This document shows, one piece after another, positions 1-64,000 of a DNA stretch of 64,000 nt (the first letter of the stretch is position 1; every line of letters starts with the position of its first letter). Source of the DNA: Amoebophrya sp. A120 (lineage: Eukaryota > Protista > Dinoflagellata); assembly GCA_905178155.1 (NCBI GenBank), contig CAJINV010000002.1, forward strand, positions 5,141,709 to 5,205,708, written 5' to 3'. Both the position numbers and the translations under genes were made by a program. The notes beneath the pieces were generated by a model. It worked only from the letters and a program-made list of their open reading frames with translations. It was not told the DNA's origin and ran no database searches.

Positions 1-584
1 AGCAGGAGCAGCCAGCGGAGGACGAAAATAATAACACTGGCGCGGCACCACCACCGTCCTCATCTTCCACCGGCCCAAACAAGGGAGGGCGAAGCCACGG
101 CAACACGACCAGGTTTGCCACGTTGGAGGGCGACGAGCAGACCCCCTGGCGGGGGCTGAAGGTGATCAAGGGGTCCAAAGCGGGGGTGCCGCTACTGCAG
201 TCCATGGGCGTGTTTTCTGACGCGACCATGGTTTCGGTCGAGAAAAGCGGACTTCAGCAGGCGGCAAACGAGCAAGCGTCAGGTGCGCTGAGCCTCTTCA
301 GCCATCCGGGAGCCGCACAGGCCAAAGCGCAGCCGAGGTCCAAGGCAGCGTCGGTGATGGGAGCGGCCTCGACGAGCAGCAGTTCTTTTATCGAGAGAAT
401 CAAACGAAGTCAGGACCTGCTCAGCAGTTTGGCCAGCGGAGTAGACCTGGCCGGCGGGCAATTCGACAGCGGCGAACAGCAAACGTCCACCAAGCCCCCC
501 GGCACACAGATGAACCTCCTGCCGTCGTTCGACGAACTCAAGTCGTGCCTGCGGAAAAAGGGATTGAGGCGAATAAATTCGTGA
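1..584 (+). CDS. 3' end of a host gene; low-complexity protein with a possible WH2-like actin-binding motif at the C-terminus
   Basis: ORF 123..584 with coding-like composition; the gene start is probably upstream of the window. It ends FDELKSCLRKKGLRRINS*, loosely similar to WH2 (helix + LR/KK motif). Confidence 0.55.
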   Translation, partial: QEQPAEDENNNTGAAPPPSSSSTGPNKGGRSHGNTTRFATLEGDEQTPWRGLKVIKGSKAGVPLLQSMGVFSDATMVSVEKSGLQQAANEQASGALSLFSHPGAAQAKAQPRSKAASVMGAASTSSSSFIERIKRSQDLLSSLASGVDLAGGQFDSGEQQTSTKPPGTQMNLLPSFDELKSCLRKKGLRRINS

Positions 585-783
585 AGAGGACGAGCCGGGA
601 GGATAAGGAATAAGGAGGTCAATCTACTCATGAATGAAAAGATGATCTGTGCTGTTCCACTTCAAGACGACGAGAACGAGATACTGACGACGACGCTTTG
701 ATGAATACAGGTTTTATAGACGGAACGTCAAATTTGAGTATTAAGCACAAGTACAGCGACAAAAATTTTTGTGAAATTACAGA

Positions 784-791
784 AGGCAGTA
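784..791. repeat. left target-site duplication AGGCAGTA (8 bp)
   Basis: Identical to 15652-15659; lies immediately outside the TIR. Confidence 0.93.
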
Positions 792-1172
792 TATGAATGG
801 ACAAAGTACAAAAGTTCAGTATTAACTATTGCATTTTCTGAGCCGTATTTTTCATTTTCCAAAATGCAAAAACCGATTTCGATTGTCATGAAAACAATTT
901 TTTGTCATGGAGAAAACATTTCTTTGTGATGCAAAAACTAAATTCTTGAGAACGCAGAACTGCTTTCTGAAGAGCACGGATTCTATCTGAGCCACCGACT
1001 TCACTGATCCACCGAACCAACATTCTAAACACCGAAAACCAAAATATCACCAACCGAGCAAAACAACTTCAACCGAGCAAAACAAACCTTCATTTCCGGA
1101 AAATGCGAGTTCCTCTACACCGAGCTAAAATTTCGAATAGTTGTGGTTTATTACAAAACCACAACTATTCGA
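792..1172 (+). repeat. left terminal inverted repeat (381 bp)
   Basis: Reverse complement of 15271-15651, with no mismatch seen by eye. Contains reiterated ACCGA motifs (CAACCGAGCAAAACAA x2) and TGTCATG x2. Confidence 0.96.
1133..1172 (+). other. putative tyrosine-recombinase target site, left (17-bp arms, 6-bp asymmetric spacer ATTACA)
   Basis: TCGAATAGTTGTGGTTT-ATTACA-AAACCACAACTATTCGA, which is loxP/dif-like architecture. TIR homology stops exactly at its inner edge. Confidence 0.6.
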
Positions 1173-2114
1173 TTTCTCCAACACAATTGTTCAAGTTTTC
1201 AACTTAGACATCCGAAACCGACTCGCTTTCACGAACTCACGTCGCGCAATATCGGCACGCGCGACCGTGGGACCATCTTCAAAGCTCTTCATCATTTGTT
1301 CTTGGCGAAACAGCTATCGCTTCGCCATATCGTTTTTGCCTCCAAGTCCGCAGCAGAACTCACGGCGACTTGGGAGACCATATCCATCACATGGTGGGTA
1401 GAGCGAAACATTTTCAGATATGGAAGACAATCATCTTCCATCATTTGACAGTATTGTTTTTTTGCGAAGAAACTACATTCGCGAGCGAATGCAGCTTCTT
1501 CACGAGAGGACGGTGAAGGTGTTGATACAAACGCCACGTCGAAAGACGTGACGATAAAGAAGAGTCCAGGTTGTTATTTTTCTAACAAAAAAATAAAAGA
1601 TCGAAGATTGCATTTTCATAATGTAGAAGTGCTTGTCTTTCGATGAGAAGTAGATACTGATACTCGAAAGACAAAAAAGAAATGTTACGAATATTTGCGA
1701 GTCAGCAGACGTAGATGGCAAGACATCTAAGCTGCCGACTCTAAAGAAGGCCGGTGTAGCACGAAGCATTTTCGCTTCGCTGAAATCTCAGTGATTTTTC
1801 TAATCGAAAAAGAAATTGATAATTTTTTTGAAGTAAAATAAACAAATTAGCCCCATCCGATTACGCAGGAAGGATGCGGGCTTTAATCAGACCGAATTGC
1901 GGCAGCTCGAGTGGAGTTGACGAACTCATACTGATGAATATGAAATTTATATTTCTAAAAGTAGTACTGCATGTTTGTGCATAATAACTTCCGTATCTAC
2001 AGACAAAGCCAGCACTCTATCTTCAACGAGAGGTAGAAAAAAGATTACCGACAACGAAAGTCGAAATGGAAAGTTTCTGAGCACAAATACATCTCGTACG
2101 AATTTACCTTCAGA

Positions 2115-5100
2115 TTACATATTCGTGTCTAAAAAGGTAAATTCATCCAAGGTGTTGGTCCTGCTTCGCTTCGCATTGGGCGTCTCGTCATCATCCTGCT
2201 TCGCCGACTCGATGGACAGCTCGCTCATGCCGCGGGGACGCAACAACGCCGAATGGTTCCGCAACCTCATCTGCTGCTGAAAGAGCTTCACGTTGCTCGG
2301 TCCCGACAAGTTCATGCCCATGTTGTGCGACGACGAGCTGCTGCTGCGATCGCGGGTGGACTCCTCCGCGGAAGAGGATCCGGTCTGCTGCTTGACCTGC
2401 TCGGCCACCATCTTGGGATCCAGGTAGGCCTGGCAAAGACCATCGTTGTCCCAGGCGTCGGTGTTCTTGGCATCGGTGTAGAAGTTCAGGGACGCGTCCA
2501 CGTACGAGGCCTGCAGCTTGGTCGCGGCAGCGCTCAGCGCGGCGGCCGCCTTAGCAGCAGCCGTGGTCTTCTTAGCCGGGACCTCGGCACCCTTGGCGCC
2601 CGCGGGCTTGTTCAGCGGGGCCGACAAGCGGTACTCGGCGGAGAGGGAGTTCGCAAAGGCGCGGCTCGGCTCGCACTCATACCTGATAGTTTGAGATAAT
2701 GATGAGCATGACTATGAGATCATAGACAGTACATCATAAGCTATGACTATGAAGCACTTCATTAACAACAGATGATACAGAGCATGATGATGAAGATGAT
2801 GATGAAGATGATGATGAAGATGATGATGAAGATGATCATGATGAACATCAGATGACAAAAAGCATGATGATAATAAAAATACGGAATCAAGCAGTCGAAC
2901 TTCAGGTCACCCAAGCAGAGCGTGGTCATCTCGAACTTGATTCCCTTCACCTTCTTGTCGCATTTGAAGTCCAAGGTGATGGCCTTCTCTTGCAGGATCT
3001 GGCACCGCGAGGACAGCTTCATCTTCTCCATGTGGAAGTTGATGGGCACTTTGATCGGCACGACACTCACTTTCACTAATTGTTCGGAGGAGAGCGTCCA
3101 CGTCTGTCCCTGTTTCAGCCCTTTTTTGCACTGCACGGTGTAGTGACCCATGTTCAACGAAAGGCAGTCCGCCGGGAACTGATTTTTGTTGACGAAGATT
3201 TCGTTTTGAAAACAAAGTCTTTCGCAAGTGAGTGCTCGTCTTCTAAGTCTTGCCCATTTTCCTCTTCACGCTCACGTCGCGCTCACGACTAAAAAAACAT
3301 CAGAAATAAAAGTACGTCCATCAGGGCATATTGCTGCTCCTCCACCGGTTCCTTGGCCTTGGCCCGCGACTTAGCCACGCACTTCACTTGAAACCATTTG
3401 GCCTCCTCGGCCGATTTTAACTTTTCCCCTAAGGCCTCGGTCTCCTGGTTGAAAATCTCCTTCAACTGCTTCTGCTCGAGCTCGCAGGCATCTTTGTGCT
3501 TCTTGCACTTCTCTTCGTACTCCTCCTTGGCAGCGTTGACATACACCTGGTGAATAGAACCGGAAAACTGGAGGTTGAACGAACCCGGGATGAAAAGCTG
3601 GTTATCATAGGTCACTATGAATTTCTAGGAGAACGATGTCACAGCCAAATTCCAAACAATGCTCTATACTAAACATAAATATAAATATTGCAACTGCGAT
3701 ACATTCTTGGTGTGATCAGTTAAATCCAACCGAAGCGTCCCGGGAATCACGTAGAGCTGTTTTGCGAGATAGGTACTTCTACAGACGGATCGCACGCGAT
3801 CCATCGTCGAAGTGGAAGTCGCAGCTCACACACACGCTCATGGAATGGACGCAGATACTAGTTCGAATTTAAATACTCGTTGCATTCTCGCACAAACTGA
3901 AATAAAATCATAAAAAAAACCTTGGCTTTCTTGCGGGCAATCATCTCCGCCTTCATGGCTTTCTCCATGGCCTTCAAAGTGGTCTCCAAGTTGGACTTCA
4001 GCACCTTCAGATCGGCCTGGTAGTTCGCGGCCAGCGAGTGCAGCTGGTTCTTGATCTGGCGGACCTCGGGCGACATGACTTTTCCCTGAATTTCACCACT
4101 TTTCCCATCGAGGTATCCCAGCGCTTCATCAGTGGTATCGCACTCGATGGTGATCTGTGGATTATTCATAGGTAAAGTTTTCATTTTCAAATACGAACTC
4201 GCTTACATGCATTAAAACTTGCATTAGAAATTTGATCAACATGAACATCTTGATATTTGAAGACCTCGATCCCCTCCGCAAACGTGACCGTGGAGTTCAG
4301 CGTCTTGTTGTCGGCGAACCGCACGACAAAGGTACCGACCACCTTCGCGCCGTCGAAGTACGGCTTCTGCAGGTTCGCGCAGGTGCGGATCACGTTCTCG
4401 ATCTCTTTCAGCACGGAGTCGTCCAATTTCTGCTGCTCGACCAGTTTCTTACCGAAACTGAAGTCTCCGTCGTACTCGATCCTGAGTTCCTCGGGACACT
4501 TCGCAGTCACCAACGAACCGTACACGCCATCCTTGTCCTGGGGTGAGTTTTAGTTTTAGTTTAAGTGAGAGAATACTACTGGTTCGTGCGATTTGCTTTA
4601 TCTGAAAAGTTAGGACGTGACTGGAGGTAGTGCTACTGCAAGGAGAAGTTAGTATGCACTGAAATAAATCAAAATCTGAAATACGGTCCAGACAGCGCCC
4701 TGAATCTCCGGCTCCACGAATAAATCATCCTCCTCGTCGTCGGACAGCAACCCGGCATTCTTTAACATCTTTCCTTTCGGCTTCTTTTTGTTCTTGTCCA
4801 GCTTGGTCTTCCCCTTCATGGCATTTCTGCACATTTCGCTCACCAACCACACGAGGTACTGGTTGCGCACGCTATCCGATTTCTCGTCTTTCAGCCAATT
4901 CTGGCGCATCATCTGCTTGATCTCCTTCATCTGCTTCTTGTTCAAGGACACCGCGTCCGGTCCGAGCAGGAGGTGCATGAAGGTGTCCAAGATCATGTCG
5001 GTCAACGCGGGGCGGAGGTAGCGCAGTTGCAACTCGAACAGGCGGGTCCTGATGTCACAATAGATATTGATACAGATGCTGATACTGTTACTCGCAATCG

Positions 5101-7853
5101 CATTACAAAGCGAATTCGAAGTCGAGCTCGAGGCGTTCTGCTTTTACATTCACATCGAAACACACAAGACTAGTAGAATTGTCGAGTGAGAGAAAGACGA
5201 AAGCAAAACACTTGCTCGCTGCTGTTGCAGCAAGCTCGTGTGCGCAGCCGTCATCTTCAATACTTATTTCTACGTCCCCGTCTTGCTTCAGCGACAGCGT
5301 CAGCGATGCGATTGCAATGCAAAAATTCCAATTCCACTCACAGGCACATACTCAGGCAGGAGCTGCCGCTACGTCTACATCTCGAAATAGATTCTCACCA
5401 TACTGTTTACGTCGCAGCTTATTTTTGTCTTAGATATCCGCGTCACACTCACTGTCACTGCACACAGACATCAGGACGTTGTGTAGAAAAGTAGATGTAG
5501 AAGTAGTAGTAGACCACACCAACACTAACAGACTAGTAATAAAGAAAAAGCGTACTTCAGCAGCGTAGTGAACTTGCTGTCATCCTTGGAGGAACTCAGG
5601 CGCCTGATGGTCTGCAACCAGTTGGTCTGACTGCACCCGAACTCACGCCGGGCTTGGTTGATGATGTTGATCTCGCCCATACCACTGATTCCTTCGCACT
5701 GGCTCTGGTATTGTTTTGTGATTTTGTTTTCAATTTGAGTTTCATTTTCGCGAGAAATCCTGAACCATAAGATCGGATGCGAGCATCAGTTTCTATTTCA
5801 AAAATTCGCACGATCTGCTCCGCAAACCATGGCGCAACATAAAAGTAAGTACCTCGTAAAAAGCCAGCTCGTTGACTTTTTTTCCCGGGTTGTTTTTCTT
5901 GTAGGCTTTCAGTTCCGCCTCGATCTGTAATATAGTTGTGTTCATCATCATCTTCATTATCATTTTCATTATTACATCGACTTTTTCGAATCGTGAATAC
6001 CTCAGAAGCGGCAGCTACGACCTTCGCATCACATATCTCCGCAGCGATGAAGGGGAAAAAAATCGCAGGCAAGAAACAGAAGTCCGCCCTGAAGCCGAAC
6101 TTCAAAAAGACGCTGAAAAAGAAGGCAGTCGCAGCGCAGAAGGCTGTCTTGGGAAAGAAGAAACAGAAGACCATCGCAAAGCCAAGCGCCCGCAAAACGC
6201 CGAAGCGTTTGGATGTTTTTGATAGCGAAGAGCGCTCCGGGTCGCTCACGATGGGAGACTGTCTGCGGTTCGGCGACGCATTGGAAGCATCAACCGGCCG
6301 CAAGAAGGAAGCGGGCAAATTTTATAAACTCGCGTGGATTGTGGCATGCCTGACTGGCCGGCGCGGCATGGACGTAAGGCTATTGCAGCGCGGCGAATTA
6401 ACTTTGAATACCGTCCGCATCGGGAATTCAAAACTGGCGACCACAAAAGGGGGCCGGGGCAAAATCAAGAATGTGCCCATCGACCCGAGCAAAAAAACAA
6501 AGGACTTTTTGCAGGAGATGATGGACCACATGGATGACAACGGGGTCGAAAAAGATGGCCCGAATTTCAACTTTCAGAAAGAGTCATTCGAGAAGAAAAT
6601 CCGGGAAGTCCGCAAAGTCTTCGTGTGCAAAGACAAAAAATCATCCCCGCCAAGCATAATAACCTCACACACGCCGCGCAGGAGTGTGTGCTCGCACTTG
6701 TTTGCGAAGAAGGTGTCGCTCCGCACGATTATGTCAATAACTGGACACGCCAGTGTAGACACACTGCACAGATACATCCAGGGGGATTTCACATTTCAAA
6801 GACTAGCTGCAAGTAAATTAGGCGTGTGATACGATGCAGATTTTATCATGAAATCAAAAAAAACGATGAAGCTGTAGATCGACCTTGGAATGTGAAACAA
6901 AAAATTACTATACGTCGGCAAACACGGATTCGTACTTTTCGCAGAAAGTACATTTCAGCTGTCCTTGGCTCGACTCGTTGTCGAGTCTCACGAAGAGACG
7001 TAATAATTCTGGTTGCCGGTCTTGGAGAATACTCGAAAACACGAACATTCTGTAGTGTTGTATGAAGAAATAGAAATTAGAAATAGAAAATCACAAAGAT
7101 ACGTATCACCGGAGTGCTTCATAAACAACACCGCATGAAGCGCGATGAACCTTCCAGAGCTGATTGAGAGTTTCCTTCGGAACTAACTGAGAGTTGCTGG
7201 CTGCTGCAGCTACGTGGGCATTTGATACGAAACACTTCGAGCTCAAGTGGAGTTTATGTGTGTTTCATCTCTGGTCTATTCATCGGATAAACGAGAGCCG
7301 CGAATAGAGCGACTTCCTTTTTCATAAGTCAAAATTATGGCTAAGTACCTGAATCCTAAGGCCTCCCATCCCTTCGGGTCCTCCTTCAAGAATTCCTTGC
7401 CGGCTTGGAAGGAATGGTTAAGGGCGATTATTTCGAGGAACTTGTCGATGGATACGACGTAGCACAGTCTCCTCATCTGGTAGGATCCGTTCCTCATGCA
7501 GTCCAGTAAATATTGTTTATGCTTCTCATTTCGGATCATGTTCCACTTCGACTGCTTGAACTGCGGGACCAGCTCCTTCGGGATTTTCGTGCCCTGGACG
7601 AACTTGTCGTCGCGGTACCGCTTGATGAACTCGCACATGGCGGCCTTGGTCACCTGATGTTTTTTCATGTGATTATGAGAATCATGGTGCACGAGAAACA
7701 TATATAAACCACAAAACTCAACGAGGATATGCATCGACAAAAACATTGGGATGACACATCTGAAATCAAACAAATTCAGGCAAAACAGCGACGCAATACC
7801 TCGCCCTTGCGCCAGGCGCGCTTCATCTGCTCCGCCTCCAAGTCCGTCGGCAT
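2115..7853 (-). CDS. transposon cargo gene, multi-exon orphan protein (~780 aa) with coiled-coil and basic segments
   Basis: Approximate exons 7853-7800, 7654-7349, (possible micro-exon ~5604-5575), 5049-4685, 4538-~4265, ~4155-3921, 3547-3315, 3178-2883, 2683-2115. They are joined by GT-AG introns whose phases agree with the ORF track pieces. Confidence 0.72.
2784..2845. repeat. (ATGATGATGAAG)n microsatellite in an intron of the cargo gene
   Basis: Seen directly in the sequence. Confidence 0.85.
6047..6829 (+). CDS. tyrosine recombinase (phage integrase/Xer/Cre catalytic fold) with a Lys-rich N-terminal tail, intronless, 260 aa
   Basis: Full catalytic set in order: R (LTGRRGMDV), K (SKLATTK), H-x-x-R (SHTPRRS), H (ITGHAS), Y (TLHRYI). 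First ATG at 6047. Confidence 0.9.
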   Translation: MKGKKIAGKKQKSALKPNFKKTLKKKAVAAQKAVLGKKKQKTIAKPSARKTPKRLDVFDSEERSGSLTMGDCLRFGDALEASTGRKKEAGKFYKLAWIVACLTGRRGMDVRLLQRGELTLNTVRIGNSKLATTKGGRGKIKNVPIDPSKKTKDFLQEMMDHMDDNGVEKDGPNFNFQKESFEKKIREVRKVFVCKDKKSSPPSIITSHTPRRSVCSHLFAKKVSLRTIMSITGHASVDTLHRYIQGDFTFQRLAASKLGV

Positions 7854-8211
7854 GGTCTCCGTAATTTGGAGACTTTGCCCCGACGCGAGGAGCTCGATTT
7901 CCATTGTGAAAGAGATGCGTGACTAACAAATACGACAGAACCCTGCTCAGAAGCTGTGTTTTTTCATTGAAATGCGATGGAGTTGTGAGTTATTCCATGT
8001 TATTTTTATCACAAAGAGCGAGTTTTTGCATGTATCACGCAGACATTTTGCACGCGTCACGCAGACAATTTGGAGACATCATGATGGGATTTGCAAGAGC
8101 TCATTTCATTGGTGGAGCGCAAAATTTTGTGAACGTGTGATGTGCGAGAGGACGATCTTTTTTGATCCAGAACGCTCAAATAATAGAAATTCACCTTGTC
8201 CTAAAAAGGTC

Positions 8212-8346
8212 GGATTTTAGTAAATTACTAGAAATCCTTGATTTTCAAGATTTTTTTACAAAAAAAATGAGGATTTGAGCTGAAATCCTGGAAAAATGCA
8301 AAAATATTTTTGAAAATCAAGGATTTCTAGTAATTTACTAAAATCC
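8212..8346. repeat. 37-bp perfect inverted repeat with 61-bp spacer, between the transposase 3' end and the cargo gene start
   Basis: GGATTTTAGTAAATTACTAGAAATCCTTGATTTTCAA (8212-8248) and its reverse complement (8310-8346); imperfect extension TCCTAAAA/TTTTAGGA. Confidence 0.9.
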
Positions 8347-9083
8347 CACGATTTTAGGAAATGGGATTTTCACAATAAATGTCGGATATTTCATCGTTTG
8401 GGAACTGGAGGTTTCTGTGTCGGGGTGGTGAAAAATCTTGTTCGGGAAGATCAGAGCATGCCAAAATTTCTCTGGTTTATCTCTCCTCGCAACTGTGAGT
8501 GGAGTGATCGGGACCTCTTAATAAGACTCAGCTACAAGGTGGGTAGGCTGCTGGGTCGGGGAATCAAAAGCACTTTGCGCATCATCTCGAACTCAATTTA
8601 CATCCTTTTTCCTATCGGAGAGCGGGTATAATTTGCATTCAAACTCAGGGGAAGGAGGCAGCTTTCATATGAGGTCTGGGTGCTTATGTTGCGAAAAGAT
8701 CTTGGACCGAAGACGCGAGTTCCATTCTGGCAAGCTATCGCGCCACATCTACATCACTTACAACCGACAATGAATCAAGTGGCTCAGCATCATTTCCCGC
8801 ACGTTCTGAATCTGTGCGTCGTTGGTATTTGCTGCGAAGTTTCGCGTGATATTTAATGCTTCCGATCGTGAAGAATTTCATTTTTTATAATAAAAAATAC
8901 AAGTTTTCATAATTGAATTATAATTCAAATTCAATTTCAATTCGAAACAATTTTGTGTTTTTTCAAAAAAAAAACATATAAGTCTTTCAGAGACGAACAT
9001 GCTCGGCTCGTGACATCTACGTGTACACTGCGTCTGCGAATTTGTAAACAACAACTCGCAGGCGGCAGGCCCAGATGGTAGTC

Positions 9084-12000
9084 TCAGCCACGGATCGGCA
9101 TGTCGCCCAATACAGATTGATCGCTGTCGTCGGAATCCTCAACCAACTTCTCAATCTTCTTCGACTTGGTGGAGGCGATGTAGTGCGCGATCTCCCGGTA
9201 CGCAGCATCCTCCAAGTCGTCACTGACCAAGTTGTTGCTCGGCCGCTGAATCTTCAGGATATCGCACACCTTCGCGACGCAGCGCTTGCGGGCAGCGGCA
9301 ACACTAATCTTGTCGGTCATGCGACCCGCGGTGGTGCAGCCCACTCCCGTAGGTTCAAAGTCTTCATCACCAACATCAGCGGCCAGCTCGTGGACAACTC
9401 CTCTCCAGGTCGCCTGTTCGGGGCGAAATATGAAGTACACCGTGTCGGGCTGGAGCTCCGGAATCAACTGCTTCTCCGGCACCTTCGGATTATTTTTGCA
9501 AAATTGAAATCGGCATGAAGGTGTCAGTCTCTCTTCATATCTTGGTCATAATCTTCATCATCAATCAAACACACTAAAGTCGAAATGAAGTCATGACCGA
9601 AAAATCAAAAAGTAAAAATAGTACAGCAACGTGAACTTGGATCGTCCGGTGCCACGACTCTTCGCGAGACTCTCTCTCGTACGGATCCACAACAACGTGC
9701 TTCTTCTTTTCGGCCTCCGGGTCCCACTCCTTGGACGTGTCGAAGAACACTCCAGACCGCTGCATTCTCTTCTCCAACCAAAACCCCTTGTCGACGAAGA
9801 GCCAGATCCTGCCCAAAATAAAGTGCGCGCGGGCGACTTTTGCGATGGAGGCGTTGAGGAAAGAACTGGTGCTGAGCTTCTTGTTGTCCTCCGCGGATCT
9901 CGAAGCCCAGTGGGACACGGTCATCACCGAGCTCACCTCCTCGTTCAAGAGGAAGCAGTCGTACTTGTCGGCTTTGTCCATCAAGTCCTTCGGAATCTCT
10001 TGCAAGCCGATGGCTGAGGAATTCTTCTTCCTAGTCTTAAACAGGCCCAGGTAGAAACTGGCCGGGAAATCAGAATCGTTGACGAGGTATTTGGTCGTTT
10101 TTGGCTGCGGCTTCGTACAGCACCCCGGAATGTCCCCTTTTTTCATCGGGACGTACGTCGCGCGCTGCATGTGGCCTCGATTACCCGTGCGAGAGAAGCA
10201 GAAATAAGGTGGTCCATCCATGCGATGGGCGACCTTTTTGACGTGGATGTTGCCAAGCTTCACAAAGGAGTTGTCGAACAATTTGGTCCCAACTCCGCCG
10301 TACCACTGGCGGAAAAACGGCGTGTTCGGAATGTGCATGCGGATGGCGTCCGGAATGGTAAGGGCAACCTGAGTGTAGAGTTTCGCTGTAATTCGTTTAT
10401 CAGTGCGCACAGCTACAGTACCAAGCGAGTATTGAACTTGAACTTGAAGAGCACACAACTACAGAATGCAAACGCACTAGTTTCACGGAGTTGCACATTG
10501 GTATTTGAAGCGACATGAAAAAAAAAATACCTTCTGCGGAATCAGAGGACAGTAGTCGGCCACGTTCAAGTCATTGCGCACACTGGTCTTTCGTTTCCGA
10601 AACTCTGCCTTCGCGGCGATCAGGTACGGGTGGTGCTGGAGAGAATCGAAGGGGTGGTTCATCACAACCCTGACATCGCACGAGTTCTGCACCATCGCCT
10701 TCGAATGTCGGGGATCGAAAAGACACTTCCACTGCTCGAGGAGTTTCTGGTACTCCAAAAACGAGATGGGCTCACTCCGCGCGATGGAGGTGCGGATAGC
10801 AGCCCTTTCCTGCCGCATGTTTGGGCACAGTCTTTTGAACTCCATCGTTGTACTGTGAAGCGATTCGACGTACTGCATGCAGGGACTGCTCAGGACGAAG
10901 ATGGGTCCGGCCAGGCTGAACAGCTTATCCGTCATCGTTCCCTTTTCCTGCATCTCCGTCAAGTCCTTTTTCAGTTGTTCAATGAAATAAATCAAAAACG
11001 GATCAAGGGCGTCGTGCTCCAAATCGAGCAGCAGCTCGGCACACCGTTTCTTCGTATCGTTGCAGAAGAGCTTGTTCAAGATGTACGGGAAGATGTACAG
11101 CTGCACTTCCCGATAAACCGTTTTGCAGAAAAACGAGTGCTATCCTGTGCAAAAATATCGCACTAGTTCTACTTCTACTTCTAGATCTAATATAAATAGC
11201 ATGACAAATTTTCTCAGCACGAGAAATCGAATTTGTAATGCGGATTTGGTTGAGGTTGAGCTTGAAGTTGAAGTTGAAGCTGAGCTTGGAGCTGAGCTTC
11301 GCGCTCACCTGGCAAAGGTGATCGTCAAGGTGAACGTGAAACAGGAGACTTGTGATGCATGGTTACGAGTAGGAGTACTACGAGTGCGATATTTTTGCAG
11401 AGGATAAATATGCCATGGTCAGCGCATTCATATCAGAAGGCGCTCTCAGGAGGAGCTGGTGAAACAGCCGCTTGATGGTGTCCAAGGGGGTCGGCGCGCA
11501 CCGGTTTGGGACCATCTCCTCAAACTTCGCGTCGGAGAAGGCGATCTTCGGGTCGCGGATGGTCCGCGCATGCGAATGCTGCAGCTTTTCCAAAACGGCC
11601 TCAGCGCTGGTGACCTGCTTCCAAAAGTCTTCGTCGCCGGCAGCAGCCTTTGCCTTTGCGAAGATGGCCTTAGTTTCTTTCTTTCGATCCTTTTCCGACA
11701 TGCCCGCAATACCGTTCTGGATTGCAAGCTTATTCTCCTTCAACGCGGCGAGAGTCGGGTGCGCAGTCATCCAGCGGTGCTCCATGTGCTGCGGAATCTT
11801 GATGTCATCAAACCACAGCTTGGTCGCCTGTTGGATCTTGGAAACACCTGAAAGTGAAGTTTTTTTATGAAATAGAAAAAGGAATGCAACAATAGACGCA
11901 GCTTGACTTGAGCGTCGAAATTATACACGAACATCCTTATTCTCGTACTCAGTAATGAGCAAAAAAACAAAAGCACCAACATATCACTATCATCTTCATC

Positions 12001-14381
12001 GCAATTTATTTTCATACTATAACTACCTTCTTTGAATCCGTTTTTCTGGAAGTCCGCGATGTCCATGATGTCCTTGGCCAAGATGTGCAGTTGATGGGCC
12101 TGACACACGTATTGCAAAATAAACGTCTGCAGAAGGCGGTGTCCACCGGGATTATCCTTGGTCTGTTTGATCCTCTCTAAGTTACACGCATGTGAGTAGA
12201 GGCGCAGTCGTCGGTAGGCCTTCAGGATGTTGCTCCCGGCGTCGGAATGGCAAAGCCAAAAACACAGGGGGTCACCGGGATGATACTTCGTCGTTGCGCC
12301 CGGAAGCGGCGCGAGGTTACCGATGATGGCGTATATGGCGGAAAGCACGTTGTCTGCATCAGATCCGCCTCGTACCCCTTTCGGCGTGTACTGCCGCAGC
12401 CGGACCTTGCCGGGAGTCCCGATCACTCCAAACTCCGCCGTAGCAATGACAAATTCGAGCTGAAAGAAGCCTTCGGTGTCAAAAGTCGTACCGTCAGGTC
12501 CGAGTCGAAAAAAAACCACCTTGCGCGGGGTCGGAGGAGTAATAGACAAACTCAGCTGCTCCTTACGCTTCGCCTGGTCCACGTGAAATAGGAGCACGTC
12601 CTTGCCGCCGTCCTTGATGTTGAAGTCCTTGCCCTTGGCAATCATGTCCCAGCACGCCGTGTTACCTGCGTGAAAGAACGTTAAAGTTTTCAAATGTTCC
12701 ATTTTACCGCGCACGTGGATGACAGTCACTTTTTTAAAATTTTCATCATCACCTCTTGCAATTTTTTTCATCATCGCCTATCGCTCAGCTCCGTATCAGT
12801 TGCAGTCAGTTGCAGTAGCAGTTGCAGTCAGTTGCAGTAGCAGTTGCAGTAGCAGTTGCAGTTCGAATTCCTATTACTAGATTTAAAAAACCAAAAAAAT
12901 TTGTACCGCATATATCGTCGATTTCGTTTCTCATGCCCATTTCGAGCGCGCGGTCATAAGCATCTTCTTTGCGCAGCGCGTACTTCGTGAAGGCGGCGTC
13001 GTCTGCTTTACGCTTTTTCTCCGCGTCCGCTTGCTCAGAAACCACCTCAGCAATTCCTTTGTTGTTCTGCAGCACGCAACCGTGCTCACCTTCCTTCTTA
13101 TCCTTCGACGAGTCCGTGTGCTGCAACCGCGACAAGGCGGAAGACACAAGCTTTGCGTCAAACAGCTGCTGCAAAAACTCGACCTTTTTCCGCGCAGTGA
13201 CGGGAGAACGGCCAATCACGAAACCGACGTACTCGACCTGTTCGTCAGGCGTGAGAGTGGCAAAATACGACCACTCCACGGCGTCTCTCCACTCTTCCTC
13301 CACGAAAGCAGGGCGCTTGTACTTTTTATCGTTGAAGGTGAAGGTCAAGTCCTCGTCTTTCGTTTTTACTTCACCCTCTTCGACCATGACATGGATGGAA
13401 ATCCGGTATCTGATCAAAATTGTTTTTGTTTTTCCTTGATGTTGATGTTGATAATTGTTGCTATTGATTATGAGTGTCATTGTGTATGCGTTTATTTTGA
13501 TCTCGAGGTACAGGCATTCTCACATGCGTCGAGTAAAAGTTTAATCTTGCAACCAAATCTAAATTTCGACCGACCTAGTCTCGAGCTCCTCGATGACAAA
13601 CTCCTGGAGCCGCTTGGTGCGCTGGTACTTGTCGGCCATGACGTCGGCGCGCGCGTTTTTCTCCACCTTCTCCTCCTCGGTATCCATGTCATCGATCAAA
13701 ATGTCGCTTTTCTTGAAAAGACCCTTCTCTTCGTGCGCCGTCTTGCAATACCTGAAAAAAAGTTTTTCATTGTCGTGATGATATTTCTGTTTCAAAAACA
13801 ACAGCCGCACATGTTGACTGAAAATAGAAATTGAAATAGTATGTCTTGCATGATGAACAAAGTCTGCACTACTTCGAATGGTAGACAAAAGAGCACGTCG
13901 AGTTTAAGTAACAATATATGTACTGGCTCCACTTCTTCCGAATTTGTTCCACCGTGGGCACGGGGATCGGCAAGTACTGGGGTCGCAGAAACTCCGCCTC
14001 GTCGCGCGCAAGTTCGGCAAAAACTGTCGCGCCCTCCTTGAGCACGTCGTGCACATGTTCGAATGTGCTGCAAGACCGCACCATATCGAGGATGGGGTAC
14101 TCCAATTCGTCGCGTTTGTAGCAAGTAGTCCCGGCGACCAAGTGCTTGCACTCTTGCGCGGCAAAAATTTCTTTGTTATTTTTGCGCTTCTTGTCCGGTG
14201 GCGGCATCCGGTGCATGCCCTCAATCAAACGTTGCACATGCTCCGAGGATCTCATGTTCTCGTCCTCTATCGTGTGCTCCAACGCCTTGAGGAGCAGGTC
14301 GGCCGGCAGCGAAGGCTGCGCCGACGAAGAGTTAGAGTTCCACATCTTTTTATAATTCTTCATTTTCTCGTCAAAATCCAT
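9084..14381 (-). CDS. hAT-superfamily-like DDE transposase, about 9 exons, ~1,300 aa
   Basis: Approximate exons 14381-13924, 13752-13575, 13408-12907, 12666-12027, 11848-~11413, ~11345-11309, ~11144-10531, 10369-9638, 9483-9084; most junctions are GT-AG with matching phase. Motifs in hAT order: D1 (RLGPDGTT), D2 (HSDAGSNILKA), CxxH (CQAHQLHILAKD), RW (EHRWMT), catalytic E (LSSPCMQYVESLHS, cf. the PxSxxxxERxFS motif). Confidence 0.85.
12796..12862. repeat. (CAGTTG/CAGTAG)n hexamer microsatellite in a transposase intron
   Basis: Seen directly in the sequence. Confidence 0.85.
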
Positions 14382-14425
14382 TTTATTTTTATAAACTTCT
14401 CCCTAGAAAAAGATTTTTTTTTTCC

Positions 14426-14493
14426 AACTGATGCGAAGGGTAAGACAAGCATCAAAAGCAACTGATGCGAAGGGTAAGACAAGCATCAAAAGC
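14426..14493. repeat. perfect 34-bp tandem duplication just upstream of the transposase ATG
   Basis: AACTGATGCGAAGGGTAAGACAAGCATCAAAAGC x2. Confidence 0.9.
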
Positions 14494-15270
14494 AAATGAA
14501 TCGAAAAGGAAAACCAAAAGCAAAACGACAACTTCCAGCCAGATGATCCTCTTCATGCTTTGATCAATCCATCACGACAGATCTTGGAGCTTTGATCGAG
14601 ATCACTTCGTGTTTGGATCCAGGAACAAAATCATCAAAACCGTTGTCATCCATCTTGCGCGAAAAACGAAACCGTCATCATCTATCTTGCGCAAACTAAC
14701 GCGACGAAAACAAGAGCAGGAGAGTCGAACAAGCTTTCTTCTGCATGAGATCTTTTCTGTTTCGCGCCCCAGACTCTGCGCATCTACTTAGTTTTCTCCT
14801 GTGCGTTTTGCTTTTACTTTCTGCTTCTCATTCTATTTATATTTTCTACTTCTACTTCTGCTTTCTCTTCTACTTTCTACTTCTCCTCCCCGAAACTCAT
14901 GCTCGACATAGCAGCGTCGTGGCCGCTCCTGCTGTGGCTATCCCCTTGGTTGGGTCGCTCCTGATATTGTTGTTTTTTTCTCATTAACATTGACATTCTC
15001 TTTATACGCGAAAGACATCATCGGAGGCGCATATGTAAAATCTCAAACTCAAAGTCAAAACCAAAAGCCAAAAGCATTGCAACTCTGAAAATGCGGACGA
15101 CTCAAACGCTCCGCTATCATAATGATCAGCTCAATGAAACAACAAAAACATAACCTGCTTTCCCCTTCTAGTTCTCTGCCATTCGTGTGCTTCGCCTTTC
15201 GCTTTTCACTTCCAGCCTGCTATAACTGAAACGCATTTCCACAAACCCGCCATAGCTGAAGCCGCATAGT

Positions 15271-15310
15271 TCGAATAGTTGTGGTTTTGTAATAAACCAC
15301 AACTATTCGA
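15271..15310 (-). other. putative tyrosine-recombinase target site, right (spacer TGTAAT, inverted relative to the left site)
   Basis: TCGAATAGTTGTGGTTT-TGTAAT-AAACCACAACTATTCGA. Confidence 0.6.
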
Positions 15311-15651
15311 AATTTTAGCTCGGTGTAGAGGAACTCGCATTTTCCGGAAATGAAGGTTTGTTTTGCTCGGTTGAAGTTGTTTTGCTCGGTTGGTGATATT
15401 TTGGTTTTCGGTGTTTAGAATGTTGGTTCGGTGGATCAGTGAAGTCGGTGGCTCAGATAGAATCCGTGCTCTTCAGAAAGCAGTTCTGCGTTCTCAAGAA
15501 TTTAGTTTTTGCATCACAAAGAAATGTTTTCTCCATGACAAAAAATTGTTTTCATGACAATCGAAATCGGTTTTTGCATTTTGGAAAATGAAAAATACGG
15601 CTCAGAAAATGCAATAGTTAATACTGAACTTTTGTACTTTGTCCATTCATA
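15271..15651 (-). repeat. right terminal inverted repeat (381 bp)
   Basis: Reverse complement of 792-1172. Confidence 0.96.
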
Positions 15652-15659
15652 AGGCAGTA
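15652..15659. repeat. right target-site duplication AGGCAGTA
   Basis: Identical to 784-791. Confidence 0.93.
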
Positions 15660-16486
15660 GCAGTAGAGGAGCCAACGCGACGACACGGAAGCGACTTTCG
15701 GTGAAAGAACGCGACGAGCTGTCGACTCCGCTCGCTAGGTTTTGTTACACGCTCCCGGCGTATCGAATTCGTGTATTTTATTTCCGATTATTCGCAAGAA
15801 GTTGAAGTTGAAGTACCCTGTCCCTGTCGTGCAGGTTCTTTTCCTCTGATTTGCCCTTCTGACAACTTGCCAAAAGTTAGTACTTATCTCCAGCGCATCG
15901 GTGCAAGAAATTGGCTACGGGTTCGCCCTCGGTGAATAAATGAAAATCCGCTACTGTGGGTATTGTGATCGGTTTCGTACTTGCGTATGCAGGAAACAAG
16001 CACTAAAGTAGTTCGTCATCTGCCACACAACGCAGTTGGTCTTTCGCTTTTCTTGAATCTTCGGAAGCACGTTACACTCGCTAGTCCTCGTCTTCGGGCT
16101 CTCTCTTTCGGTCACGAGCAAGCGCGTCCTGTGTAAACGCTTGCGCCTTTGCTTTGTGTTTCTTTCGGTCACGAGACGTTTGGACCGTAAGCATGCAGGA
16201 GAGCAGCTTCGGATCATGTGACTTTGTTTCAAACAGGTTACGTACTGAACCCCCCATTACGTAGCTAGCACGAGAAAAATTGAAGATGGTTCATTGCATC
16301 TCCCCATGATTTTTTGAATAAAGTAGAAGTCCAAACATTTTTATCGATATTGGGTCTGAACCTGAAGAAGCCACCATCAAGAGGGAAGATCTCTACTATC
16401 CCAAGTAGAGGTTTTTATTTCTCATCAACACAGGAACCTTGCGTCGTCATTGCTTGCAACTACTGATCCACCTGCAAAAATAAACC

Positions 16487-19400
16487 ATGGCTGGTTACCT
16501 ACTGCGTGGGAGCAGCTGCGCGGAGGCGGATCAGCGAAGAATGCGTCCTTCTTTCCGACATTGGATGATTTTGTGCTGTGTCCGGGGCGGCCTGGATCTG
16601 ATTGGCACGCAGATGGAATCTACCGGTGTGGCGACCGTGCGTGTTCTTGCCGCGCAGAGCAGCACGAGGAAGTCGATGAATTCTCCTGCGTCGACTATGT
16701 TGACCCGGGATCAGCAACAAGGGGAGCCTAAAAATCCTTCGGCTGAAAAAGAAAAAGTTGGAGAGGCGCTGAAGACGGAACAAGAGCAGAACCGACTCCC
16801 GCAAGCAGTGCCGGGTTCATCGCGAGATGATTTGCATCACGGTGGTTCTGGTACCCGCAACGGGCCGTCTCAACATTCGCCCTCTGCCTCCGTCTTGCAA
16901 ACCACAAAGAACAAAATGAATCCTGATGCTGGAGCAGGAAAAGGCGAAGCCGGGTCCTTGGGCCCCCACTCTGTGCAGCAACGGGTTGAAAAGAAAAACC
17001 TTAATCTTGTTCTTCCCGAAAAGCCAACCTCCTCGCTGGCAAAACGCACGGAAAGCAAGTCAAGATCGGAGTTTGGGGAGAATGTTTCGTCTGCAGCGGT
17101 GCCTGCTCAAGAAAACAAACTGGTGCAAGTGCGACAACTACCTTCTTCGACCTCGTCGTTTCTCGGTAAGCAAGACAACTGTTGTGGTGCTCCGGAAGAT
17201 AAAGGTGAAAGAGACCGCTGGGCCGCGCGTCAGCAGATGAACAACGCCGGGGGAGGAGTTCCCGCAGCGCAAGAGTCACGTTCTGTGCCAACAAGTCCCA
17301 ACGCTCGTATTCCTCCGGATAGCATCAACATGCTGGACGGCGGTGGTGGCGTTGCCCCCAGAAAGGTGGTTCCGCCACCGCCACCACGGACTCGGGTTGC
17401 GAGTACACAAGGTGGTGACGATCCTACTGCCCGAGGAGGCGGAGTGTCGACTGACGATCCGCGAGACGCCGGTGGCCCTGGCGGGAACCTCCGCGGGACT
17501 CTGCCTGTTGACGATCCGTACGTGGGAGCAGGGGCTGGACCGCAAGTGCCGCGCCCGCGCCCGAAAGTGGCTGCGAAGTGGCCCGCGCGGCTAGGAGTGC
17601 GTCGCCGGGACGCCGCGAGGGGTACGGGAGGCGACCCCGCCCACAGTAGCATCGGGGCTCATCACCAACGGTCAGAGCTACCCGACGGCCCGGGACACGA
17701 CACAAGCACTCTGATGGACCAGGAAACGCCGGCGGGGCCCGGCAGCGCGGAGCACAAGACAAAACGTGACGGCGGGGGCTTCAACATCCCCGGGGTCCCA
17801 AAGATCGGGCTTCCTACGGGTCTCCCTCGCCTCGCGGTCTCTGGCCGAAAATCTCCCGCACCCGTCCCACCCGAGACCGGCGCGTCAGCTCATGATGCCA
17901 TGGAAGCACCAGACATTGTGGATGAGAAGCTGGTTCTGCCGGACGAGGCGGCTTTCGCCCCTCGGCCGGTCGACGGGCTGCCCACGGAGGAGGTGCCGGA
18001 AACTATGGTGCAGGAGCTGGGGCATGCGGAAGCAAAGGCAGACGGAGACGTGGGATTGAAAGACGTGCTTTTAACATTCCAGCCTCCGCGTGGAGGTGGA
18101 GGGTGGGCGTCCACCGCGTACCGGATGGCACGTGGGCGCCAGCGGCCAACCGAAAACGTGGTGGATTTGGTTCCAGTTGAGCCCGACCGTGTTCCTCGTT
18201 TATTACCTGCTCCGTTGGAATATCCAGATCCAAAGGAAGAGGAACCCAAAACAATCGAGGGCGAAGCTTTGCTGCCTATCCACCTCCAGCATGCTTCGTC
18301 GCCCTTGCCTAAGAGCATCCTCGATAGTCAGCTGCTGCAATCTTTTGAAAACAGGGTTACATCCTCGGCCGCGGCGTTGAAGCTGTACCAAATAACCTTC
18401 GGTGGCAGTGGTCGTGCTCAAGGGGGCACTGGTCAGACCGTTGGTGGTTTGCATCTCGAAGGGTGGATTGAAGACGACGAGGACTTGGGCAGCGATTTCC
18501 AAGGCCGCATTGTAGAGCAGAAAGAGATATTGAATCTGAAACTGCCCGGCGATCATGAAAACCAAAAAATCTCTGGGCCTTTCATGGTCAAGATCGAGTA
18601 TGCCAAAAAGGGCACGACTGGAGACCAAGAAGGCGGGCTGATTAAGAGCCGCTGGTTCAAAGTCGTTGGCTACGATGGAGGCGTGCGCACGGATTCCGAA
18701 GCTTGGAAGGTGGTGGGGAGAGATTACAAGGTTTGGAAGTTATTACGAGACGAAGCACAAAGCCGTTGCCATTCTTCAGCGACGCCCAAAGCGGTTTCGC
18801 AGGACACGTGGGAGGAGATGAGTAGCGGATACCGGCGCTATCGAAGCGACCACGGGAAGGAGGCTGTTGTTGCGCATTATATCATTACTCAGCTCGCAGC
18901 TACGACGTCATGGCGCCACGCTTTTCTTGTCGCTGCACCCACGGTGGATGCGACCCAAGTGAGGCTAAGAGATGACGGGCGCGGGACCAAGACGAGGTGC
19001 AGTTATCAGGGCAAGTCAGAAGGTGGCGTTCAAAGCCCGGCGCGTGAGTTTGTTATCGACATGCCACTCAGCGACATCCGCAAAGATGTCGGGGGGGATA
19101 TGGTGGCGACTGAAGATGGAGGACACCACCTCGACGCGAAAATTGTGGGCCAATATCAACTTGACCTCGCCTCTGATGACGGGGGCGCACAGCCTTTTGT
19201 GTACAATCTGGAGGCAGCGATCGACGACGAGGATTTTTTGAGTGAAAAACATGTTCGACAAGAAGTCCGCGTCTTAGAGGTCACCTCCAGAAGTGACCCT
19301 GATAAAAAACCAGAGCAAGGGTCTGCTACGGACCCGTTCTGGGTCAAGATCGAGATGAAGTACACTGGCGGACGCTTCAACTCGTCATTTCGAAAGAACA

Positions 19401-22400
19401 CCAAGAAAAACACGTGGTTCAAGGTAGTTGGCGCGTTTCATAATAATAAGCGGGGCGATTCCCAAGGGACCTTTTGGAGATTGTATGTGTCTGTGCTTCA
19501 TGCGTTCAGTAACGTCAGGCCGCACCAGCGCTATGTTTTATTCGCCGGGCAACTTATTGCTGCGGCAGCCCCGCCTCTTCCCCGGTCTGTGTTGTTGCCC
19601 TGTGGCCACTGCCTGGGCTACATTATTCGCGTGTATGTTCGCATTGACATTAGGTAGTACGTCAATGGCGGGTGCTGGGCTTTGGTGAGGTCTCCGTAGC
19701 TGGAACCTGCTCAGTGCATATCCGCGGTTCTCCGAGCGACGACGACGTGCAGCGGAAGGCAGCAAGCCTCGTCAGGCGCACGCTGTGGACCAATTTACGC
19801 AAGGCGTGTCGGCGGCACCTTTTAGCACATTGCAGGCGAGTCAGTCGTGCTGCTTGAAATAAGTGCCATCCGTTTATTAAGTTTCTTTTCATCGTTGCGA
19901 TTTTTGTCGTGCGCCTCTCGCCAGCTGCCCGTCAGTGACTAGCTGTCTTCCAGCAGCGCTTATTTGCATGATCTTGTTGCTGTGGGTCGGCGTCAAGCTA
20001 TAACAAACTCGGATGCATGTAGTAGCCTGCATTCCTCCCTGGCTGAGAAAAAGAAGAAGAGCTGCCCACCTGCAGCCTTTGCTGGGTGCAGTCGAGGTGC
20101 GGATTTTCATTTTTACATGTCTATCTGGACTTTTAGGCGCTCCGCCCACGCACTTCCATATGCAGCAGACCAGATCGCGACGAGGTCGGTCCAAAACCCA
20201 AAGAAGGCGAAGTGGTACAATATGGAATTTGTAGGACTTGGGATTAGCCACCAAGACAAGAAGATGCATGTGGAGGCGGACAAGGTGAAGCGCATTGCGA
20301 GCGCGGCAGACGGAGCGATGGCCGGGACCGGGAGTGGCAGCGCCGGTGAAGCGGGACACGCGGAGCGCCCTGCGAGCGCGCCAGCACTGGCAGGAGGCGC
20401 GGGTGAGGCCATGCCTACACAGCCGACGAAAGAAGAAGCTGTCGAAAAGATGCGCGAAGGCGAAGTGGATAAGAAATATGTACTCGCACAACATGGTACG
20501 CTGACTGCCGAAGACGATGCCTCCTCCAAACAGGCGACGTTTAGCTACAACAAAGCCGCAGCGCAAGAAGCTGGGCAACCACAAAAAACTAAAACTCTGC
20601 CTCTTGACTTTAACGTGCCGATACGTGACTTTGTCGCCACTGCTTCGACAAGTGTCAGAATGACGAAACTGTACCAAATAAAGTTCTCACCCGAAATAGG
20701 AAAGCAGTTTGAGCGGGTCCACGGCCTCAACTTGGAGGGGTGGATTGACCGCGAGGATGCGGAGATCCCAGCGCGTATCCTGGAGGTCAAGCGCGCGCGG
20801 GAAGAGCCCAGTGAAGTGCCTGGAGTTGGTGGCGAGATGAAGGACCACTTTCTGGTGCAGATCGAGTTCGGAAGGCCGGCAGACGGGCAGACGCACGCAT
20901 CTTTGTTCGAGGTCGTTGGACTTTTTGGGCGGCCAAATGGAAAGAGGAGTCCGCCTGTTGGCCCCGATCCATTAGGATCGTGGAACGAGTATGAGAATTT
21001 TCTCCATTGGCTTGGCGGAGCCACGCTTTGCGAGGGTTCACTTTGCGATGCCTCTTTCGATTGATCCGAACGGCGGAGAGGCTTTGCCGCTGAACAACCA
21101 AATCAATGGGCTCCTTCATCTAGGATTTAAATGTCTGTTTGCTGTGCCTGCAGGTCGCCGCTGCTTGCCTCAAAGAAGGGCGCGCGCGTTTTGTATTTGT
21201 AGGCATAAAAAAAAGAGCGGCTGGCGCAGAAGGGCAGCTGCGCCAAAGAAGTGTGGCATCGCCTCGGCAGACAAGCAAGTGAAACCCTCGCAAGGAATGG
21301 TCGTAGCGTTCACCACCAGATTTTCTATTCTATATTCGCGGCTTACATGATGATGATCATGATTTGCTCTTCAAGATCGCAGAAGCAGTTGCGCAGGAAG
21401 AAGCTGCGCAGGAACACAAAAGCGCACCCTCGTACATAAATTACGGCTTCCTCAATGATCACGACGGTGCAACGTATCTGGAACACGAGGTGTATTACTA
21501 CCGCGTAGAACTAGAAGCCGAGGAGAAGGACGGCAAGGAGGCGGTGGCGCCGCGCAGTGTCTTGGCCAGACAGGTAAGTACTTTTTACTTAGCTAAAGGT
21601 GATGCATTTACCTGGAGCACATAATTAATGGCTCGTTTTTGCAAGTGTCATTTCTCCTGACATGCTTGTAGGGGGATTGATAAGAAAACTAGTAGGGCCT
21701 ACTAGTTTGCTAAACAATATATAAGGTCCATTATAGCCGACTCGGAAAAGAAGTAAGGTTTTGAAGCCTTAACCTAAAGTTCTGCGACCTGGACTGACGC
21801 CTTCACTGAAGTTAAACCCTAACTGAAGGCTTCAAAGCCTTAGCTTCTGGCATCTTAGCCGAGTCTTGTCCTTAATAGTCTGAGGCCTAGCTTACTAGTT
21901 CGTTTCTTCATCGTCTTCATCATTTAAAGGCAAATCTCATCCAATGCCCGCGTCAGCAAGACCGAAAGTACAAAGACGTACGCACTTTTTTGTTTTTTGT
22001 TCAGGGTCGTGGCGGCCGCCTTCAGCACAAGAAGAAGGTGCTTGACACTCCGGCTCCGCAGGTAGTCCCGGCGGAAGATGTTACTTTTGGTCCCCGGACA
22101 ATCGGTTCAACTTCAAGTACGCCGCTGGAAACTACCTTTGAATACGAGGCAGATATTCACATAGGGACGGAAGAGGTGAGTTTAACAAGTGTCCCCCCTT
22201 CAGCTGCCAATGGGAGGAAGCTAACCCTGGGTTTTTCGCACAAGGGACAGCCCGGTGTTGTGCTGGACTTCGTCCCTGACCTGCCGGAAGGACCAACAAC
22301 GATTGAGGGTGAAGCTCTGCAATTTGGAGGCCCGCTGCTGCCGCCGGAAGGAGGGACAGTTCCGGCCGCGGCGGTGAAGCTGTACCGAATAAGCCTGGCG

Positions 22401-25400
22401 GACGACCGAGACCGTGACCTTCATCTCGAAGGATGGATTGAAAACGACGAAAAATTCAAGGGCGGCGTATTCGCAGGCCGGGTCGTAGGGTTACGAGAAA
22501 TTTTTGTTTTTCCTGATAGCCAAAAAGCCTTGTGCGGGCCATTCTTGGTCCAGATCGAGTACTATAATGCTGAAACAAAACGAGACTGGTTCAAAGTCGT
22601 TGGTATCGACGGGGGCTCGAATCCTTCTTGGAAGCTGGGTACAACAACCCAAACAGAGGGCGATTGGCATAATATGCGTTTGGATGCAGCCAAGGCGGCG
22701 GCGGCGCCTGAGAATGATCAATGGAAGGCGATGAGCAGCGGTTATCTTTATCGCCTCAGCGGGAAGCAAGCTCATGGGCGGTACCTCATTACCAAGCCTG
22801 GCGCAACAACGTCGTGGCGCCATGCCTTCCTTGCCGGCGATAATTTTGGCGTGGAGCGGGTTGGGACCTTGAGTGCCGCACTCGACGGGACTCCTGGGAC
22901 GCAGTTTACCTATGACCACGACAAAACGCTACAACTTAAGTGGTCACTGGATGAAATTCGCACTGGGTTGAGTACTGGAAGTGCGGATGCGCCAGCTAGT
23001 GCCACGACAGAAAGCAGCCCTATCGGAAGACGCTGTAGTGGAGGAGCTTGTTCTCAAGAATCCTCGTCGGACAGTACGCCGTCTCAGGAACTGACGGTGA
23101 AAGTGGTGAAGCAGTACGAGATGGTACTCCCAGAAAACAAATTCATCCGGGCGCTCCACATGGAGGGTGCAATCGACTTGGCTCTGGAAGAATTCAAATC
23201 GAAGGGACGCATCTTAGAGGTAGTGCGGGAGCAGGCTCTGTACGGGTGGCCGTGGTTCTGGATTAAAATTCAAGGGTCGACGAGCTTGGCGAGTTCGCTA
23301 TCGGCGAAGGAGGCATGGTTTAAAGTAGTTGGCATTAGTCCCAAGGGCGGCGGCGGGCCAGATCAAGATGATTGGCAGTTGAAGACCCCAACACTACAGG
23401 AGATCGGGGATCAGTCGGGACCTTGTAGCGATTGGGCCCAAATGTTGGATTATGTTGAGCAGACGATAAAGGACGATCGGTCGCTTAGCGTTAACCCGCG
23501 CTCCTACAGGAGTCAGTGGCACACGCTAACCGATCTCGGCCTTTACGTTATCACCGACGCCAATGTCAACGACTCCGCAGCAAGGTTGCCCAATGTGAAG
23601 AAGGCTCGAGACGAGCACGACACGGATGTAGGTGGGGCGCTGAAGAAAGGTGTGATCGCGGACCAGTGGGAGTTCACCTATACCGACAGAACAAATAGGA
23701 GAAAAAAACGGCTCTTCCATTTCCAAGCGCCGCTGGCATTGAGGACGGACAGTAGCGGGGGGCAAGAAGTAACGAGGGCGACCATGTTGTACCAAATGGA
23801 TTTGAGGCTCACGACGGAGACCCTCAGGTTGGACTTGGAGGGATGGGAAGATGACGAGGACGAAAGTGCCGACGTGTCTTTCCAAGGTTGCATTGTGGAG
23901 TATCACCCGGGGATTCCAAACGGGGACACGGAAAGCAACCAGTTTTTGATCAAGATTAAAATGAAGAACGGCAGTTCCCGGTGGTTCAAAGTCAGTGGGG
24001 TATCTGATGAAACAAAATGGATGGCCGCGCGTTCGTCGGCATCAACTGAAGCGCGATCGAAAGATCGCTCGAGGACACGGTACACGATATATAGAGGTCT
24101 GCGCGGTGGGACTAGCGAGGGGGCCTTGGACACCAGGGAGGTCGTGGCACATTACGGCCTTTATTTTGCCGAAAACGATGGGGGAAAAATCAAAATGCCG
24201 AACAAGCCTCGCGTCCTTGCGAAGAGGGCCGTTATGATGGATGAATTATACAACCTTGCGCGGACTGGGAGCCTGATTCGCACAGGCCCCGGAGAACAAT
24301 GGCAGTTCACCTATCCATACTACCAAGCTGGAGAACGGCAATACGGAAGGCTGGTTTTCCGACCGCCGGTGTCGGACGAGGCGCTGGACAAGGCGCCGGA
24401 CGAGGCGCAGGAAAAGCTGCAGGACAAGCTGCAGGACGAGGCGCCGGACAAGGCGCCGCTCGAGGCGGAGGCGTTTGAGCGGGCAATGGCATCCATAGGT
24501 GGAACGAAAAAAGGCATCGGCGCGACCAGTGCGACGCAGAAAGTAAGGGTAGCGAAGTTGTACCAAATGCACTTCGCGGATGAGGCGAAGGGAAATATTC
24601 GGGGTCTCAACTTGGAGGGATGGGTAGACGAGGAAGATAGCGACGACGATTTCAATGGTTGCGTTGTGAATTCTCATTTTGAACCCTCAAAGGGCGCAAC
24701 TGACGCAAACCCTGGTGAAGCAGCCGCGCAGCTCTGGGTCCAGATCACGCGCGAATGCACCGAGAACGCGTCTGCTGTCTCATTTCGTTGGTTTAAGGTT
24801 TTCGGCGTACTGCTTCAGCAGGTTGGTGAGTCTCATGCGATCTCGTCTCTGAACATACAACAATATATGTTCGGGGCTCAGGCACAGGCCACGGTAAATC
24901 GCATAGATTCTTCTCCCCGTAAATGTAAAATAACTAGGGGCTTGCGCAAGTGGAGCGATTCCAAAACAGTCGTGGCAGATTACCGTTTACATGTAGCCGG
25001 CAACAATCCTGGAATGTCGAACAAGCCCGTCTTTGCGAAGAAGGGCACTGAGGGACGTTGGATGGATGAGATATACAACCTTGCGCGGACTGGGAGCCTG
25101 AGTCTTCCCGCAAAAGAACCCGGCCAGACCACGTTTGTCTACACTGATGAGCAGCAGCGCCAAAAAAAGCTTCTTCTGGAACTGGATGATAATGCTGTGA
25201 AGGCTGCCCGCGAGCTGTTTCCAGCGCAGGCGACACGGTGGGGGTGCCCCACAGGCAGATGTTCAGGATCTGCCACCGCACCCCCACCGGAAGACGCCTC
25301 GTCACAGACGGTAAGAGCCGCAAAGCTTTATCAAATGGACTTTGAAAAGCCTAGAAGCGCGGCCCCCGAGCCCGAAACTGCGGACCAGTCCCAGGGTGAC

Positions 25401-26280
25401 CGCCAGGCTCCCATTGCGATTCGTGGCCTCAACTTAGAGGGATGGGCAGTCGAGGGAGAGGCAGCGGACTTTTGGGGCCGTATCGTAGGAGTCGCCGCAT
25501 TGCCTGGGAGCCAAGAAGGCCAAGAAGAGGCAGGGGAGCGCTTTTTGGTTCAGATTGAGTATACTCCGCATGAACCGTCCAAAATACCAAAAGCTTTCGG
25601 CTCTAGTGCGGCTATGCCGAGAGCTTGGTTCGAGGTGGCCGGCGCTTTTTCGGCCGGAGATGAGGACGCCAGGCTTTCTGGCTCCGTCGAAAAATGGGAT
25701 TTGAGTAGTCGCAAGGAAGACGAGGCCGCGAGAATGAGAGCGGCAATGCTTCACGTGGCGAGGACGCCGGACTCGTCCTGGTATAAAATGAATACTGGTA
25801 TGCGCGGCCGGCATTGTCTGTCCCGTCGAGCCGCGTTTGACTCAAGTAAGCTGGATCCTGAGCGGCCCGTGCCGCATTACTATTACCGCATTGCCAAGTA
25901 TCAAACAAAAATAAAAGTTCGGCACGATCACTCATGCGTGTTTTTACCATATAAAAGTGTTTGCCATGCGTAAAAATGCATGACAGTGAGACTACATATG
26001 GGATTTCCGTTGTGTTTGTGCAATACAAGAAAAAGCTGTGATGCCAGAAAAATATGTCTTTCAAAACCTGGAATGTCGCAACTGTGACCACGAACTTTTT
26101 TCTTTCGATACCCAGGATGGGAAAAGCGCGGCGAAGAAGAATGGCGTTTTTGTGAGTAGGGGACGTCAAAACGTAGCGAAGCACGCGAGTGCTGCCGCAG
26201 CGTCGTCCTCGTTTCTCAGCTGGTTCACGGGCTGGCGTGGTTCTTCAAAAAAAAGGGGTCCGGACTTCCTGCAGGCATAG
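16487..26280 (+). CDS. giant multi-exon protein (roughly 2,700 aa) with a disordered N-terminus and 8 copies of an unrecognised repeat domain
   Basis: ORFs 16487-19657, 19964-21064, 21364-21624, 21990-25973 and 26038-26280 are co-oriented. The three long ones share the motif KLYQ...LxLEGW...GRIV...FxVxIE...WFKVVG. A GT-AG intron is clear at ~21574-22005; other junctions are approximate. Confidence 0.75.
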
Positions 26281-27365
26281 ATGGTGGGCCGTGTATAAAT
26301 AAAAGTATTTTTTGGGCTAATAATTTCGAAAAAGTGTATCTGTATGGGCTCTATGGTTTTTGTTTCGCTTTGTTCTGTTTTTTCTTAACATTTTCATGTA
26401 CAATTCAAGGATTTCCGTTGTTTACCTTCCTGCATCACCTTTTTTTTTTGAAATACAAACGACTTTTCTTTTTCTAGGTTGCATATTATAATTCACATAA
26501 AGATATCGGTGACACCGTGCATCGGGCTTGAAAATTGAAACTACTCTGGTGCTTACTCAAGAAATAAAGACTCACCTTTGTGCAAATGCCGCATGATTAT
26601 TTACACGCGAAATATAAAACTCTGGCAGCGGGGCAAAAACCGAGGTTGGGAGAATTTGCGATGTTCCTGGGTTTCAGGGCACGACCACGGATTTCTAGGT
26701 TTGGTGTTGCATCTTCACCAGAGTCGTTCCCGCACTTCAAGTGTGATCTTCGAACACAAAGTCGTGCTTAGCTGCCTGTTGTATCGGATATTTGCGAAGA
26801 AGAAGATCGAACATGATCATCACGACGAGTATTACAAGGTCAAGTACCCCTGTGATTCCTCGGCACAACAAGAAACTAGGTTTTTCAAGATCTGTGCTCA
26901 CTAAGATCCTCATCATTGTGATTGTCCATTGGCGATGAAAAGTGAAAACAAAACAACGAAGATCAAAAATATGAAATAGAGCATGTGGACTTGGACAAAA
27001 ACAGATTAAAACCTCGCTGAACTCGTCAAATGTCGTGCAATAGAAATTGTTTTTAAAAACAGCTTCGCTCGCGCTCGGGATAGATCTCCGGCGACTTGCA
27101 GGCAAAAAACGAAAAACCGTTTGTGATCCTTAGACGTAGGGTCAGCTCGACGTATCAACGCTTGGCTTAAATTTAGCCTGTTTTATTTTTCACTCAGCTG
27201 CTACGTTGACTTTCTTTGTCCTAAATTCACTTTTTGAACCAGCAGTAGGTTCCGAAGCATGACACTGCATTAATTCGCAGTGGTGCAGTATATAACACAA
27301 TAATATCAATCCGAGTAGATGAAAATGTATGATTGAGTTTTTGGCTCTCTGAGTGAAAAGAGAAA

Positions 27366-28502
27366 ATGATGGGAAAATCTTTTCACTTGTTGCGTGACCC
27401 AAAAGATAGAGAACATGATGTCGCGGCCAGAAGTGAACAAAACTCATCTGTTGACGTTGACGACCTCATCAAACCAGACGAACAAACTTCGGTCTCCTGC
27501 TGGGCCAGGCAGCCAGTTTTGTGGGTAGTTCTCACCGTCGTGGGCTTCTCACTGGTCAGCTTCTTCACGATCTATTTTTCGGTGACCGCGGCAAGTAGTC
27601 CTGCTTCTGGTTCTGCTACAACCTCCCGACCGGGGGGACAAGGCCAGACCAGAAACGGCGGACAGGGCGGCGGCGCAGGTAGTTCCTCCCCTAATAACGA
27701 CAACCACGGTGACCGTGGAAGCACGAACGGCGGGGGCAACAACGGGAATGGTAATACCCCCAACCAGGGCAACAATGCCGGAGGTCGAGACCCCCGGGTT
27801 CCGGCAAACCTCCCTGCGCACTACGTAGCATTCGCCTCGGAGGAGCCGCAGACGGGGGCCGAAGTCCAAAATGACGCGCGGCTGCGGGGCGCGAAGGCGT
27901 TGCGCGGGCGGCAAGAAAAGTTCGTCGCGTTGAGCCCTGCAGGAGCAGCACAACAGCAGCCGCCGCCACGACAGCTCGCGGGGCAGACGGTAGGGTACTA
28001 CAATTTCGCGTCCATTCCGGGCACGATCACCGTCGACGGCAAGGCGCACGACAAGCAATGGCTCCTGGATAACTTGCTGGTGAAGCAGCAGACGCAGTTC
28101 CGCACGGTTTTGCAAGAATTGGAAACGCTCGGCCGCAAACAGGGTCACTACATTTGGTGGGTGGTACCCAGCGACCGCTGGGGCGGGTCCGAGGCGCCGA
28201 ACGAGCGGACCGCCGTGGCAAAAGACGCCTGCAAGGAACTGTTCGTCCGGCAGAAGTACAAAACCTTGGTTCTGTACGAGAAGATTCTGGAGAAATTTCT
28301 GGAATTGCTCCAAAACCGCCCGACCGGGCGCACAGACCCGGTGTCCGGGAAAAAAATCCCGAACCCGCGGGTCATCCCTCCCATCGACTTTGGGAAAATT
28401 CACTTTTGGATCCGGTTTTACCAGCGGAGCTGCGAGGATGCGGATTGGGTGCCCGACTGGTACAAGAACCTGGTGGCGCGCTGGGACCAGTACCACTTTT
28501 GA
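27366..28502 (+). CDS. single-pass membrane protein with a Gly/Asn-rich linker and a DUF1810-like C-terminal domain
   Basis: TM helix VLWVVLTVVGFSLVSFFTIYFSV. QQTQFRTVLQELETLGRKQGHYIWWVVP resembles the DUF1810 motif ELxxGrKxsHWmWfiFP. Intronless, 378 aa. Confidence 0.7.
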   Translation: MMGKSFHLLRDPKDREHDVAARSEQNSSVDVDDLIKPDEQTSVSCWARQPVLWVVLTVVGFSLVSFFTIYFSVTAASSPASGSATTSRPGGQGQTRNGGQGGGAGSSSPNNDNHGDRGSTNGGGNNGNGNTPNQGNNAGGRDPRVPANLPAHYVAFASEEPQTGAEVQNDARLRGAKALRGRQEKFVALSPAGAAQQQPPPRQLAGQTVGYYNFASIPGTITVDGKAHDKQWLLDNLLVKQQTQFRTVLQELETLGRKQGHYIWWVVPSDRWGGSEAPNERTAVAKDACKELFVRQKYKTLVLYEKILEKFLELLQNRPTGRTDPVSGKKIPNPRVIPPIDFGKIHFWIRFYQRSCEDADWVPDWYKNLVARWDQYHF

Positions 28503-29771
28503 CGAAAGAATTTCTCAAGTATTTTTGACATGCGAGACACCACGAGCACGACCGACGTCAATGACTATAGTGGGATCGAAAAATAGTGACAATCGAAACG
28601 TGCCACGGTCGAGGAGGTACAAGGCATTCACTCCTACGCTTTTGGAAAACAGCGAGCAGTCGATGTAATTAAGTATTGAGTAGAACTAGAAGGTGACCCG
28701 GAACCTGAAGCCGGCGAGCCACGATGGAAGCTTGGATAATGAAGTTAGAAGTAGAAGCTGAAATAAAATGAAGTAATTCACGATGCCTGCAAGTCAAGGG
28801 AATGTTGGTACATATTACAATGCACATCTAGATGAGTAAGCACTACCTAAACATCCATGTGGTAGCTTCGCAACTGAGATTCTTATCGTCGTTGCGGAAA
28901 ATTTTCTCGCAATGTCTATATTTTGGTTCTTATTTTGCCTTCAAACTCTTTCTGTCCTCAAAGACCGAACCCAACCATTTATTTTACATTTTGGAAGAAC
29001 TTGTCTTGATGTACCCCGAATAGAAGGAGGATGTCTAGAGTAGATGCCCTCGGTAGGGCTAACGAACCCTAGTACACGGTGTATAATTTTCTTTTGGCGA
29101 CAGACTGTTTTCGTTGTCCGCTCGTTTTGGATGACACAAAATAAAACGGATATAATGTCACGCTTACGTCGCTTTTTTGGACGGTGGTAAATGTGAAGAA
29201 TGTTCCCTTCAGTTCTGTGTCTACTTCGACCTGTTTTGACGGAGGTTTGCCGAGTCTGAAGATCTTTGTCGGTGAGGAAAAAAAAGCTCCATCAAGGAGA
29301 TCAGGTGTAAACGGAAAGGAAAGGATCAGGACACTGGTCGATCATATTTTGACGACGTGGTTCAGACCTTGTTGTGGAGGTGTTTATGTCTTAGCGGTCG
29401 CATCGTAAAGGAGCTTCGTTGGAGCTGCTTTTTTTTTCAGCAGTTCACTTCAAACGGGATTGATGCTTGTCGAGAACAAAAGTTTGTACTTAGAATTCAG
29501 ATCCAGTTTATCTGATTTCTTCTCTTCACGGACTCTGATTTTCCTCGAGTCGTGCTAGAACTGAATCTAATCGACTTTTCGGTCTGGTATCTCACTCTGA
29601 CGAAGGCCATCATGACCGCCGTGCGATTTGTTTTTTTAACATCTCGATGAAAAAGCCTGCAGAAATTATTTCATTGCACGACTAGAATCCACCGGAGTGC
29701 ACCATCGTGACAGTCGCAGTCTTCATCTTGTTCTATAAAACAAGTTGCTCCTTCATTATCACCTTCTTTCC

Positions 29772-30941
29772 ATGAAGCACACCAGAATTCTTCGGGCCCA
29801 GCACGCGAAGATGCGTCGCCGCCGCCCGGAACGGGCACAGGGGGACTTTCCGGTTTACGCCCGCGCGAAGCCGCTCCCGGCACCGGTGGACTTGGATCGC
29901 ATTCCCAGCGACCTGCAGCGGCAGTTGAGCAAGCCCCCGCGGCGGCTGAAACCCCACGAGGTGGGGGGTGCTAGCGGAGGGGTAAAAAGTGCAGTTGTTG
30001 ACGAGGAAAGAAACGGGAGTCCTCATCTTCTTGCTTTTCAAGGCAACTCCACGTCGTCGTTTTTGCACAGTGGTATGATGAAAAACAAGGAAAGCCGCGC
30101 AGGACCGCGTGGAGTCGACTACCATTCCACCGCCGACAAAGTCGGCGTGCCGGAGACCTTGGCGAAAGTCGTGGCGCGATCTGATTTCCGTCGTGGGAAG
30201 GAAAGCAAGAACTCGGTAGAAGGTGGAGCTACGACAAGCAACCTGCTGCTGGATCTGAAAGACGACACAACCTATCAGCATTGGGCGGAGTTCGACTGTC
30301 ACAAGGATAACTTAAAAAGCGCGAACCGCTGCGACCGCACGGACGGAAAGGACAGCAAAACCGTTTTTCCGGAGCGCGCGGAAACAGCAGCAGCTTCTGG
30401 GATATTTGGTGCGCCGGAGCAGGGTCGTGCTGATCATCGAGTTAAAAAAGGTCTTCAGCGGGAAGATGATCATATCACGACTTCGGACCATGACGCGCTA
30501 ACAAATCGTCAACGCGGGCCACGAGCAGAACCATGGTCCAGCGGGAAGAAGCTGATGCCGGAGAATTTTGAAGACGGGAGCACGAACACGAATAGCGCAG
30601 CCGCACCGCAGGAACGTGACAACGCATTTGGAGACCATGAAGATCCAGATTCTACTTTCTCGAGCAGTGGAGATTTATTTCTTAAGCAGCATCGGGAACA
30701 CATGCAAGAACAGAAAAAGAACAAGCGGAGCTACGAGACGCCGGACAGTGTGTACCCGAGTTTGTTCCGGGATCGCGATCGCCGACTGGACGGAAAGATG
30801 AAAAAGTACAACGAGATCTTGACCGAACTGGAGCAAAATTTGAAGTCGCAGAAGAAACACGAAAAAGATCGCAGCCCTGAAGATGATTGTCGTGCTTCCA
30901 GCTCCAGCACGTCCTCGTCTTCTCGGCGCCGCATGAAATAG
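29772..30941 (+). CDS. hypothetical protein with an Arg-rich N-terminus (possibly the 5' part of the downstream RAP gene)
   Basis: 389-codon ORF from ATG 29772 (MKHTRILRAQHAKMRRRRP) with coding-like composition. Confidence 0.55.
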   Translation: MKHTRILRAQHAKMRRRRPERAQGDFPVYARAKPLPAPVDLDRIPSDLQRQLSKPPRRLKPHEVGGASGGVKSAVVDEERNGSPHLLAFQGNSTSSFLHSGMMKNKESRAGPRGVDYHSTADKVGVPETLAKVVARSDFRRGKESKNSVEGGATTSNLLLDLKDDTTYQHWAEFDCHKDNLKSANRCDRTDGKDSKTVFPERAETAAASGIFGAPEQGRADHRVKKGLQREDDHITTSDHDALTNRQRGPRAEPWSSGKKLMPENFEDGSTNTNSAAAPQERDNAFGDHEDPDSTFSSSGDLFLKQHREHMQEQKKNKRSYETPDSVYPSLFRDRDRRLDGKMKKYNEILTELEQNLKSQKKHEKDRSPEDDCRASSSSTSSSSRRRMK

Positions 30942-31326
30942 CAGATGGAAAAAGAAGATGCTAGCACGTCCTCGACTGCACGTGGTTTGTCATGAAAAAT
31001 ATTCGCAACCTCTACCCAGTAGACCCCCTGTCTCAGAAAGATTCATTGCACCTCGAAGAGTGGCCAGAAGTCTAGTCATGCGCTCGTACAACATCATAAT
31101 GGGAAATGTTTCCTCAGCGTTTGCGTATGCAAACGCGACTCCATTTTATAAAATCTGCACGCTGGTCGTGCTCATGTACTAGTGAATTTTTCTGCGTGAT
31201 ACAAGGCCGAGCAAGTGGTGGACTGGAAAGACAGAAGCGGAGATATTACCCAGGATAATAGGCCGAGTTCCCGTAGACCGGGACGACACGATTTCAAGTG
31301 CAGGTACCACCACAGCAGATACAATC

Positions 31327-34300
31327 ATGCAAAACGCGAACAAAACCAAAAGTGGAAAAGACTGCGATCCGACAGGAGGAGATCCCGTGACAACAAGAAC
31401 AGCGAACACCTCATCTTTTACTAGTTCCTCTGCTTCTACTCTCGCAGAACACGACGCGCTAGGGGAAGCGAGAAGTTCGCGAAACTGCAAAACAAGCCAG
31501 AACACTGATGACATCACTCGAGTTCCGGACCACGAACTTCTGATGCAGCAGTACAATTCCTCAACCGGACGAGCGCAGCTGTTTTGCGCCATTCCGTACT
31601 TGAAAGGCATTGAGCTGAAGCGGCTGATGCTGTACGACGCGAAGAAGGTGCAACTGGGCGAAACGCGGCTCTGCCGCGAGCTCTGGTCCCGCTTCGTGCG
31701 GAGAAGCTGGGAGCTGTCGATGGGGTTGGTCTTTCCCACGAACAAAAAAGTGGGCCGGCGGTGCCACGTGCGGACGGTGTTGCGGTTTCTCCAGGCAATT
31801 GCCTCGGTGCAGTACTACCCCGAGGAAGTAGGTGGAGATGGTCTTTATTTTTCCGTTGCAAGACAAGAACATCAAATAGCACAGGTGGACCACGACGAGC
31901 AGGATGCTAGTAGCTGCACGAGCTCGACGAGCCCGAGCTCCTGTGGAATAAAAAACGAACAGCAGCAGCAGAAGATGGTTGACGATATGTTTTTGCGGTG
32001 CATGGTTGCGGAAAAGAACAACGCACTGAAGCGGCAGGAGTATGTGTTTCTACTGAACGCGTTGGCCCGGCTGCGTCTGAACACGCCCGATCTGATGTGC
32101 CAGAAGATCCTGCAAAAGATGTCCATCGTGTGGCCGCTGTTGCGGCAGGAGCAACTGGTTCTCGCCGCCAACTGCTGCGCGAAACTGAGTCTCGGCGGCA
32201 GTTCGGCGTGGGCCAAGCCGTTGAGCGATGCCTTGGAAATGGCCTTGTTTGGAAACGTGCAGGAAAGGAGGCTGGTGGGGACAAAGTCACACTCACACTC
32301 ACACCAAGTTCTTCTTGGCAAGACCCAGGAAAACGATTTTTCCGACTGTGCCGAGGATTTGCCACCCTTGCTAGTGGACACGGGCAGGATGAACGGAGTC
32401 CCCGGGACGAGCATTGCAGAAGGGCTGGACGACCAAGAAGACCTGCCTGTGGTGGACAACCTCACCCCGCACGCACCCTGGAGAGCCAGAGAAAATGTAC
32501 ACGGAGTTGATGGGTCGTTTGGCACTGCGTCTTCAAGTCTGCATCTTCCAGGAGCTGAAGGCGTCGCGGGTTCAGAGCAGGGCTTTGGCCCAGAAGTAGT
32601 TGAGCGTTTTCATCACCCGGAGGAGCGCAGCACCGCAAAGAAGTCGATTTTTTACTACGACATGCTCGGGCACGATCAGGAAGAAAAGGTCGTCAGTCCT
32701 ATGGAAGTGGTAGGCAAAAGTGTATACGGTTTTTTGCATTTCGGAACGTGGAATATAAAGGAAGCGCTTTCCTACAACTTCCGCCTTATTACAGAGCCGC
32801 CACGCTCTGCTCGTGCTTAGCGAGCGTGCTGGTAATGATGGAGGTACTTACTCTCTTATCTCAGTCATTACCTTGGCGAGCGTGCTGGTAAAATTAATCT
32901 AGGAGGTGAACAAGAAGTACAAGTACAACTACCTCAATGCAGCGCAGTAAGTACTCAAGTCTCAGCCTCCACCTCCATAAGCACAATGAAGCGGCAGCTG
33001 GTCTTGCGGCAGCTGAAGGCGATCACGGTGCTCGAGTTGATTCCGCACCGGGTATATCAAGTGCAAAAATGTCTGGGTCTGGAAGAATGCCAGACTTGTC
33101 ATGCACATTTTGAATGGCCAATGAGGTTTGGAATGCAGATCCTAGCACGACAGATTTGGTGAGCTCTCCATCTTGCCTATCCTGCATCAGAAACTGCTTC
33201 GCAGCTTGGTCGAAAGTGGACAGCTTTTGGCCATCATGCAACACAGATTTTTGCATGATTCTGATTCACCATGACAAGTTCCACTTTTCCAGACCCAGAC
33301 ATTTTTGCATTTGATAGGGTACCGGACGTGATCCGGCTCTACCTAGACCAGCAGAACGGGCCGAACCGGCGGCAGGCGAACGACCGCAATCTGGTTCTGT
33401 TCGAACTGTATTTACGGGCGTACTTGATGAGTAACGATAACGAAGTAAGTCAAGAACATGAACATCATGATTACTATCAAGACCACCGTCGTCCCAGTCT
33501 TTACGAGACCGTGTTGTCGGCGCAGGAACGGATGCAGTTGGAGAATCGGCGGGATTTGTTTTACGAGAAGACGGGAATGACCGAAGAAGAGGAGGGGGAG
33601 GAGAGGGAAGAAGAGGCGATAGTGCTACAGGAAGTAGAAAACCGGGGCGAATCATCATGTGCAGCACCAGCTACCGTCGATGCTCCATCTGGGGAAAAAA
33701 TGATGAAAGGTAGCAGCAAAACAAGTTCGACTTCCTCTCTCACTTCGATTTCCCAGGCGATTTTCGAGATCAACGGGCAGGTCTGGTGCACCAGCCTCGA
33801 GCTGATGGCTGGAAATTATGGGATGAACAAGTCTGCTAGCAGTGTTGGCGCCCCCACACAGCGAACAACGAAGTTTCTGCGCTACAGTGATGGAGGTGCT
33901 CGTGGCAACAAGAAGAACTTTTGCGACGATCGGCGAGAGGAAGAAGCGCTGCTCATGCAGGATTCCAGTACCAGCGATTCTTGTCCCGCTTCTGGGAGCA
34001 GGGATCATCGTGAAGAGACAACTACGCGGGTAGGGTCCCCCGTCGTGAACCTGATCGAGAGCCGCGTTTCCGCCGGGCCCTACAGTCTCGACTATTTTCA
34101 CGCGGAGACAAAGACGGTGATTGACCTTCTTATCCTGATGGGACAACTACATGACCAAAAGTTCTGCGCATCCTGTCTCAAAAATCCCCTGTGCGTTCTT
34201 CAGAGGGGCAAAGAAACCGTTACATGTGAGGCGAAACGCATTCTCAAAAGGTCTTCTGGAATTTATTCCAAGAAGACCAGATGAAGATGGGGAAAAATTC

Positions 34301-34559
34301 ATCAAGATGTGGCATTCATGTTGTATGTGGAAAGTGATAGTGAAAGTGCACTCGAATAGAGGGTGCCTCACATGACGAGGATCTATCATGCAGACTGATG
34401 CGGAAGTTTTCCCCGCCCATACGTTTCCCTCCGTTCGCCTACTTTCGGAAGACGCGAACGCTAACCCCGCAAATCAAGTGGCGCCACCGGTTCTTGACCA
34501 AGATGGGATTTACGGTGCTCACGGTACCTTACTGGAAGATTCGCGTGGAGGAGGGGTGA
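31327..34559 (+). CDS. RAP-domain (FASTK-like) organellar RNA-binding protein, multi-exon
   Basis: Helical repeats (FLLNALARLRL; LVLAANCCAKL), then the RAP signature GPYSLDYFHAETKTVID...FPPFAYFRKTRTLTPQIKWRHRFLTKMGFTVLTVPYWKIR. Both ends are uncertain. Confidence 0.7.
33055..33316. mobile_element. introner (family A: TATCAA(A/G)TGCAAAAATGTCTGGGTCTGGAA TIR), 5-bp direct repeat GGGTA
   Basis: ~30-bp TIRs. Removing the element plus one direct-repeat (DR) copy restores PHRVPDVIRLYLD in frame. Confidence 0.9.
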
Positions 34560-35157
34560 GGTGTGCCATCTTCCCGTTTTAGGAACCAATATTCCTCCGA
34601 TAGTGGCATCACACTTCTACTGACTCGAAGAAACAGATGCAGGGTTCATCAGGGTTTTGGGATTAAGAAGAGCCTGTGAGGTTGGTCTCACCGCGGCGCT
34701 ACCTGCGCACTTACATCACTCGTTCAAAAGCGCGGAAAAAAATTGGTCGTTTTATGATTTCAACAAAACAAAAGATATGATTATGAGAGTTGTGGAAATG
34801 CACATGCTATCACGTGAGAGTCTCTTTATCTCTCCCAAAGAACGAGCGATCGCTTCGCTTCATTCCTTGAAGTAGAGAGGTGATGAATCGATACCACGAG
34901 AAGGAGATGAAGAATAAAATCGCATAGACTTCTTACCCTATCTTCACCAACCATCGTAATTTCGTCACCATCTCCATCGACTCGAGTTCGTTGAGCGAAA
35001 ACTTGTTACCCGACCTTGGCAATGAATCGTCATGTCGAACGCAGATGATTTCATCAGAAAGTAGACGCGCATTTGGCATCTATCAATTGAAGTTGTGGTG
35101 AAAGAAGACATCGGCTTGAAAAAAGATAAAAGTCCAGTTGAAACAAAGAATAAAGCG

Positions 35158-36618
35158 ATGTCTGCGTCCGCTTCTTCCAGTGCCGGCATGGCGCAACAGA
35201 AGGAAGAGTTCGCCCATATGCTGCAGAACCTCGACGTTGGAATATCAGAGTGGAAAGTGCCCCCTCCCCATCTTCAAGTATAAATCCTCTTATGCGGACG
35301 AGTTTGCAATCCATCACAAATCAGCTCTGGCTTGCAGTCGGGGACTGCAGGCAGGTGAGGAGGGCGAGGGGTCATTTTCCCTTAGGATATGAGAAGATAA
35401 CGCCAAAATTGCTTGATTCTCTGATGGACGCCGGATCTAAGATCGGGGAACACGAGGACGCGCTGACGACATTGTCGCAGGTATGGTGTGGAAAAATGCA
35501 TTACCCACGAACCCATAAGTAGTCAAGATCGCACTTTATTTGCAGGACAAATCGAGAAGAACTGTTGGGAGTTCTACGAAGCACACCTTGACATCCGCAG
35601 TGTTATAGTCGCGTTTGGTGTGTATGTGTAGGTGTAGCGTCGTGGCCGTATGTATCAGAAAGCCACCTTCTACTTGTTCCGAAAGAGCACTCTCTACTTA
35701 GAGCAGCACGAGTTCCTGATGTTCCCAAACAACGTTTACAAAATGCCTATGTCTCAACCCCTGTACACACCAGATCTGCAGGACAACTATGTCTATGGGG
35801 TGGTACAAGGGGGGGGCGCAAAGTGTCCACGTGCTGCAATCCCTTTGGCATGACAACTCTGGGGTATGGGTATCTGTCGGTTTTTCCACCGGATAGCAGG
35901 GCGAAACCTGGCGAGACATTCACGACCTTTTTTCCACAAAGAGAGGTAATGTGGTATCATCTTGAATAAATGTGCCCCTACAATCGAGCCGCCACGAAAG
36001 CACGGGAAGTGTTTGTATTGCTGATGTTCTTACCCACTGTCCCCGGGATAGCGAAAGTCTGTGTTGCGGGCTGGCACAGTGGTAGTAGATCTATTATTGA
36101 TTCGTCAGCTTAGAAGAGCTGCAAAACAAATCCTCGCTTTCGTGCCGGCGGGGCACTCTTATTTCACCTGAATATGTGGACCTGAAGGACCCAGAAATGC
36201 TGTCGGATTTGCACCAAATCAACGCGGAGACGAAAGCCGCAAGTGATATGGTATAGGTGTAGCGCACAAGCAGCTCCTTCAGAATGAATTTGAGATTGAG
36301 TTTCTTTGTCCTTTTACTTCTGTCACTTTTTTTGCGCTTGAGCGCTCGATTCTTTTTCTTTAAAAGGAGCTGAAACGCACGGCAAAATCAATATAATCAA
36401 TGACAACTCATTCCCAGTTCCGCGATGCGTACGAGTCCGTGGCCGGGATTCTGAAAGAGCTGCATTTGACCCCAGACCAAACTGCGGATTACCTACGGGA
36501 TAGCAAAATTGCCGCGGCCGAGATCTTCGGGGAGCAAGCGAAGAGCACGGGGCACACGGTGGAAGACCAATTGCAAAACATGGAGTCCGCGACCAAGATG
36601 GTTGAGAAGTTTTTGTAG
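35158..36618 (+). CDS. hypothetical protein, many short exons
   Basis: Exon-like pieces MSASASSSAGMAQQKEEF..., ITPKLLDSLMDAG..., MYQKATFYLFRK..., FRDAYESVAGILKE...VEKFL*, several bounded by GT/AG. Confidence 0.55.
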
Positions 36619-37457
36619 GGTTTTGCCAACAATAAATAGAAATTCTGTATATAGATACGCCGAACTTAAGTTTTATGAATTTGCTGTTGTTGAGCTGTTT
36701 TTACTTTCAGTATTATTTGGAAAAATTTTGCAGGATGGTAGTGGTACTTATCAAAGCGAAAGTTGAATAGAGCTCTCTTACTTACTTTAACCTGGCGGAA
36801 GATTTTGCAACTGTGCGGAAGATTCTTGTGCCACTTGGAACTTGGGACTACAGCCTGTTTGTTGCATGGACGAACTAGAACTAGCACAATTTAGTCAGGT
36901 CGAGAAGGTAGACTGCCGGGACTTCCTTGACTCAAACAATTTCAAAGAAACTTTTGAACAGACTCCTTTTGGAGTTTCCCACGACAGCAGCTTTATAACA
37001 AAAATGTGGTCTGCGGAAAGGGATGAAGTGGAGGACAGCACGATGTGTCGGCGACAATATTGGGAAAAAAATACTACGTTTCTCCGTCACGTCCACTACA
37101 GCAGGCGGCAAGAACAGAGGGCAGTGTTAGTTTTCCTTCAAGAAACACTGTTATGCTTAACGTGTCTTGGTTTCGCGGTCGTGGCGTCTCATCGTGCAAT
37201 ATACAGGATAGTCAGTTGGTTGGAGGGACTATTTCAATCGTCACGAGAGAGGAGCTGTGTCGTTTTTCGCTTTTCTGTCCTGTCGTCGTGGAGAGTTTCT
37301 TCGTTGATATGTTGTGGCCGCGCCTGCTCGACTGATTGTTTCATCTGGTCTGTCTATACAGGAAGTATTAAAGTGCGTGATTTTCAACCTTCCTAATACC
37401 GATGAAGAGCAAGAAGAGAACGAAAATTTCTAATCATCGTTCTCGAATAAAAATAGA

Positions 37458-40400
37458 ATGGCTCCCCACCAGTCCAAGCCTGTTCCGCCGAAGAAGCCGG
37501 CGAACATTGTCCTCTTTGCGGCGGAGTGGCGGCAGATTTTAGCGACCAAGAAACTGTACCACGCGACGGTGCAAGAGCGGAGAAAGAACAGCAAAAACGT
37601 TGACGACCAAGCTCCTCGTCCCGGAACTGCCACCCCCGAGCAGCAAGACCACGATGCATCTGAGGAGACAGAAGAATCGCTCCTCTCGCTGCTCTTCCAG
37701 TCTGCGGAGGAAATTATTTCCGCGTTGTTTTACCTGGCCAAGATCTGCGTGAAGGAAGTCGGCGAAGCGGTGGTACAGATCAGCTGGTGGTTCTTCGACA
37801 AACTCCTCAACTTGCTGGAGCTACTTTGCAAATTTCGGTCGCGAGGGAGCCGCTTTCTGCATGGTGGAGCAGGAGGGAAGCAAGATCATAAAAACGCCGG
37901 AACGAAGGATGGAGCACAACTTGGCGAGGGAAACAAGATTCCGCTCTCCCAGACCGTGTTCTTGTTCTTCATCGCACTCATCGCAGGTAGTCAAAAAAAA
38001 GTTGTGCTGAAAACTAGTGCTAATGTTTCTTTCGTTGAGTTTCGCAACCAGCAACCAGCAACTACATCGCCATGCGTATAATGCTTTATTTTGACAACAT
38101 GCAATGAAGTAGACTCTGTCTACTGTAGAAGTTCTGCTACATGTTACTATTTCGATGCCTGCTCCGTCAAAGACAGCACCAGTCACCAGGAAGCGAATAA
38201 AGAATTACTTCGGTACACTACACTTCCTTTCGTCTTCCCAGGTATCCTGTACGTCGCTGCGCTGGAGTACTCCAAGATTGTTCTCGCGAACGAGGCTTTG
38301 CGAGCGGTCGTTGACGTGAAGTGGTTCAAGACGATCTTTAACATCCTGTTCTCCCTCACGGCCTACGCCTACACGAAGGGCGTCACCACGTCCCCGGGCT
38401 ACGTGTCCGATGACCCGGCTGAGTTCGCGAACTGGAAGAGCGAGTTACACGCCATCAAATTTGCGCACGAGCGAAAAAAGAAGGCGTACTCCAAGAAGGA
38501 AATGGACCGGCTGAACAAGGAATACTCGGATTATTTCGACGTGGAAAAGAACGCAGCTGCTGCAGGTGCAGACGATTCAACGAAAGATATTCTGACGGAA
38601 CAGGGCAGGACGGCGAAAATTCGGTATTGCCAGAAGGAAAGGATCTTCAAACCAGACCGCGCCCACCACTGTCGCGTGACCGGGAAGAATATTATGCGGA
38701 TGGATCACCACTGCCCCTGGATGCTGAATACGGTGGGCCTGAAGAACCAGAAGTTTTTCTACCTCTTTGTCCTGTACGCAACCGTCTCCTGCGACTACCT
38801 GTTCACGCATCTCTTGCATCTCATGCTGCAAACGAACGGCGGAACAGCGTCGGGTACTGCTGGATTTTTGTTCGATGGTTTTTCCTCCTCCTCGTCGACC
38901 CACCTCGGCTGGCTGGCGAGCTGGTTACTCGGGCTTCGGACCCCGTTCTCCGCACCGGAGCAAGTGGCTGATTTCTCTGTCGGGACAGCTACCTCGCTGC
39001 TGAGCAACATGCCGACATCGTCTTACATCATTCTGGCGCAGGGAGCGCTGCTGTCGGGGTTTTTGAGTCTGGCTTTGAATCCATTCCTCGTCGTGCACAC
39101 GTACTTCATGTGCAAAAACATGACGACGTTGGAGTTTTTCGAGCAGTACTATGTGGAGGACAAAAGTAAATCTTCTGCTAGAACTGAAGAAAACCAGAAC
39201 GCGACGCGAGAAGGAGGTTCTTCTGAGGTAGCCGAGGTCGTCGAGGGAACAAAAACCACTCCACCCGGCATCGCGATTCACGACGGAAAGGCAAAACAGC
39301 TCGACGACTTCCTGCTAACAATTTCGGATCAGGGTGATAAAACGAAGGAAACGGAGGAAAAACCAACACACCAGAGCAACACGGCTGCTTCATCTGCGGA
39401 GAATAGTGAAAAATCATCGGTGCAGAAGATAAATCCCTACGATCTCGGTATCTACGATAATATCAGCCAGGTGATGGGGACGCGCAACTTCCTCTTTTGG
39501 CTGCTACCATTTGTGGACAGTTACGAGCAAGTGGAGGAAAGCAAGGAAAAAACAGCCACAACCTCCAAAACGAGGCCACCACCAAAAGCTGGGGAAGATC
39601 GTCATGCAAGTAGACGAATAGGTTACTGGTTTCCGCGAAACGACGGGAAGGGACAGTTGGAGCAAGAGTTAGATCGCCTGGAGAAGAAGATCGCATCAAG
39701 AACTAAACCAACAGCTCGTCCAGACGGCGGCCAAAGTAGGCCTGAAGATGAAGCTGCCTCCGCTAGTGACGACGAGGACGACGACGTGGTGGAGCAGTCG
39801 GACCTGTCCCGCAGTAGTTTGTTTTTGAACGGGTCAGACTTCCTCCGCATGACGGACTATCGGAAAAACCCTCATCACACAGCAACAAACCCAGAAGGAG
39901 AAAGAGGTCAAAGCAGTCCGAGAAGACTGAACTTCGGAAACCGCAGTCACGTGCTGAAAAGGCCGATAGAATATGGCAGTAAAGATGTGAACAAAAAGAA
40001 CCACATCCAGCACAGTGGAAACAGTTTGCCGCAACCGCCGCGTCCTTTTCATTTCTACACCTCTCCGGATCCGGACGTGAGTGTGAACCGGTTTTACAAC
40101 AGAAATGCGGACGCAGAATTCGAAGAGGAGATGGACAACAGTGCAATCAACATGTCTACCGCGGCGTGGCACGATAGTGGACGTCAGAATCTTCATGACG
40201 ACGATGTTCTTCATGCGCAAGTTCATGGGCCACCAGCTGCTTCGAGAAGCAACAAAAACATCAACCAAAATAAACGGGAACGCCTACTGCTTTCCTCGTC
40301 TTCTGAAGAGATGCAGCAGCTGAATCTCTCCAAGTCGTCCTCGTTTCTGAGCCAGTCCAAAGAAGAGAAGCACGAATCGGTGAACAACTTTATCTTCACC

Positions 40401-40652
40401 AGAGATGCAGGCCGGGATATCATGCAACAGAAAAAAAGTTCGAGGAAGATGAAACGAGAACTACACAGGGAGCAACAACCGGCAGCGATTATTGCGAAAG
40501 GAGCTGGTACTGGTAGTCCCGGTAGCAAAAAGCAGGGCGTCGAAACTAAACCCAAAACCTCTTTCGGCATCTTCAAAGCGGTCGTCTCGGAGACCGTTGA
40601 TGACGTGTTTGCGGGAGCGGAATACGCCTGGGACTCGATTATGGCGTTTTAG
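37458..40652 (+). CDS. DHHC-type palmitoyl acyltransferase (zf-DHHC)
   Basis: YCQKERIFKPDRAHHCRVTGKNIMRMDHHCPWMLNTVGLKNQKFF, the NMTTLE motif, NPYDLGIYDNISQVMG, and TM helices. One GT-AG intron at ~37987-38241. Confidence 0.93.
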
Positions 40653-41769
40653 CCCTTCGGAGTAGAGAGAGCGTCCACGTGCTCTCACAATCTTTGCTGT
40701 GCTTCTGAAAGAGGAAGGGTTCTTTGCTGTGCTTCTGCAGCATTGCTTTCTTGCGTAAAAACGTAGATTTGTTTACCAACCCTACCGGGGAGGTCTCTTG
40801 CTGCCTATCAATAAGCGGTTGCATGAAAAAAGCACGGAAAAGAGATAATCCAAGATAACCTAAGTAGCGAGTGATCATCTCTTTGATTACAAGCAACCTC
40901 GCGACTGGAGCTACCTTTTGTGATTTTGTTTCAATAGTACCTGTAGAACCTTCGGACAGGATGAAGATCTGTTTATTCAGAATTAAGAGAAAAAAATACG
41001 CTGTAACAGTAACTGTACAATTTCAGAAGATGGTTCTTTCTGTCGTACCTAAAGGTTTTGTGCAAAAAAGAAAAACGCAGTAGATAAGATCGCGTTTGAA
41101 GGTTGCCGGATAACAATGATGGCAGGCTGCAGGATAGAAGGGATTTTGCCAGTGCGGACGACGCAGATCGTGAATGGGCTGTCCGATGGAGGTTCAATGT
41201 GTTGGGCAATGGAGTTTCATCTCTAGAGGATTTGTTTCTTCCCCAATCGGAGAGCTTACTACACGCACGAAGAAGTGACGAGGGCTCCTAACATTTGAAT
41301 TTAGTTTTGATCAACATATCAATCGTGATCCCAGTTCCGCATAGACGGCGAGCTTGAAGTACTACTTATGTTGAACGATCTCAACTAATAAGATCCTGTC
41401 GATGCTCAACGTTGACGCGAAATAAAGGACCTGGATCTTCTCGCGCTACTTTTTTCATCTTTTGTGGCAGAATCGCGAATAATGAAATGAGATTCTGCTT
41501 TTTGTTCGCTGATTTTGAATAAACCACGACCCTTTATTTGGCAATTTTTTCTTCTGACAGCGGCAGCAACAACCAAAGGTGGATACTACAAGTAGAGACC
41601 ACGATAGTTGATTACGATTGAAGGCGTCGTCGAGCAGATAGAAGTATCAGAATGATATTACCCCAATCTCGTCCCTTCTCCTGAGCTCGTTTATCAAGGA
41701 GGTTGTGCGCGACAAACAACTTTTCTTTTTACTACTCCATCATTTGTTTTCTTCAAAACCTTCCCGATC

Positions 41770-43232
41770 ATGAGCGACAACAAGATCTTCGTGGGCAACC
41801 TGCCCCACTTTATCAGCGACGAGAACCTGCGCACCAGGTTTAGCCAGCACGGGAACATCCGCGACTTCTACTATTGCAAGGACATCCTTGGGTCCGACCG
41901 CGGGTGGGCCACCATCACCTATATGAACAGCGACGAAGCGGCGACCGCAATCGGAGTAGAAGACGGGGTGGACGACCCGTTTCCCGGCAGCGAAAGGCCA
42001 CTACACGTGAAGTTCTTCAACACACCATTAACCAGTCGAGAGGGCACGGTGTTCGATTTGAGGCCGAAGAATCAAAAGGTAGTTGTAAGTATTAAGTAGT
42101 GCTGCATTTAGTATGTTACCACAGGAGCTTTCCTGTTGCTGCTGTTCTCGTTGCTCATTTGAATAGTGCAGTATGTAGGTAGGATTGGCATGTGTGTACT
42201 TGCGCTTGCTAAAAATGCAGTAGCGCCGTCACCCCCAGGAAATAAAACCAAAATGCTTTCGAAAAACAGAGCGCTTTATTTCCTGTTCTATGATGTGCTT
42301 CATCTCCCTTCCAATTCCAAACCTAAACCTTCCAAACCCCCAGGTCTTGACTCCCTGGACGGAAAACGAGGACGAGCACGGGACGAAATTTTACGTAAAC
42401 CTCCTCACCGAAGAGTCCTCCTGGGAGCGGCCCGCGGAGCTCGACCTTTTTGTCCAGCACCCGAACGGGGCAAATGTGATCATGGACAGCGGCGTGGGGC
42501 TGCTCGACGAGGAGAACGAGCAAGGCGCCATGAAATACCCGGACGGCCGAGTCGTCGGCGCGGAGGAGGGCGGGTTGAAAGCCCTCACCGGGAACCTAAA
42601 CCGGTCGGTGCCGAGCGCCTGCGGGTCCGGCGACCTGGGACCACCCGGGTGCAACCTGTTCATCCACGGAAACCTGTCCAACGTCACGGATACCATGGCC
42701 TACGAAGCCTTCAAGGACCACGGACAGCTCGTGGGGTGCAAGGTATCTTGTACTTTCATGGAGTTTTATTTTTTGACGTTGGTTCATGATACACAACCGA
42801 CAAATTGTGGTTGATTGCTTCTTTCAAAAAAGTTCAGGCGTGGAAAAATATATTACGGTATAGCTTGTCCGTGCACAACGAACTGCGTGATCTTCGAAAT
42901 CTGTCGACTTTTTGCCTCAGATGTTGAAATGTACGTGAGAAAAAAAGCCGGAGCGGCTCCTCGTAGCTGCCTGTACCTGTAGTTCACCCAATTTATCGAA
43001 ATAAAACTAACAGATCCACATCCCGGCCGCCAACAACGGGTTTGGTTACATATCGTACAGCGAGCCGGCCGCGTGCGTGGCCGCCATCAAGGAGCTCAAT
43101 CTGAATGACGTGTTTGGCACCGGTGCACCCCTGAAAATCATGTTGAAGAAGGGGGAGGAAACTTTCAACAAGGACGCACAGAAAGCCATCGAAGAAGGTT
43201 TGGTGGCGGGGATGAAAAAAGTCGATATTTAG
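41770..43232 (+). CDS. RNA-binding protein, RRM-WW-RRM (CELF/FCA-like architecture), 3 exons
   Basis: RRM1 KIFVGNLP...RGWATITY; WW domain PWTENEDEHGTKFYVNLLTEESSWERP; RRM2 PGCNLFIHGNL...GFGYISY. GT-AG introns at ~42079-42343 and ~42743-43013. Confidence 0.88.
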
Positions 43233-43958
43233 ATGGTGAAAGGATCTTCCTCTCAGTCGCTACGCGGACGACAGGAATTATGGCTTCTTCTTCACACCCG
43301 ATGTCACATGAAGACCGCTTTCATGATTTTTTTTCTGTCTTTGGATTGGAAATGAAGAAAGTGCCGTGTCACGAATGGCTTCCACTGCGCGTAGCAGATG
43401 ACAAGTAGTACCCTGAGAATGCTCAAGCAGTCGCGCAGCCGGCAACTGTACGCCTTCATCGCATTTTTATTGATCGCGGTCTATGTTCGCTGGCTCTACC
43501 TTTCTCGCTGTGGTTCTAGGAAACTACAGAGCGTCATGATTTGGTGTTACTGCATAGCATAACAAGTATTCGCGTTGCTTGTATCGTTGCGAAGTCGACG
43601 TCGTAATCCGCAAGTATCGTCTGAAGTATATCAACGAGGAATTCACTAAGTTTCGTCCTCGCATCGTATTTGGCAAAAACACTTGATCGGTTTAATTACG
43701 CATCGCGTGCGGAGGTCACTGACACAGTAGTCCCTCGCTAATATCGTCTCAGCACAACAAGGCAAGCAAATTCATTGACTTCGTTTCGATCGCCGTCCTC
43801 GTCGCCTGCGCTCTGTTCCTGTGTGGCGTTCTTCATTTCTGTTGTTATGGTGGACTCGAAAATTTAAGCCGAACCACGTTGCAGTATAGTGCCAATCCAC
43901 CTCTGTAAAAAGATTTTGCAGGAGTAGTTTATTGCGCTTTCATCAAAAAAAGAAGGAT

Positions 43959-46900
43959 ATGGGCGCGGCTGCAGCGGGTGGTGCTGCTGCGGAGACTGCC
44001 AACACGCCGCTTGATCAGGTGGTGCAAGCGGTTGCCTCAACCGGGAAGCTTCCAGGCGCAGGAGTGCCGCGACAGGCTCCACCGAAGCATGTTATGCGGA
44101 ATGATGCCAAGTTCGTTGGCAGTGACCCCTGGAGCCTGCTCGAGGACATCCAGCTCCACGGATCACTTTCCAAAAACTTTCACCAGCTTCCCGCCGTCGC
44201 AGCGCAGCACAGCATCGAGTGCCCCGCCGAGTACATTTCGCCCTTCAGAGCGGAAAATTTTTCGAAAAGCGAACTCCTCGATCTAACGGACGAAATCGCC
44301 CGCCGGCGAAAAAAACTCCAGCACTTGTTAGTTGACACAGCGGAGCTGCAGAAGTTGCAGAGACGGCTCCAACAGGGGATCAACTTCGAGGATAAAAAGG
44401 AAGTGGGGAAGAAGCTGGGCGATCTGATCGACGCTGCAAGCGAGGAGTCAAAAATGTTGTTCTGCGGCCTGCAAAAACAAACCAGGTTAACGAAAAAAGT
44501 CCAGGTGGAGGTTGAACAGCGTGAAGATAGTGACCGTGACGATCGTGGACGAGAGCAAGAAGGAAGCGGTGCACGTGGAGGTCGTGTACCAGCACATGAA
44601 GCTACCCTGCCACAGCCTCCGTTGTGGAAGAGGATCCAGAGAGACCTGCTCTTTCTGGCCCAGTACACCCACGGCACGAAGAACATGCTGCGATTGACGG
44701 ACAAGCTGGAACAGATGGCCGAGGTGGTGGGCCAGTTTGGCGACAGTGTCAAAGAGGGCTCCACAACGTCCGGACCACTGCCGACTGCCTTAACAAACAC
44801 GCAGTTGGAGGTTTTTCTCAATAAGGTCGCGCCCCTGACCGCGGAAGAGCGAATCCTTATCAAGAACGGGATGGGCGTGGCGTTGGAACAGAGCTCCCTG
44901 GGCTTGTACCCCGACGGACGCCCGCTGAAGAGCAAGCCGGATTTTCTTCGGCATGTCAAGAAGTCCGCCCAAAATTTGAAGGAGCTAATGCTGGTGCTGG
45001 ACGAGGCGCCGAGTGGGAGTGACAGTTTTGACGTGGAGATGCTCGGGGAGACCGACTTCCACGCGACCCCCCAGGAGGAGGCCGAAGACTGGACGGGCGA
45101 CGAAGTATACGAGCCGGCGGATTTGGCTTCCCTGGAAGAAGACGCGGTCGAAGAACTGAACTCCTACCTGAAACCGAAAGGGTCCAACATCTCCCAGGCG
45201 GACTTCACCCGAGCCGGCGTAGAGCAGCTGGACAAGGCAAAAGTCAGCACAGCGGAGACGGAAGGAAAGGAGTACAAGTTTTCCTCCTACAAGGAACTGC
45301 TGAAACCGATTTACGCGGCCATGGATGCGGGAGGAGTGGTGAATGAGAAGGACAAGACCGCGCTCGAGACGTTCACGGCCGCAAACGAGGCAGTGAAGGA
45401 GGAATTTGCCCTGGATTTCCTTAACCCCCAGGGCGCGTTGCTGGCGAAAAATGAAGCAAAGGGGTCGCTTTTCAGGTCCGCCAAGGTTTCGAAGGAAACC
45501 ACCGTGGACCTGTGGAAGCAGCAGATGCAGACCATTTTGGACCAGATCTCCGCGAAGTTTGTCCGGTATAGGAGAAATTTTTTCGAGCCCTTCGAGGAGA
45601 AACTGGTGGAAGAGCTGAAGGTGCTGCAGAACGAGCCCGACGCAGCGAAGAAACCGACGCCGCAGGTGTTCGAGCAGTGCTTCCACAACGAGTTCGCCTC
45701 TCACGAGGAGCTGCTGGCCAATATGAAAGTTTACGTATGTACTGCTGCTGCGCACCTGTTTTGCTTTGCCCTCGTCTCTTTCATCATTTGCAGTGTTGTA
45801 TTTACAGCAAGAACGCATACGCAAGGCAAGCGCCAGCAAATACGATTACGGCGCAGCTTTCGTGTCACAAATCTTCTGTTGCACACGTCGAATTGCACTT
45901 GACATAACTGTTGTGGCTTTTCGTTGAAAGCTGTCATGCACCATGTCGTGCCTGTGCCAAATGTCGTGCCAAAACGAAAGGGCATCATGGCAGGGGGAGT
46001 ATAGTAAGTAGTCAGTGCAGCTGCCCTCTCATAGCCAACCCATTGTGTCGGAGGTACGCAAACGTGATCGAGTATGGGAGTGTCAGGATTGAAATCGTCA
46101 GAGTTGAAATGATTTGTCATGCATAAAATGCGACGCAAAAAGTGACTCCATTGCAGAGGACGCAACATGGGAGGCAGATTATAGTCCTGGTAAGGGTCAA
46201 AAGTTGGACTGCTGACTAGCATGACAGAAGGCAGCTCTTTTGCCCTAAACCGCATGACAGACTCGCTCCCAGGACCGGGAAAATTTGTCATGCACCGACC
46301 ACAAACTGTAGGGCTCACTGGTATGCGTTTTATGCATGACAAACTATTTCGGTGCGGTTCGGTGCCCTTACAGGTTGTGTAGTGGTTTCGGTCGGTTTAG
46401 CATGACAAACTATTTCAACTTTGACGATTTCAAACCTGACGCTTCCATATCGAGCACGCGCGGAGTTATCTGCACCTGGTGGGGGAATTCCAAGACGCAG
46501 TGAATGCGAACTGTGCGGGGAACGGAGATCAGCAGCAGCACCCCGGGCTGCAAGCCGCGGAATGGTGTGGTGGCGGTGGCGGAGTTGGCGGATCACAAGA
46601 GCAGCAGCAGCAAAGCGGATTTAACATGATCAGTGAGTTTGCCCAAGAGGATAGTACAACCACCACGACTGGCACGCAAGGTGATGAAATAAATACGCAA
46701 GAGCAGGAAAGCGGTGCTGGGAGTGGGGTGATAAGTGGTGAAATAACAGAAGAACCACCTGAGGCACAGCAAAGCGGAACAAGTAGTACATCAACCGTGT
46801 CTACTAGCCACAATCGCGGGCCGCTGTTTCCGGTTCCGGAAGATATTGTCACCATGAACAAAGCGCCGAAGTTCTCCGCAACAGGGACCACCACCGAATC

Positions 46901-49054
46901 TGCTACCGAATCTGTAGATCCGGAAGTTTCCTTCGGGATCAAGCCGTACGCCGGGGCGAGCGTGGGGGAGAAGGCCCAGGAGGAGCTGGACAAGATTTTT
47001 GACTACTGGAATCACATCATCACGGTGTTGGAGAAGGTGAAGGCGACCGGGCTGAAACCGGTGGAGGCGAATGAACCCGCAGAGTACAAGGAATTCATCG
47101 ACGTCACAAACTTGTGCCGTGACAAATTTCACGTGAACGCGTTTCATAACACCGTTACCAAGAGCGGCATGCGAAAAGCGGTGCAAAACGACCTGCTCGA
47201 GCTGGCGAACGGGAAAGAAGTCGGCATCGGCTCTGAGGCGGAAAATCAAAATAAAGCGCCGTCGTTTCGGGGGGACATTGCCAGTTACTTTCACCGTTTT
47301 TTCAAGCCCTACGGGGATGCCATTGAGGCGGAGTTGGGTGATATGAAGGAAAAACTGAACCCGTCCGAGGAGGAGGTGCAGGAGTGCGTGCTATCGAAAG
47401 GAAAAATATCCCCTCCCCATATCACTTCGGAATTTCTGATGCTGGATCGATTTGTGTACACAAATCAGGTTTGTATTGCAGAGAGAAATTGCGGCCAGAT
47501 CCCCAGGCTGGGTAGGGGCGTATGGGCCTAGTTGTTCAGCACGGCAAACGGCTCACCTTTAGGCCCAACAGCGTGACAAATCGCTTCCATAATGGGGCGG
47601 AAGCTTCTGCCCTTGTCTTCTTGCAAGACAAATGCGATTCGTGACCTCAAAGCAGCAGCGCAGACTTTCGGAAACATACCTTTTCGACATGGGGAGGGGG
47701 GGCGTTTCCTTTTGATACGTGCACAACCCGTATCTCTCCGATTCGGAGCTGCAAGTGTCGAAAAAGTGCAGGAAGTTTGCGAAGACGATTTCGCACGCGC
47801 GCGAGTACCTGCAGCTGTACGAGAAGTTTGAAAAAAAGTTGGAGGAGAACTGCACGACGTGCAAGAACGGCAGCAAAAGCCTGAACCAAAACTGCGAAAC
47901 GAAGAACTACATTCGACGAAAGGAATTCGAGCTGTGCGATCAAACGCCGTTCTACGAGGGCGGAAATAAAGCGCCCGTCCCGCCAAAGGAAGAGGTCAAT
48001 CTGCTGGCGAAGACGAAGGCGAAGGTTTTCGCGTTGTATCCGGAAATGGAGGTTTACAAGGCAAAACCGATCGACCAGACGAATCAGAAACTGGACCTCG
48101 ACGCGCTGTACCTGCAAATCGAGCAGAACGTGAACAACATGCAAGCGAGCGAATCGCTCTTGTCGAAACAGGTGCAGGACGTGACCAAGGCATGGCTGGA
48201 GAAGTACGCAAATGGCAAGGACTACCTCGAGGAGGGGTTCAAGGGGAAAGTTTCGCTGGCCTACCTCGACGAGATGCAGCGGCAGCGGGAGGTGGCGAGC
48301 AAAGGAAAGCTGGCTTATCTGAAGGACGCGGCGAAGAGTGGTGGTGGTGGTGGTGCTGACGCGAAAAATTTGAACAACTCGGCCGGCAGCATCCAGGAGC
48401 AGCGGCGGCAGGCGGTTGGCGGGGGAAAGTTTCTGGAGCACTGCCACATGTGGAAGAAGTCCATGGTCTTCCTCCGGAAGCTGATGACCGAAAAGCTCAC
48501 GAACGTGTACAACGATAAGAGCACCTGGGACAGCCAGAAGCACTGCTACACCACGCGGCAGAGCTCGGAGTTGTTGTCCGACGAGCAGCTGCCGCTGGAC
48601 GCGCTGTGCAAGCAAAATGCGGAGTTCATCGTGAACGCGCGGAATTATTTGCGCATCGTAGATACCATGAAGGAGAAATTTGCGAAGGCCGCCAAGGTGC
48701 AGCTGATCGACTTGGCGAAGCCGGAAAACGCCGAGCTGAACTACGACGTATCCTCTACAAAACTATCGTACTCGTAGTAATCGCAGCCATGCAAGACAAA
48801 TTTCTTTTTCAAGCTAAATCAGCAAGACAAACTCCATCTGTCATGCTGAGATAATTTGTATTGCAATACTACGAGTACGATACTTTTGCAGTTCATACGA
48901 CGACGTCGAGATCGATCTGGTGCCCCAAGTCTTCAAAAAGACCGGCATGACCGACGGATTTCTCGGCGATTTTGAACTGGCGATGTCGAAAAAGAACCCC
49001 ATTTTGGAGGAGCAGCTGGCGGAAAAGGACGAGATTTTGGCGCAAAAGCTATGA
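43959..49054 (+). CDS. large helical-repeat protein of unknown family, paralog 1 (N-terminal MG, possible myristoylation)
   Basis: ORFs 43932-45902, 46479-47531 and 47719-48777 plus the last exon join in frame after removing one DR-bounded intron and three introners. Repeated motif (H/N/S)AR(S/E/N)YL. Confidence 0.8.
46073..46449. mobile_element. introner with ~50-bp imperfect TIRs (TATGGGAGTGTCAGG.../...CCTGACGCTTCCATA), DR TCGAG
   Basis: Removal restores YANVIEHARSYLHLV, matching the protein's internal repeat. Confidence 0.85.
47392..47717. mobile_element. introner with TATC(G/A)AAAGGAAA...CCCCTCCCCAT TIRs, DR CGTGC
   Basis: Removal joins ...VQECV to HNPYLSD... in frame. Confidence 0.88.
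48749..48897. mobile_element. short introner (inner TIR core TATCGTACTCGTAGTA), DR CGACG
   Basis: Removal gives NYDDVEIDLVPQ...QKL*. Confidence 0.8.
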
Positions 49055-50005
49055 TCCCAGTGCGAAAGGAGTATGATCGCGAGAGGCAGGTAGTGTAGAA
49101 TGAATGCATGAAGACCACACACTTCTGCGTGGTGGTGGGCCTAGTTGTACCAGACAGCATTTCAATGTTGCAAAATTTGCAAAAATTCTCAAGCCCGCTT
49201 TGCTTTGTATTGCAAGAGGACCACCTCCACCAGGACAAAAACAAATTCAAAACTTCTGGAGTGGCCCTGTGCGCGAATAATACATTTTGCAAGGTTGATA
49301 AGAGCAAAACATTGATGAAACGACAGAGAAGCGAGCGCAGATGAACCGGGAAGGGAACGATTACTACAAGGCGAAGGAAAAAAGTTGGTGGGAAAAAGAT
49401 TCCACGAAAATGCTCATGGGGGCTTGGGCGTCTCCCATCTAAGTACCAAGAGGTGAGACTGGAAATGCACATGCAAAACTCTTACAGTAAGAGAGCCAGG
49501 AAAGGCTAAAGCATACGAGAAGCTGACGCTAGTATGGTCGCATGATACAGCTTGCAGCGACTCTCGGAAGGAGCCACATTGTGCGCAGCTGATGCAGGAT
49601 CATCATCAAGCCGCCTCGCGTTCGCTCCGTGTCTTCTGCTTGGGGTATGCTTAGAATTCGAAATAGACTCCGACTCGTTTTATTTCGTCGCATTCCCCTT
49701 TTTCGCTCAATCGTGTCATCGTCGCTGTCGCTTAAAAAGATGGAGGTTTTATTCGTCTAACTGGCTTGCTCAACAAGCCTACAAGTTGTATTCATCGGTA
49801 AGCAAGTACTTACTTTTTCGTGTCGATGTCGATGTCGACTACAATTGGTCGCGTTTTATGCACATGGTGCACGACTTCTCATCCCCTTCCCCAGCCACTC
49901 ATTTCACGGGACAGGATGAAATTTCGCTTCATAAGTAGCTTTCAGGAACAGCCGCTGTCATCGTGCGTTGAAAAGTACTAGAAGGTAGGCATAAGGAACA
50001 ACACC

Positions 50006-52878
50006 ATGGGTCAAAGCGCATCCTCCGTCTTGGGGCAGGGGGAGGCCCTGGCGGACATTGATTGCCCAACGGAATTTATAGATCCGTTTCGCAACGCGCG
50101 TTTCAGCAAAAAGGACTTGCTCGACCTGAATTACCAGATTACGAAGCAAAAAGTTCGCCTGCAGCAGACGGTCCAGCACGAGCTGCAGCCGATTTTGCCG
50201 CGCCTGCGCCAGGGCTTGATGTACGAAGACAAGCCAGAGATCGGGGACGCCTTCGGCAAGGCCCTGGAAAAAGCGACGGACCAGGCGAAGCTGTTGTATT
50301 GCACCCTGCAGAAGCAGTCCCGGGTCGCGGCAAACACTGCCTTAAGCCGGTACGTGCCGCTCGCGCGGAGCTTCCACCAAGACTTGAAAACGCTTGTCGA
50401 GTACAACGGCGGGGATAGTACTGCGTTTTCCGAGAAGCTGAAGTCGCTGGACACGCTTGTGCAGATGAAGGACAGATTTCCCGACGCACCGCCGTCGAAC
50501 ACACAGCTCGAGGCCTTATCAAATGTAAAAATGTCGGGGTCTGGAAGAATTCACGTTTGTCATGCTTGTCTGGCATGACTCTTAAATCTGTCATGCACGT
50601 TACCCAAGAGCTCCGTTTTCCTGTGATGCAGAAGTGCAGTTTGTCATGCAGAATAGGCAACACCTAGGAGCTCCGAAACTTGTCATGCTGAGCCAGCATT
50701 TGTACCCTCATCATGAGACGCCACCCAGCATCACAAGTTTCCAGACCCAGACATTTTTGCATTTGATAGGCCTTTCTCCAGCACGACAAGCCTCTGAAGG
50801 CCGCGGACAAGGAGGAATTTTTGCGGGGCATCCGGGAAAACTTGCGGGCGATTGCGCAAAAAACGACCGCGGACGGAGCGACGTGCTACGACGACAAGCT
50901 TTTGCTGAAGGCCAAGCGTGCGGCGCTGCGGATCAAGGAACTGCTGCAAGTACTCGAGTCTGCCCCGGCATCCGCAGACGGCTTTACGCTGGAGGTCTTA
51001 ACGCCGGGGGAAAAGCGGTTTCTACCGACAGAGGCAGAGCCGCAAGATAACAATAATCCTCCCACCACAAACAACGCTATTAGCACTACAACTGGTTTAC
51101 TAACCACGGGCCAAGAGGCGGACCTGCAATCGCTCGACACGTTCGCGAACAAGACTTGGAAAGATTTTATGGAAAAGCACAAACTGCTCTTCGCGCGCGA
51201 CCCGCACCTACCCCCCGGCCCACAGGAGACGGAGCAAGTCCAAACCGGTGCCGTCGCGGGCTCCAAGCGGGCGGCGCTGCAGAAGTACGCTAGCGGTTCC
51301 AGTAGCAACCGCAAAGATTTCGAGCGCCGCTATTTGCACAACAATCTCGGTTACGGCACGGGGTTTTCCGCCTTGCCGAAGCTGGTCGGCGACGACGCCA
51401 CGGAAGCCCTGAAAATCGTGCAAAAGTTCGGGGATTTGGCGGAAAAGAAGGTCCACGAATTACCGGAGAAGCATCAGCTCTCGGACTTCTTCAAGACGCA
51501 CTGCATCGGCAACGAAAACATCACGAATGACCAGCTTGCCGCCGACCAGACGTGCCAACAGGGGGACATGGCGAAGACGGTGCTTTCCGCCCGATCCTAC
51601 CTCAGGCTGCTCAGCAAGGTGCGGGACGCGTTTGACGTGTTGTGTCGCAACGGAATTTTGACGGAGGTGAAGCAGATCTGCGCGGTGCAGGTGAATATGC
51701 ACTGGAGAATCTTCATGGATCGGGTACTCGCGAAAGTTCTAATGCATGAATTTGTACGAGCCAAATTCTTGTTGTGGTGGACGTGATCGACCGCTATTTT
51801 GGTCGTGGTGTTTTCATGTAGTGTACCTGTGAAAGTAGTTGTCGGGGTCGAGACGTTGGGCATACGGCCTTCAGCGGTTACTTCAGAGTTAATCTTGCGG
51901 CCTTCAGCGGTCGTGTGCGCTCTTTCCAGCACTTGGCGACCAGCTATGAATAAAAGCGTTTAGCAAGTACTAGAACTTTTGCACGATTTCTCCTGCACAA
52001 GAAACGGAATGAACTCCCCCTCGGTTCCCAACCCGGAAACGACCCAGGCACCGCTGGGCTTGGTGGAGGGAGAATTGGCGATAAAATTCCCGGTGGACGA
52101 GGAGAACGGCTTCGCAAGAACGGACGAGCAGTTGGATCAGCTGGGCGCAAAAGCGCAAAAGGAGTTCAAGATGCTGAACGCACGGTTCGGCGAATTGTTG
52201 CGGGAGAAACAACAGTCGGGTTACAAACCGGAAATCCGGAAGGAGTTCGAAACAGGCGTGGAAAATTTTATCGTTTCCGAGCTCCGTCCGTACGGTGACG
52301 CGGTGGAGAAAAAGATGAAGCAGCTGCACCTAATCGGCGCCACCGCCACAGCGGAGGATACTGCCAACCGGAAGCACTGCTTGAGCTTGCCGTCGAGCAG
52401 CGGAGCGGCGGAAGGAGCTGGTGCTCCAGAGGATGCTGCACTTGTGGCCATTGGCAAGGACGGGAAGTGTGCGGCCTTGAAGTACGTAAAGACGCTGAAA
52501 ACCGCGAAAAGCTATCTCATTTTGCTGCAACAACTAGAGCACAACGTCGTCGACACGGCGTGCAGATTCAACCTGTTTCCGAAAGGCAAGGACCTCGCGC
52601 CGGAGCACAAGGGTGTGAAGATGACCCTGCACAGTAGACCTGACAGCAACTACTTACCAAATAAGAAATACTGTAGCCAAGAGGTGCAGGTTCTGGAGGC
52701 CGACGGGAAGACGGACCCGCAGAATGTCAGTGTCGGAATGGCTGCCGCAGAGGAGTTCGAGCGAGAGCTTCAACTGAAAGGGAGAACGGAGCTCAACCCG
52801 GGGGCAGAGCAGGAGTTGGGCGACAACATTGGTGTCAGGGTGGGAGAGAACGACGCGAGTGTAGTTGCGGAGGCCTGA
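50006..52878 (+). CDS. helical-repeat protein, paralog 2 of 43959-49054 (MGQSASS N-myristoylation-like start)
   Basis: IDCPTEFIDPFRNARFSKKDLLDL...YEDKPEIG...LLYCTLQKQSR aligns with IECPAEYISPFRAENFSKSELLDL...FEDKKEVG...MLFCGLQKQTR. Carries the SARSYL/TAKSYL repeats. Confidence 0.82.
50517..50768. mobile_element. introner family A, DR GGCCT
   Basis: TATCAAATGTAAAAATGTCGGGGTCTGGAA...TTCCAGACCCAGACATTTTTGCATTTGATA. Removal restores TQLEAFLQHDKP...FLRGIRENL. Confidence 0.92.
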
Positions 52879-53911
52879 GATTACTTATGCTGGCAGATCT
52901 GATTTAGATTTTTTCGAGAATCTATCAGCTACACCCCATTGTAGTAGGCACAAGTGCAAGAACGGCGCCGACGTCAGCACGCGACATGTTGACACTATCG
53001 GCCGCGAGCTGCCACTTCTACAGCCAACTATACTAACAAGAACATCTTCCGAGAACTCCTGAGCGAAAAGAGGTGTTTTTGATTTAGATTTCGACAATAC
53101 GCAGTAACTCACTGTTGTTTCAATTGTTCGACCCTGCATCTCTACTGACAAAAGAAATCGGTTGCTGCACAAAAATGATCTAGCAAGAGAGGTCGGTCGG
53201 AAAATCCAACTAACATGTCGAAGTGGCGCCTTTTCGTTCCTAGCGAAAAAAAAACTGGACCATATTTGTGCGCGAGGCAAAGCTGTGTGAGCTCCTGCAC
53301 AAGGCTTCTGAACGAATCGGTTTTTCTTGCCACCGAGAAGATTGGGATCAGACCCTGTCGAAGGACATGAAGAAAGTCTTCGTGAAGATCCGTAATAAAA
53401 CTTCACTTTGATACTTGTGTATACACAAAACAGGGAGCGGCAAAGAAGAACACATAGGGAAAGGAGCCCCCAATCTGATCGACCCCACTTCAACTTTAGA
53501 AAAGCACCATAGTCCTTGTCGCAGTTGCATAGCATACGCCTAGACAATAAATTAGCACGCGGAAAAAAATACTAGCACCGTCACCAAGTGGCGACAGTTA
53601 CTCTCACACCAACAGCTAGCTAGGCTTTGTGCAAGCGTGATTTGCATTGCTGCTTTTTGATAGTGAGGTGACAATAAAATTACCTTTTCCATATTCACCT
53701 ACAATATCTTCGACGTTGTAATCTTTCATCCGAGCTTTCCCACCTATACCTTTGACCCGAGCAGGAACAGTAAGTTCACGAGACGCAGCGTTTCTTTGAA
53801 ATTGATTCTGTAAAAACGGGTGGTAAAGCCGTTGACAACTTCTAACTACAAATTGAGTCCCCTGAAGAAATTCCCCCCTTTATAGTTTAGTAGTTCGTCA
53901 TTTGTTTCAAA

Positions 53912-56900
53912 ATGTCCGGGTATTTGCCTCCCCGACAGGTCACCACTGCAGGTGCGCTTCTGTCATCTTTGTCCATGACTAGTGTGGTCATCAGAGTTTT
54001 CGTTCTCACGGACAGCCAAGGGTTGTTTCTACCCGTCTCAGCCTACGAAGCCTGGAAAGTGCCGGAAGAATCTGAGCCCGTCATTCGCAACGCGGACCTG
54101 CACTTGGCGGAGTGCATTAGTGGCAGTGACGGGGTAGAGAAGCTGATCGCGTGTGATGTGACGGGGATGACGTGCGAATGCCAGGAAAATCGGTTTGCTG
54201 ACCTCGTCCAGCAGGTTCATGCTGGAACATCGACCGTGGGGTCGTCCACGACTAAAAAAACGCGAACTTCTGGTTCTTCGAAAATATCAAGCCAAAATCG
54301 GCGAGGAAAAATTGGGTCGAATCAAAAAGACACGATGCAAGTGATGGATGAACACGGGAACATGTTTTCGGCCTGGCTGCCCCCGAGCTTCGCGCTGCAC
54401 ACGGTTATCAAATGCAAAAATGTCTGGGTCTGGAAGGTTGGAGCTTGTGATGCTACCTCCGGACTCCAAAAAAATCTGTATTGCATGATCAGTAAGAGGA
54501 GTCTAGTTTGTGCTAGGCGGGGAGGGCATTTGTCATGCGGATTAGGCATCCGGAAGCCTTCTAAAAATCTGTGATGCTAGGTCATGCATTACAGACATTC
54601 TGGGTCATGCAAAATCTGCATGACAAACCCGGCAACATTCCAGCCCCAGACATTTTTAGAGTTGATAACGGTGTTGAAAAAGCGAAACTTTATCGACAGT
54701 CCGGACACGTGTTCCTGTGACGAGGAGATTCTGTGTACTAGCGGGGACAAAGTTTCTGTTTCGGAGGAGGAGGATGGCGGAGGTTCTTCTTCTACCTCGT
54801 CGTGCCACGTCTGCCTGTCGAAGGAAGAAACCCCGGGGGAGCTCTACCCGCTGTTTGGCCCGATGATTCCGCACGACATCGTTTCGAAGGGGTTTTACGA
54901 GCGGGCCGTGGTGCCCGCGAGCTCGTATCCTGAGTAAAAACGTACCCACACCAGAGTCAGGATGAGGATTTTGCAACACAAACCTAGGAGTTTTGTGAGT
55001 CACGCATGACAAGTTGCACTATGCAGTGTAGTGCAGGTTAGCAAGTGCAGCCGCATCACAGATTCATCTGCTCATCCTGTTCACAGCAGCACAAATTCCA
55101 AAACACGATTGGAAATGGCTCTCATGGGGATGCGCATTACAAGTCTTCCTGTCTTTGCAAATCTGCATTACAACTCTGGCGTGGGTACGTTTTTGCTCAG
55201 GATAGCTCCAAGGCGTTGATCACGAGCAGTGATTATGCATTGCCAATACGTCTGGGTCTGAGAGGATGCAACTTGTGATGCTACCTTTGGACTCGAAAAA
55301 AATCTGTATTGCATGACAGGCAATAGGAGTCCAGATTGTGCTAGGCGGAGCCGGTGTTCTCATGCGGAAAAGGCATCAGAAAGTCCTCTAAAAATCTGTG
55401 ATGCTAGGTCACGCATTACAGGCGTCATGCGTCGTGCCAAATATGCATGACAAGCCTGGAAATCTGCCAGACCCAGACATATTTGCGTTTGATAGTGATT
55501 TCGACCAGGGCGAGTTTGACCACGAAGCCGGGCACGTGGAATACGTCCACGGACTTGCGTCGTCTTCGTTCGACGCCGTTTCCGCGGCGGCGGAGCACTA
55601 TGATCTGGTAAAGAAGCAACGGAAGTACCGAAAGCAGTTCGTGCGCGAGCATTTGATCCCCGCACACGAGAAGATTGTGCGTATGCGGGACCCGAGAAGC
55701 GAGGCGTTCACCAGTCGTGCGGCGATGTTCACGACGAGGACTGGTTTCTCAGGGAAAGCCGATTCTCACTTTCATCAGGGAAAGCCGATTCTCACGACAA
55801 GTACTGGTTTATCAGGGAAGAAGAACAGGAATAGAGGAGCAGGAAACCGATTCTCACTTTCATCATCCTGCACCGACCTGTACTGCGAGTCTCGGTTTTT
55901 CCGGAATTTCCTGCGATCCGGGAAAAACAAAAAGACCAAGGCAGTTGTCCACCGCACGAAGGGTTCTACTTTTAGTAGCGGCGCTTTCAAAAGTAAAGGC
56001 AGTGGCAGGACGTCGACTTTGTCCCGTGCGAGAATTCTGGAAAAAGTGAAGACCACTTTGGAGATAAAAAAGGGCACGAAAATTTCTCGAGCAAAGGCTC
56101 CTACTTTTTCGAAGAAAGCGGAAGAGAAGCCGAAGGCGGCGATTGCCGCGAAAGCGAAAAAAGGCCGGAAGGGTTCATCTTCATCTACTTCCAGCAAGCC
56201 GACACAGAAACCGAGCTCCTATGGTAAGACTACTAGTTCTGACTCCTCCGGAAGATCTTCTTCTTTCCCGCCAACCACGGATTCCCTGTTTTCCACCGGG
56301 GACGGTGTTTTGCCCGATTTCCTCGCGATTATCCTGACCATCGCGGTGGTCATCGGCGTTTTTACCTCCACCACCAGCACGAGCAAGACCACTTTCAACC
56401 TGTTCCCCTTCGTTTCGGGTGCGAAGGTGCGGCACGGGCAGGACCACCACTGGAATCTGTTGAATCGCTTGGATGCCATCCGGAGCACACTGAAAAAGCG
56501 CAAGAAGATTTTCGCCCGCGAAACCCAGTACGCGCTGCTGCACTTGACGCAGGAAAAGGCGGCGCACTCGTTCGACGCCGATAGGGACGAGGGGGCGGAA
56601 AGCGACGTCAGCACCGTGTTTATCAAGGACTCGCCGAAAAGTGGGAGCGAAAAGTGGAACGGCAAGGACTTGGTCACCGTGAGTGCGATGGACGGGAACG
56701 AAAACAACGCCAATATGGCCCTGGAGCATGCCGCCGACAAGAATGGAAAGAAGAGCGTCAATGAGGCGGCTAGTACTGGCAACCCTATTCGTGCGACCAT
56801 AACGGCGACGAGAAATACTGTGGCAAGTCCGAGCGGGAACATTCGCGGGACGGTTGCGTCTCTGGACGAAGAGCTTGATGCGGTGCGGAACGCGATGGCG

Positions 56901-56993
56901 CAGGGCCGGGATATGATGCGGACTTCCGCCGCGGGTGGGGGGCAAGCTGTTGGAGCGACGGGTGGCATGAGGGGAAGTCACGCGGGCGCGTGA
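53912..56993 (+). CDS. hypothetical protein interrupted by three introners; Lys/Ser-rich, with one TM helix near the C-terminal third
   Basis: ORFs 53912-54574, 54584-54937 and 55398-56993 join in frame after introner removal. TM segment FLAIILTIAVVIGVF. Start uncertain. Confidence 0.7.
54406..54667. mobile_element. introner family A, DR ACGGT
   Basis: TIRs as in family A. Removal restores FALHTVLKKRNF. Confidence 0.9.
54926..55204. mobile_element. introner family B (TATCCTGAG(T/C)AAAAACGTACCCAC(A/G)CCAGAGT TIR), DR GCTC(G/C)
   Basis: 32-bp TIRs with 2 mismatches. Removal restores VPASSKALITSSD. Confidence 0.88.
55234..55494. mobile_element. introner family A (diverged left TIR), DR GTGAT; internal sequence homologous to 54406-54667
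   Basis: Removal restores SSDFDQGEF. Shares AAAAAATCTGTATTGCATGA and TCTAAAAATCTGTGATGCTAGGTCA with 54406-54667. Confidence 0.87.
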
Positions 56994-59276
56994 GGGTAGT
57001 CGATAAAGTAAGTGTTGGAATTATTTCAGAGTGAAATGTTAAATCGTATGTCGGGGTGGAGATGAACTTTTTTATACAAGTAAGAGCTACAACGCTGTGT
57101 TGAGAGCACGAAGTATCGTATTTTCTGTTCTTTTGATTCGTTTTCCCCTTATTTTCGATGACCAAGTAACGAAGAGAAAATGAAAAATTGAGTCATGACA
57201 CTCGCAATACCTCCTGCCCAGTCGAGTGAATGTAAGGAATAGAAGCGTAACGATCAAAAACATAAGTAGTACCAGCGCAAACAGACCTATCATATCCATC
57301 TTTACAACTTTACACATTTTCTAGAGGAACTGCAATTACACAAGGCACTGACTAGGTCACGACTTGTTTGTACTCATTGTATTTTGAATTTGCAATTATG
57401 CGGAGCTGGTGTGCGCCGGATGACGATAAGGGCGCATCTAAGCCGTGAGGCGAAATGTATTTCGTAAAAATCCTTTTTCCATTATGTTTTGTCATTTGAG
57501 AAAGAGAGCAAGGAGCTTCTCCGGAAATTTTTGCATAGAAGTAGATAAACACACCATAGTCTGTATCTGAATCTGATCCATCGTGTAGCAAAGCCCAGAG
57601 TCGTGATCTTACGGAAATTTTCAACGGATGAGTGTGGACCTTTTCACAAATACGTACGTTTTGTGAAGGCAGGATGAGCTGCAGCTGATCCAGAATTTGA
57701 TGCGCCATAATGTTTTCCCACTCGGCTAGCCTGTTCTCACGGACAGGCGGGCTGTCAGAAACCTTTATCCCAAATCAATGGCAACAAATTCGTGGAGTTT
57801 CTCATCCACTAGGGTTCTGTTGAAGATTTCATGAAAGAATAAACCAAAGACTAGCGCACGTTAGCGCACTGCTATTGGAAAATGCATTCGAAAGTAAAAA
57901 ATGTTCCCAGGGCCGGTAATTGAAAGCAGTCGCGGCTTGATGCGGTCTCCAAACACTCCCAAGTGGATCTTCATAAAAAGCAGATCTTTGATCTTCAACT
58001 ACACCAGATCTCGAATAGTGGGTGTGAGAAAACATGATCGACCGCAGCATTTCTGAGAGAGGACAGAGAGATCTCAAAAAAAATTGGGCCACCTGGACGT
58101 GCATTTTTTCAAATGATGACACCTTTTGAGATACAGCATACACCGTTTCTCAAACATTCGCAGTAAGTGTCCTACTAAGCGGCTGCAGTGACCGCTGTAG
58201 CTGCGTATGCTGGACAAACTTCCTTAGATGTCTGACACATTGTTTCCAGAGTTTGTTTTGCAATTCAGATGTTGATTTTGGATGCCATGCTGTGCATCAC
58301 TTTTCCTCCTGCGCAGCGATATCGATCTTGTCCCGAGCACCAACCGGCTTTCGGCTGTCTGTGGTGTTTCGGCTTCGGTAGCGTCCCAGAGAAAGTCTGT
58401 GTGGTCGAAGGCGCAAGCCTCCCTCACGATCCTGCTTCATATTCCTTGTCGCGGCAGGAGCGCGTTCGGTGGATCCTTGCGAGGAGCCACCTTGCGTAGG
58501 GTCGCACTGCGGCCAAACTGCCGGGTCAAACCATGGAGCTGACAGACGTTGAGAAATTAATTTCAGAACTGTTGTTAATCGGCCAGAAGTTTTCTATGCG
58601 CATGGCCGTCTCCGGCTCGATCTTTCTTACGCCACATCGCCGCCAGAGTGAAAAATTCGGAATCGTCACCCCGCGTTCGTGAAGGGCAGAAGGATTGTTC
58701 TGTGCCGTCCGTCCTATGATCCTCGCGGGATACCAACAGAAGAGTTTAGGAGATTTTGTCATGCTGTATGGCATGGCGGTCTACCTTCACTCGGCTCATA
58801 CTACGTCGTCTTTCGATTTTTCCCATTCGAAATTGGCGCAACCTTGGTGATCTACAGTTGGTTCCGAATTTGAAAGAGCGAGAAGTTCCAGCAAGTTCTA
58901 CATGGTCGTGGCTGTGCGGAGTTGACATCATGATCGACCACAGCTCCTGCTCCAGATCAGATGATCTTAGGAAATGCCAAAGATGTTGTACTTGCAGCAA
59001 GATGAGATGATCACAGGTCAAATACTCAGTTGAGGTATGAATAACGATTTTTGCAATGGTAATGAATCTACGAACAGCTTGCGGACGCACGCAAATCCAC
59101 TAGAAATTATTTTCGACATCGTCTGCACAGACTAAGTGGTTTTATCTGCTTCCCCATCAGTTTAGGACCTACGTACTTTCTCTCACCACGACGACCCTCA
59201 TCTGTTAGTTTTTCTTTTTCACGACCTAGCGACCAGCTTTGTAATTCCGCTTCCGTGTGATGCAAAAGTGGGAAAA

Positions 59277-61994
59277 ATGGCAAAAGCTGCGACCACGACT
59301 TCACCGAAGCTCCCCAATCCGAAAAGACCCAGCATGAAAAATGCGAAAGGAAAGGGAAAAGGAAAAGCGAAGTTCAAGCAGCACAACAAGGGGCAAAAAA
59401 AAGAGCATCAGCTGCACAAGAGGAAGAATGTTACTACGAAGGAACCAGACGACCCGCTCGCGGCCAAAAGCGACACTACACCCGGAGCTGCAGCTGCGAT
59501 TTCGTCGAAGCTAAAACGGGAGAGGAAAGAGCGGGTCTTCCAGTTGAACAAGGAGCTGGCGAAATTGGCCAAGTACCGCAGCAACGATGATTGTCAGAAA
59601 AAGTTGCAGGAAGTGCTGCAGAAATTTCAAGCAGAAAACCTCGACTTTTCCTCCCACACGCTTTCCACCGTGATTAACTGCTACGTGAGACTGGGCAAAT
59701 TAGCGGAGGCGTTGCGGGTTTTCCATGACCAGGAGAGCCGACGCAATGATCATGGCGGGACGAGTGCAGGAGCTACGACTTCGACTGGTTCGACTGCCTT
59801 CTTCGAGAAGAACCTTGTGGCTGCGACGGCCTTGCTGAAGGGAGTGTTTGTGGAGGGGGGAGACGTGGAGAATGCGAAGAGGTTGGTGCAGAAATTTGTG
59901 ATGTGCAGAAGCTGCAACAGCAGTGCAATAAAAGCAGAAATGAACAAGGAGGAAACCGCTCGAGACTCTTTCGACGCCGAAGCGCACTCCCGGTTCATCA
60001 CGACGTTTTTCCGCGGATGCTTGCGCTGGGGCGAAGTGGAGTTGGCGATGTCGTTTTACACACAGCTACGCACTACTGCGCCTGCTGCTGGTGATACTAT
60101 TGCATCACTACAAACAGCTGGAGCGACTTCTTCGTCGTGCGCGTCGGAACACGAGCAGAGCAAAACAAAAGGCGTTCTTTCCCGCTCAGTACTTTTACCA
60201 GAGGCGGGATTGGTCTACTTGGTGAAGCTGTGTGCGCAGGCGTTGAGATTAAAGACCGCGAAGGAGATTTTAGAAGAGAACGGGATGGATTTGTTCGGCG
60301 ATAGTATCAAGACGATGGACAGTTTTTCTGTACTCCCAGACGTTGAAAAAGTAGAACAGCTGCCAGAAGACGCACAGAAACAAAGCACTGAGAGGACGTC
60401 GACATCATCAAGAGCGAAGGACGGGGAACAGGAGAATAAATCTTCGTCAAAAGAAAAGGCCAACCTGTTCAAGCAGTGCCTTCTCTCGAAAGTATCCATG
60501 CTGACCGCGATCGCCCGCGCCCGGCTGTTGATGCGGCAGAAAGCAAAATTTTCGAAAACGAGGAAGCAGGCGGGAAAGATTTTGAAGAAATTTTTCTCCA
60601 CCACCGCAGCAGCGAAGCGGGAGGAGAAGAACAAAAAACAGAAAACTACGAAGGATTCCTTCGCGACGTTCCAAGTGCACTCCGCAAAGGACCTGCAGCA
60701 GGAACTGAAACAATTGGAAGCGTTGTCCACCGGGTTTCTGAATGCAGCAGCAGAAGAGACGGTGGTTGAAGAAAATCAAGCCGATAGTAAATACGGCTAC
60801 CTCGAGGATTGCTACAATCGCTTTTCTTTCACGGGGTTGGCACCCATAGACGGGAACAAGGGCAAATTGGGTAAGACCTCCGAACATGAGCCGCTTGCTA
60901 GTAAAATGAATGCGGATCATTCTTCCTCTAGTTCTAGTACCGCTCGGGATCGCAGAACAGACTTGGGCTACCGGGCCGCCGCGCAAGGGCCGCTTGAACA
61001 AGGAACGAGACTACACCCTGCTGCAGCACCTTCGACCGATCATGGTAAAAAAACCTCCGCATCCAGTGCGAAGCTGATCGTCGAAGTGGGCGCGGGCAAC
61101 GGAGACTGGATTTTGCAGAAGGCAAGAGACTACCAAGAACTACAAAATAAGGGAGCAACTACGTCTTCCCCTGCAAAACCCCTCCCGCAACCCACCCGGT
61201 TCATCGCCTCTGAGCTGCGGTTTGAGCGTTGCGCGCGGATTTGGTCGGATGCAGTGCTGCAAAAGTTGGACAACGTGGAAGTCATCGGCGGCGACGCGAA
61301 AGTCGCTTTGTCGAGGAACGAGAATCATCTAATGTCACGAACGTGGTCAGGGACCACGATGAACAATGAAAGCAAAGCAGGGCAACTCGTCGCTGCTGTG
61401 AAGCCAGATTCTGTGGACCTCTTAATCAGCAACTTCCCCGAGCCGCCGCAGTGGAACTTCAAGATGAGCGAAAGGGGTAGTTCATCTTCTGTTCCTGCAG
61501 TAGAAACAAGCGCCGCGTTGTCGTCGTCGGAGGTAGAAAAGAATAAAGCTGCCGTCGACCTACAGGATCACGCAGCAGAAGAACAACAAGCGGAGCTGCA
61601 ACATGAAAATCACCTGTTGACCAAAGATTTCCTGAACAACGTCGTGCATAAGCTGTTGAAGAAAAACCAATGTGGTGTCTTCCTCGTGTTTTCCGACAAT
61701 CTGAATTATTTGCACTGGATCGCGAATTTTGCCTTAGACAAAAAGCTGTGGGCGGAAGCTGGGGATAAAGATAAAGAAACTGGGTATAATGGTGCGGAGG
61801 AAGGAACTGCAGAAGATTCATCTAGTGCGGAGGACATCAACTCCGGCGCAGCGAAAAAAAAGAGTATGAAGATAAAAGTTCACGAAGGCCGCCCTTCGGA
61901 GTGTGTAACGACGAAGAAAACATACTTTGACCGCCTCTGGGCGCAGGGGAAGAAGAACAGTCGGGGGTACGTCAGGGTCGTCGCCGTGAAGTGA
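59277..61994 (+). CDS. PPR-like N-terminal region fused to a TrmB-like (tRNA m7G46-type) SAM-dependent methyltransferase
   Basis: PPR-like segments (TLSTVINCYVRLGKLAEALRVF; FITTFFRGCLRWGEVELAMSFY). Methyltransferase motifs IVEVGAGNG, FIASELRFER, VIGGDA, LLISNFPEP (cf. FPDPW), VFSDNLNY, KTYFDR. Intronless. Confidence 0.8.
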   Translation: MAKAATTTSPKLPNPKRPSMKNAKGKGKGKAKFKQHNKGQKKEHQLHKRKNVTTKEPDDPLAAKSDTTPGAAAAISSKLKRERKERVFQLNKELAKLAKYRSNDDCQKKLQEVLQKFQAENLDFSSHTLSTVINCYVRLGKLAEALRVFHDQESRRNDHGGTSAGATTSTGSTAFFEKNLVAATALLKGVFVEGGDVENAKRLVQKFVMCRSCNSSAIKAEMNKEETARDSFDAEAHSRFITTFFRGCLRWGEVELAMSFYTQLRTTAPAAGDTIASLQTAGATSSSCASEHEQSKTKGVLSRSVLLPEAGLVYLVKLCAQALRLKTAKEILEENGMDLFGDSIKTMDSFSVLPDVEKVEQLPEDAQKQSTERTSTSSRAKDGEQENKSSSKEKANLFKQCLLSKVSMLTAIARARLLMRQKAKFSKTRKQAGKILKKFFSTTAAAKREEKNKKQKTTKDSFATFQVHSAKDLQQELKQLEALSTGFLNAAAEETVVEENQADSKYGYLEDCYNRFSFTGLAPIDGNKGKLGKTSEHEPLASKMNADHSSSSSSTARDRRTDLGYRAAAQGPLEQGTRLHPAAAPSTDHGKKTSASSAKLIVEVGAGNGDWILQKARDYQELQNKGATTSSPAKPLPQPTRFIASELRFERCARIWSDAVLQKLDNVEVIGGDAKVALSRNENHLMSRTWSGTTMNNESKAGQLVAAVKPDSVDLLISNFPEPPQWNFKMSERGSSSSVPAVETSAALSSSEVEKNKAAVDLQDHAAEEQQAELQHENHLLTKDFLNNVVHKLLKKNQCGVFLVFSDNLNYLHWIANFALDKKLWAEAGDKDKETGYNGAEEGTAEDSSSAEDINSGAAKKKSMKIKVHEGRPSECVTTKKTYFDRLWAQGKKNSRGYVRVVAVK

Positions 61995-62526
61995 TGCAAA
62001 GGAGGTTGAGATCATAATTCAAATTCTTTGACTGCATCACAGCGGTGGGCTACTGAATTTCACAGGGTGAAAGTCAATGAAACTTACTTCATCTGTGATC
62101 GATCGTGGAGAACGTGAAACTACCACCGCAATTACTGATTCCGTTCGAGGACAGGTCGACCAGCATGATGCGACAAAGCGAATGATAAGGAAGAAACAAG
62201 AAAGCAAAAACCTTTTGAATGAGACATTTTGCTGCTCGTATGTGGGTGGTGTTCCTGGTCGTGTCAGCGCGTGTTCTGTCAACATATCCGGGAAAAATAC
62301 TTTTGGCGATGAAGCTTGGCAGTTTATTCTTGTTCTCTTTCTATATGATTTTGATGAATTTTCTGTGCTTCGCGCTCCACTGTCCTATTTCAGGTGAGTC
62401 TTGCTTGTGAATCTGAATCTGTGTCGTGGCTGTGCTTCTATGTGAATTCATACTTGAGGTGCTTCCGTGGTAAACAAACGGCCCTGGTCAAAATTTATTA
62501 TTCAAAGCACAAGCAGCACCAGCACA

Positions 62527-64000
62527 ATGACAATGACTTCGACGTCCTCCGACCAGAGGCATCATCCTCCGTCGCTTCCCCGGAAGCGTGCAGAGCCTGC
62601 TGCACATGAAGACCTGACAGCAGACCACGTAGGTTTCCAAGTGCAGCGAGAACATGCGACGTCCACGCCTTCCGAGGACAAAGCACGATTAGCTCCAGGA
62701 GCCACCGACAGGATCTCTCTCGAGCAGGCGAAGCTGCTGCAGGCGCTTCTCACTGCGGAGCTGTATGAAGAGTTGGTCTATCCAACGCCTCCACCGCATT
62801 GGTTTCCAGAAGACAAAACGCGACCGATTGGTGACGTCGAACCATCTTCGACAGAACATCCAGCAGGTACTACAGTTTTTTCCCCGCTGACATCTTCTTC
62901 GAAGGTGGAAAATAAAATGCCGCGGGGAACGAGCCACAAAGAAAAAACGCACCATCCTCATGGCGATTGGGACCACCTGGTCGAGTGGAACGAGGGGGAA
63001 AATTCGTGGCAAATCCAAAAACCCTTCCGCACCTACGCGGCCGTTGTCGGGGATTTAAACGACGTCCACAACGTGCAGATCCGCTGTTTGCTCTGCAAAA
63101 ACGCGCGGGGCAGGCCGATTTACTTCGACAAGTGGCATTTCGAGTCCGACAAACACAAAGCGCACATTGTCGATCGGGAGAGAGTGCTTGACATAGCACT
63201 GGGACTGAAATTTGGAGCAGTACAACCGAGGCTGCTGGCGGAGAGTTCTTTGCTCTCCGGCGGTAGAAGAAGTACTGCTGCGGCTTCGTCGAAGGGAAAG
63301 AAACTCTCAGCCTCGTCCTCAAAAGTATTAGGATACACGTCGGGCGGAAAAGAAAATCAATTCCTCGATTTAACCCGTCCGTTCAAATACTTTCCCCCCT
63401 TGATCATTCTGCGCAGGTGGTGCGAAAAAACCAGAACCCTCCGCCCTATGCTGCATTGCCTGCTGTGTGCGCAGTTCAAAGATTGCTTCCAGTGCGACGA
63501 GCCAGTGACGAGAAGGCTATGGCGGCTTATGTTGACGGCAAATAAGAACATGGAAGACGAAGACAGACAATCGGAGGACACAGAGCGGCTGTTGGAAACC
63601 GTCAAGCACGGGTTGAATTCGATCAACAGCTGCTGGCGGCACCGAAACGAAGTGTATTACGCTTACAGCAACGAGGCGTGGGACTCGGCACACGCGAAAA
63701 AAGCGCGGTGGAAGGTCGAGCGCATGCGAGAGTTCGTCCTACAGTCAGATCCGGTTTTCTACCGAGATGGGAAAGGATTTCCGTTTGATCAGGCGTATTT
63801 TTGGGGGGATATAATCGACGAGGACGATGAGCAGGGTCGTTCCGGGGAAGATGACTTTATTTGCATACCGGCAGTTCCACCAGCAACTCCGGGCCTTCTT
63901 GTGTCTGGAGAGACAGAGGTCAACAGTAATGCAGGAAGAACACCAAAGAATGGCTCTCCCCAAGTAGACATTGTGCCTCGAGAACAAACGGACTTGCTGA
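62527..64000 (+). CDS. protein with a U1/matrin-type C2H2 zinc-finger-like motif; runs off the window end
   Basis: Frame appears open from ATG 62527 to 64000. Contains RCLLCKNARGRPIYFDKWHFESDKHKAH and a second LHCLLC motif. Confidence 0.7.
   Translation, partial: MTMTSTSSDQRHHPPSLPRKRAEPAAHEDLTADHVGFQVQREHATSTPSEDKARLAPGATDRISLEQAKLLQALLTAELYEELVYPTPPPHWFPEDKTRPIGDVEPSSTEHPAGTTVFSPLTSSSKVENKMPRGTSHKEKTHHPHGDWDHLVEWNEGENSWQIQKPFRTYAAVVGDLNDVHNVQIRCLLCKNARGRPIYFDKWHFESDKHKAHIVDRERVLDIALGLKFGAVQPRLLAESSLLSGGRRSTAAASSKGKKLSASSSKVLGYTSGGKENQFLDLTRPFKYFPPLIILRRWCEKTRTLRPMLHCLLCAQFKDCFQCDEPVTRRLWRLMLTANKNMEDEDRQSEDTERLLETVKHGLNSINSCWRHRNEVYYAYSNEAWDSAHAKKARWKVERMREFVLQSDPVFYRDGKGFPFDQAYFWGDIIDEDDEQGRSGEDDFICIPAVPPATPGLLVSGETEVNSNAGRTPKNGSPQVDIVPREQTDLL

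Follow-up and report, generated by a model that had tools for sequence, protein, structure and literature searches.

An Amoebophrya transposon family that pairs a divergent Hermes-fold transposase with a tyrosine recombinase and palindromic candidate recombination sites

Tec1 and Tec2 are elements of ~5 kb with TA targets and a DDE enzyme of the IS630/Tc1-mariner type; to our knowledge, the sites used by their recombinase have not been defined. Phage Mu encodes MuA together with the serine recombinase Gin and has an invertible G segment of 3 kb, and Tn4430 encodes TnpA together with the tyrosine recombinase (YR) TnpI and has a single resolution site. In the yeast 2-micron circle, two inverted YR sites lie within long identical inverted repeats, and FLP/FRT recombination flips the DNA between them. 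Transposons of the hAT type (Hermes, Ac, hobo, Tol2) have terminal inverted repeats (TIRs) of ~10–25 bp with a terminal consensus of their own. A DDE enzyme and a YR are found in one element in Tec1/Tec2 of Euplotes and in MarCry-1_FO of Fusarium, and Cryptons are defined by a YR that is the sole transposition enzyme, by the absence of TIRs, and by short direct repeats at their ends (PMC3212892).

We analysed a window of 64,000 nucleotides from Amoebophrya sp. A120 that contains a 14.9-kb element encoding both a DDE transposase and a YR (Table 1). The sequence-only reading of this window knew of no described eukaryotic element with such a combination, a claim that falls to the precedents of Tec1/Tec2 and MarCry-1_FO (PMC3212892). 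Like the Amoebophrya elements, Tec1/Tec2 of Euplotes crassus are alveolate DNA transposons with long TIRs and both enzymes (PMC3212892). By contrast, the Amoebophrya elements have a Hermes-fold transposase, 8-bp target-site duplications (TSDs) and lengths of 13–17 kb, and their candidate YR sites are delimited to 40 bp. MarCry-1_FO of Fusarium oxysporum is likewise a DDE-moved transposon with TIRs, TSDs and a Crypton-type YR (PMC3212892); however, it is of the mariner type with TA TSDs, and the four near-identical copies analysed come from one species, whereas the Amoebophrya elements form a diversified family with dedicated candidate sites. The long TIRs, 8-bp TSDs and DDE enzyme set the window element apart from Cryptons. 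Its likeness to hAT elements lies in the 8-bp TSD, the Hermes-like fold, and two motifs, CxxH (following the second D) and RW. The Amoebophrya elements differ from hAT elements in having arms of 318–542 bp, tips unlike the usual hAT terminal consensus, a long C-terminal transposase domain, a linked YR, and two to three further genes. As in the 2-micron circle, there are two inverted candidate sites in long inverted repeats; unlike that plasmid, with its replication and partition functions, the Amoebophrya element is a chromosomal transposon with TSDs, its candidate sites lie at the inner edge of the repeats, and its YR, in contrast to FLP, consists of a catalytic domain only, the closest enzymes found being Xer, Int and Cre. 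Mu and Tn4430 are also DDE elements that carry a site-specific recombinase for internal sites, used in Mu for internal inversion; both are prokaryotic, and a relationship of their recombinases to that of the Amoebophrya element was considered at the level of the general YR fold. The genome paper reported putative transposases in strain A25 only, and none in A120 (PMC7789003), and we found no description of this transposon family in the open-access literature. So far, no description appears to exist of a hAT-like enzyme combined with defined lox-like sites and with signatures of flipping.

The window element is a genuine, recently mobile transposon. Its TIRs are 381 nt each and 100% complementary, and it is flanked by identical copies of an 8-bp TSD, AGGCAGTA; both features had been called from the sequence at the outset, as had the 17-6-17 palindrome at the inner end of each TIR, and all three were borne out. 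The TIRs of the sister copy C14 are also 100% identical. All copies are chromosomal insertions carrying TSDs, which lack a fixed sequence; the TSD is perfect in 10 of the 11 elements with both ends located, and matches at five of eight positions in the remaining one, C16. The tip module of the left arm comprises approximately the first 100 nt and starts TATGAATGGACAAA, and tips across the family start TATGAA(Y)GGACAAA. The tip and the inner block of the arm are conserved between subfamilies and the middle is not: in elements with diverged arms, the tip and the inner 50–150 bp are ~100% identical, with identity in the linker falling to 40–75%. Long TIRs can comprise two separate functional modules, as the Amoebophrya arms show. 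Insertion of the window element into a host ORF was considered and rejected, since no ORF spans the empty site.

Table 1. Features of the window element, with positions counted from the first nucleotide of the window.
Feature	Position	Strand	Remarks
Left TSD copy	784..791		AGGCAGTA, letters read directly; identical to 15652-15659
Left TIR arm	792..1172	+	Tip module, variable linker, inner palindrome module
Left 17-6-17 palindrome	1133..1172		Spacer ATTACA (1150-1155); candidate YR site
Left-hand coding blocks, 'gene C'	2115..5933	-	Patchily conserved in sister elements
Tyrosine recombinase ORF	5936..6829	+	First ATG 6047; PF00589 match
Small conserved coding block, 'gene B'	7279..7929	-	Motif 7468-7644
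Short foldback	8194..8364		64-nt arms, 88% complementary; MITE-like, intergenic
Transposase piece 5	9087..9545	-	Profile 822-942; conserved C-terminal domain
Transposase piece 4	9577..10458	-	Profile 579-822
Transposase piece 3	10486..11139	-	Profile 402-577; catalytic E in VESLHS
266-bp TIR element	11141..11406		39-nt arms; between transposase pieces 2 and 3
Transposase piece 2	11381..11920	-	Profile 240-392; HRW motif
Transposase piece 1	11770..12777	-	Profile 71-242; D (GPDGT), D (SDAGS), CxxH (CQAH)
Probable N-terminal transposase exons	12809..14381	-	Two ORFs; conserved motif 13172-13303
Right 17-6-17 palindrome	15271..15310		Spacer TGTAAT; inverted relative to left palindrome
Right TIR arm	15271..15651	-	381 nt, fully complementary to 792-1172
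Right TSD copy	15652..15659		8 bp, identical to 784-791

No other gene of the element shares the strand of the YR; the transposase and the remaining genes are on the opposite one. The YR matched PF00589 with 34.7 bits (cut-off 27.1; E = 2e-8), and it keeps the R..K..HxxR..H..Y residues, in agreement with the initial description of an intact recombinase. PF00589 is likewise present in its database homologues. The 14 aligned family sequences all have R142/R143, K166, H245, R248 and Y280, and 13 of them have H271, which is lost only in C16, a decayed copy. Box II can be aligned to IntI4 and XerA. In the AF2 model, residues 1–99 form a basic, disordered tail, residues 100–297 form the catalytic domain (pLDDT >85), and there is no structured N-terminal DNA-binding domain. 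Foldseek matched the catalytic domain to HP1 Int, XerH, XerA and Cre with a probability of 1.0. These features point to a compact Cre/Xer-type enzyme that is predicted to be active.

We placed the transposase pieces by hmmsearch with a family profile, and used single window pieces or intact paralogues as queries in transposase searches. Together, the five pieces between 12777 and 9087 span profile positions 71–942 and contain the motifs PD(G/A)T, SDAG, CxxH, HRW and ESLHS. Across 23 transposase sequences, the C and H of CxxH are near-invariant, and both D residues, HRW and E are conserved. The conserved motif of the probable N-terminal exons matched an ORF upstream in C14 (tblastn) and lies within a single 1093-aa ORF in C15a. 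For the N-terminal region, where hAT transposases have a BED-type zinc finger, Pfam gave no match. The 266-bp element between pieces 2 and 3, which also occurs in C16, fills the sole large gap that the protein-to-DNA alignment leaves in the DNA, and has a DNA-contig depth 3–7 times that of neighbouring sequence; it is probably an introner-type intron. We infer that the breaks between the five frames in the window copy are introns. The transposase had been described as spliced, with D-D-CxxH-RW-E motifs; the motifs are present, spread over multiple pieces, and splicing is presumed from the breaks.

The AF2 model of the transposase had a pLDDT of 82.6, and its best 11 Foldseek matches in the PDB were all to Hermes. 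Structure comparison revealed a DDE RNase-H-like core with a large all-helical insertion domain, as in Hermes, at a sequence identity of ~10%. The C-terminal domain, of ~300 aa, is conserved across the family. We observed no match of hAT Pfam families (e.g. PF05699) to the window pieces and four long paralogues at an E limit of 1, or to 13 transposase homologues from Amoebophrya AT5.2 at an E limit of 0.01. Searching the PDB by sequence profile, we found no match to the transposase, and a search of the ESM Atlas with the C-terminal domain yielded no usable match. We conclude that the transposase, as modelled, is a very divergent Hermes-fold (hAT-like) DDE enzyme, with hAT membership confined to fold and motifs; the family forms a branch of the Hermes-like transposases that is deep and invisible to Pfam. 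The structure search of both proteins that the sequence-only reading had recommended thus led to Hermes for the one and to HP1 Int, XerH, XerA and Cre for the other. Its label of hAT-like is upheld by the Hermes fold, the motifs and the TSDs, and is qualified by the lack of hAT Pfam matches and by the long TIRs.

The A120 genome contains at least 11 elements of this kind, 13–17 kb in length, all with both YR and transposase, at protein identities of just 30–60%. At ten loci, the two genes are convergent and 5–7 kb apart, with amino-acid identities of 30–93%; in the eleventh element, C12c, the transposase was detected by HMM. The only YR loci that lack a transposase are C1, which has an internal deletion, and C15b, which lies at a contig end. 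The YR and transposase trees agree in all supported clades. In Amoebophrya AT5.2, judging from gene-model numbering, YR genes g1758 and g2071 each lie two gene models from a transposase homologue (g1760 and g2073). The family is old and diversified, with two enzymes travelling together, and the question raised at the outset, whether sister copies carry both genes, is answered in the affirmative for every complete element. C2 and C16 are 88–93% identical over the full element with no break at the palindromes, and comparison of these two whole elements showed no sign of cargo swapping. The dN/dS ratio for this pair was 0.5–0.6, which is weakly informative, and dS is saturated between subfamilies.

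Each 17-6-17 palindrome stops exactly at the inner TIR edge. The 115.5-Mb genome has 15 occurrences of the core pattern of the palindrome, all at the inner edge of a TIR arm, and none of the reversed pattern, used as a control. The palindromes are conserved among sister copies, as the sequence-only reading had proposed to check, and their two arms change together: AGTTGTGG is replaced symmetrically by CTTGTGG in C15a and C13, and by GGTTACGG in C12c. The spacer sequence varies by subfamily. A telomere-resolvase (hairpin) model was rejected, since the spacers are not themselves palindromic.

Two comparisons of sister copies bear on inversion. At ~50 diagnostic positions, the left arm of C15b agrees with the right-arm type of C9, but the interior that adjoins it is the left one. 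Similarly, in a 748-bp miniature copy, mapped (as were elements that share only the tip) through search coordinates only, the left arm of C15a abuts right-adjacent interior in inverted form. In both comparisons, the core is on the 'wrong' arm and the switch point lies inside the shared palindrome block. The right end of C15b is missing, and the junction there is compatible with inversion or arm conversion. The arm-core junctions of these sister copies suggest YR-mediated inversion; homologous recombination, gene conversion or template switching in the 81–139 bp common to the arms could also have generated them. The two comparisons fit inversion, and so support, short of proof, the original proposal of a second, site-specific system able to invert the interior.

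We favour the interpretation that this is an autonomous cut-and-paste transposon that is inserted by its hAT-like transposase and whose core is probably flipped by the YR at the inner sites. The transposase would recognise the ~50–100-bp tips and insert the element with an 8-bp duplication, by a chemistry that its fold would predict, and a YR dimer would bind the inner 17-6-17 palindrome of each arm. The 6-bp spacer is asymmetric, shared by both sites and oppositely oriented in them, so that strand exchange would flip the ~14-kb gene-bearing core relative to the arms, analogous to the action of FLP in the yeast 2-micron circle. Exchange may also occur between copies that share a spacer. The arms of the window copy are identical, such that a flip of the core would be sequence-neutral there; in subfamilies with unlike arms, it could serve as a switch. 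A bolder version, which we offer tentatively, is that these are the first invertible-core transposons in a eukaryote, with the YR as a switch that toggles the expressed gene set, either in subfamilies with unlike arms or with respect to host transcription running in one direction, and that the family comprises at least six natural, mutually orthogonal pairs of a ~200-residue YR and a 40-bp site that work in eukaryotic chromatin.

It is unlikely, in our estimation, that the YR is instead a resolvase, like those of Tn3/Tn4430 and as suggested for Tec, that acts on joint molecules arising in transposition or replication (cointegrate-like molecules, sister-chromatid forms or dimers, excised circles) and that inversion is a harmless by-product. 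Tn4430 does carry TnpI, a YR, beside its DDE transposase, and inversion is neutral with identical arms, making selection for flipping hard to see. In Tec1/Tec2, where a DDE enzyme likewise accompanies the YR, the YR is also assumed to act in resolution (PMC3212892). However, one site per element would be enough for resolution, whereas every element keeps two, inverted, at the arm edges, and we found no joint-molecule signature. Moreover, cut-and-paste transposition of the Hermes type makes no cointegrates, and the fold here is Hermes-like.

We consider it equally improbable that the palindrome binds the transposase or another element protein, with the arm-core swaps arising from ordinary homologous recombination or repair and the YR acting elsewhere or otherwise. 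The YR and transposase co-diverge, as do all element proteins, so site covariation cannot assign the palindrome-binding protein. The conserved C-terminal domain of the transposase is a candidate binder, and both the additional palindromes of C9/C15b and C10, which adjoin the main palindrome, and the lack of a structured N-terminal domain in the YR are consistent with this alternative. By contrast, inverted arms of 13–17 bp around an asymmetric 6-bp spacer reproduce the geometry of loxP, FRT and dif, and we found no second conserved candidate YR site in the family. Non-autonomous relatives share only the ~55-bp tip with the family, with no match to the palindrome, suggesting that the transposase needs no more than the tip. 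Finally, a private nested insertion of the YR gene (e.g. a Crypton) into an ordinary transposon, with palindromes present by chance, is ruled out with near certainty by the occurrence of both genes and palindromes in all complete sisters, the gene pair in a second Amoebophrya species, the congruent trees, and the confinement of the palindrome to these elements genome-wide.

Under the favoured interpretation of YR-mediated core inversion, this is the first eukaryotic DDE transposon whose partner YR has an identifiable candidate target site; the role of such recombinases, a question dating from Tec1/Tec2, therefore becomes directly testable. If the YR is active, the family would offer several small, natural YR/site pairs with different spacers as genome-engineering tools beside Cre/lox and FLP/FRT.

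When all element ORFs and the 17 transposase homologues were compared with Pfam, PF00589 was the only family found; the left-hand blocks termed 'gene C' had no Pfam match, and the C15a ORF taken as their counterpart had no usable match in the ESM Atlas. Patches of 'gene C' match C9, C14 and C10 (tblastx/tblastn). The small block termed 'gene B' matches C14, C10, C9 and C15b (tblastn), and also resembles the C-terminus of one AT5.2 gene model.

The element in the window copy could be delimited exactly at both ends. The 381-bp terminal inverted repeats (TIRs), the 8-bp target-site duplication (TSD) and the 17-6-17 palindromes at the inner arm edges, all proposed in the sequence-only reading, were confirmed (see table), and homology between the two arms stops exactly at the palindrome edge on either side. 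No host ORF spans the reconstructed empty site; hence, the insertion is intergenic.

Features of the element family. Copies are named by contig (C2, window copy); G000, whole genome assembly; L022, L026 and L039, sister-copy loci; positions without prefix are in the window.
Feature	Position or copies	Strand	Details
TSD octamer AGGCAGTA	784-791 and 15652-15659		read at both ends
TIR arms, window copy	792-1172 and 15271-15651		381 nt each, 100% complementary
Left palindrome, 17-6-17	1133-1172		spacer ATTACA
Right palindrome	15271-15310		mirror of left
Tyrosine recombinase (YR) ORF	5936-6829	+	Phage_integrase family match above Pfam cut-off
YR catalytic residues			R142/R143 (LTGRRG), K166, H245 and R248 (SHTPRR), H271, Y280
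Foldback	8194-8364		64-nt arms, 88% complementary, 43 nt between; lies between gene B and transposase 3' end
Transposase pieces	12777-9087	-	D, D, CxxH, HRW, E motifs present
266-bp insert	11141-11406		39-nt TIRs; fills the one large gap in transposase gene
Spacer ATTACA	C2, C16, C1
Spacer	C9, C15b		core as in C2/C16/C1, flanking bases altered
Spacer AAAGCA	C14
Spacer ACAGCA	C10
Spacer ACCGTA	C12a
Spacer AGAGGA	C12b
Symmetric arm variant CTTGTGG	C15a, C13
Symmetric arm variant GGTTACGG	C12c
Second palindrome	L022:1350-1387 (C9); L039:1284-1321 (C15b); L026:1511-1547 (C10)		plus mirror sites
Miniature copy	G000:C1:3950818-3951565		748 bp; both C15a-type arms, each with palindrome, around ~114 bp
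Termini pair, 4.4 kb apart, TATGAACGGACAAAATA	C2:4599045-4603497; C3:1770129-1774524; C6:1969719-1974171
Termini pair, 2.1 kb apart	C29:144377-146487		tip only
Termini pair, 1.9 kb apart	C4:2560158-2562074; C2:1973747-1975663		~55 bp of C15a tip

We searched the whole genome (115.5-Mb assembly) using the YR and one transposase exon as queries. The YR matched 13 loci and the exon matched 10, and at 10 loci the two genes are convergent and 5-7 kb apart, with identities ranging from 93% down to ~41% for the YR and ~30% for the transposase. In an eleventh element, C12c, the transposase was located by the family HMM. The only YR loci without a transposase were C1, a 6.2-kb internally deleted copy, and C15b, which is truncated by a contig end; thus, the pair is carried by 11 elements, answering positively the question of whether sister copies carry both genes. 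Every supported clade is common to the YR tree and the first-transposase-exon tree. Moreover, a second Amoebophrya, AT5.2, shows the pairing by gene-model number: YR g1758 is two away from transposase g1760, and YR g2071 is two away from transposase g2073. Amoebophrya sp. AT5.2 is the only source of named database relatives of either protein. The genome-wide linkage, the shared clades and the AT5.2 pairing argue that the YR is an old, co-inherited component of the element, and refute its arrival as a nested insertion.

Arms could be defined in 11 elements. These span 6.2-16.9 kb, with the full ones at 13.0-16.9 kb, and have arms of 318-542 bp, tips that start with TATGAA(Y)GGACAAA and, in 10/11 cases, perfect 8-bp TSDs of unrelated sequence. 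The C16 copy is older and in decay. Its TSD is imperfect (5/8), a TGA lies within the transposase exon, and the left third of the element has ~2.2 kb of DNA additional to that of the window copy (L020:3576-5805, in the C16 locus).

The recombinase had been described as intact, and this is supported by its Pfam match and by retention of the full catalytic set in 13/14 aligned family YRs; the exception is the decayed C16 copy, with R in place of H271. The YR evolves ~3 times more slowly than the transposase, and its Box II can be aligned to the integron integrase IntI4, a XerC-like enzyme and XerA. The YR structural model is confident over residues 100-297, which match the catalytic domains of HP1 integrase, XerH, XerA and Cre. 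Since the fold is confident only in this region, and residues 1-99 form a lysine-rich, disordered tail, the YR is predicted to be a minimal enzyme consisting of the catalytic domain alone.

Across the genome there are 15 occurrences of AGTTGTGGYT-(4-10 nt)-ARCCACAACT, every one at the inner arm edge of a family element, and 0 of the reversed control pattern. In distant subfamilies the sites have changed symmetrically, in both arms of both sites; the palindrome is conserved, and its arms change together. This is the behavior to be expected of a dimeric protein's candidate binding site, and loxP, FRT and dif have the same geometry as the 17-6-17 sites of the family. The spacers are asymmetric, so the sites have direction, and the two sites are inverted within each element. 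The asymmetry excludes a hairpin-forming telomere-resolvase reaction.

We observed two cases of junctions with the signature of a flip, i.e. inversion of the gene-bearing core relative to both arms via the two inverted palindromes. In the first case, C9 and C15b are 98.8% identical across 8.7 kb. The left and right arms of C9 differ at ~50 positions, and the left arm of C15b has the right-arm variant at all ~50 of these (99.75% identity to the C9 right arm); this right-type arm nonetheless adjoins the left interior. The switch point falls somewhere from arm column 268 to the inner edge, and the palindrome lies within this stretch. There is no second arm of the C9 left type in the assembly and the right end of C15b is missing; hence, conversion of the arm is as compatible with this junction as inversion is. 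In the second case, C15a has arms that share a tip (67 bp) and an inner block (81 bp) and are elsewhere only 73% alike. The arms of a miniature copy are identical to those of C15a (left, 100%; right, 100%), and its left arm is followed by 14 bp of inverted right-adjacent C15a interior, as part of a 60-bp perfect match, with no continuation into the C15a left interior. A further ~100 bp of miniature core meets the right arm exactly at the inner edge. Both cases are consistent with crossing-over at the palindromes. In either case, the same junctions would also be expected from homologous recombination or template switching within the inner block that the arms share.

Alongside the anatomy, linkage, folds, site behavior and flipped junctions established in this analysis, we infer that the YR is the protein that binds the palindrome and that it produced the flips. 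According to this model, which we favor, the transposase would mobilize the element through its tips, and the YR would work on the two inverted sites, turning the core around. We consider it unlikely that the palindrome serves a protein other than the YR, and equally improbable that the YR was selected as a resolvase, with inversion being a mere by-product. Pairing of a DDE transposase with a YR is not in itself new, as illustrated by Tec1/Tec2 of Euplotes and by MarCry-1_FO, a mariner fused with a Crypton (Kojima and Jurka, PMC3212892). The earlier remark that no described eukaryotic element was known with this combination therefore narrows to a Hermes-fold enzyme with defined lox-like sites and flip signatures, of which searches of the accessible literature gave no example.

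Arm structure was compared in the elements with diverged arms (C9, C10, C12b and C15a). Identity between arms is ~100% over the outer ~50 bp and drops to 40-75% in a linker. Counted in 50-bp windows outward from the inner edge, it is 90-100% in the first and 100% in the second, with high inner-arm identity extending to ~150 bp in C9. Because the ends of the arms are conserved and the linker is diverged, the long TIR is bipartite, with two cis modules and a spacer between them. In the C2/C16 lineage the two arms, linker included, have undergone concerted evolution: 88 aligned differences between C2 and C16 are mirrored in both arms and 6 are arm-specific (window 792-1172 versus L020:1033-1415, with its mirror in L021). 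This points to copying of one arm over the other in C2/C16, whereas C15a and C10 show no such process. A second palindrome, which begins 33 bp farther out than the main site does, is present in the C9/C15b and C10 subfamilies and may be an accessory binding site; the window copy has none at the corresponding place.

Pfam gave no match for the transposase or for 13 AT5.2 homologues, and a PDB search with the transposase sequence profile returned nothing. Among 1.84 billion representative proteins, a profile search found just 33 relatives. The 17 that were looked up comprise AT5.2 proteins plus two records, from Logan and from JGI/IMG; an AT5.2 protein and an MMETSP transcript share a cluster with one of these two. 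Putative transposases have been reported in strain A25 only, with none in A120 (PMC7789003). The family supplies at least 11 transposase loci in the A120 genome, and in some of them the open frame reaches 934-1093 aa; these loci were probably overlooked because no Pfam model detects the family. The core of the intact C14 paralogue was modeled with AlphaFold on a 23-sequence alignment (pLDDT 82.6, pTM 0.77). Strands and helices in this model are ordered as in an RNase-H-like fold with a helical domain after it, and in a Foldseek comparison with the PDB, Hermes transposase fills the first 11 places. Based on the modeled Hermes-like fold, the motifs and the 8-bp TSD, the transposase is predicted to be hAT-like, as originally claimed; the hAT families as now defined do not accommodate its sequence, TIR length or domain content.

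The window-copy transposase is in five frames that jointly cover profile positions 71-942. The 266-bp insert is common to the C16 copy. Its DNA contig depth is 3-7 times that of its neighbors, as for a multi-copy repeat, and the contigs over it have loose ends leading to other contexts. The insert probably represents an introner-type intron, a class documented in Amoebophrya sp. A120 (PMC7789003, PMC12130899), and we infer that the remaining frame breaks are also spliced out. For the spliced transposase of the earlier description, the motifs are confirmed in minus-strand pieces, and splicing is predicted.

Pairs of termini 4.4, 2.1 and 1.9 kb apart have only a 17-55-bp tip in common with the family. 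Mapped by search coordinates, these tip-only elements had no YR, transposase or palindrome match in the genome searches. They are probably non-autonomous relatives, and the missing matches suggest that the tip alone is sufficient for the transposase.

The foldback within the window copy has a MITE-like look. Directly to the right of the element is a plus-strand ORF of 1056 aa (window 16487-19657), and cumulative GC skew climbs steadily from ~16 kb through most of the window, which suggests that the host genes run in one direction. The YR has the same orientation as these presumed one-directional host genes, to which the remaining genes of the element run antisense.

Follow-up and report, generated by a model that had tools for sequence, protein, structure and literature searches.

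Paired palindromes at the inner edges of long terminal repeats in a hAT-like transposon family of Amoebophrya sp. A120: candidate core sites of the element's own tyrosine recombinase

The window analysed here, a stretch of 64,000 nucleotides from Amoebophrya sp. A120, contains a transposon that encodes a tyrosine recombinase beside a transposase, and whose long terminal inverted repeats (TIRs) both finish, on their inner side, in the same 40-bp palindrome, hereafter S. We favour, with moderate confidence, the reading that S serves the element's own tyrosine recombinase as its core recombination site. Several lines of evidence argue for it: the anatomy of S is canonical and far beyond chance; sites of the window type are tied to recombinase genes or to one 4.4-kb non-autonomous family; the end motif and S are all that survives among otherwise unalignable TIRs; the spacers vary by lineage, match within an element and sit between arm cores at a fixed distance; the recombinase keeps all its catalytic residues and a tyrosine-recombinase catalytic fold; signals of the transposase type are separate from S, and short derivatives with the same termini carry no recognisable S; the two arms of an element evolve in concert, with the identity boundary at S; transposase and recombinase loci are consistently paired, in A120 and probably in Amoebophrya sp. 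AT5.2; and there is a precedent among the transposons of ciliates.

The element and its family in the A120 genome

The window copy (W; other copies are named after the numbered contigs of the same genome, C1, C2, C9 and so on) is an element of 14,860 bp at positions 792-15651, bounded by a perfect 381-nt TIR of which S is the innermost 40 nt in each arm (Table 1). A sequence-only reading of this DNA had described perfect 17-6-17 palindromes at 1133-1172 and 15271-15310 with their spacers inverted, and the description is exact to the letter; the perfect arms measure 17 nt, or 18 nt at the right site. No other perfect palindrome in the 64-kb window has arms of at least 12 nt and a spacer of at most 10 nt, the longest palindrome arm in 20 shuffles of the window being 12 nt, and the S pattern with up to 3 mismatches is matched twice in the window against 0.00 times expected from 100 dinucleotide shuffles. 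The recombinase gene is on the plus strand and lies between the conserved minus-strand exons of 2765-7989, for which a Pfam search returned no family.

Table 1. Coordinates of the features of the window copy.
Feature	Position	Strand	Remarks
Left target-site duplication	784-791		8 bp, AGGCAGTA; same 8-mer at 15652-15659
Right target-site duplication	15652-15659		8 bp, identical to 784-791
Left TIR arm	792-1172	+	381 nt, 100% complementary to 15271-15651
Right TIR arm	15271-15651	-	381 nt
Terminal motif TATGAATGGACAAA	792-805	+	Candidate transposase cleavage/recognition end; conserved island among the TIRs of six lineages
ACCGA array	872-1123	+	Seven one-way pentamers; candidate subterminal transposase-binding repeats
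Left S	1133-1172	+	Arms of 17 nt around an ATTACA spacer; candidate core site for the tyrosine recombinase that the element encodes
Right S	15271-15310	+	Arms of the left site, spacer TGTAAT; inverted relative to left S
Minus-strand exons, no assigned function	2765-7989	-	Conserved, with tblastn matches to the C9 and C14 copies; flank the recombinase gene
Tyrosine recombinase gene	6047-6829	+	260 aa; Pfam Phage_integrase, E = 2e-8
Predicted hAT-like (Hermes-fold) DDE transposase gene	9087-13519	-	Multi-exon; homologous to P0001 and P0002

Perfect 8-bp target duplications surround the W, C9 and C14 copies, and their sequences are unrelated from one copy to another. The C16 copy (C16:1570532-1587469), which has 98.5% identical arms and a 2.2-kb insertion relative to the window copy, lacks such a matching duplication; two copies having exchanged sequence could be the reason.

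The combination of TIR, S and recombinase recurs in at least eight diverged lineages of the A120 genome. Genome-wide queries found 13 recombinase loci and 11 transposase loci, and every one of the 11 is paired with a recombinase locus 4-6 kb away on the opposite strand. The closest homologues of both proteins are in Amoebophrya sp. AT5.2, where the recombinase (g2071) and the transposase (g2073) are near neighbours by gene numbering. A genome-wide search with the S pattern (26 specified positions, 3 mismatches allowed) gave 21 places against none for a reversed control. Inverted pairs of S, 13-23 kb apart, surround recombinase genes on C2, C16, C9, C14, C10, C12 (two elements) and C3; single S ends are present on C15, at the contig end, and on C1, beside an assembly gap; and three further sites fall in the 4.4-kb non-autonomous family. 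Sites of the window type were found nowhere outside these two settings, recombinase genes and the 4.4-kb family. Three autonomous elements, namely C15:615364-628409 and those of the C13:2524794 and C12:1224046 recombinase loci, have no S matching the pattern; the C15:615364 element, the C13 element, the three elements on C12 and the short derivatives described below were judged from coordinates and matched letters. The sequence-only reading had also raised cassette exchange, in which elements sharing TIR and site would differ in their interior; no such case was found, and the idea is left without support.

The W and C1 copies are 99.95% identical, and the family has therefore moved recently. 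The C1 copy (C1:2316023-2322220) corresponds at this identity to window positions 792-6710, followed by a gap of 100 N and the outer 179 nt of the other arm, and may be either a collapsed assembly or a 6.2-kb deletion derivative. Depth in public contigs (two runs of one sample) amounts to about four arms and about two cores, which fits the W and C1 copies, and, as regards C1, read depth agrees with two arms and with a left 5 kb that is present twice. No published description of this transposon family was found in the literature searched, and the A120 genome paper reported no transposase in A120 (PMC7789003).

The 4.4-kb non-autonomous family has TATGAACGGACAAA termini and occurs at C2:4599045-4603497, C3:1770129-1774524, C6:1969719-1974171 and at least eight more loci. 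Its variant of S has the spacer AGGGAG and a degenerate inner arm and lies about 880-930 nt from the terminus; usually one S is recognisable per element, and both are visible in C3:1770129-1774524. The terminal 14-mer matches the genome 75 times and the control 11 times, and many of the genomic matches form inverted pairs 0.35-2.1 kb apart. Such MITE-like pairs are found at C1:3950818-3951565, C10:609683-610034, C14:463503-464031, C2:1973747-1975663, C4:2560158-2562074 and C29:144377-146487. Five of the six short families defined by 14-mer pairs have no recognisable S among their matched letters, and one 1.2-kb pair (C1:4844949-4846153) has a single degenerate S-like match. At C2:10398679-10398986 the outermost 308 nt of an arm of C9 type (88% identity) stand alone, the part with the palindrome being absent.

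Conservation of the palindrome and of the two enzymes

An alignment of TIRs from six lineages contains only two conserved islands, the outer 14 nt (TATGAATGGACAAA-like) and S, the rest being unalignable. Since S has been kept while synonymous sites of the recombinase have become saturated (pS 0.8-0.9), it is held by selection. Twelve variants of the site have in common a 14-nt arm core, AGTTGTGGTTT, and conservation is higher in the outer arm than in the inner one. Changes in the arms are mostly one-sided, with one symmetric T-to-A change; one-sided change within a conserved sequence indicates that S is read by a protein rather than kept for base pairing.

The twelve variants have nine different spacers between them, asymmetric in every variant, and in 8/8 elements the spacer is the same at both ends. 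Read from the outside inward, seven of the nine begin and end with A; the exceptions are the variants of the 4.4-kb-family type, which end in G, and one spacer that begins with T. Arm cores are intact at 15 sites, and in every one of these the distance from core to core is exactly 12 nt, where 6-20 nt had been allowed. The sequence-only reading had named variable spacer length between copies as an observation that would count against it, and no such variation is seen; its identification of a tyrosine-recombinase site design agrees with the simple core-site anatomy of S, with the constant spacing at these 15 sites and with the recombinase encoded alongside. A protelomerase or hairpin-telomere site was considered and rejected, as it needs a fully palindromic centre. 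The half-site of S is absent elsewhere inside the elements, apart from extra copies adjoining S in C9 and C10: half-sites (AACCACAAC...) stand about 45-60 nt outside S in the arms of both copies, and C10 has one more at its left end, immediately inward of S. Their positions in the pieces examined are 1339-1351 in L021 and 1459-1471 and 1542-1554 in L041. These extra half-sites are similar to accessory arms in FRT or IRS sites. A metagenome scan with the core of S returned 13 matches, all judged to be chance, with extended arms in 0/13.

An alignment of the recombinase with five homologues has no variation at the Arg, Lys, His-x-x-Arg, His and Tyr positions, and recombinases of the aligned lineages are 48-95% identical to that of the window copy. 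Between lineages pN is 0.24-0.35 against the pS given above; this ratio, together with the invariant residues, means that the protein is under purifying selection and that its catalytic residues have been kept. A lysine-rich, disordered stretch (residues 1-62) is followed by the catalytic domain, modelled by AlphaFold over residues 63-260 with a pLDDT of about 85-95, and the modelled fold matches the catalytic domains of HP1, P2, Cre, XerA and XerH; no recognisable core-binding domain was found in the model or by fold comparison. A metagenome scan with the recombinase alignment returned no relatives. A recombinase with the R-K-H-R-H/W-Y catalytic set, as expected of the cognate enzyme of a simple core site, is thus encoded together with S.

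The transposase is probably hAT-like. The proteins P0001 and P0002, to which it is homologous, are 1300-2200 aa long, and in the C14 copy it is a single intact ORF of 1052 aa. The model of this C14 protein is poor overall (pLDDT 56) and good over its first 300 residues; in a Foldseek search with it the best 11 matches are all to the Hermes transposase, with a probability of 1.00, E = 2e-4 and a TM score of about 0.3. A CxxH motif is present in the window transposase ORF and an HRWNS motif in the homologues P0001 and P0002, and the Atlas look-alikes of the protein belong to the DUF659, ZBED1 and hAT families, all of them sub-threshold. We call it hAT-like because the Hermes fold, the two motifs, the Atlas look-alikes and the 8-bp duplications agree, and do not assign it to hAT, since the curated sequence-family test (Dimer_Tnp_hAT, DUF659 and others) failed: Pfam has no family for the window transposase ORFs, the intact C14 ORF or six homologues. 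A PDB sequence search with the transposase alignment gave no useful match. The TIRs depart from the short ones of hAT elements (about 10-25 bp), measuring 267-497 nt here and about 900 nt in the 4.4-kb family.

Signals suited to such a transposase are present outside S. The pentamer ACCGA occurs five to eight times per arm in W, C16, C9, C14 and C10, and twice in C3, at about 20 times the frequency of the interior background; almost all copies are on one strand, the single opposite-strand copy being in C14, and the array of the right arm of W is at 15320-15571. Oriented subterminal binding repeats are the classic layout of hAT elements such as Ac and Hermes. The end motif and the ACCGA repeats are better candidates than S for binding by the transposase.

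This bears on the possibility, which we regard as rather unlikely, that S is a binding site for some other protein: the transposase itself, the product of the third gene or a host factor, for instance as an inner site for transpososome assembly or an enhancer, with the recombinase acting elsewhere or only as a DNA-binding or regulatory protein. A dimer-binding palindrome, its spacer fixed in length and free in sequence, would suit any dimeric DNA-binding protein, a variant of S is kept some 900 nt from the termini of the 4.4-kb non-autonomous family, the recombinase is without a core-binding domain, and hAT elements (Ac/Ds, Hermes) need long subterminal regions. Against these points, the arms already hold hAT-style oriented repeats and a conserved end motif; short derivatives have the same termini without S; the recombinase, whose catalytic residues are under purifying selection, would be left with no candidate site, the half-site being found nowhere else in the elements. 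Some of the same observations were counted against S as a core site, namely the missing core-binding domain, with arms of 15-17 nt that are long for one catalytic domain; the three autonomous elements without a pattern-matching site; and the retention of an S variant in the 4.4-kb non-autonomous family, which may point to a need for S in cis beyond the recombinase.

Concerted evolution of the arms and the proposed role of S

The two arms of an element evolve in concert. Arm lengths in the six elements read are 381, 384, 408, 497, 372 and 265 nt, and in all six the identity between arms stops 0-5 nt from the inner edge of S; in W it stops at base 1172 on the left and 15271 on the right, so that the claim of the sequence-only reading that TIR homology ends at the palindrome holds for W and extends to six lineages. 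Within an element the arms are 100% (W) and 98.5% (C16) identical without gaps, between these two elements they are 90-91% identical with 53 gap columns in addition, and the adjacent interior of the two elements is 93.5-96% identical.

Arms of older copies have drifted, being 92.5% identical at aligned positions in C9 and 94.5% in C10 (90% and 82% when gaps are counted). As both copies have an intact S and open recombinase frames, homogenisation is not continuous in place, and this drift was counted against S as a core site. The C15 copy, at a contig end, follows C9 colinearly at 98.8% identity, most of the mismatches being within the arm; its left arm is equal to the right arm of C9 (1 mismatch in 405) and not to the left arm. 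The pattern is the one that inversion or arm replacement predicts. The C9 and C15 arm types differ only 43-268 nt from the terminus, and 135 identical nt adjoin S; as proof of a crossover at S the arm swap was therefore rejected, since its inner breakpoint may be anywhere in those 135 nt, and a patch that does not single out S was likewise entered against the core-site reading. A gradient of arm identity away from S was noted and is ambiguous because the repeat-rich middle of the arm is more mutable. The public data (two runs of one sample, as de Bruijn contigs from Logan) break at positions 792 and 1172, show no product of recombination and are uninformative on inversion or empty sites.

That the boundary of arm identity coincides with S in six lineages would also suit a purely structural role, in which S forms a cruciform or hairpin that halts branch migration or conversion tracts, or an RNA hairpin at transcript ends, and merely marks where host recombination stops homogenising the arms. 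The perfect 17-bp stem fits this account, and conversion patches in the arms need no recombinase. Nevertheless we consider it improbable: it is the sequence, not just the pairing, that is conserved across lineages; many variants break the pairing beside the spacer or in the inner arm; and compensatory changes would be expected after synonymous saturation, whereas one symmetric double change is all that is seen.

Under the preferred reading, with S as the core site of the recombinase, two recombinase-binding arms with the AGTTGTGGTTT core would lie on either side of a 6-bp crossover spacer left unread by the protein. The hAT-like DDE transposase would move the element, acting on the outer 14-nt motif and the ACCGA repeats and making the 8-bp target duplications, and the recombinase would be confined to S. 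Recombination of the inverted S pair in cis would flip the 14-kb core; the orientation of the sites agrees here with the sequence-only reading, which had predicted inversion and not excision within one copy. If the left S of one copy recombined with the right S of another in antiparallel alignment, two elements would result, each with both arms derived from one parental arm; alternatively, gene conversion might start at S and run only outward into homology. Either route would leave everything outside S identical on both sides, with identity ending at the inner edge of S, and exchange between left and right S sites would fit the concerted evolution of the arms, including their indels. We infer both that binding and cutting of S are the work of the recombinase and that the homogenisation of the arms is due to it.

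We put forward only tentatively, as a possibility that we rate below an even chance, the wider proposal that in DDE transposons long, perfectly matched terminal repeats are the product of built-in lox-like recombination, which also maintains them. If true, it would explain the long TIRs of recombinase-bearing alveolate transposons across superfamilies, Tc1/mariner in ciliates and hAT-like here.

The converse arrangement, in which the recombinase moves the element in the fashion of a Crypton or integrase with S as its attachment site, is very improbable, for although the recombinase is intact and always present, an inverted S pair cannot excise a circle, S lies 227-452 nt inside the true ends of the six elements read and about 880-930 nt inside those of the 4.4-kb family, 8-bp duplications of unrelated sequence are typical of DDE transposition, and a transposase of Hermes fold is at hand. 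Membership in the Cryptons was ruled out on the long TIRs, the 8-bp duplications and the DDE transposase.

Comparison with known systems and minor features of the element

The closest known relatives are the ciliate elements Tec1/Tec2 of Euplotes and Sardine/Thon of Paramecium, which represent the same design on a different transposase superfamily and combine a Tc1/mariner DDE transposase with a tyrosine recombinase (PMC3464196; PMC3212892). Shared features are the pairing of DDE transposase with tyrosine recombinase, the long TIRs and an alveolate host. The transposases of the ciliate elements are of the IS630/Tc1 type with DD35E and TA targets, whereas that of the A120 family appears to be Hermes-fold and hAT-like and is accompanied by varied 8-bp duplications. 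The TIRs of Sardine and Thon, from 425 to about 700 bp long, have internal palindromes (PMC3464196), and the whole TIR has been described as palindromic, in contrast to the compact 17-6-17 site found here exactly at the inner TIR edge. Anchois, a relative without a recombinase, has short plain TIRs (PMC3464196), and the pair of cases, Sardine and Thon with a recombinase and long palindromic TIRs against Anchois with neither, is the precedent that we count in favour of S as a core site. The presumed role of the recombinase in the ciliate elements is the resolution of intermediates (PMC3464196; PMC3212892); no recombinase site is defined for them in these two papers, whereas the A120 family presents a sharply defined candidate.

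S shares with loxP/Cre, FRT/Flp and dif/XerCD its inverted arms and short asymmetric spacer, which is free in sequence but matches between partners, and in these systems inverted sites give inversion. It differs in having arms of 15-17 nt rather than 11-13 nt, a better conserved outer arm, and a recombinase of 260 aa without a core-binding domain. The yeast 2-micron plasmid encodes Flp and carries FRT inside 599-bp inverted repeats, recombination between which flips the unique region. Both it and the A120 family are eukaryotic selfish elements with two identical long inverted repeats, each containing a site for a tyrosine recombinase, or in our case a candidate one; the 2-micron plasmid is circular with FRT within the repeat, whereas here the element is a chromosomal transposon and the site is at the inner boundary of the repeat. 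Amplification of the Futcher type, known from the 2-micron plasmid, is not obviously possible in a chromosome. In Tn4430, of the Tn3 family (TnpI/IRS), the DDE transposase is accompanied by a tyrosine recombinase with an internal site of its own, such sites sometimes having accessory half-sites. The A120 family resembles it in the pairing of enzymes and in the extra half-sites of C9 and C10; unlike that bacterial, replicative element, in which a single res/IRS beside the recombinase gene serves cointegrate resolution, it has two sites, one at each TIR edge and inverted relative to each other.

A DDE transposase is also joined to a Crypton-type recombinase in MarCry-1_FO of Fusarium, a Mariner-Crypton fusion moved by its DDE transposase, with TIRs and a TA duplication (PMC3212892). 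That element is a single family with 16-bp TIRs and no reported recombinase sites, whereas the A120 pairing is old and has diversified, and it goes with long TIRs. The present family supplies a candidate site that is compact, conserved and amenable to experiment and whose spacer varies naturally; the prediction is clear, namely inversion of the core and regeneration of the arms with a boundary exactly at S. It also documents a recently mobile hAT-like family in a genome reported to be without transposase (PMC7789003). If the recombinase is active, a small enzyme with 40-bp sites and many distinct spacers could be a possible source of orthogonal recombination tools.

Several smaller features lie within the window copy. 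Close to the left end of the core is a GAT/GAA-rich, low-complexity coding stretch (2770-2885), and close to its right end a 34-bp tandem repeat of about three copies (14425-14526). A hairpin-like inverted repeat at 8194-8364, whose 64-nt arms are 88% complementary and enclose a loop of 43 nt, may be a further small foldback insertion, beside the insert of 266 bp with 39-nt imperfect terminal inverted repeats at 11141-11406. This insert exactly separates the minus-strand transposase exons 10486-11139 and 11381-11920, and the 1052-aa ORF of the C14 copy is uninterrupted at that point. The A120 genome is known for transposon-derived introns, and the 266-bp insert looks like an introner-type MITE acting as an intron within the transposon's own transposase gene.
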